Positions 1 to 64,000 of a stretch of 64,000 bases of DNA are shown one piece after another. Made by a program: the position numbers and the translations under genes. A model generated the notes under the pieces. It was not told the origin of the DNA, did no database searches, and saw nothing but the letters and a program-made list of their open reading frames with translations. The stretch lies in the NCBI GenBank assembly GCA_964247055.1, contig OZ176050.1, positions 5,642,001-5,706,000 on the forward strand, given 5' to 3'. The stretch is from Paragordius varius. Lineage: Eukaryota; Animalia; Nematomorpha. Every line of letters begins with the position of its first letter. Positions within the stretch are counted from its first letter, which is position 1.

Positions 1-582
1 CCTTACAGGATATTTTTATGGACCTGTGTAATAATTAAAAATTAATTTTTAGCATAGTTGATGCTTTTTGGTATTTTTAGTACTGTTGAAACCGTAAAAA
101 TTTTTTTTAAATAATTAGATGGTGCTGATCATTTCCATCACTTCAGAATTTGGTTCAAAAAATTTTAAATTTAAGTAGTTTTTCCTGAAAACAGTTCAAA
201 TTAACTTATATTGAGAGGCATAAGAATCTTTTAATCTATATTCTAAGGTGATGCTTACAGCATCGAATTATATACAAAGTTTTGTAATATCTAACGCCTT
301 TTATACCGTATCATATTTCATATAATAAAATGCGTTTCAACACTATTTTGAGAAATATTTTTAAGCAAAGTATGCATTTTTTTTCAAAAAAATCAAAATC
401 AACTTATATCAATCCATGCAATATGCTTTTTTAGAGTACCATTTTAGAGGATTTGTTAATCGAAATATTTATAAAAGTGTAGGTGGATCTGGATTTTTTT
501 TCAGACTATAGGACTACAAAATATATATACTCAATTTATTTACAAGATATCTAGATAGAGCCAATATTTTGAGAACCCTGTA
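1..582. mobile_element. Probable right end of a Tc1/mariner-type non-autonomous element (left end outside the window)
   Basis: Ends in GAGAACCCTG|TA at 571-582, the reverse complement of a TA|CAGGGT TIR start typical of Tc1/mariner. The internal segment GGTGCTGATCATTTCCATCACTTCAGAATT (~121-150) resembles sequence at 13125-13150. Confidence 0.4.
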
Positions 583-712
583 TTATTCCCGCTCAGAATA
601 TAAATTTTAAAAAAATCCAGAACCTCAAACTTAATATCATTAATTTTTCGGAATCCCCATAAGCTGTTCAGTAAAACCTAAATTTCATGCATCCTTTTTT
701 GTAAATTTATAA

Positions 713-1833
713 CACTAGACAACAAATTTTAACTTTTTTTAACTGCCATTCTTGTAAATTTAAAATTTATTTTATTAAAGTACATAATTAGTATATCTGA
801 AAAGAAAATTGGTCTAGCATGCAAGAATTTTTTTATATTAGAGTTTATCGATAGTTTTTGGCCCCGATTTAACATTAAACTCGAAATTTCGAAAATTAAA
901 AGTTTTAGATATGAATCCATGTATTTTATATCATTCGAAAGAGCGCAAAAAACTGCAACTTTTAAATGGTAGTAAGTCATTTAAATCAATTAGATGTAAA
1001 AGTTATTTGGATTTAAATGGTCGAAATTTTTAATCCTTAAATAAGTCAAGAATTTTCACAGAAAAACTAATTTAAAAATCATATAAATTATTTTAATATA
1101 ATTATTAGAGTTATATTAGTATTTTATTTAAAAAAAGGTTTAAAAAAGCTTTTGGTTTGCTTTTTTAATAAAAATTATTATTATCATAAATATTTTACCT
1201 AATGGATACTAAAATGCATAGTTATAACTGTTAATTTATTACATAATGGCTATAAAAGATCAAAAATACCTTAAACCTTTTTTATCTTCAAAATTTCGAA
1301 ATTATCAGCCTCGTAAAGAAAATAAATTAATATTGATGAGATGGTAATTTTTAAAAAACAAAAAACTTAAAAATGGCTGTTTTGAGTGACATAAAAGCAA
1401 TAAAAAAATGTTCTAATTAAAAAAACTTTCTTGTGTTATCTTTTTTGGACATTCATCACCATCTAAACAAAGTTTGAGCTATGTTCATCCATTAGTTTTT
1501 AATATATGATAATTAGAAAAAATGCTCTCGCTTCGCGCTTTTGTCGCTCTTTGTGTCCAATACTAACTGTCGATGTAATACATATTAGTATGCATTTTAT
1601 AGAGTTTTTATTACTCTTTCGAATGATATATTACAAATGGGCATTACTAATATTTTCAAAGAAAAATATTTTTTAGTAAAATTTTGATAAAGAGGGCGCA
1701 TAATCAAAAAAATCCAATTATACAAAATTCTTCCAACGAGTTATAATTTTTATTTCAGATTTACTGCTTAAAATGATACTAAATATCAGAAAATGCAAAA
1801 AACTCGATTGGCAGAAAAATTTGTTGTCCAGTG
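713..1833. mobile_element. Non-autonomous TIR DNA transposon (~1.12 kb), copy 1
   Basis: TIR CACTAGACAACAAATTTT ... AAAATTTGTTGTCCAGTG (1 mismatch), followed by TA. Near-identical over its full length to 61580-62698. No transposase ORF. Confidence 0.9.
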
Positions 1834-3030
1834 TAATTAACACAAATTAATAATCTTTTTGATTAAATATAAAAAACCAATCATATATAAAATTTCATGT
1901 GACGAATTCTATCTTTCTGACGCAATGAATATATTTTTTGGGGATATTTTTTAAAACATTAATTTAAAGTCTCAATTAAGTTAAATATAAAATAAAACAT
2001 TGATTTTTTTAAAAAAAATATATTAAAGTAAACTGGTAATTCTTGTGACAATTTTAAAAAAGGGTTATTCCAAGCCAACATTTATTTAAAAACAAATTTC
2101 AACAAAATTTTATGTGCCTGTTAAACTGTTTTGGCACTATACTTTCGTCAAGAGGGGCTGTCAACAAACGATTCGTTGAGGATATCCTTTTTTTATAAAC
2201 AATATGTATAAATGATAACCATTTACTCTAAAATCAAGTAAGTAATTTACATTAAAATGTGTTAATTTAATAATATAATTGCAATCCGTTAATTATATTT
2301 CACAAATTTTTCAATCCAAATATGGTGATCATTTACAAAGATTTTTGAAAATGTATCATTTCATCAATGGATAATAATGATTATGTCATTTAAAATCTTG
2401 CGTAAACTAAAAAAATAAGGTATGTGCGTCGTAAGTAGCCCCAGGGACAATTCGAAAAAATAAGTAACCGGTTTAAACTGCTCTTATGTTTTTATGTCAA
2501 CATATTTGTTGTATTTATATCATTGTCGCTCACACCCCCAAAATTGGCTGTCAACGAAAAAAATGTGGAACGAAAAAATATATAGTTTTTAAGCTTAAAT
2601 AAATATTAGTTGGTAATGATGTAATGTTGGATAATAACTTATCTAACATTTTAAACCATAATTATTTCGTTATTGTCTGATTTTAATCAAAAATTTCAGA
2701 TATATAATATTAAATTTAACAATAATGTATATCTATATACCTGTGATTAGTCTTAAACAAAATTAATTTTAAAACAAACAAATATATTACGTCGCTATAA
2801 ACACGCGTATCAATAGTGTGTTGCTTAGTAGTTATTTTATTCGGCGATCGACCTATTTACATTTTTAATCTTTCTTAAGACATATTATTGTTTTGTCCAA
2901 TTTTATATGCGATTTGTTCCTTTTACTATCTATCTATCTATTATCAAGTGTATTTATAAAGTTTTATCTTAAAAAAACTCCCATTTAAATATAAATTTTG
3001 CTTAAAACATTTTTTAACGTTGATATTGAA

Positions 3031-4440
3031 ATGGAAGATGATATGGAACCTATTTCATTTATTGCCGATTCTCAGGCCAAGGAATCAAAAAGCACCATAC
3101 CGCTGATACATTATGGGAAAATTATCCTCAAACAGCTACTGAAAATCAAAAATTTTTACCTTTCTATATTAATACCCCTTATATATTTACCATTGATCAT
3201 ACCAAAAAGTAGTCAGGTTTATTTTTTTAAAGTTAACAACATGCTGTGTATATTACCAATTATCTAATTTAAACATTATAATCGTTTCTTATGTCGGTGT
3301 AATTCGATTATGTTAATATTATAATAAGTAAAAAATACCACTATAAGGTCGATACACATAGATAATATTTTTGTCTCACAATACAAAGATTGTTTTATTG
3401 AAAAAATTCTGTCATTTTTAGTATTGTTTAGTCAATACGTTGATTACCAAGCTTAATGTTAATATTGTTAAAGATAATTTATTTACAATTGTATAAAATA
3501 TATAAATTTATCCATAAAGTTGAGCGTTTACAACGCTTAATTTACAAAGAATCCATATTAGTTCTCTACTTCGGTAGTCAAAAGCGCCTTATCCTATTTA
3601 AACTACCGTATAAATTTTAGCATTGCAAACATTTCGTCGAGGATTTGTCATTTTATCAAATTTAATTAAAAGAGTTTTTTTATACATATTAAAACAAATT
3701 ATATTATTCATAAATATATAAATATTTATTTATTTGTATGTAACAAATTAGGAATTAAAATGCGCCTATGTATGCTTGGTAACTATAAGCTTCCTTGTTA
3801 CGCAAGCCCTCCCATTAGCATTAAGCTCATTATTACCTGCTTTACTGTTTCCCATGTTTGGCATCCTTACTGTGTTAGAGGTTTCATCCAAATACTTCCA
3901 GGTTCATTTACATTCTTGTTTTTTCTAAACAAAAAATAATTACATGTAAATTTGACATATATGATTAATTACTTTTGGCTTGAATTTCGCAAAGCGTACA
4001 TAAATAAATAACTGTATCATAATATAATGTATGCGTTGGTAATTCTCGCATTATTACATTTATGTTTGTTTTTAATTTGTTATCCATATTTTTTGTATTT
4101 TAGATACATGCAACCTGATATCATGTTTTAAATAATGTTTTAAGATTATATGTTAATTTTTAAATATAGGATCCGATTTTGTTGTTCTTCGCTTCCGTTA
4201 TACTTGCCAAAGGCATTCAATCAGCAAATCTACACAAGCGTATCGCCTTATACCTACTCATGCATCTTGGATACAAACCAATTTGGTAAAACATTTAATT
4301 TGATAAAAATGAAATTTATTTCTAGTAACGGTTTGTTCTATGATCTTTTTCGTAACTTTTCACCGCTCAACGCTTTAAATGTCTATCAATATGAAAATGG
4401 TTTTTCGGTTGGATCTGAAATTTATGTGTCATAAACAGCT

Positions 4441-4496
<56 letters not shown>

Positions 4497-7400
4497 TGTG
4501 TAAATTTAGTTTTTTTGGCCTAAATAAGTATTGATATCCAAATTTTAGGCATTATTTGTCGCAATAAATGTATGTTTACCAATATATTGTTAAGAATCAA
4601 AAAAATTTAACGCTTTTTGTTAACTGGTTGTAGCAGTCTTCAACCCCTCACCATGCTGCATTCAAATTCACGATTTTGTTCAAACCCTTAATTTGTCAAC
4701 ATTAGGCGAATGCGATTCTAAATGATTTTAAAGTGCTTCAAATTTAAAATGATTTATTTACACATTGTAAATCACCTATCGCACATATGAGTTTATAATC
4801 ATGACTAAGATCGTTTTTGAAAAAACGGTTTCAAAACATATGTTTATCTCGCGATAAAAAACATGATTTGAATCTAAATTTTAAGGCAATGTGAGAACCG
4901 TCAATTTATATATATATTATAGGTTAGCCGGTTATTAATGTTTTATTCAACATTACCTTTGCGTATTAAAAATAATTTACGTGTCTTTTTTTGTTTAAAA
5001 TATAAATGCTTTCGCATTTTTTATGCCTTTCCTGTATGTATTAGCCAAATGTGTATATTTTGTTTGAATATTAGAGTTTCCGAATATATTGTTAAACTTA
5101 TTATTAACAATCATCAGCTTCTAATCTTGTTTGAAAATTAATTTTGGAAATTTTATTATATTGATTGTTTGGACACACAATATTTAAAATTATTTGGCGG
5201 GGAAGATCCCAAATCATAAGTTGCAAAAATATAAGATCCTAAACAGTTATTATGGTCTTCCAAGCGCATTTAAACAATATATACTCTTTTTACTATTAAA
5301 ATATTTTTTCGTGGTTGGAAAAAACCTCATTACTAATCTAACACTCTGTTCTAATTCTTTAATGTTCTTTTCAATATATTATGGCGTCAGAATAAAAAGC
5401 TTACTGTTCAATTTAAAAGCTGACTACAAATTGTTTTATAGTTTTATAGGTATTTTATTTTTACTATTTCTTAATATTTTACACTAGGATGATATTTGGA
5501 TTCATAATTTCGACATTTTTCATATCGATTTGGATAAATAATTCTGCCACCGCTGTGCTTATGGTTCCAGTCGCAACTGGCGTTATGGACGAATTTTATA
5601 AATTCAAATGTGTTACTTACAAAAATAAACTGAGTGAATCAAGCTCCAAACACACTTGTTTTCATGAATCTGAAAGTGGTAATATATTGGTTTAATTATT
5701 ATTCATAATAACTCTTATATCTGAAACTCACTAATTATATTTATCGTTTAATTTAAAAAAATTCAAAATGATTGGACCTTCAATGCATAAAATAAAAAAC
5801 AAATATTTATATATAATAATTTTACAAGAATATAATTATTATTTTATGCAATATTCTTTCTTATATCCTAATAAAAAATATTTTGAAATAAATTATTACG
5901 AATATGATTAACATAGGCAGCCTTATATATATTTCATTTCGTTCATGATTAGTACTTTTGCAAGTTATCAGCCTAATTAATAAATTGATGTGTTTAACCT
6001 TAAAATGTAAAAATCAAACTTTTTAAAAATTATTATATGCGTCTGTCTTTATAATATATATATTAAGCGTACCATAATTTTTTTCTTTATGATTCTTATG
6101 TGCATCATTTCTCCATTTATTGACTAATTTTATCGTGTCGCTGATAAATGTAGACTCTCTCAGACCGGATACTTTAAAGTCAAAGATGCTATTATAAATT
6201 TAGAAATTATATATAAATTTAATATCTTGCATCTTATTTCAGAACAAACTATTGTTTTAAGAATGGATGATACAGACCCAAAGGACAGAAAAATAAGTGA
6301 TTCCTCGGCAATCTCTCAGTATGTAGCTTATGATTGTCCTAAATATTTTATAAATTGTTTAAATATAGATTCTTTATATTTTATAATAAATTAAGGGAGG
6401 ATGATCGGTTTTTGCAAAACTTGCGAAAATGCATTTTTATCGGGATTGCTTATGCCTGTAACATTGGGGGCACGGCGTCTTTAACAGGAACACCGCCAAA
6501 CTTGATAATGTCCGGATTCCTAAATGTGTAAGCTAGTTACAAATATAAAATGATTTACTTATGTGAATTATTCGATAAGATTTTTCAAAAATTTATGATA
6601 TTTTAATTTTGATATCATAAATTTTTGAACTTGGTATTCAGAAAATTATCATATCATTCAAAAAATTTGAAAATTTTATTAATTATATTTTTATTCTACA
6701 ATTTAGTATTAACACTAGTATTAATTCATTTTTCCAATTTAAATACTTTGCATTTAATTAAATCAAAATTACATGTAAATCTTATTTATTAGTTTTGAGG
6801 GTAAAATTGATTTGCTTCAATTATTATTTTTATCATTAGAATTTTCGGACCTTCCGCTGAAATTAGCTTTATGACTTGGCTACTATACTCATTTCCAGGA
6901 GCCCTAATTATTATAATATTAACTTGGCTACACCTTTGCATTCACTTCTTAGGATTTAGGTATTATAATTTAAAATCTCTCCATCATTTTTTTATTATTC
7001 TTAATAACTTTTAAAGGGATGTCACGCAGCCATCTAAACTAATCCGACAGCCGGCGGAAAATTTTCTAAATTACCAAATAAAAAAATGAAATTAAAAAAG
7101 GCTAATTTACACAAATAAATGCGATACTTTTTAAATTAATTTTGGCAATGAGTAGTAATAACTGTTCTTAACAGTTTTTTGTTTAAAATCTAATACAATT
7201 TTTTTAATATTCTAAGGTAAAAATGCCGCCCTCGAAGCCTTTTGTGTTGGACACCCCTGTTTTGAAAACTATTTGTGTTTAAACATTAAATTTTTTATTA
7301 CAATACAGACAAACAATACATCAATTTAAATTCAAGCGAATTACAGAAGATCCAAGAACATTCATCAGAGCTCAACTTAGGGAGCTTGGATCGCTAAAGT

Positions 7401-9922
7401 ATTTTTTGATTGCGTTTGAGCAGTGGCTTCCAAAAGGGGTGCGTAGGAAAATTTAGGAGGGGGGAGGGGGTGGGACGCGAAAATTTTGAGCCACCGATCT
7501 TAAATTTATGTTAATCTACTTATTTTTTATTTAACTGATTCTTACTAAATATTATAAAATAAAATTAAATAACGTTAAAATGTTAACACAAATGTTTATA
7601 ATAAAATTTGCATTTTTATTTTTGTTTCTTTTTCGGAGGAAGAGGAAGGGGGACGAAAGAATTTATTTTTCAATTTGGTGGGCTTGAACAAAAAAGGTTG
7701 GGAACCACTGCATAGAGAATAAGACCTTCACAGAATTATAAATTCTAATTCTAAAAATTTATCCATTTAGACAAAATGAAGTGACTATGATGGTGCTTTT
7801 TGTGACACTTGTGCTACTATGGGTGCTTAAAAATCCTAAATTTATACCAGGATGGCAAGCTTTCTTTAAACCTGGGTAGTTATCATCTTTTATGATTTTC
7901 TTAATCCTTCATAAATTTTTTAGCGAAGTATTAAATTTTTTTTGGGTCAACAATTACTTGTATACTCATTAATAATATTTTAATTATTTGAGATGTTTTA
8001 AGGCTTTACTTTGATTAAATAAAATATATTTTCAAAACTTTTATTTGTAAACTATATATTGTTTGATTTTTCATATTAGTTATGTTTCTGATGCCACTCC
8101 AGCCTTATTGATAGCTTTACTATTATTTATAATACCCACTGATTTCCGCTCTATTGCTTATATCTCCAGGAATAATGGTAAAATACTTGAAACATTTAAT
8201 TTATATAATCTTCATTTTAGAATTCATTTATCCCTAAATCACATTATGGTAACCATTTCAAAAAACCTTTTTAATATGTTCTCTAACGTTAACTCGAACT
8301 TTTAATTTTTATGCATAACTTTATGCTAGATGATACAAAAATTCCTGACTATCAACCTTTACTAGTGTGGGAAGATGTTTATAAAAATCTGATGTGGGAC
8401 ATCAATTTATTGCTTGGAGGCGGGATGGCATTAGCGCTGGGATTTAAGGTTTTGCATATTATGTTGACAATTTCTCAATTTATTTTATCTTCAATATAAT
8501 TTCAGTAAAAGATATATTAAAAGCTGTAACATAAAATACTCTCTAAATACACAGTTTGTGAAAAATCTTCCCACCCTTTTTGAAATATTCGATCTTGCTA
8601 AAATTTATAACACACAATCTAATGCTATTTTTACTACAATGATTATCGAGACATTTATAATGCGTACTTTCATATATATCAATAGCGCAAGAATGTTTTT
8701 CTATAATTTTGGCATTTTCACCAAAGTTATCTGGACGTGGAATTAACATATTAAATAAGAGCTAAAACTAATTCGCATTTAATGTATAATTTAATTGAAA
8801 TACATGTCTAATAAAATTTTATCATTAGACGTCTGGTCTTTCAAAACTTTTGGTGAAATCTTTTCATGTCCTACATTCATTGCCAAAAGAAGGCTTGGTC
8901 CTAATATTTTCCGGACTCACTTCCATTCTGACAGAATTTATAAATAATATCGCCACCGCAAGCATTCTACTACCTATAATTGCCGATATCGTAAGAAATT
9001 ACTTCATATATCTATGTATAAAAACATATATAAAATTTTATAAGCACACAAACTGACAAATATTGAATCTGACCATTTATGGATGCAATCGAAATGATTG
9101 AGACCGCTAAAAAATAATTAATTAAATTTTTGAAACATAGTATGTCTATTGCGTGATATTATGGAACAAAATGACAAAAAAAGAGTAAAATTTTATTTAA
9201 TTAAGATAATTAATTGTTTAAATGATTTGAATGATTTATTTTAAATTATGTTTCCATATTAAATAATAATTACTAATTATAACCGGGGATTGCGGTATTT
9301 AGGAGCGGTCAAGACCGTTATATCTTTGATCGGCTCAAATCTCAACCTTACATTGATTCATAATTTATATTGAATAAATCCATCATTTTCTAATTTTGTT
9401 AAAGAGTATCAGTTTGAAATTAAATCCGTTATATTTGATGTTTCCTGCAACATTGGCTGCATCATACTGCTTCATGTTACCGATTGGAACTGCCCCAAAT
9501 GCTATAGTTTTTTCAGCAGCCAAACTCAAAATATCTGACATGGTAATAATCTATATACGTTACTTTATTAACCTTAAAATTTTACCATTTTAAAGAAAAA
9601 ATTTGGCTTAAGTTTAATTGTTCAAATTTTACATACATAAACTTGTGTGTGTAAAAAACGTAGCCTGTTTACTTTTCAAATATATAATAAGATACGACGT
9701 CTATGATTTTTACTTTATACCTCCTTTTCAAATATCGATATCATTTTTAATTTAATTTAATTTTTACAGATGAAAGCAGGCATTTTCGTCCATTTAATTT
9801 GTTGGGTCGTAACGTACATTTCTATCAATACATATGGCATTTGGGTCCTCAAAGTTAATAAGTTACCAGTCTGGGCACAACAAGCTATAGCACTATCCAA
9901 CGCAAATTCTACCATCACATAA
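3031..9922 (+). CDS. SLC13/DASS-family Na+-coupled di/tricarboxylate or sulfate transporter, paralog A (611 aa)
   Basis: 14 GT-AG exons with consistent phases: 3031-3216, 3752-3901, 4170-4285, 5488-5678, 6243-6318, 6396-6527, 6840-6959, 7309-7398, 7771-7875, 8080-8177, 8330-8448, 8829-8990, 9405-9542, 9770-9922 (1836 nt). Family motifs: CAYV...ALPL, LHKRIAL, WINNSATA, NIGGTASLTGTPPN, WDINLLLGGGMALA, TEFINNIATA, FMLPIGTAPNAIV. Confidence 0.93.
4445..4494. repeat. (TA)n microsatellite
   Basis: About 25 perfect TA units in intron 3 of paralog A. Confidence 0.95.
7014..7259. mobile_element. hAT-type MITE remnant (end ...TTGGACACCCCTG)
   Basis: The terminus GCCTTTTGTGTTGGACACCCCTG is shared with ends at 26621 and 58359. 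The left boundary is approximate. Confidence 0.55.
7421..7710. mobile_element. hAT (Charlie/Buster-like) MITE
   Basis: TIRs CAGTGGCTTCCAA / TTGGGAACCACTG. Same family as 20850-21136, in the opposite orientation. TSD not preserved. Confidence 0.75.
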
Positions 9923-11482
9923 ATTATCCCGTGAGGAATGTGTTCAACTCATTTACACTTAGTTCAAAATTAAATCTCACTAAATTTTATAAACAGAAAA
10001 ATCAAATATTCTGCATGAAACGGATAAAAAAAATTATTATTTTAAATTCACTGGTTATGCCTTATTGGCAATTTTTTTCAGCAAATTAAAAAAATTATTA
10101 CAATAGTTTTTCAATTAAAAGACGTGCGTCTCCTTACTTGAACATTTATTGAGATTACTACTCATAATCATGCTGTTACAAACTATTTTATCAGTATAGC
10201 AAAGATAGCAAATATAAATACAATGCACCCTTAGTATATATGTGATTAAAAAAATCTCTCCAATCCAAATATTTAATATATATTATATTTTTAATTTATT
10301 CAATAAATATTAATATAACTTGATAACTTTTTATGTATCATTTTGTAAAAAATTACTGAGGATAATATTATTTTGTTACATAAACAAATTATCGCATGCC
10401 AAATACTTATTTTAGTGATAAAACCACGGCCCCGAATTATTTATTAAATATTTTAATGTACTTATTTTCGGTATAAATACCTGCAAATGTGTCCAAAGGC
10501 AATGAAATTTCGATTTGTATTATATCATGGCCCCCAAGGCTAGAGAAATTATTCTTTCGGCTCAGGGGCCCTAGTTATCATGAATGTTTTCTCCGCATGA
10601 ATAAAAACCCGATAATTTAAATTTGTTAAGGTACTTACTATTATCAATGAACTTAGATTTTAGTTTTAATATGTTTATATTTAAACCATATTTTTATGGG
10701 CTCATATGTTCGTGCCAAAATATAAAAATAAATTAGCTTTAAATTAAAAGGACCAAAAAGGCGATGTTGAAAAAAAAGTTGGCTGCCTGTTTCCATATTA
10801 GTCATTTAGAAAAACCCATTGATAAGGTTAATCTTGCAAAATTACAATAGAATATTCAAACAAACCCATTTTAAATTGTAATTATTATATACATATATAT
10901 ATATATAAATATATTGTATATATAAATGCTAAACATGCCTCGATAAAATACATTATAATTGGCTGGAAAATGGGACTTTGATTGGCTTCTTGTTTTCTAA
11001 ATTTTATAATGAGAATTCGTTATTGTGATGTAAACTTGTTAATTAAAAAAACAAAGAATCAAACAAGGCCCGAGGGATTGGAAAATCTGTTATTTAAAAT
11101 ATCTTTATCGTTATCAATGTAAATATGTATTTAAAATATTTCCCATTCATAATATCTAATCTATTTGGCATTTACAGTCTTTGTGAATAATCGATGAATT
11201 TTTGGACATTATTAAGAGTAAATTTGAAAAATAATACATATAATTTTTTTTATAATAAGTTAAAAATATAGAGTATTAACATATTGATATTATTTTGTAA
11301 AATATACGATATTTTATAAAAAAATAATTGATAACTAAATATTTGGCTAAAAGGCGTTTAAATATAATATTTCATGAACTTCATTGAATATTGATTTGAG
11401 ATTAATTGTGTAATATATTATTAACGTGTTTCTATCACAGTAATATATAAATAGTTGTAATTAAATCACACTCGTACAGACC

Positions 11483-14400
11483 ATGCATATTAAAAACCAT
11501 AACTATATTATTCATTTGTGGAAAGTTAAAAATTTCTACATATCACTAATCATTCCATTTATATATTTGCCCTTAGTTTTCCAGGATGGATCTCAGGTAA
11601 CAAATATAAATAATTAAATTTATATTTACATTAATACCCAAAAACAGTTTACTAAAATATATGGGAAAATTTACGAACTTATAAGTACAGTAACGAGAAA
11701 TATTGTTATACTGGCCATTTCGGTATTTTAAATGGCAAAAGAGGATTAAATTTACATTTCTGTTGCTGTATGTGAGATTTTTCATTTTAATTACAATATA
11801 CAACCGTATTTTTTTCAAAATTTACAAAAATGAACTAATAACAACGAATAATCCCATACATGGCAACAAATGGACATGTAATTATCATCTTTTAGCCATT
11901 TAAAATACTAAAGAGGCCAATAACAGCTTTGGTTAACGTAGTAAAAGAAAGGAAAATTGTCCATATTTTTTATTATTTAATGGATTTAAAGTATAATTAA
12001 ACCCCTTGACATACTGTAATTATATAGGTTAAAAATTTATAATTAAAAAATAATTAAAATAAAAATTATAGCACCCTTTTATGTTTGGAATTATTAGGAT
12101 AGGTTAATTTTCGATTTCTGTTGTAAAATAGTATTTTCTTGCTGTTTTATATTTGAAATTGTGTCCAAATATCAATTTAATTAATATATTTTAGAACATA
12201 TGCACTAAATCGATTATACAAACAATAATTGTTTGTATAATTTTAATATTAATATCTGCGAGGATATTAAAAAACCTCAAATATCATTGATATTATATTC
12301 ATTTGATGTATACCTTTATTGGCCCCAACTCCTAAGTTAAAAAAAATTATGGATTTTGCATAAATATAAGTATTTATTTAGGAATTAAAATGCGCATATG
12401 TATGTTTGGTGACCATTAGTTTCCTTGTTACTCAGGCATTACCATTAGCAGTAAGCTCCTTACTTCCTGCTTTATTGTTTCCAATGTTTGGGATACTTAC
12501 GGTACTGGAGGTGTCTGCCAAATACTTTCAGGTATCTTACTGTTTTCTACTTACGTTATGGGCAAAAAATTATTTAGTTGTTTGATAAAAATACCCTAAA
12601 TTTATATATATCTCGTAATTAACACTGCGTCCGAAATCGAAGAGTATGAAAATAACCTGATTTAAAATATATTTCGATGGTAAAAAAGTGTCAGAATATC
12701 ATGATGCTCTTGTTGACGAGTGAGAAAAATATTTATAATTTTATGGTAACTGTTTTATATTTGAATATGACAAAATTTGCGCACATTTTTTCAAATAATT
12801 TTCTTTGATAGCTAAATGCTACATTTTAAAAAATATCACTAAAATATATCATAAACTACATCTAAAAAGTAAAATAATATCTTAAGAAAATTTAATTTTT
12901 AGCTGTGAACTCCAAAAATCCCAAATTTTTTCGCTATTTTAAAATGGGCTAATTTTTAAATATAAACGAAAAATGACGAGCCCGAAAATTTTTTTAATAT
13001 ATGCTAAATTTGTATATCAACCAAAAATAATTGAAGGATCCTTGTCTCAAAAATTTAATTTTTAGGTAAATTTTATTGCTCATAGAGCAATGATGGAACT
13101 GTTTCACGCAGATATTGTAGAAAAATGTAATAATGCTGAACATTTCATCTCTTCAGAATTAATATAAAAGTTGCTTTCGAATTTTGGAATTATGTAAATA
13201 AACACAATTTTAAAAAACTAGATTTGAGACGAATGAATACTTTAATTAAAATTCTGAGGTGCTACAAATGTTCAGCATCATATTTAAAAAATGGAAAGTG
13301 GTAGCTTTGTGATCTGTTTCGGGAAAACCGGTAGACCCATTCAAATTAAAATGTCAAAATATAATCATTAATGAATGCCGCGACAATATCGCACTTTTTT
13401 AAGGCCTCCAGTTCGGGCCTTCCGTGTAAAAAACGGTTTTTTTTAAAACAGAAGTTCACAAAAATCGTATTAACAATCCGGATACCATGTTGAACCATTT
13501 GATTTAGATATAATTTAATTCTACTATTTTTGATTGGCCGTATATAGTCGGCTCGCTTTAATAATTTACGCCCTCTTTTTACCCGCTTTCCCCGCAAAAT
13601 CCCATTTTTTCAATAAGCAAAGTCCAAAAAATATTTTTTTAAATCTATTTTTTGTCCAAGGTTTATGACCGTAAAAATTTAATGAAGATTCCAGGTATTC
13701 CCTGTTAAATGGCAAAAACTCTAGTCCTGCGTTTTTTTATATTGTCGGCTGGTTAAGGAGTACTCGCTAAAAACTGCCTCGTCATAATAAAATAGCGTGC
13801 CTTTGGCTAAATTTCAGAAAACCTATCAGACCATATGAGCTCAATAGCTCGTATCACGGAAAAAATTAGGTCTTACGGTTTTTTTAAATTAGCGGTTAAT
13901 TAGGCCCTTCACGCCCTAAAAAATGCGCCACCATAGAATGATTTTTTTGAGGCAATTTTTCTGAGAAATTATGAGAGCATATCAATAATGATTCCAGGTA
14001 TTCTCCGTTAAAAGGCGCCTTTTATTAGTCTTGAGGTAGGGAGCTATTTGTCTAAAACTGCCCAACTATATCGAAATTGCGTTTAGGAGTTAATTTTCAG
14101 AAAACTTATCAGCCACATAAGTTTAAGGGCCTGAAGTATTGCCCGTAATAAGGCAAAAATTTAAGTTGAGCTTTTTCAAATTTATTCGTTGATTAAGCCC
14201 CTAAGAAATAAGCTATCATTGAACAATTATTTATGTTTTGAAGCCATTCCTCCAAAAGCTATTAAGAACATATGGAATGAATGATGATTCCAGGTATTCG
14301 CCTATGAACGCAAAATTTCATACGTTTTTTTCATATTTGTCTTTGGGTAGGGGGCCCGCACACAACTGCGCCACCATATCGATACAGTGTGACTTAGGAG

Positions 14401-17400
14401 CCAAATTAAAACTTAGGCCATATATGTTAAATAAAGGCTTAAAATATTACCCGTATAAATCCAAAAATTTAAGCATGTCTCGAATACCCCTTATTAGGCC
14501 CTTACCCTGAAAAATGCACCGCCAGAATGACCTTTTGGCTATAAGGTTATTTTTTAAAGAAAAACCCACAAGAGAATATGGAACCAATCATGATTCCATG
14601 TACTCGAATTAAGGACAAAATTTTAATTGAGCGTTTTTATGTTTCGCCCCTGGTTAGGGTGTTACCCGCGTAAAACTGCCTCACCATATCGATACAACTT
14701 GCCTTTGAAGTCAAATTTCATAACACCTATAAGACTAAAAGGAACATATGGAATCCATGATTAATTCCAGATATTCCCCATATAAAGGCAAAAATTTTGC
14801 TCTTCTATTATACCTGCCTCTGGGTATGGATCCCGCAAAAAACTGCGCTATAGAATTTGCGTTGTTGTGGAGCTAATTTACTATTTATGAAGCCATATCA
14901 TTAAAAAGCTTGAAATATTACCCGTAAAAAATTAAGGTCAGGCGTTTTTTTATTAGCCGTTAATTTGGGGCCTTTATGCCATAAAAATTGGCCATCATAG
15001 AAACGATATTTTAATGCTGAGATTTTTTTGAATAACTTATGAGACTATTGTATCAAAGATTCAAAATATTTGCCCTATAAAGGCAAAGAATTTGACTCAG
15101 CGCATTTTTCATATAGTTCTATGGGTGGGGTCTACCTAAACTGAGACGCCATACAAAAATGGCGTGGTTTTGGAGCTAATCAATTTAAGAAACCATACAA
15201 GTTCAGTTAACAGAATTCTGGGGAATTTGGATAATATTATTCTTTTCTTTATACGGGGACCACAAATGATTTCTTTTTATATCCCTTAATCCCAGCTGTT
15301 TGAACACAATGCCAAAATAAAATTTTAACGATTTCCGTAAAACGAAAATAAAATAAATCCAATAGTTGAGTATTAATTTAAATAAGGGACAGTTTAAATA
15401 TGGTCAATTTCGAATAAACAATGTTTAGGCCTATAAAAACCCGTAAGGGAATAATTAAAGAAATTCTTTTAATATATTATTTTATTATCAGACAAAATGT
15501 ATAAATCAAACTTTAAGCCATTTATTATTATTATGATAAATTGTGATTAAATTGTCCTGATAATTTAATAAAAAAATTTTCCGATTCTGTTTGATCTTTG
15601 ATATAGTTTCCAGTAGTACTTTGATCATATTTATTAAATTGTTTTCATGTCATCAATGGCCTTTCTAATTTGATCATTTTCATATATATTATTTGTTTCC
15701 ATCAAGAGTTTTGTAATCTATATTTATAAAATGGAAAATGCTGGCTTTGTGATCTGGTACAGGAAAACCGGTAGACCCATTCAAATCCAAACTTCGAAAA
15801 AATATAATCATTAATGAAATCCCCGACAATAGCTTCGCCCTTTTTTTGAAATAGGCCCCCAGTTCGGGCCCACCCCGTTTGAAAAACGGTTTTTTTTAAA
15901 ACAGAAGTCCACAAAAATCGTGTCTTTGAGACAATTTTATGGAGAACGTGTTGGTCCATTCAATTTTAAATATGATTTTTGTTTACTTATTTTCGATGGC
16001 GCCGAACATAGTGGTCTCGCTTTTTTGATTTAGGCCGTCTTTTTACCCGCTTCCCCCGTAAAATGCCATTTTTTTCAAAAAACAAAATCCACAAAAATAA
16101 TTTTTTAAATCTATTTTTCGCCCTAGGTATGAGACCGTAAAAATTCAATATGGATTCCACGTATTCCCCGTTAAAAGGCAAAAATTTTAGTCAGGCGTTT
16201 CTTTGATGATAGCTGCTGGGTAAGCTACCCGCTAAAAACTGATTTTTCATGTAACTTTGTGATCTGTTTCCGGAAACCGGTGAACCCAATCAAATCCAAA
16301 CATCGAAAAAATATAATCATCAATGAATGCCCAGACAATAGCTTCGCCCTTTTTTGGAATTAGGTCCCCAGTTCGGGCCTACCCCGTGTGAAAAATGGGT
16401 TAAGTCAATTTTTTGGAGAACGTGTTGGACCATTCAGTTTCAAATATGATTTTTGTTTACTTATTTTTGATCGCGCTGAACATAGTCAACTCACTTTTTT
16501 GATTTAGGCCCTCTTTTACCCGCTCCCCCGTAAAATGCCATTTTTTTAAAAAAAACAAATTCCACAAAAATAAATTTTTGATTGTAATTTTTTGCCCTAG
16601 GTATGAGACCGTAAAAATTCAATATGGATTCCACGTATTCCATGTTAAAAGGCAAAAATTTTAGTCAGGCGTTTCTTTGATTATAGCTGCTGGGTAAGGA
16701 GCTACCCGCTAAAAACTGATTCCTCATGTAACTTTGTGATCTGGCACCGGAAAACCGGTAGACCCATTCAAATCCAAACTTCGAAACCCCCCCCAGAAGT
16801 CCGAAGGACTTCCTCGGGCTGCGTAGCAGCACGAGATTTACGCTAGTTTTTTATAAGCTTCTTATTTGCAATATTAGATATAGGATGATAGATTTATTTA
16901 AAATTATGGGATATCTAAATATATTAATTATTTATTACTAAAAGTGTATTAATTTTTATATAGGTAATATCGGTTTCAGAGATGTTTTTTGTTTTAGGAA
17001 ACTCAAGGGTAAATCAGTTGTTTTTTATTTAATAAGAATCTTTCTTTGAAAAATTAAGCATAGGAAACACTTAAAGGGTTTCCTTTTTTATATTCACTCC
17101 CAATCTCTCATTTCTATAATGACCACTATTATTCTAAGTAGGTAAATCACACTCATAACTATAGCGTATAGGTCCATCATATTCTTAAGTGGCTCAAATA
17201 GAAGGTCTTTACTTGGATATACAATAAAAAAATTAAAAAGCATCGATACACAGCATGAGCTATAGTTTAAATAAGTCAATATTTTAAGTAAATAAGTTAC
17301 AAAAATTAACTCTTGCTTAGTATTGGCTTCAATGTTAAAAAACTTGAAATACATTCTGATTAGTAAGCCAGGATACAGTAAAAAATATTATACAGATAAC

Positions 17401-20400
17401 TATAAATAGAAAAATGTAAACCATTTTTAAATCGTAATTTTCGTAACTCATCATTTTGATTAACAAAATAAGGCGGATGGAAATTGTTAATATCCAAATC
17501 ATATATTTTAAAATTGTATTATATAGTTTATATTGGTAAAAAGATAAAAAGTATAATTGTCTTTAAAAATATATTTTAATTTTTATTTGTCTATATAAAT
17601 TTATTTTATAATACCAGGATCCGATTTTGCTGTTTTTCGCGACTGTCATCCTCGCAATGGGTATACAATCTACTAATTTGCACAAACGTATTGCATTGTA
17701 CCTTCTCATGCATCTTGGTTACAAACCCATTTGGTATATTTTCAATAATATGGATGATATTAGTTTAAAGCAGGGGTGACCAGCACGCGGCCCGCGAAAA
17801 ATTTGGCATCCATAATCAAAAACATGCTCATAAAATTTTAGTATAATTGAGTAATTTTAGACACTCTCTAATAAATCTATCCAAAAAGCAAAGATAATAA
17901 TTTGTTATTTACCGTTTTCAATTTGCAGTCTTAAGTTTGAATCCTAATAAATTATTTAATGCCCATATACATCTCACATGCGGCCCACTGAAATTTTTGA
18001 GCCGAAAATGCGGCCCGCGGAGCCATTAGATGATTAAAGATTACTTTACCAATGTTTTACAAAATTTCGTTAAGTGTAAGAACTTTATTGCTAGGATGAT
18101 TTTTGGCTTTATAATATCAACGTTCTTCATGTCCATCTGGATAAGCAATTCAGCCACTGCCGTTCTCATGGTCCCTGTAGCCAAAGGAGTAATGGATCAG
18201 TTTACAGAATTTAAATGCGCTGCCACCAAAAACATAGTTACGCCTTCAAGTTCTGAAAATACATGTTTCACTGAATCGGAAAACGGTTTTTAGCAATTTA
18301 AATATTTCATAGTTGCCTAAATCAATGCAAATTTTTTTTTAAATTTATCGTTGATTAAATATACATTGCATATAATAGTTTTTTCATAGCGTAACATTTT
18401 TCACGTAAAAAACAAGCATTCTATATATTTAATATAATTTATGGGAATTGATAGATGGTCAAGTTAAAAATACGTGGTATCTTATTTCAGTCATCTCAGC
18501 GTTGTTGTATTTAGTGGGAACAATGATTTTTAATTAGGTTTCTAATATGGTTGCTGGACTATGATTGGCGCATTCTTTAAGGTGAGGTTTAATATGGAAT
18601 TTGATTATCTCTTTAAATATATTATGGAAGAATACGATAATTTAATTATGATACGGGAAGGTAAAAGCTAACACGACCATGATCGACGTATAAATAAAAA
18701 ATGGTTATGAATTTCGAAAAACCCGCTTATAAGAATACTCCAAATAAAAATTTCAAAAAATTAATATAAACTATTAATGATGGGATCACACTTTTGAAGA
18801 TAAATGATTTCTAATAAATAAGATTTTATATATGATTAATATTATTATATCTGGATTTAAAAATTGTTTTATATTTAGAACAAAACATGGTGATTGGTAG
18901 CGAAAACACAAGCTTAAACAGTGGAAATAGGGCAAATAGTCCTCGAATACAGTAAAACTTTCATAATATCCATTTGATTGCATACCTTTTTAAGGAATAT
19001 TATAATACAAGAAACATTTTGCTTTATGTGTGTGTGTGTGTTGTTAGAAAAGAGGATCGTTTTATGGAAAACTATCGTAAATGCATTTTTATTGGAATTG
19101 CATATGCTTGTAACATAGGCGGGATTGCGTCTTTAACTGGAACACCTCCCAATATAGTTATGTCAGGATTGCTCAAAGTGTATGACGTTTTTAATTTATC
19201 AACAAATATTTTTTTATTATATATTACCAAAAAGCACCCTTTTCTGGCAATATTAATGTAGTATACCTTAACATATCTTCATCCTGACCATGTTAGTTTA
19301 ATAGTTTTAACTATGCATTTGTATCGCTATTTAGCGTTTCCAAACTATATAGGTGAGCCTAAGGTCAAACTTTGTGGTGTTGAAAAAAAAATATAAAAAT
19401 TCACATTATCAAAAAATTAAATTAAAGATGCTAAAACATTTAAGCTAAAAAATATTTATTATATATTATAAAATGTGTGAAAAGTATGTTTGGTGAGGGG
19501 ATGGATGAATAAAGGTATATGATTTTTTATAAAATTATTTATTAACTATTTGTGCCTCAGAATATTTGGATCTTCTGCTGAAATAGGTTTTATGACTTGG
19601 ATGATATACGCCCTCCCTGGTGCCATAATTATGATAATGTTAACATGGCTTCACTTGTGCATTCATTTTTTGGGTTTCAAGTAATATTATATCACAGATA
19701 AATAAATATTCAAAAATAATTGATTTAAAAAATACCATGATATCTCTTACATTAGTATTCAAGTATCATAGGTGTTTATAATATATACTATATAATACAC
19801 TTTGTTGTTTAAATGATGTAATGTTTTGGTTTTTATCCGCTAATATATTTCAAAAGTCATGTACATTTTCCAAAATTTAAATATAAATATAATATTTTTG
19901 GTCAGAGTTGAAAATTATGGCAAATATTTAGTAGATTGCAAAAGATTATTCTATTCGTTCTTTTAGGGTAACCATAAACCAATTTAGAACAAACAAAGCA
20001 ACGGAGGATCCCCGCACTTTTTTACGATCTCAATTAAAGGAAATGGGAAAATTAAAGTGATATGATAAATTTTCATTATTTTTTTCTTTTTACTCATATG
20101 GTATTGTATTGCCAATTGGTTTAAAAAATAATGTAAATCCACCACCATCAATGTATTAATACTGTATATATTGGTTTTCACAAATTTTAAAATACATTTT
20201 AAAAATTTTTATGAATAGACAGAGTGAAATTACGATGATGATACTCTTCATAATTCTTGTGATTTTGTGGGTGTTGCGAAATCCTAAATTTATGCCTGGT
20301 TGGCAAGATTTTTTTAAGCCAGAGTAAGTATATATTTATTCTTGTATATCTTGGTAATGACGTATGAATTTTTAAACCAAGCCTTATGTAATTAGTGCTT

Positions 20401-23400
20401 ACGGATGTTATTATTACTATGCTCTGGCCAAAACCATTTTAGTCAAAATAAATATATTGATTTACTTATTCATGACACAAACTTACATCCATATTCATAG
20501 TTTAATAAATTCTGGTTGATCTGTCTCAAGTTAATTTTAAAAAAACGTATTAGAATAATCACTCTCACATTCGTTCACTCCAGTTTGTACTTTGAATTTT
20601 GTTTAAAAATGAATTTTATGCAAATATTATTAAATGACCGAAGTCATACAATGTTTATAGATTTATTTTGTTTGTATTCTAGCGGCCTTTATCATCTAAA
20701 CTATGGAAACTTTGGCAAAAGCTTAAATTTAAGGAATTTCAATTTGTAATAAGCAAATGGGATAAGCGGTTTATTTTTTTATATTGCTAGAAAAAGCTAG
20801 GATATTATAATAATTGGGTTTGTCTATATTAGTAAAGCCATACTTAAATCAGTGGCTCCAAACCTTTTTTGTTCACGACCCATCAAACTGAAAAAAAAAT
20901 TGTTGCGCCCCTCCATGATTTAAATTATTATAATATTATAAACATCCCAAATTAGATAATTGTATTGTAGATTATTAAAATAATATTTTTTATATCGGTG
21001 ACAAAAATTATTAATTTGCACCTGAAATTCAATTCGTTTCTTTTTATTTTTTAATTAAACTCTCCAAATTTTCCGCGATCCTTTTAGATTTTTCTCCGCC
21101 ACCTTGGGGGGCGTTGCCCCCTCTTGGGAACCACTGACTTAAACTGTTCTTGATTTGACTAATACTAGAAATTAAAGTAAAAATAATTCAAATTATAATG
21201 TTTGAACCAATTCTGCATCTCGCTTATGTTTATCATTACCAATATTTAATGTGATGAATCGATAATCATATAAATTTTATCCGTTTTTTATGTTTTTAGA
21301 TATGTATCAGATGCAACACCTGCTCTTTTCATAGCCCTTTTACTCTTTATTTTACCCAGGGATTTTCGATCCATTTTGTTTATCAAGAAAACGATTGGTA
21401 TGATCTTATATCACGTAATCGATTTGTTTCATAAACTCTTACCTATCTGAACATATGTCCTTTATTATTTGTTTCATCCAACTAATATAATATTTGTAGG
21501 TGTACCAGATTATAAACCTATAATTGTGTGGGAGGAAGTCTACCGAGACCTTATGTGGGACATTAATTTATTATTGGGTGGTGGGTTGGCTCTTGCGCTT
21601 GGATTCAAAGTACAAAAAAGGATTTTGGACAAAACATATTTTATTGAAAGAGACTAAAAACTAATCATATATATTAGACGTCGGGCTTGTCAAAATTGCT
21701 TATGAAATCATTTTTGATATTTCAATCCATCCCAAAGGAGGCATTGGTTCTTATTTTTTCAGCCATAACCTCGATGCTTACTGAAGTATTAAACAATGTT
21801 GCCACAGCCAGCATCATATTACCGATAGTGGCTGATATTGTAAAATATTTTAATTAATATATATTTTAAAATTATGGCAAAGGGGCGAAGTGATTTTAAA
21901 CAACAATGATATGTTTTTCATAGAATTTTTTGCTCATGCTAAACAAATTTTTATAATTAAAAATTATAAATAAATTTGGATCAGTTTGTGTATTCCAATA
22001 ATTTTTGCAGGAATCCAAACCGTAGAACTAAAAAATAAAAATTAAAAAAATTGTATCGATAAAGTTGTTAGATTTAATTTTTTATAAGGTCGTTTAATAG
22101 TGACTTGCTTATGTAGTTTGTTACCTTAGAGTTTCAAATATTGATTACATGTTATTGACTCACTGCAATATTACAATAAAATTCCAAGTGTAAGTAAATG
22201 TAGAAAAGATTTATTGCAAAATAAAAATAGGTTCATATGTTTTTCGCTTAATCTAAATGTATTTTTAAAAAATTTATACAGTCAAAATTTAAATTACACA
22301 TAAAAACGGAAAAAGCCAACAGATAGTATATTTTAACACTTCCTTATTTTTTCTCTTTTATGTCCTAGTTTACCTTTTAAGGTAGGTTTATTTCCCAGAA
22401 CTGAATTTGGGCAAAATAAACTATAGTTGTGAGAGTTATTTTAGTTAAAATAAAATATCAAACATTGTTTCATGTATATAATAAAGCTTATACCTTTTAC
22501 AGTTTTGAGACTTCTAAGTGTGTAAAATTGGGACAGTTCCCAAACACGATTGAAACGAACAGCTGATATTAAAATAAAAATATCAAGTTATTGCAATTAA
22601 AATGGATGAAAGCTTCCTAAAGTTTACATTTGCCAACCATGTACATTTAATTTGTCTGTTGCAATAGCGATTTAAAATTTATAAAAATGGTGACAAAAAA
22701 ATTTGAAATCAGGATTTTTCATTATTTTTTTAATTTTTTTGTATAATGTGTCTAAAAAAAGAAAGCTTATTGATATATTCAATTTAATACCTTCAATACT
22801 TTTTAAGATATTCAACTTTCAAATCGCTCTGGGACATAAAAATATCTTTTAAAAATATGGAGTGTTAATGGACAATCATACTTTTTAAACCCGGGAATAT
22901 TATTACTTTTACTATATAATCACAATTTTAAAATATATAACAGGTATTTTTACCACATAGTTATCATAAAATAAAGGTATAAAAAATGTTGTGTTTGTAA
23001 AAAATATATTCATTTCATTTTGACATGATCTTTTGAAAAAATTAATTCAATTTACAAAAAAGTTATACCATGTCCATAGCCAAAAGTGATATAATTACAT
23101 ATTTTACAGGCAGTAACCATGAAAGTCAATCCACTTTATCTAATGTTTCCTGTCACGTTTGCGTCTTCTTTTGTATTTCTTTTGCCGATAGGGACCGCCC
23201 CTAACGCCATTGTTTATACAGCTGGAAAATTGAACAATAAAGACATGGTATATGAACTTTTGAGATAAATTATTCACAATATCTTCATGTTAATAATTTT
23301 ACAACTAAACTCCATGCCGATGGTAGAATCAGTTAGTGTTAATTGGTTAATTCAAAGAATTTAACTATATATAGATATATATATGGAATTATTGTTTGCA

Positions 23401-23551
23401 GATTAAATCTGGAGTCATGGTACACATCATATGTTTGCTAACAACCTATATTTCAATCAATACATATGGTAATTGGTACCTTAAAGTTAACAAACTACCG
23501 GTCTGGGCCCAAAAAGATATTTTGAATGTTAAATTAAATTCAACAATATAA
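11483..23551 (+). CDS. SLC13/DASS-family transporter, paralog B (582 aa)
   Basis: 14 GT-AG exons: 11483-11596, 12382-12531, 17618-17733, 18095-18285, 18879-18951, 19048-19179, 19561-19680, 19967-20056, 20219-20323, 21300-21397, 21500-21609, 21678-21839, 23110-23247, 23402-23551 (1749 nt). All 13 intron positions and phases match paralog A. Motifs WISNSATA, NIGGIASLTGTPPN, TEVLNNVATA, LPIGTAPNAIV. Confidence 0.93.
13278..15200 (+). mobile_element. Older Helitron-family element: 5' end plus a degenerate ~300-bp (2 x ~150) tandem array, 3' end missing
   Basis: Starts A|TCATATTTAAAAAATGGAAAG and its first ~500 bp align with 15717-16254. GATTCCAGGTATTC-like anchors at 13687, 13990, 14286, 14592, 14763, 15058. 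The right boundary is approximate. Confidence 0.7.
15717..16846 (+). mobile_element. Complete non-autonomous Helitron (1130 bp)
   Basis: 5' A|TCTATATTTATAAAATGG; 3' hairpin CTCG-G-GCTGC-GTA-GCAGC-A-CGAG (16813-16835), 7 nt, then CTAG|T (16843-16847). No TSD; inserted between A and T. The interior is tandem copies starting CTTTGTGATCT at 15745, 16255 and 16732. Confidence 0.85.
17771..18030. mobile_element. hAT MITE (CAGGGGTG... GCGGCCCGCG family), one end truncated
   Basis: Begins CAGGGGTGACCAGCACGCGGCCCGCG after GTTTAAAG. Its far end is the reverse complement of the start of 52754-53025. Confidence 0.7.
20850..21136. mobile_element. hAT MITE with 8-bp TSD
   Basis: TIRs CAGTGGCTCCAAA / TTGGGAACCACTG, flanked by ACTTAAAT and ACTTAAAC (7/8 match, central TA). 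Confidence 0.85.
22540..22850. repeat. Diverged dispersed repeat family (further copies ~25670-25960, ~26150-26330, and reverse ~41160-41430)
   Basis: Shared motifs TTGAAACGAAC(A/G)GCTGATAT and AAAATGG(T/C)G(A/G)C(A/C)AAAAA(A/G)TTTGAAAT; the reverse complement ATCAGCTGTTCATTCCAATC occurs at ~41358. Confidence 0.55.
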
Positions 23552-24029
23552 TACATTTTATATCCATAATTTTACAGTTTAGGAAAATTCATATGTGTAA
23601 AACCTATTCAATCAATTAAATGATCTCATATTTTGATGACTCTTTTAATATCGCATCATGATAATTACAATATATCAAAACACTTAACAATAATATTTAA
23701 ATTATATAAAGGAAATTAATTAATGTATATGTTTATAGCATTGAACCATACACCTCGGACTAGTTTGTTCAATCCATAATGTATTCTAACCTGGATGTAA
23801 ATGGTATAAAATCTTGTATATGTCAGGAATATCGTTTTTAAACCTCAATATTAATTGGTGATTCATAACGATAAAGAAGTATAGAAATATTGTTGAGAAA
23901 TAGATTGGATAATAAAAAGGGCTTCAATATAGAAAATTCAAATTTTATCTTATAAACATTTGTCCAAATAAAAAACAAGCTACAATCCATTCTACCAAAG
24001 GTTTTAATTTGCAAAAAAAATTGTTTAAT

Positions 24030-24420
24030 TTGGCCCTCTAATAATAGCGCGTTAATTCGTTAATAATAAGAAATGGTAGAATGCGCACGCCTAGAAACTA
24101 AATTAAGATTAATCAATATTATTAAACCAATAATCCTTTATGAATCCGACATATAGATCCCATACTATCTGCAGATAAAGTGTTAAACGTCTTTGAGAAA
24201 ATGGATGAAATTATTGAAAACAAATTGGCCAATAAAATTGGCAAGGATAAGGTATAGATTGCAGTCTTATCAGAAGAATAGATAAATAGATTAATATTTT
24301 ATTGTTATGAGAGCAAATAAAATAGAAAAAAATGTATACTGGTAACTATGCAAAACCAAAGGATTGCCTAAGGAAGAGATAAATAAAGAGGTATCTAACT
24401 CAAATAAATGAAATAGGCCG
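24030..24420 (+). mobile_element. Highly decayed RTE-like LINE 3' fragment
   Basis: 24091 onward reads LETKLRLINIIKPIILYESDI*, resembling the post-RT motif TKLxxYxxxIxPxxxYGSETW. A frameshifted GxP-RKRW-like tail lies near 24355-24395. Confidence 0.55.
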
Positions 24421-26329
24421 ATAAAAGCATTCTTTGGCCATATTTGCTATTAATGGTCCCAGAATTTAAACGAATAAACGAATTAATTCATCATAAAATT
24501 TTTATCGTTATAGGGGTGTGAGTGAGGCTGAATCCATCGACCTGCTAAAAAAGCATTCTGTCATAATCTTCACTATCGTATATCATAAATAGATGTAAAA
24601 ACATATATATATATATATATATATATATAGCAAACGTTTCATATATTTTGCGGTTATTAGAGCCAACATACTTATATTTTTGTCAATTTTGTGTTGAAAT
24701 CGAGTCAAATGGTTAAAAAAACAAGATTTATTTTTGTAAATATATAATAAAAATATTGTCTTTTTAGATCGTAAGCTAGTTTTGTTGATAATTACTTTTT
24801 AATTATTTGCCTTATATCGTTTTTCATGTGCCTTAATTTTATTAAACCCTATTATTGACGGAATGTAAATTTTACCACCTAGAGCCATGTCATTTAAAAA
24901 ACAACGAAGTTAGCTTAATATTATGTTTTAAACTGGATTATTAAATGTAGTATCAGCTAGAATAATTATTTATTTCGGAAAATAATTTATAAACTATGTT
25001 CTAATTAGGTCTATATTTTTTATATATCAGGAGATAAAATATCTTAAAAGGTATTCCACAAATATAGTATTATAACACGCTGTTAATCTTAATTCTGCTC
25101 CCAATAAGAATTTCCTATATTTTATTGCGTAAAAACATCTTCTACCGTGGCTTCTTTTGAACTCAATTTTTTATAAAAATTAAAGTAATTCCAATAACAC
25201 AAAAAAATAGGTTGCATATGATTGTGATTTCCCAAACATCTAGTTAAATATGAAGAACCAATATTTTGATAAAAATTTGGTTAATAGAAATGTGTAGATG
25301 TATGAAAAGTGTTTGATAATATATTAAAATACTATACTGTTACATCATGCTTAAAATACCATAAAATACGAAGAAATTTTCTATGCGCATGTATTTTTTG
25401 TTTATAATAACATTTTTGATGCCATTATCCAACATGTAAAAATTATTATCGCGGAATCCCTAATTTTTGCATTTATTTAACATTTTAATACCTATTGGGT
25501 TAATATTTTGTCCCAAAGCGATTTTATAATAATTATATAAAAATTTATTGGGACAAATTAAATTGTGAAATGTGAAAAATTACAATATTTAGCCATTTTT
25601 TCTCTTAACTTTTTTTACCTTTTTTGTCCTACTTTACCTTGTAGTTTTATATCCCAAAGCTCAATTTTATAAACACACAATTGAAACGAACGGCTGATAT
25701 AAAAATCAAAATATATAAGTTTTTGATGATAAAATACAGCCAAAAAGATTTTTATAATTATTTTGTTAACCATAATATACAATTATTTTCTTGCATTTAA
25801 AAAATTTATAAAAAAATGGCGGCCAAAAAGTTTGAAATGAGCATTTTTTTACAATTTTACATTTTTTAAAAATTTTTATGCGCCTAAAAGGTTAAATTAT
25901 GCATTTTAAATCACTTATCACCTTCATTACTTTTTGAGATAAATGAACTTCAAGCTAGGCAAATAGACGTTTAGATGAAAAATATAAAAATTAAGTTTAA
26001 CACTACATAAGCTTTTATACGCGATGATATTCTGGGATAATATCCAGACCTAAAAAGAATAAACTATTTTAATTGTTTTCAAAAGCAATCAGACCCTTTT
26101 CACTTTTATTAGATAGACTTAAAATTTTTACAGTTTATTAGCTTTTCAAGTCCTGATAGCTCCAAAAGACGATAGAAACAAATCGCTGATATTTATATCT
26201 ATAATTATAAAAAGTTTGCTGGTAGAATGTTATCTAAAGCTTTTTATAATTATTAGCCATAATATTTATTTGCCTCTCATATTAGAGTTAAACACCCAAA
26301 AGAAAAAAATGGTGGCAAGTTTTCGGTCG

Positions 26330-26621
26330 ATTATTTTACTATTTGGGACGATACTTTTTCTATGACCCTGGGGTGGTTTTTTAAAAATCTTTCAAAAATA
26401 ATTGATTGTATGCCTTCAAAAATTTTATCAACTGTATGCGCTAAAGCAAGGAGGTCCGACCGGTGCGAAGTTTCTTTCCGAATAAATTTATCCAATCGCC
26501 AAACTTTGTTATATCGCGCTAGCATGCTTTAATAAAATATTTAAAATGCCCATAGGTAAAAATTTGGTCGCTGGGTGTAAGTTAAAAACGCGGCCGAAGC
26601 CATTTGTATTGGACACCCCTG
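26330..26621. mobile_element. hAT-type MITE remnant just upstream of RPB2
   Basis: Ends GCCATTTGTATTGGACACCCCTG, 63 nt before the RPB2 ATG; same terminus as 7259 and 58359. The left boundary is approximate. Confidence 0.55.
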
Positions 26622-26684
26622 CTAAAATGCATGCGAAAAAAATATCTCATACACTACTAAGCAATTAATATTTCATTCATTCTA

Positions 26685-39116
<12,432 letters not shown>

Positions 39117-39246
39117 AATTAAATTACACATTAATAAATAAATGGATTTTATTGAATAGAGAGACTACATATTTAGGAAATGTGGATGGATAGGTGTTTG
39201 CATAGTTATTGCTTTTGGCACCATGTATACATATAGAAAGAGTGTA

Positions 39247-39655
39247 TTATTTTTTGAAAAATTTAAAAACTTTATCTTTAAATTTATTGGTTTGCAAAAT
39301 TATGTTATCGGCTAAATGAGTATCATCATCTGGTTTGTGGGTGTTGATCAATTCTTGGTCCTTTTCGCATGGCTGTAATTTATATTTATCACGAATGTTC
39401 TCACGCACTTCAGCACGTTTCAAACTCCTTTCCAACGCCATTTTTTCTTTAAGTCTAAAAATAGGTTTTAAAATACTTTTTTTGTTTTTCGAATGCTTTT
39501 CTTGCTTCTTCAGACATGGTCGGCATGACAGGTACCGATGATTCGTTTTTGTCATTGGACTTTCCTTCTATTTTATCAACGATTTCATTAAATCCTTCAT
39601 TAAATTGTTTAACAACAGGGTTCGAACCAACTGCATATTTAATTAAATGGTCCAT
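39247..39655 (-). CDS. CPLX: Complexin-like (synaphin family) SNARE-binding protein, 128 aa
   Basis: Exons 39655-39477 and 39454-39247 joined across a 22-nt GT..AG give MDHLIKYAVG...MSEEARKAFEKQKKLKEKMALERSLKRAEVRENIRDKYKL...KDKVFKFFKK*. The RAEVRENIRDKYKL segment matches the complexin central helix (RxxxRxxIRDKYxL); size and amphipathic termini also fit. Confidence 0.7.
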
Positions 39656-39980
39656 ATCATATCACGCACTCATTAAATCATTAGTTTATTATGGTATAAA
39701 TTGAACGGTAAAATTTATTAACACTTCGATTCGAATTGGGATGACTATGGACACTTGACCATATTCAAATTAGATATATCAAAAATACTGAAAAAAACAA
39801 ATCAAATTTAAATTTAGCTTTTATTTTAATAAAAATTATAAAAAGTCGAAATATATATGAAATTTATTCCAAAAAAGCTTCATATCATACTAATTTAGCT
39901 TTTCATCTTTTTTGATATTTTAACTTAAAACTAAAGTTTATAACAATATGAATTTTGGGGAAGTTTTACCATAGCGATTT

Positions 39981-41131
39981 CTACACTTCGATTCAATTTG
40001 GGGTATTTAAATACCCCAGACTAAATTGAGTTAGGATTATAAAAAACTACTGAAGAAAACGGTACCAATTTAAAATTATGCTTCTACCTAATAAAAATTA
40101 TATATATATATGCCAAAATATCTAAATAAATTTTTGCTTTGAAAAAAAAGTTCCATGTCTAACTACTTCGACGCCATTTTTATTTTAAAAAAAAATTTTG
40201 AAAAATATCGTCCATTTAAATTTTAGGGTAGAATTAAAGCAACTACATCTAACATTGATAGAAATAGAAAAAGCGGTTTATTTTGTGTTATTTTTCAGTT
40301 CTACCGTTGTACACATGTCACGTTGATTAAATTTTTACCTTTCGGTTTTAGCTTAAAATTAATATCAAGTATTTTAATTAAATTTTTATTATATTTTGGT
40401 TTACTGATGTTATATAAGTGCAAAATTTTGCCATGTTTTCCATTCCTACCATATTTTTTATAGAATTTAATTTTAAACAGGCCTGGGGTATTTAACTACC
40501 CCAATTTGAATCGAAGGACTAAAATAATAAGTGTTAAATTTGAAAAAAAAACTATTTTAGGTATCAACACTTGGATACAACTCATTCGTTTCAGTCCTTC
40601 GATTTAAATTGGGGTAGTTGAATACCTTACGCTTATTTAAATAAAAATATTTCAATATATATGGAATAAATTTAAACCATGGCAAAATCTTGCATTGAAA
40701 CGAAATATAGTAAAAAATTCATGGAAAAATACTTGATATTACGTATTAAGGGGTATGACCAAAAGATAAAAATTTTGCCAAGATGACATGCATGCATAAG
40801 CAATATACAAAAATTATGCAAAATATACCACTTTTTCTCTATATATCAATGTTAATTTTGATATTAATAAAAAGTTAATTTAATTTTAAGCTTAGATTCA
40901 AAACCCGATATTTTGCAAACATGTTGTAAAATAAAAATGGCGTCCAAGTAGTTTAATACGGTATTTTTCCAAAACTAAATTTTATTTGGATATTTTGGCC
41001 TTTTCACACAATGTTTATTGGGATAGAAGCATTAATTTAAATTGGAACCGTTTCTCTCAGTAGTCTTCTAATAATATTAATTTAAATATTGTCTGTGGAT
41101 TAAAGATATTTCAATTAACATCAAAGTGTAG
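39981..41131. repeat. ~1.15-kb imperfect palindrome made of two inverted ~540-bp MITE-like copies
   Basis: Outer ends CTACACTTCGAT / ATCAAAGTGTAG; inner ends ...TACCCCAATTTGAATCGAAGGACTAAAA (to 40524) / TTTCAGTCCTTCGATTTAAATTGGGGTA (from 40589). The arms align in reverse (e.g. TACTTCGACGCCATTTTTATTTT / AAAATAAAAATGGCGTCCAAGTA). A third TIR-like motif lies at ~39719-39740. Confidence 0.8.
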
Positions 41132-42039
41132 CCAAATTTAAAATATTCTTTCATTAGTTTTTTAGGCGCATCAAAAAAAATATTTACAAAGAAACGTCAA
41201 GTTATAAAAAATCTCCTACTTTATCAGCATTTTTTTAATTTATAATCGCTAATACAACAGACAAATAAATGTATACTATTGTTAGAAAATCTAAATAATT
41301 ACTTTAAAAAGCTTTCAGGCTATATACCAGCAAAACTTAATAAATTTTGAATTTATAATCAGCTGTTCATTCCAATCATTGTTTTTCAAGTCCCGGTTTT
41401 AGACTCTAAAATCCAAAAATCTGTTAAAAACACAGTGCCCACAAAAAATAACCTGTTGAAATATATATTTCCTGATAGGAGGATCATCATTTTGGTTTTG
41501 GTCCAAATGATACTAGAAAGTTTTTTATACTTTTATGGTAAGTGCTTCATTTCAGATGGCAAAATTGTCGGGATTGCGCAATAAATATTTTAAATATATA
41601 TTTATTTTAACAAAACAATATTATCAAAAAATGCATACTTTTTTCATAAATTTTATTTTCAGGAAAATTTTGTACTAGTTTGAGGATGATGGAAAGGATA
41701 TAAGATTTAGGTATTATAAAAACACTTCTATATAATTTAGTAACTGATTTCTATGACCTTAGATTTTGATTCAAATATTCATTCATCTTCAAATTTTACT
41801 TTTACCATTCACCAAATTTTTAAGCACAAACCTTTGTAAATATGCGTATTTTTTTTTGTATTTTTTTCATTTCTTTTTATTGATATATTTATTTATCTAT
41901 TTTTGATTTCATTAAACTATTAATTACTATGTATTTTAGTGTTTATTTTTTTTATCTATTATATTATTTTTGTTAATTGTGTGTTGTTTTATGGGTGTTT
42001 TTAAAGCGTGTAGGCCAGACCAAACCAGTCGCTGCACGG

Positions 42040-45000
42040 AGGTAGGGGCCAATAGAGATAAAGAATGTTGTAAAATTGTTTTGCCAGTTAAGTTGTATGT
42101 AGTTGAAACTATGAGGGTAAAAAAGGTAAATTTTTTGTGCATTCAGGAGACCAGATACCGTGGAAACGGCACTAAGATGTTAGAGAGCTATAAAATTTTT
42201 ATTCATGCTCTAGTTACTGTGGGGTCGCCATAATAGTATGTCCAAAATTTGCCAATCAAGTAATTGAGGTTAGACATGCTGACAGTAGAATTAATAAGAA
42301 GGCTTTTACCATCTTTAGCGTTTATGCTCCCCATATAGGGTTAAGTATACCGGAGAAAGTTAAATATTATGATTTGTTAGATGGAGAAATGACTTCATTA
42401 ACGAAAGACAGAGAAATCAAATTTGGAATGATTTCAATGGGTATAAGGGACAAAATAGGAGAGGTTTGAGCCTTGGCACAGCGGAAAAGGCCACCGGGTT
42501 ATCAATGAAGAAGGAGCTAGTTTATTAAGATTTGCTCAATCTTAAAACTTAGCTATAACAAATACCTTTTTTACTAAAAGGGATAGCCATTTAATTACTA
42601 AGTCATAAATAGAGTATATTCTGGTACCGCGAAAGTTTTTAAAGTTTGTTGTGGACTACAAAGTCAGACCTAACCTGTAGATTAGTACACAACATGCTTT
42701 AATTATGTGCATATATGACAGATATACCAATAAATCCTAAAAAGCGTAAACTTATAGCGCCATAAGTAATTAAATGGAATTCCTTAAGAAACAGTAAAGT
42801 TAGATTCGTAGAAACGATAGGCATGCTAGACATAAACAGCGATCTAGATAGTGTTTGGTCTTAGGCGGCTAAAAAAATTAGAGAGGCGGGAGTTAAGGTG
42901 TGCGGAATGAAAAATGGTAGAAATCAGGTTTATAGAGAGGCATGGCTGAAAGATAGAATAATTTTAAAATCGCGAGAGAAAAATAAAGCTTTTAAAATGT
43001 GGAGGGTTATCCACCATCCTGAAGACAAGGAAAAATATAAAAGGATTAATATGGAGCTTGTGAGATTGGTCAAAAAAGAGAAGACGGCAACATTATATGA
43101 GGAGTTAAACAGAAAGCAAGGTATAAACAAAGTGTTTAGAATTGCTCGATAAAGACACAGAAGAAGGCTGGACTTGCCCCCTTACGCAACCGCTATTTAA
43201 GACAAAAATGGCATAATACTCGTTAAAGAAGCGAAAATTTTGAAGAGGTGGAAAGAATATTTCCAGTACCTTGAATTCGGCGTTGAAACAAATTATATCT
43301 CTGCGCATATTTAAAATATAAACAGGTTGGTTTAGAAGGTGTTTATAAATAAGGCTACAGGTCCAGACAATATTAACATCTGTTGGAAAATAATGTTAGA
43401 GAAGGTATTAAATTTTTGACGGATATGTTTAATAATGTAGTTACTACAGGTATAATACCAACCGAATGGAAGGAGAGTTTTACTGTCCCATTTTCAAGGG
43501 TAAAGGATATATTAATGATTGTAATAATTACAGAGAGATAAGTTTGATGTCGCACAATGAAGTTGTTTGAGAAATTACTAGCGAAACAAATGAGAAAAAT
43601 AGTTAGTATAGAGGGTAATCAATTTGGTTTTATTCCAGGAAAGTCCACCATTGATCCGATTCACGCAGTAAGAAGGCTAATTAATCATATAGAAATGAAA
43701 AAGGAGTTGCATGGTATTTTAATCGATATTGAAAAGGTGTTTGACAGAATATTACGGAGTATAATATGGTAGATTTTAGGACGAAAAAACGTTCCTGAAA
43801 GTTACATAAAATCGGTCCGTTACTATTTATAATATGCATCGCCGTAATTTCAAGAGAAGTGGGGCAACAATATGGCTGGTCAGCGACCTCAGAGTGCTGT
43901 CAGACAAGTTGCATGAATGAAAGAATTGGTGAGCAAATGGATGGATGCTTTACGACGGTGCGATTTAAACGTTAAAAGAAAGAAAACGGAACTTATAAAT
44001 TTCGGTAAGAAAAAACGAGAAATGGAATTAGAAGAAGGCTGGGTATTAAAAGGTCAGGAGGAATGCAAATAGTTAGGAGCGATTTTAGCAGAATATGGTT
44101 CTTTAACGCATGATATAAATCTAAGAATTCGTAATATACCATTTACACTTCAAGAGTGTCCTTGAACAATTCAAGTTGGTCCTTGAACAATTCAAGTTGG
44201 TCCTTGAACAGTTCAAGTTGGTCCTTAAAATTTATAAATTTTGATTTAACCATAATTTTTGCATTTATTTTTTTATTTAATTATTTATTAACCTAATTTT
44301 CTTTATTTATTATATATTTATTCATTTGAAAATAAAAATTTTTATTGAAAAACTTTTTTTTTGTTTCAAACTATTTTTTTTTAATTGAACAAAATTTTTG
44401 ACTTTTAAATGTTTTTAATGAAAAATTTTAATTAATAACCTAGAAAACTTATATATTTTTTCATTTCGTGCTAAAATCTTATAAATATCCAAAATTATTT
44501 TAAGAAATTAATAAAGATATATGGTTTCTCAAAGATTAAAAGTTGATATCGATTTAAAATTTATGTATAGACGAATTATTTTCGATTTGATTGATAAAAA
44601 TTAAAAACAAAACAAAAAAGTTAAAGGACCAACTTGAACTGTTCAAGGACCAACTTGAATTGTTCAAGGACCAATTTGAACTGTTCAAGGACACTCTTGA
44701 AGTGTAAATGGTATAGTTGAGCAAATTATAAAAAGATCTCAAATGTTTTGTGCGATAAAAATACTGAATTAAAAGTCAAGGGTAAGATTTACAGTGCCGT
44801 TATACAGCCAGCAATGATGTATAACTCACAGACATGGGCAATAAAGAAATCAGAAGAGAGGCACTTTGAGGTTACTGAAATGAGAATGCTTAGATTGATG
44901 TGCAGTGTAACGAGGAATGACAAGGTGAAGAATGTCTACATAAGAGGAAGTACGGAAATCAAACCGGTAACGCAAAAGATGATGGTAAATCGTTTAAGAT

Positions 45001-45190
45001 GGTTGGGACATGTCGAAAGAAGAGATAAAAATTACATTGGTAAAAAGATTGACGATTATATGTGAAATGTAAGAGGGCGCCCTAAAACGCGATAGATAGA
45101 TACAGTTAGGAGGGAAATGGCAAAACTGAAATAAAAACGCGCGGACACCATAGACAAGGTTCTATGGCGAAATAGGTTTAGGATATGACC
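42040..45190 (+). mobile_element. Degraded near-full-length RTE-clade LINE (APE endonuclease + reverse transcriptase) with frameshifts, an internal deletion and a nested MITE
   Basis: APE motifs VNFLCIQETR, FSVYAP, NTFFTKR; RT motifs KATGPDNI, NYREISLMSHTMKLFEK, NQFGFIPGKSTID, IDIEKVFDR; C-terminal KGKIYSAVIQPAMMYNSQTW and NRLRWLGHVERR, RGRPKTR. Boundaries are approximate. Confidence 0.9.
44137..44713. mobile_element. TA-TSD MITE (577 bp) with ~90-bp TIRs carrying three 21-nt subterminal repeats, inserted in the LINE
   Basis: TA|TACCATTTACACTTCAAGAGT(GTCCTTGAACAATTCAAGTTG)x3 ... the mirror image ...GAAGTGTAAATGGTA|TA. Removing it restores LINE continuity (RIRNS...ISNVLCDK). Confidence 0.92.
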
Positions 45191-45229
45191 GCTCGAAAAA
45201 GTGATATCATATAATGTAATTATATTATT

Positions 45230-45640
45230 TTTATATAAGTTATTTTTACTGTATTAAATATTATTGTTTAGATTTTAATAATAAGTTTAGCCAGTAAATA
45301 ATTGAATAAAATTATTTTGATATATTTTAATAAAATTTTTTATGTATATTAATTAAAGGAAAAACTAAATTTTTTGATTTGATTATTAATAAAAACCCTA
45401 ATTATATGATTTAAAGCCATTTATATGTAAACATCTGATATAATTATAATAAATTTAATATCTCAAATTATCATTTTTTTATTATCCTTAATTTTTACTT
45501 TCCCAATTTTAATTTCTTTCAATATTTCAAAAATTAGGTCGTCAACAAATAAAAATTTTTGTGGCAAATGAATTCGTTTGGTTATAAGCCTCACAAAAAA
45601 TTTTTTTTGATAAAAAATTGACCCTATTTTTTACACACAA
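45230..45640. mobile_element. Diverged half-copy of the 58661-59852 palindromic element
   Basis: AATTAGGTCGTCAACAAATAAAAATTTTTGTGGCAAATGAATTCG...TTTTTACACAC matches the right arm at ~59740-59852. Confidence 0.7.
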
Positions 45641-45873
45641 TGGTGTATTAAGTGTTAAATAAAAATTTTCAAATATGAGTCCGGATCGTTTATCCACACA
45701 ACCAGTTAAACATAAACTGGAGAAACAGTTTCATTTTTGATAAATCATTAGTACCGGTTTCAAAGGTTCTTTTCGCCAATTACACCTTATTTAAATAAAA
45801 AAACCTGTAGATTTTGTTACATAAAACAATTTATTAATATGTCAATTAAGCGCATAATATAAATAAGTAAGAA

Positions 45874-48799
45874 TTAATGTCCGTTAGTTTTCTTTTCACT
45901 GTATTTTTTGGTATATTCTTCAGCGTTTTTCATGAATCGTTTTTTGTCTTTTGTAAACTCCTCCGCTATCTCAGCTCTCAAAGGGTGCTCTGGTTCAGGT
46001 TCTTCAATCTAAATTAGGGATAACAACAATGTTTCATAAATAGTTAAAGAATTTCTGTGGGATAAAATGCTATTACTTATATGATTATATTTAAAAGGCA
46101 TAAAAAAGCTTTTATCATATAAAAATAAAACAACCCAAGATAATTATATGTGTATCACAGTTCAGTTTTATTCTTATGCGATAATTAAAACAAACAAAAA
46201 AATAGGGATTGAACCCGAAACCATTTGATGCTAAAATGTTTGTACAAATAGGGAGCACAGTTACAAACGACCCAATTATAACAATAAATAATTTGTTTAA
46301 TTTTCGTGTATTAAAATAATTATGCTAACTGAAAATTAATAAATGGAACCAAAATAAAACAATGGCAGAAAAGGATGCAGACACTTAAACTAGATATAGT
46401 CCTTATATAAAAACGGTTTTAGTTCCAACCACTAATATAAATATTTCATTTACCATTATAATGTGGCTTAAAATGCTTTATATATATATTATCAATATAC
46501 AGTATGCATTTTAATGTATGTTCAGTAATTTTATTGCCAGTCCAATAACATAAATGGTTTATCCAATGCGTAAAATACTGACCCACGAAATTATTTCGTA
46601 GTACACATATGAAAGAGGATTGACGTGAGAATAAACATAGGCTTTAATTTGATGGATATTTCGTAATGTTAAATTTTGATAATATTATAGAAATTTATGT
46701 TAACATTTGTAATATTGTTGTTACGTATTTAGATGCGGAATTTTGTGTGTTTTTATCTTTGATAAATTAATAAATAGTAAAATACGTATTTTAAAATTTT
46801 TTATGTTAATTATTCTAAATTTAATAATATATATTTTTCAACATGCTAAATACCTGTATTAATTAATATTGGTATTATAATTTTATATAGTTGTTATTAC
46901 TAATTAAAAAAACACAGGTAAATATATATTTGTGAAAATTAAGTAGAATTTATATTTTTGTCTTTTATGTTTTGCATTCGCATACAGGTAAAAATGGATG
47001 TTACGGTTTTAGGTTTGACATTTTATTTTCGAATCCAACTTATATTTTAACAAACACCTTATGTCACCAAAGATTGAAAATAAGATCAAAATATAACCGC
47101 AATTTTTACCTGTATTTATTACAATGTCCAAAATATGTAGGTTAATTACAATTAACAATGCAAAACCTAAAATTTTTTTTTACTAAATTTGTTAAAAACC
47201 GCAATTTTTACCTGTATTTATTATAATGTCCAAAATATGTAGTAGTTAATTACAATTAACAATGCAAAACCTAAAAAACAAAAAAAACTAAATTTTTACT
47301 AAATTTATAAAAAACCGCAATTTTTACCTGTATTTATTATAATGTCCAAAATATGTAGTAGTTAATTACAATTAACAATGCAAAACCTAAAAAACAAAAA
47401 AAACTAAATTTTTACTAAATTTATAAAAAACCGCAATTTTTACCTGTAGTTATTAAAATGTCCAAAATATGTAGTAATTGATTACAATTAACATTACATA
47501 AAAAAAACAAAAAAAATTAATTTTGACTAAATTTAAAAACCGAATTTTTACCTGAGTAAATTGTCTGAAATACTTAAAAATTATTAATAATTAACAATGC
47601 AAAACATAAAAGACAAAAATCTAAATTCTACTTAAATTTTCACAAATATTATTTACCTATGTTTTTTTAATTAGTAATAACAACTATATAAAATTATAAT
47701 ACCATTATTGATTAATTGGTATTTAGCATGTTGAAAAATATTTAGTATTAAATTTAGGAATAATTAACAAAAAAAATTTTAAAATACGTATTTTACTATT
47801 TATTAATTTATCAAAGATAAAAACACACAAAATTCCGCATCTAAATACGTAACAACAATATTACAAATGTTAACATAAATTGCTATAATATTCTCAAAAT
47901 TTAACATTACGAAATATCCATCAAATTAAAGCCTATGTTTATTCTCACGTCAATCCTCTTTCATATGTGTACTACGAAATAATTTCGTGGGTCAGTATTT
48001 TACGCATTGGATAAACCATTTATGTTATTGGACTGGCAATAAAATTACTGAACATACATTAAAATGCATACTGTATATTAAATTTAAAAATGTAAATGTT
48101 GGCTAAAACAACTAACACCCTCATAAATTTTATAATAACATTCAATAGCTCAAATAGCAACCGATTTAGACTCGGTAAATATAGTATCATGTATTAATGA
48201 ACACTGTTCTTAGCGTATCTCGCATGCCAAATAGAATAGCATTTAGAAGTATCGATTTGTCTGTCTTTCATGAGAAAAACTTATAATTTAATTAATGTCG
48301 ATAATGTTGGAAGTTTAGGTTGTAAAAATATTTTAAACTAACGTACAAGACGGGCGTTTTAACCGACAAGAAAGGTATAAAAGTAAATAATTTAACCATT
48401 CCAATACGCGATTAGATAGTGTTTTAGGAAACGCGTTAAAAATTATTAATAAAATCAAATTTCAAATTATCATATAAATTTTAAATATTAAATAGAATCG
48501 ATGGCCCATCCGTCATCTTTCCAATATAAAGTAGCAAAAATTAAGACACATAACATTAGGGTGTATCAAAATGGTACCAAACGACAAAAATTGATAGAAT
48601 GCTGAAATATCACGTAAATGAAAAATTGCGTATACTGTAAGTACATAGGCATTGAACATGCAAGAATAATGATCTCAGAATAATATATGTAAATGTAAGA
48701 GTGATATAATAATTATTTGACATTTTTCATATTTGATTTTTACGGATTTTGCCACTTATGGTCAAAAAATATTTTTTTTAAAGTTCTTAGCAATATTAC

Positions 48800-48841
<42 letters not shown>

Positions 48842-50182
48842 ACTGAATAATATATGCAAGATATTAATTAAGGTTTTGTGAGAGACAGGGTGACTTCAAC
48901 TTATACAAAAATACACGGCGTCTCCGCATAATAATTTTTTTCATTTATATTATTTGATTTTTGGTTTATAATAGACGATAGAGGTTGAGGAACAGTAAAC
49001 GGCGCTTTTACGTTTTATTCTAAAAAAATCATGTTAGAAAGATGATTAGAGCCAATTTAGGTGTAAAAGCTGCTTTGCATAATTGTTAATTACAAGATTT
49101 GTATATAAATATATCACAAACGTATGTTAAGCAGTGCTAAATTAGCCGCTTAATACAATGAATGCGCAACTGTGCATTCAAAAACGGTTTTATGATTAAA
49201 AAATTCAAAGTATTTCTACAAATCGTAAATCGATAAATTAGCATAAAAATGGGTAGTTTAAACAGAGGTCCTACCTTAAGAATTTGCAAAATGGGTGTTC
49301 TATATAATTTCTTTATATAAACGAGTATTTCTAAATGCATCAATGTGAAGAGTAATATTTTTTTTATATTCATAAAACAACTTATGAACCAAATGCAGTA
49401 ATAACAATATTAATATTTTCATTAATCGTTATGTTGATTTGACGGAAATGGGTTTTATAAGATAGTTTTTATGTTTATTTTTAATTTTATTTCTGTAAAT
49501 GTCCATTAAGCTTTGTATTTTATGAGAATCACTTAATATTTGACCATTTTAATATTATAAAGGTAATATTTTATGAAATTATTTGTATATTGAGGATGTC
49601 AGGTAAGATTCAGAATAAATGACAAAATGGGCATAAAAAACTGATATCCAAAAAACTAATTTGTAACGGAAAACAATCACCTAATTAAATAATAATATGG
49701 CAATAAGATAAACCTTTAACACCATTTTATTCTTGAAATATTCCTGAGGATGATTAAATTTTTAGCCATAATTATTAGCGAATTAAAAAATGTCCAGGCA
49801 TTAAATATATGGACCTAACGAGCGATATGAAATTAATTATTACCAGAGTGACAAGCGATAAAATAACTTGATCAGTTTTTGTTGCGGGTTTCCAATTTTC
49901 TGGTCGTATGATAGGCAAACAAACTTGACCCTTTTCATCAATGTTAGGATGATATATTTTGGTTTTAAAATTAATTTTAGGTGGTTTAAATGGATATTCG
50001 GGCGGAAAGCCTATCTCAATTTTAAAACTTCCTTTATTGTAGGGAGGATTTCTAGGTGATATCAATCCTTTCCATAATAAAATATTGTTTTCATCAACTT
50101 GTATGTCGTGAAATATTTTTTTAATATCAGATGAGCCTTTCAAATCAACTAGCTCCTTGCTTAATCGCCTAGATGCTGCCAT
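45874..50182 (-). CDS. UBE2L3: Ubiquitin-conjugating enzyme E2 L3 (UbcH7), 157 aa
   Basis: Exon 1 50182-49844 ([11 protein letters not shown]...[52 protein letters not shown]) joins exon 2 46008-45874 ([44 protein letters not shown]) across a phase-0 GT-AG intron of 3835 nt. The HPN motif and catalytic Cys are intact. Confidence 0.96.
46500..48073. mobile_element. Foldback-like element: ~480-bp TIRs around a tandem ~110-bp repeat array, TA-flanked
   Basis: TATA|CAGTATGCATTTT...(to ~46978) is mirrored by ~47596...AAAATGCATACTG|TATA. Internal units start ACCGCAATTTTTACCTG at 47096, 47198, 47314, 47430 and 47539. Confidence 0.9.
48801..48838. repeat. (TA)n microsatellite
   Basis: 19 TA units in the UBE2L3 intron. 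Confidence 0.95.
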
Positions 50183-50250
50183 AGAAATTTTTTTAAATCA
50201 ACATGTGTTTCTTTAACTGTTTAAATGACTGTACAGGATATATTTGAAAT
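50183..50250. promoter_or_regulatory. 68-bp divergent (bidirectional) intergenic region between the UBE2L3 and KAT7 start codons
   Basis: Minus-strand ATG at 50182 and plus-strand ATG at 50251; contains the palindrome CTGTACAG at 50229-50236. Regulatory function is inferred from position only. Confidence 0.6.
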
Positions 50251-53200
50251 ATGAGTCGATCCCTTTCCAAATATTATACTGAAAAAGTAGGAAAGAAAGC
50301 TGTTCCATATGAATCAAATCGAATACTTCGCAATGCTATCAAAACAGCAAATTTGTCTAAAAATGCAAGAAATATTTATTCATCGCCAAAATTAGATAAA
50401 TTTAAAGAGGAATGGAATGCAAACCTTGAAGAATTTAGCGATATTCAAGTTAATAATTCTATGGATAAAAAAGCAAAAAAGTACACAACTAGAAGAGAAA
50501 GTTTGCGGTTAAAAGGTAGTACAGGCAACACTGTTAAATCGTCCAAAATATTTGAAGATATTAATCAATCATTGGAATTACAATGCTCAAATATTAATCA
50601 CTTCAAAAAAATTACCGATCACAATTCTATAAACAAGAATATTGACAATGTTAGTTTAAATACTACCACATCATATCTACCCAGCGTAGCTCAATTAAAC
50701 TCTTATACTAACCGTAAAAGCCCAAGTAAAATGGAAATTAGCGATAGCGCTGACACCAACCATTATAATAAATTAGTAAATGAATATTGTAATACTTTAC
50801 TTTTACATTTATACGAATATGCACAGGACCAAAAGTATAACCAGTTACATAAAATGCATAATAAGCCTGTGCCAAAACAGGAATCTAAATGTTATCGTAA
50901 AAAATTGAATCCGCCAATCAAAGACAGTATTGATTTACCAAGAAAAAAATACGTAAAGATTGAATTACAACAAAATGAGACGCAGGACGAAAAAAATGAA
51001 ATTAAATATTATATGTTGGGTAAACCACCACAATCCAATGAACTCAAACCTGGGTTAAGAAATTGTTTGTTCCCAAATTGTGATTCCAAAGGTATTGTTT
51101 TATATTACATATTTCCTTTTGAAATACAGAAACCGTCCAATTTTAATTATTTATGAGACCTATTTTTTTGGACGGGGAAATATTATCTAATGATTTGGGC
51201 ACGTTACACTTCAGAAGTATATTATCATTAATATATTTTTGGGTTTCGTAAGCCAGCCAGTTATTTTTTAATTCTCTATAGCTATACTAATATAACTTTC
51301 TTATTGGTTATATTGTTTGTATGTGTTTTGACTTTTTACCAAAACTAAATTAATCAATTTTAAATGACTTTTTCCAGAGAATAAATATAACATTCATGAC
51401 AATTATTTATTTAAGAGTTTATGTAACTTCTATAACAATACTTGGGTCTTGTAATTGCATTGAATTTATTAAACCCGTTTAAACTTGCTGTTTAAATAAA
51501 AAATACTGTCATGGATCATAAATTCAACAAGCACATTTTAATGTTCTCAATTCTTCTCCATTTTAAATTTAAAGAATAATTTTACTGAATATTTTATATT
51601 TTATACTATTTAATATTTTGATTCAAATTCACCCTCGAACACTTCTAATTAATCCTTTAAATTCACCCTAAAAATAAATTATGTGTTTTCGGGCTAATAT
51701 AACTCATCGTTAATAAGAAATATATTCTTAATGGCATAGTTTATTAATTTTTCAGTATGATAATAATTTTAAACGTAATTTCATTTTTAAAAAATAAAAA
51801 AAATATAGGTAATTTTTTAATGTTTAAAAATACATGGTGAATTTGAATTGTTCGAGAATAAATTTGAATTGTTCAAAGGTAAATTTAATATTTTGATTTT
51901 TGCTAAATGTTAGGCCATTTAAGTGGTTTGTATGATCATCATTACACGTTTGGGGCTTGTCCAATGTTTCACAATACAACTGCACAAGCTTGTACATTGC
52001 GTTGGAAGTATCGTATTATGCCTTTACTTGCCATTCTCACATCTTCCACACCTTATGAGAAAATAGATAAGGTAAATTTTAATTCATATTTTTGGATTTT
52101 CGTTTTCTGTTTTCTGTTTTTCAAAATCGGTTTTAATTGAAAAAGTAAACATTGGATTTACTTTAAATTAAAGTTAATTTGTTTTTATATCAACATATAC
52201 TTTTGTTTATATCTATCAATTTTACATTATAGAATTTTGGATTTACGATTTTGTGAAGAGAATTTTATAGTTCTTTTTTTCTAGAGCTTAGAAAATTCTA
52301 ATCTATCGAAAAAAATTGATTCACGCCTCCATCAATTATCTTCACCTAATGTATACGGACCCAATATAAAGAATCTCCTAGGCTCTATGAAGATACCCAT
52401 GTTTGACCAAACTTATGGAAATTTGAGTGCGGAAAAATTGGCAGAAATATCAGAAACATTTTTGAAGTGTTTGACTGATCAATCACCATTTGCAGATGAG
52501 GATAAAACACGGATTAGTTATACATCCCCCTCAAGTAAAATGAAAGAAAATCATCATACGATGACAGACAAGTTTTCTGATACATTGTATAAGCATCCTT
52601 TCACTCAAATCTATTTGGATACTCGAGCCATTGTAGCGGCAATAAAAGTAAATTTATTTAGTTTATTCTCTTTCTTAGATTATATTAGTATTGATAGTAT
52701 GTATATTTAATATATATGAAACAGTAAAATGAAATGCATATATAGGTTTGGATCAGGGGTGTCCAACACATATGTCTTCGCGGGCCGCATTTTTGGATCA
52801 AAAATTTCGACAGGCCGCATCTAAAATATATATATATATATGGGCATTCATAAATAATATATTTGATTTCAAACATAATACTGCGAAATGAAATCGGAAT
52901 GTAACATTTTTTTTTATTCTTGCTATTTGATATAGACTTTGGAAAAAAATGTCTATTAATTATCAATGTTATTAAGATTTTAAGGTGTTTTTGCAAATTA
53001 TGATTTCGCGGGCCGGGTGTTGGTGGTTTAGATATTCATTTACTCCTATTCACGATACCATATATAAATATAGGATAAATAATGTGTATATTTATAAAAA
53101 CATATAAAGTATGTATCAAGCTCTAAAGTTCATATATTTTTAAATAGTTTGCCGACCCAAAAGGTCCTTTCCTTCAATTCCTAGGCAAACATATTCACCC

Positions 53201-55497
53201 TTGCATTATGAATAATTTTTAATATGAATAATAATTTTTTATTCTATTAATATGACAGTAAGCACTTTTTAGCCTTTTTTAGATTTATTATTATTTTAGT
53301 TTATTTTTTCTTCGCATTTTTTATAACCGTTATATGAATTATATATGTTAAATTAATATGTCAGAACGGGATGCGGTTAAAAAATTGATTGTTTATTTAG
53401 CCCTAAACAAGCCCTCAGAAATTCAAAACTTCTATTTCTACTACATTAAACATTAGATTTGATTATTGGAACTTACCTTAAATTCTACCCAAAAATTATA
53501 ATACATTTTTCTAAAAAACGTTTTTAGGAAAGTGATCTAGAACCTTTTGCACCACCTTTTGCAGTTAAACGTTTGATATTTGGGGATTCGTGGTGTATTG
53601 AAGGTTGGTACCCATCTCCGTTTCCACTCAACCGTTTTGGACGCTCTGATACCATTTATTTTTGTGCGTTCTGCCTTTATTTCACGGAAAATGACATAGC
53701 TCACATTAGGCATTTGGTAATGAAATGTTTTTATAAAAAGGGCTAAATTATGCAGTGATGAATTCTTGTATAAATGTATTATAACATAAATATATAACAT
53801 CATACTTATATATATACAGTATCCACTTTATTGTTAATTCACATATTTTTTGCCAATATGTAATGCAGTTATAGGTAAAAGACAACAAATTTTGAATTAA
53901 ACAATTTCCTATCTTACAACATTATTTTTTAATTATGGACAATACCATACGCTATAATATTTCTAAGCTTTTTACCGCAGGGCACGGCTATATTACTTGG
54001 GTGCACACGCATCAAAATTATATATGTATTATATTTAACTTTTGATTTAAATGCAATTACGAAATAAATGAATAATTTCATTAAATTGGAAAAAATTTTT
54101 ATATTTTAACCTACTAATTAGTATGTTTTATATGCTTTCACTTTGATAATTTATTTTTTTACCCATATATATTTATATGTAGTCCAAATGTCCCATTACA
54201 TTCCCTCCGGGCGAGGAAATATATCGGGAAGGACCCATTTCCATTTTTGAAGTGGATGGAAGGACACAAACTTTTTATTGTCGCAATCTTTGCCTCCTCT
54301 CCAAACTGTTTATGGAGAGTAAAACTTTGTGTTACGAAGTCCAGCATTTTTGGTTTTATGTCATGACATTGGCTGATTGTTATGGCCGTTGTCATTTAAT
54401 CGGTTATTTCTCAAAGGTTGGTTTTTTTGGATTTAGTTAAATTTCTAAAATTTTACATTTTTTTATTTAATTTTTTTGCAAAATTCATATATTTATTCGC
54501 TAGGAGAAACAAAATTTCCAAAAAAACACAGTATCATGCCTCCTTATATTGCCACATTTCATGAGGAAAGGTTATGGTTGGAAACTCATAGATTTCAGTA
54601 TATTTAATTTTTTCCCCTATTATTTCCTGGAATATGAAACCATAACAAAAAACATTTTTATTTGCATTTTTAGGTTATTTGTTAGCACGAATCGAAGATA
54701 AAATTGGGTCACCAGAGCGCCCTTTATCAGATCATGGATTAATCACTTATAGAAGTTATTGGAATTCAATTATATTACATTACATGGATGTTTTGCATAA
54801 TAAAAAATCACCGGGACACGAAGATGACAAAATTTCCATCAAAGGTTACATAAACAATGGTTTTTTAGCCCAAATAATTTATATGACAACGAGATTATAG
54901 ATATTTATTAAAAGCTTATCTATTTTTTATTATGTAAGTTCTACCATAATTTTTTAAAATCATAAGTGGGTGTGTAATTAATCTATACTTTATGTTTTTT
55001 TATTAAAAGTTGTTATATTATTTCCAGATATGAGTCAAGAAACCGGTGTCCATCCAGATGATATAATTAGCACTATGCAATATTATCGTTTACTCAAATC
55101 TTGGCGTGGAAATCACATTATACTTAAAAAGGTTCAGCTAATTTATTATTATTTACAATTTGGTTTAATTGATATTTTAAATAGGGCAAAATTCAATATT
55201 TTTTCACGCATAATAACAATAATATTGAATGATATATAATTAAAAATATTTTTATAAAAATTTAGATTTTAATGCTATGTTAATTAATATAGGTTATTTT
55301 GAAATAATTTATTTTTTCTCACTGTAACTCAAAGGTTTGTTTTCCTTATTCATATGATTTTGATAATGCAAAATTCAATTTAAATATTTGTATTTTTTTA
55401 ACTAAAGGAATTAGATGCTTTGAAAGCCGTTACAAAACACTGGAAAACTTTACCAAGCAAAGTTGATGCCAAACATTTGCGATGGACACCACATTAA
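50251..55497 (+). CDS. KAT7: MYST-family histone acetyltransferase, KAT7/HBO1 (chameau)-type, ~747 aa
   Basis: 9 exons: 50251-51091, 51914-52071, 52285-52647, 53528-53716, 54183-54416, 54504-54597, 54674-54844, 55028-55131, 55408-55497 (2244 nt). KAT7-type CCHHC finger [26 protein letters not shown]; MYST domain WYPSPFP, CAFC...H...[31 protein letters not shown]-terminal LRWTP. Confidence 0.9.
51602..51888. mobile_element. Decayed MITE with 21-nt subterminal repeats (same family as 56853-57135)
   Basis: Starts TATACTATTTA...TTCAAATTCACCCTCGAAC; ends GGTGAATTTGAATTGTTCGAG repeats. The interior aligns with 56900-57060. Confidence 0.75.
52754..53025. mobile_element. hAT MITE with 8-bp TSD (KAT7 intron 3)
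   Basis: CAGGGGTGTCCAACAC...CGCGGGCCGC ... CGCGGGCCGGGTGTTGGTG, flanked by GTTTGGAT and GTTTAGAT (7/8 match). Confidence 0.8.
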
Positions 55498-56432
55498 AAG
55501 ATAATATATATATATATATAGATCCTTATGCCATATCAAATATATAATTATAATTAAAAATGTATTATAATATCTGAATAAATTAAAGTAATTGACATTC
55601 ATTTATTTTTCCGGGTCAAGTATAATTAAGTAATAATTAATATGAAAAAAACTTACCGGTTATACACATACACACAATTTTATTTCGGTTTATTTGATAA
55701 TTATATAAAATTAATGATGGCAGGTATATAATTATCTTTCATCACGTATTAATTGCAGAATAATTAATGTGTCATCCTAAAATGAAAGTGCTGCTTTTTT
55801 TGCAATTACGCAAAATTGCAAAAATGTGCTTTCGCTTTTTATGTATGCTCTTAGACAATCCTTTTTTTTATTAGTAAAGCAAAATGTTTAAAAATATGCT
55901 TACAACTTTCCTAAAAAGTGGGTCATTTCCAAACTTGGTCATGTATGCAAAAACAAGATAAAAATGACGAATAATTTATATTTAATGAGGAGTTGGCAAT
56001 CTTGTTGTAAGATTCAAGTCTTTTAATTTACCGTTTTTTAAGAATAAAAAGAAAAAATTCTCATTGTGTATTTTGAATACCATTTAAAATGATATTGTAC
56101 ACATTTTTATATGCTGTGTTGGTTGACACCTCGATTCCCCTTAAAAGTAGGTAAAATAGTTGAGTAAAAGAACACGTCTTCTGTTAATACGGATTTCATG
56201 CACACATTTTTATTTTGGTCTAATTAACAAACGACAAATTTATTATGTGGATGACTGAGATAGACCAATTATTTTTAAACTTTCTTCGTTTGTTACACCA
56301 ATAATTTATGGACTTGCGGTCGTTTTGTATAATATTCGCCTTTTTTATCATCATATTTTTACCCGATGAGGATTTAAATTAACTAACTCGATCGAACAAA
56401 CAAATCAAATTTCAATCATTTATTAGACTAAC

Positions 56433-59400
56433 ATGACATCATCTAATACAAAACAAAACAATCCCAAAAATATTCTTATTCGATCACAGGGTTTACTTAT
56501 TGGGTCAACACATTATGCGGATGAAAAACATTATTTATATAATTCTAATCATCGGTCAGTCTATAAACTAGCATTGTTTTCATTGTTCGTTTCGGGTATA
56601 TTATGTATTTTTCTAATTCCATTTTTCTATCTATTCCTCCGAGACCTAAATGTGAAACATAACGAAATGCTAAATGATTTACGTTATAAAATGGAACAAA
56701 AAGATACCACACTCTCTGCCATAACATTTCAGATTGTCGAATTACAAGTAACTCGCTTTAAAATCAAAATCTTATATTATTTTTTAAATGGGTGATTAAT
56801 GATGCCTAAGAAAAATAATATACAGTTTAGAGTCTTTTCATTACTTTTTATATACCATTTATAATTCACATTCACCCTCCAATTCAAATTCCCCTAAAAA
56901 TAAATTATGTTTTTTTGGGCAAACAGAAATCATCCTAAATAAGAATATTTTTACAGCATAGTTTATTATTTTTCAGCATTATATTAATTTTAAACTTTAT
57001 TTCATTTTTTTAAAATATTAAAAAATATAGGTAATATTTTTGAACTTAAAAAAACATAATTTATTTTAGGGTGAATTTGAATTGTTTGAGGGTGAATTTG
57101 AATTGTTCGAGGGTGAATTTGAACTGTAAATAGTATATTAAAGGTTAAGGACTAAAATTGTATTAAGGTTTTTGAAAGTTTTAACATTCGTCTGCCCAGG
57201 GCTAATTGACAGTGAAGTTGCGAAAATTGTATAATTATAAGTTTCGATCTCCGGGACTCCACAAACACAGTGGTAAGAGTCCGCCACCCTGCCTTCTATA
57301 CCACCCCACCTTAAATGGGCGATCGATGATGCTCAATAAAAAATAGTCAACATTTTCATAACTAAGAGTTTTTTTTCTTAACAAATAAAGAGCGGATACG
57401 CATTATATTTAAATGCCGATTGTCAAATTCATTAAATGGGTGCGATATATATGTGTGCTTTTTTCGATATTAATCATGTAATCTATACTTAATATGAATG
57501 GAATTTTCGATTATTTTTTAATTAATTTAACAAATAAAATTACTGACCATTAGAAACAATTAAATTCAAGCCAAATATTTTTGCCGCCTTCATCAAGCAA
57601 ACGATTATCACTTTTCAATAAAAAGACTGTCCGCATAAAGAGAGGCATATATGGCCGTCCTGTAAGCCCATACAACTATAAATCTGCTCGTAAGTTATCT
57701 CTAACTTTTTTAGTTTATTTTCATTAAGATACCACAATTTAAGCGTTTTGGGATAAAAAAAAATACATGATTGCTATTTTTATTTGTGTACTAGAGATTG
57801 TAAAAATGTTTATCATCATTATTTACATAAATGATAACTCTTTAAAATGGTCATTTCATATTATTCTTGACCTAATTTCATAAAAAAGTTTAAACAAATA
57901 AATTAGATCCGAAAATTCGAATCTAAATGACTTGAAACATGGTAATTTTAAAACAAAATAAAAATATGTTTTTTATTTGTTTTTAATTCGTTTCGGATTC
58001 CGATTGTTTTGTACCATAACCGGGATTTTAACCGTTTGGTCTTATAAAATTCCTGCCTTTTTTATAGTTATTTATTTTTTCATAAAGGGGTTTGAAAGAA
58101 AAAAATTTTTTTATTTAAACAAATTTATTGCTCTAATCAGGTCCAAAACTACTCTACAACCCGCGAGAAATTTCAAATACTAACTAACTTTTACGAAATC
58201 GAAGAAAAAATATTTTCTTAAACAAATAAATCTTCCGATTTTCATAGCATAGAATGTTAAAAAAATAGTCGTTTCTACAGTTTTAGGTCTAAAACCTAAT
58301 AAAATATTTGTTAATGCCCATATATTTTCCAAATGCGGCATTTGTGTTAGACACCCCGGGTTTAATAATCCTATGTTTGAGCGCTTTAAAATATTATTTA
58401 TTGAATTTTGATGGCTTGTAACTCTATATTAATCAATTAATTTTAGTAGACTTTTCGGTTTTCACATTGTTACACCAGATCATTTATAATTGAACCTCTA
58501 ATTTCTTATATTTTTAGGATTTCAATCATAACTTGCTTATAAATTAATACCATAAGCCGCAGAGTTAAGTAACTATTATTTGATTTGTAGGATTGAGAAA
58601 TAAACACAACCCAATTGCGATATACTCATATTTTAAGCCATATATATATATATATATATACTGTGTGCAAAAATTTTTTTAACAAAATAATTCTTTTTTC
58701 AGGAGATAGCTTATGACCAGCGTATTCATTTGCCGAAAATTTTTTATTTGTTAACGACCTAGTTTTTGAAATATTGAGAGAAAATTGAAATCGGGCAAAA
58801 AGTGAAAACTATGGTTATAATGATAATTCAAAAAATAATGATACAAATATTATCATTTTAGATGATATTTTCAATATATAAATAGCATACAATCATATAG
58901 TTAGTGTTTCTATAATATCTCAGCTCAAGATGGCATTTTTCATTTACCACACTTAAAAGTCAAAAAATTTTTATGAAACTATATGAAAATAATTTTTATA
59001 AATTATTTACTAGATAAATCACTATGAAATTCTTAACATTCATATTTTATTCAGTAAAAAAAACTTCTAAAAAATATTTTTTTATTTCATTTTTCTGTCA
59101 TATGGTTAATGAGTGTATAAAAAATTTATACTGTTTTATTTTGGATTCTTACATAAGTGGAAATAATAATTTAGGCAAAATAGGATTTAAAAGTAGTGGA
59201 AAATCAACCAAATATCCATACATATCCCAGTAAAAATATTTCTTTGTGTTAAAACAGACCTGCCGAAGGAATTTATACGGATTGGCTGATATTCCACTAC
59301 TTTTAAATCCTAGTTTGCACAAATTATATACTTTATAACTCCCACTAATGTAAGATTCCAAAATAAAACAGTATAAATTTTTTATACAGTCAATAAAACC

Positions 59401-62400
59401 AATATTTTTTGGTTTTATTTTGATATATAAGTTTTTTTACTGAATAAAGTATGAATGTTAAGATTTTAATAGTGAGTTTATCTAGTAAATAAATAAAAAA
59501 AATTATTTTAATATAGTTTCAAAAAAAAACTTTTTGTCTTTTAAGCGTGTTAAAAGGAAAACGCCATCTTTTGACCTAGATTTTATAGAAACCCTAACTA
59601 TATGATTTTAGGCTATTTTATATATTAAAAATCTCTCATAAAATGATTATAAACCATAATATCTCAAATATCATTATTTTTTGAATTATCCATAATTATA
59701 CTTAATTTTCAATATTTGCTCGATTTCGATTTTCTTTCAAAAACTAGGCCGTCAACAAATAAAAATTTTTACGGCAAATGAATTCGCTGCATAAGCTATC
59801 TCATGAAAAAAAATTTTTGTTAAAAAAAATTAACTTTCTTTTTTGCACACAGTATATACATATATATATATATATTTACCGTCAAAAATAATGGATAAAT
59901 AGTTTAAAACATTGCTTAAAATACCATGATACTATAATATCAACAATGCATGACTGATTTATCATTGTAAGCCATACATATCCCGTATCTAAGCATATAT
60001 TTACTACTGATTTAACAATTATTTGAAAATAAAAAAATGTTCCAATCTTTCCTCGAAATCGGTTTCCAACTGTTAGACAATGAGATTTGGTTCTGCCTGT
60101 TAAGGTAAAAATGATAATTTATAGGTTCTGTTAAACGTTTTATTTTTTAGACATAGTCAATTTGTTCCCGTTCTAAACCAGAGTAAATTTGAGAACATCA
60201 TGAAGCTAACCTTAATCAGAAAATTACATAACAATTATACTAAATCTTTCACATAAGTAATGTTAAAATGCTTTGAAGGTCCCCAACAGCAAAAATTTTG
60301 AAAAACTTAATTACACAAAAGTTTTTTGAATATAATATCAAAATTTGTGTTTAGTTGTGTGTCGAAAAAAATGCAAAGATGGCCCCATCGGTGACCCAGG
60401 TCAGCTAGGAATTCCCGGAATACCTGGAATTACAGGTCACCCCGGAACAGACGGCGAACCCGGGAAGCATGGTCAGGATGGCAAACCAGGGCTCTCCGGT
60501 TTAGATGGAAAACCCGTTTACATTTTAATATTATTTTATATAGTAAATTATCATTGGCGTTTAATTACTTTTTCTTTAAAATAATTAATTATTTTGTTGA
60601 TAACAACCAAACATTTTACAAATATTGTAATGGTAATTAACGGATTGATTATGTTTTGTAATAACAGTTGTTAAAATCCGTAATATAACGATCACATATC
60701 GTATATAATTTCTATTTATAATTTCATTTAATTCTATTTAATTATCCTTTATTGTTATATTACGGATTTTAACAACTGTTATTATTTTAGAAATATGTTG
60801 TTAAATGATATAATTTGTAAAATGAAACGCAAAAATTAAAATATATCAGGACAAATAGTATAAGATAAATTAAACGATTAGGATAGAATTCATATAATTA
60901 AAATATAAAGTATCATTTATAGTAAGTCATGCAGCAAAACAATTAATATAACCTAATGATTATAGAATAATCAAAAAATTTGTTAAAACACCAAAAACAT
61001 AATATTATCATATGTACAGGGACATGCAGGACCACCCGGGACCCCTGGTGTTCCCGGTAACGATGGGCAACCCGGATCCCCAGGAAATGCCGGTAAAAAT
61101 GGCAGATCTGGCAAAAATGGACTGGATGGATTCGATATAACAGAACCAGTTTGCTATAAATATATATATCAATTATTTAAAATTACTTATGTAGTTTTAA
61201 ATTTTTCATGGAAAAGGTAAAAAAAATTTTAAAATATACATTTATAAATTTTTTATTTTTATTTTATAAATAAGAGTAAAATAATATAAATTCTAAAAGT
61301 AGATATTTATAATTTGTATCAGACAAAAAATTTGAACCATATTTGGAATTTATTTCCATATTGAATTGTAAATTAACCAAATATAAGAACATTTAAACTT
61401 TTTAGGGCCTTCCCGGTGTACCAGGGAAACCGGGAAAGAAAGGACCTTCTGGATTTCCTGGTCGCGATGGCCAACCTGGATGGCCTGGGCAAAGAGGACG
61501 CGATGCTTTTCCTGGCACCATTGGATTGAGGGTTAATCTTTTTTTAGCTAGAATAACTAAATTCAGTATTGATTTATTACACTAGACAACAAATTTTAAC
61601 TTTTTTTAACTGCCATTCTTGTAAATTTAAAATTTATTTCATTAAAGTACATAATTAGTATATCTGAAAAGAAAATTGGTCTTACATGGAAGAATTTTTT
61701 TATATTGGAGTTTATCGATAATTTTTGGCCCCGATTTAACATTAAACTCGAAATTTCGAAAATTTAAAGTTTTAGATATGAAGCCATGTATTTTATATCA
61801 TTCGAAAGAGCACAAAAAACTGCATCTTTTAAATGGTAGTAAGTCATCTAAATCCATCGGATGTAAAAGTTATTTGGATTTAAATGGTCAAAATTTTCAA
61901 TCCTTAAATAAGTCAAGAATTTTCTCAGACAAACTAATTTGAAGATCATATAATTTATTTTAATATAATTATTAGGGTTATATTAGTATTTAATTTAAAA
62001 AAATGTTTGGAAAAGCTTTTGGTTTGCTTTTTTAATAAAAATTATTATTTTCATAAATATTTTACCTAGTGAATACTAAAATGCATAGTTATAACTGTAA
62101 ATTTATTACATGGCTATAAAAGATCAAAAATACCTTAAACTTTGTTTTTATCTTTAAATTTTCGAAATTATCAGCCTGGTAATGAAAATAAATTAATATT
62201 GATGAGAGGTAATTTTTAAAAAACAAAAAACTTAAAAATGGCTGTTTTGAGTGACATAAAAGCAATAAAAAATGTTTTAATCAAAAAAAACTTTCTTGTG
62301 TTATCTTTTTTGGACATTCATCTCCATCTAAACAAAGTTTGAGCTATTTTCATCCATTAGTTTTAAAAATATAATAATTAAAAATATGCTCTCGTATCGC

Positions 62401-64000
62401 GCGTTTGTCGCTCTTTGTGTCCAATATTAACTGTCGATGTAATACATATTAGTATGCATTTTATAGAATTTTTATTACTCTTTCGAATGATATATTACAA
62501 ATGGGCATTACTTGTATATTTTCAAAGAAAAATATTTTTTAGTAAAATTTTGATAAAGAGGGCGCATAATCAAAAAAATTAAATTATACAAAATTCTTCC
62601 AACGAGTTATAATTTTTATTTCAGATTTACTGTAAAAATGATATCAAATATCAAAAAATGCAAAAAACTCGAGTGGCAGAAAAATTTGTTGTCTAGTGTT
62701 ATTAGTATAAAATATCGATAATATTCTGTTTATTTTTTTTGTGGAAACCAAACACATATTTCATCAATATCCATAAGTGTATTTTAGAAATTTGGGTTTC
62801 TCCACAATATAACCTTTGAAATACATAAGCAGTTACTGTTTGAGCAACTAAGTACGTTTTTCATTAATTATGCCAAATACCATGCACAGAAAAACGAAAA
62901 TATTTTCTGTATATTGCCATCAATAATTAATAAACTCACTAGCAATGTATATTTACTCATACTGTAATTTAAAAAATGTTTATCCACACAAACCATTTCA
63001 ATTTTTCATTCTATAGGGATTTCCTGGGTCCCCCGGGAAAAGAGGAAAAGAAGGTATTCCTGGATATGATGGTCGAGATGGCAAACCGGGTCCTGATGGC
63101 CCCCCTGGGAAACCAGGCCTTCCCGGACAACCTGGATTTAAAGTTTGTTTGCCCTAGTTTAAATATGATTATAATTCATACTGTTTTGCAACATAAAAAT
63201 TTTACAACATCATGCTAAACAATTTAGATCAGTAAAACTTAAACCGTGGCCCTAATAGTGATTTTTTATGGCCCCGTATTATTTATGAAAATTTGGGGTG
63301 TATTTGTTTTGTGTATAAATATCAGCAGTGTCAATAGCTATGAAATTTTTATTTTATATGGTGAATGGCCCTTGATACAAGATATATATTGTTGCAACCC
63401 TTTAATAAATTTTGGTGGAAACCACTGATTTAGATTATTACATTACATTCATTCTCTGCATTTTCTTTAAAACGTTGGATTTAGAAACGGTTAGTTATAT
63501 TTTTTAAACTATTATATATTAGGGTGCACAAGGTGAGCCTGGAAAAGACGGAGTTCCAGGTAACAGGGGTACCCCAGGAAAAAATGGGTCACCTGGGAAA
63601 TCTGGTGTGCCTGGGAAGAAAGGACTCGATGGGGAAACTGGAATCAATGTAAGTTGTCTATATTTGATTCTTTGAAATTAAAATGTGGATTTTACAATTT
63701 TAATAAAATTTAGATTTATAATAATATTTATAATTATTATTTTAATATACCCAATTTGCTATATTTATGGGATATATATATTCAACCTAATAAATGATTA
63801 CTATAGTAAAAACCGTTAGGTATAGGTAATGATTCAATGTAATTTACCAAATGTGATTTAAATAAAATACAGAGCAATCCTTATTAATTGTTTCATTATA
63901 GGGACCACCAGGAAAACCTGGAATTGCCATTGATGGCTTCCCAGGAGAAGCAGGTGTAGATGGCAATCCTGGATTAGACGGTAAACCTGGGAGAGATGGG
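56433..64000 (+). CDS. Type-II transmembrane collagen with a long Gly-X-Y domain (partial; continues past the window)
   Basis: Exon 56433-56747 carries a hydrophobic helix [24 protein letters not shown] and a coiled-coil-like stretch. Exon 57554-57661 has a TACTGAC branch point, a GTAAGC donor and an RIKR furin-type site. The linker exon(s) are uncertain. Gly-X-Y exons are 60355-60515, 61020-61148, 61406-61531, 63017-63142, 63523-63648 and 63902-end. The collagen exons are certain; linking them to the N-terminal exons is an inference. Confidence 0.82.
56853..57135. mobile_element. TA-flanked MITE with 21-nt subterminal repeats
   Basis: TA|TACCATTTA...TTCAAATTC ... (GGGTGAATTTGAATTGTT[T/C]GA)x2-3 GTAAATAGTA|TA. 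The terminus resembles that of 44137-44713. Confidence 0.8.
57138..57310 (-). mobile_element. tRNA-derived SINE-like repeat, copy 2
   Basis: Minus strand GGTGGGGTGGTATAGAAGGCAGGGTGGCGGACTCTTACC...GAGATCGAAAC; the body CCCTGGGCAGACGAATGTTAAAAC...AGTCCTT is shared with 30601-30700. Confidence 0.55.
58000..58359. mobile_element. hAT-type MITE remnant
   Basis: Ends GGCATTTGTGTTAGACACCCCGG followed by GTTTAATA (nnnTAnnn-type flank). The left boundary is approximate. Confidence 0.5.
58661..59852. mobile_element. ~1.19-kb palindromic (foldback/MITE) element inserted in a (TA)n tract
   Basis: (TA)n|CTGTGTGCAAAAA ... TTTTTGCACACAG|TATATA. The arms are complementary to within ~50 nt of the centre; the ORF track shows the same peptide (SYISG...GFKSSG) on opposite strands at 59024-59233 and 59149-59361. 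Confidence 0.9.
61580..62698. mobile_element. Non-autonomous TIR DNA transposon (~1.12 kb), copy 2, in a collagen intron
   Basis: Perfect 18-bp TIR CACTAGACAACAAATTTT / AAAATTTGTTGTCTAGTG, preceded by TA. Near-identical to 713-1833. Confidence 0.92.

Follow-up and report, generated by a model that had tools for sequence, protein, structure and literature searches.

In the horsehair worm Paragordius varius we identified what is probably (we put it at about 0.85) a genuine 22-nt U2-type GT-AG spliceosomal intron, at 39476..39455 on the minus strand of the window (the whole 64,000-nt stretch of contig OZ176050.1 analyzed here, C1:5642001-5706000 in our genome coordinates; the genome, G000, comprises 110.5 Mb in 44 contigs). 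It is the sole intron in the coding region of a small complexin-like gene of nerve-terminal type. The reading, first proposed by an initial annotation of the letters alone, is supported by the codon and phase of an intron in an orthologous gene, by a gapless protein alignment across the junction, and by introns of 23–26 nt in CCT chaperonin genes of the same genome.

Two open frames separated by 22 nucleotides

The window is very AT-rich, with a GC content of 0.22–0.35 across its length. On its minus strand, a run of seven A residues (39483..39477) is followed by GTATTTTAAAACCTATTTTTAG (39476..39455, 22 nt) and then by ACTTAAAG. The 22-nt segment starts with GTATTT and ends with TTTTTAG and so carries GT and AG termini. 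The frame opening at the ATG at 39655 runs for 66 codons and ends at TAG 39457..39455, which is the acceptor triplet itself, so that retention of the segment brings translation to a stop at its own acceptor. A second frame, shifted by +1, extends from 39555 to a stop at 39249..39247 and from 39453 reads LKEKMALERSLKRAEVRENIRDKY...FKFFKK. When the 22 nt are taken out (phase 2, split codon AA/A, Lys), ...AFEKQKK is linked to LKEKMALE, and the two open frames split by the segment become one complexin-like gene of 127 codons. Re-reading the minus strand, we found the coordinates and letters given for the segment in the initial annotation to be correct throughout, and both the restoration of frame and the in-frame TAG on retention that it had described were borne out. 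Its idea that retention might be regulated is pure speculation and unsupported. The features of the locus are as follows.

39477..39655, minus strand: exon 1 coding sequence; ATG (39655..39653), 59 codons (MDHLIKYAVGSNPVVKQ...AFEKQK) and the AA of the split Lys codon
39510..39515, minus strand: weak alternative donor GTCTGA, the proposed start of a 61-nt intron; rejected as the main form
39477..39483, minus strand: A7 run at the 3' end of exon 1 (CAA AAA AA/), within conserved Gln-Lys-Lys codons
39455..39476, minus strand: probable 22-nt GT-AG intron, phase 2; positional homolog of Gordionus L035:4186-4224
39457..39462, minus strand: putative branch-site A (39462) and T5 tract, as we infer
39247..39454, minus strand: exon 2; third base of the split Lys codon, 68 codons (LKEKMALERSLKRAEVRENIRDKY...FKFFKK) and stop TAA (39249..39247), with the complexin central-helix motif

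Other ways of removing the segment were tried and rejected. Use of the next AG (39448..39447) would give a 30-nt intron that keeps the frame of exon 1 and meets a stop after 11 codons. A U12-type intron is not indicated by the sequence or by what is generally known of that class, as the donor is not GTATCCTT. Nor is there any need to invoke DNA-level excision, as of the internal eliminated sequences (IES) of ciliates, when the ends are GT-AG and the position of the intron is conserved.

Gene identity and the Gordionus ortholog

A phmmer search with exon 2 against 1.84 billion protein representatives returned a single match, P0001 (CAK9299097.1; 152 aa, E 7.2e-5, 57% identity), from the horsehair worm Gordionus sp. 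m RMFG-2023, with its locus on OX940785.2. A word-index protein search with exon 2 gave no candidate, and exact look-ups of both ORFs in public assemblies found nothing on record. The match of P0001 with the window gene extends from the initial Met (MDSFIKLAIGQNPVVKQ versus MDHLIKYAVGSNPVVKQ) to the C-terminal FK.KV...FK motif; exons 1 and 2 were each aligned to it separately, not as one joined product, and in exon 1 identity extends to 31 of 55 aligned residues. Across the junction, Gordionus reads EKQKK-AKEKAAFERTIKRAEVR and the window EKQKK-LKEKMALERSLKRAEVR; with the 22 nt taken out, the two align without a gap.

The Gordionus gene occupies 498 nt for 152 codons, the difference being one 39-nt GT-AG intron (L035:4186-4224) that follows CAA AAA AA. 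Thus the comparison with an ortholog that the initial annotation had suggested yielded an intron at the identical Lys codon and in the identical phase 2. Because the 39-nt segment contains an in-frame TAA it must be removed, and because 39 is a multiple of 3 a homopolymer error cannot be invoked to explain it. The comparison is with one ortholog (n=1) and relies on the Gordionus DNA rather than on its annotation, since the gene model there is an automatic BRAKER prediction (10.1101/2023.06.26.546503).

At the DNA level, the exon end (C-A7), the GTAT donor, and a 3' module of the form (C/T)CTA(A)T-T5/6-AG, T-rich before a terminal TAG, are conserved between the two species, while about 17 nt between the donor and this module are absent from the window intron. 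From the dinucleotide frequencies of this strand, the probability of finding GT and AG at both positions fixed by the ortholog is ~0.0015, and that of finding GTA and TAG there ~0.00014. The two introns also share the consequence of retention, a premature stop. They differ in that the Gordionus intron is 17 nt longer, the extra sequence lying downstream of the 5' splice site and ahead of the presumed branch site; in the presumed branch region itself (TCTAAT in Gordionus, CCTAT in the window); and in that the Gordionus intron, a multiple of 3 in length, leaves the frame unchanged, whereas the 22-nt intron shifts it. Beyond the complexin-like gene itself, nothing at the Gordionus locus matches the window in a comparison of synteny.

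We propose that the 22-nt intron would be removed by the major spliceosome, with the A at 39462 (intron position 15, the eighth base from the 3' end) as the likely branch site. This would place the 5' splice site 14 nt from the branch and the branch 7 nt from the 3' end, followed by T5-AG. The assignment draws on five sequences, and the A followed by T5 aligns with TCTAAT-T6 of Gordionus. Because both ends of the window intron still align with the Gordionus intron, we suggest that an ancestor of ~40 nt shrank to 22 nt by losing ~17 nt from the region that separates the 5' splice site and the branch site. The spliced product would have 127 residues, with a long accessory/central helix running straight across the junction.

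The window gene is, as judged from its sequence, a divergent complexin-like paralog so far seen only in hairworms. It resembles complexin/synaphin (PF05835) in its 127 residues, an N-terminal M-x-x-[LF]-I-K, a long central helix, and a basic-hydrophobic C-terminus, and the central-helix motif R-x-x-I-R-D-K-Y (R..IRDKY) can be read directly in exon 2. In contrast to members of that family, both the window gene (exon 2, about 21–22.4 bits over profile positions 62–100) and its Gordionus ortholog (23.8 bits) score below the Pfam gathering cut-off of 27. We regard it as a divergent paralog, and do not file it as a Pfam member, because of this score and because a canonical complexin, scoring 46–51.3 bits, is present on contig C5. 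The latter (L002:1440-1668 and 2335-2505; G000 C5:2127056-2128121) has its intron elsewhere, of ~660 nt, at profile position 73 after ...QGIRDK. Of note, the N-terminal frame of the C5 gene (..KIFIKFCANNLGGL..) meets an upstream TAA before any in-frame ATG, and a nearby ATG lies in a different frame; its start may require a further upstream intron, possibly a tiny one.

AlphaFold2, run on P0001 as a single sequence (mean pLDDT 64), gave one helix, residues 51–85, that spans the junction residue K66, with block-mean pLDDT of 86–92 for residues 51–80. The argument of the initial annotation from an uninterrupted helix thus holds for the ortholog. A SNARE-binding central helix in the window gene is suggested by the presence of the motif and by the predicted helix of the ortholog. 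The chance of 127 stop-free codons at local composition is ~5.5e-5, and comparison with Gordionus gave pN of 0.27 and 0.32 and pS of 0.63 and 0.76 for the two exons, pS being near saturation; from these sequence comparisons, both exons look constrained.

Chaperonin micro-introns and the alternative readings

A scan of 126 kb for open reading frames bridged by GT..AG segments of 15–80 nt failed to discriminate, finding 499 GT-AG bridges against 449–672 for control dinucleotide pairs of like composition. For this reason we turned to homology-anchored checks of single candidates: CCT chaperonin genes were located in the genome with PF00118, and their short introns were checked by the homology of the flanking exons. 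The following introns were found.

L008:1798-1820 (G000 C4:3727811-3727789), minus strand: CCT-zeta, 23 nt; flanks align to TIGR02347 positions 2–43 and 45–66, with the split codon at 44
L033:1397-1421 (G000 C1:9887284-9887308), plus strand: CCT-delta intron 1, 25 nt; flanks align to PDB 4b2t_D
L033:1475-1500 (G000 C1:9887362-9887387), plus strand: CCT-delta intron 2, 26 nt; joins GMDKM to IKSKNGDVSITNDGATIL, where Pfam position 18 begins
L010:1793-1816 (G000 C6:5287892-5287869), minus strand: CCT-alpha, probable, 24 nt; in-frame TAA, just after IRSQN
L017:1567-1602 (G000 C2:9804720-9804755), plus strand: CCT-gamma-like, 36 nt; in-frame, containing TAA and TAG, between AILRE and IAVKHPAAKSM

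The two CCT-delta introns are consecutive at the start of the gene, with a 53-nt exon between them, and their flanks correspond to contiguous parts of human or bovine CCT4 from PDB chains; for the 25-nt intron, 4b2t_D is matched up to residue 45 and again from about 47/48, the split codon and the first residue lying between. For the probable CCT-alpha intron, the downstream flank starts at residue 23–24 of TCP1 chains, and the upstream flank is short and has no match. Thus GT-AG introns elsewhere in the 18–30-nt range, for which the initial annotation had suggested a search, do occur (23, 25 and 26 nt, verified by homology, and 24 nt, probable), all of them in CCT genes. The shortest intron verified by homology is that of 23 nt, one base longer than the intron in the window. 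The 36-nt CCT-gamma intron shows that short introns here are not limited to lengths below 30 nt. Candidates of 35 nt (CCT-alpha) and 42 nt (another CCT gene) had real-looking acceptors, but their upstream flanks were not coding and they were rejected.

In each of the five micro-introns (22–26 nt, including that in the window), a T-rich stretch follows an A located at –7 to –9 relative to the 3' end, and a GTA start is found in 4 of the 5, as in 10 of the 18 ordinary CCT introns listed. None of the CCT micro-introns of 23–26 nt adjoins a homopolymer. The remaining CCT introns that could be placed measure 246–1250 nt, and tiny and ordinary introns therefore coexist in this genome. In the window itself, ordinary introns are seen in the gene for RPB2, the second subunit of RNA polymerase II, which comprises at least 16 exons between 26685 and ~39030 on the plus strand and runs toward the complexin-like gene, 3' end to 3' end. 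The first introns of RPB2 measure about 60–70 nt, and all those examined are about 60 nt or longer; the initial annotation had put the other confidently modeled introns of the window at 65 nt or longer. The GTATTT donor that the initial annotation had noted in other genes does recur, in the RPB2 intron at 27405 (as GTATTTT), in a CCT intron, and in a CCT-delta micro-intron.

Outside the CCT genes, a candidate 19-nt GT-AG intron lies in an Xaa-Pro peptidase-like gene (L017:717-735, minus strand; G000 C2:9803888-9803870); its flanks give weak matches (E 0.026 and 0.001) to more or less adjoining segments of PRK10879, and if real it would be shorter than the 22-nt intron. A candidate of 23 nt lies in a HAD-hydrolase-like gene with DKDGTL upstream (L020:717-739, minus strand; G000 C1:9022054-9022032), where family matches are weak.

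We lean, with some reserve, toward the view that horsehair worms, or at least this species, possess a distinct class of micro-introns of ~19–26 nt, shrunk from introns of ~40 nt to a 5' splice site plus A-T(3–5)-AG, and that introns hundreds to thousands of bases long occur beside them in the same genes and the same genome.

The initial annotation had itself listed an error in the A-run, a 61-nt intron, and slippage as alternatives to the 22-nt intron, each of which is contradicted by the Gordionus ortholog. Sequence next to a homopolymer is a classic spot for assembly errors, and the break in frame falls directly at the A7 run, where a change of one base (a true run of A6 or A9) would restore the frame with no intron at all, the protein reading through as ...KQK(K)SILKPIFRLKEK... 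Such a protein would, however, carry seven extra residues, SILKPIF, one of them a Pro, within a helix that in the ortholog runs unbroken; moreover, the independently assembled Gordionus genome has the same A7 followed by an unquestionable 39-nt intron at that codon, GT and AG stand exactly where the ortholog requires them (p ~0.0015), and the other micro-introns of this genome do not lie beside homopolymers. We consider an assembly error very unlikely. A 61-nt intron that began at the GTCTGA donor (39515) and shared the acceptor of the 22-nt intron would restore the frame equally well, 61 and 22 being equal modulo 3, and could serve as the main or an alternative isoform. It would remove 13 residues, SEEARKAFEKQKK, that align with DEDVRIAQEKQKK of Gordionus at 8 of 13 identities and include EKQKK; its GTC start is absent among the donors seen here, and the donor of Gordionus is homologous to position 39476. 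We put its probability slightly lower still. Ribosomal frameshifting or transcriptional slippage on the A-run seems to us the most improbable of these readings. A AAA AAG belongs to the classic –1 slippery heptamers and stands here in the correct zero-frame register, but the –1 frame meets a TAA after two codons, and the shift needed to reach the downstream ORF is +1. The product would also contain a 7-residue insertion missing from the ortholog, and in Gordionus the same heptamer precedes a 39-nt intron without any change of frame. The conservation of A AAA AAG (39477–39483 on the minus strand of the window; L035:4179-4185 in Gordionus) most likely reflects merely its Lys codons, because the –1 frame stops at once and the Gordionus intron leaves the frame unaltered.

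A dead or crippled gene is a different kind of alternative, and one that we regard as unlikely, if somewhat less so than the foregoing: an intron of ~40 nt would have lost ~17 nt and dropped below the length that can be spliced, leaving a truncated product of 66 residues or a transcript that decays. At 22 nt the intron is indeed shorter than the shortest verified here (23 nt), and the word-index search and exact look-ups of the ORFs were blank. Against this, both exons are intact and constrained, and introns of 23–26 nt interrupt CCT subunit genes, which we infer to be essential and single-copy. Since those introns lie in CCT genes, the local spliceosome handles introns of this size, and sizes within one base of 22 nt must be spliced. 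We therefore favor the 22-nt intron as a functional one.

Comparison with known ultra-short introns

Animal introns shorter than ~30 nt were long regarded as annotation errors. Introns below ~30 bp had been considered absent from animals, and a survey of 51 genomes found them only in myxobolid myxozoans and Dicyema japonicum, without mention of Nematomorpha in its main text (PMC13644364, 2026). Ultra-short introns were validated there by their positional conservation between conserved exons (PMC13644364), which also cites Lu et al. 2019 and Zverkov et al. 2019 for introns of this kind. The background offered by the initial annotation, that such introns are reported in dicyemids and some protists, is correct as far as it goes and slightly out of date, in that myxobolid cnidarians have now also been published (PMC13644364).

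The introns described here (22–26 nt) resemble those of myxobolids and Dicyema, which are GT-AG introns of 20–27 nt, in being shorter than 30 nt, in having a donor reduced to about GTA, and in being validated by positional conservation; in those animals, the branch site is assigned to weakly conserved A residues lying shortly before the AG. They differ in several respects. In myxobolids and Dicyema the whole distribution of intron lengths is short (medians 22–27 bp) and the genomes are reduced, whereas here the micro-introns lie beside ordinary ones (CCT introns of 246–1250 nt and RPB2 introns of about 60 nt and longer), which is not a regime of general compaction. The acceptor here also retains a T-tract, and the host lineage is ecdysozoan.

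Among protists, Paramecium has introns of 20–33 nt, and the introns of the Bigelowiella nucleomorph are 18–21 nt. Like the intron in the window, these have canonical GT-AG ends and lengths close to the physical minimum, and their retention typically leads to a premature stop. Unlike it, they belong to a uniform regime of tiny introns, without a coexisting class of long ones. The same comparison applies to the ciliate Stentor, whose introns, as cited in the survey, are 15–16 nt (PMC13644364).

If the class proposed above is real, it would represent a third independent origin of animal introns below 30 nt, the first to involve a genome without global intron compaction, and it would mean that an ordinary bilaterian spliceosome can work with ~14 nt from the 5' splice site to the branch point. 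The complexin-like locus provides a clean, ortholog-anchored case of a sub-30-nt intron in an ecdysozoan. With a length of 39 nt in one hairworm and 22 nt in the other, this intron indicates which portion can be lost, namely that separating the 5' splice site from the presumed branch site.

There are also practical consequences, as gene finders and RNA aligners with a minimum intron length of 20–40 nt break or miss such genes. The Gordionus genome, with a GC content of 26.93% like that of the window, was annotated by BRAKER from STAR-mapped RNA-seq, and introns are never mentioned in the paper (10.1101/2023.06.26.546503). The low completeness of hairworm genomes (BUSCO 71.6% for Gordionus) might in part stem from missed micro-introns.

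Two minor features of the window deserve note. The heptamer GTATTTT is present in 72 copies, whereas shuffles that preserve dinucleotides predict 45.5 ± 6.6 and in no case out of 100 reached 72. In the RPB2 intron region, a GC-rich stretch at 30706–30736 on the plus strand contains a motif, GGTTCGAA, that resembles a tRNA T-arm; ARAGORN found no tRNA in this stretch, which may be a SINE or a tRNA-derived remnant.
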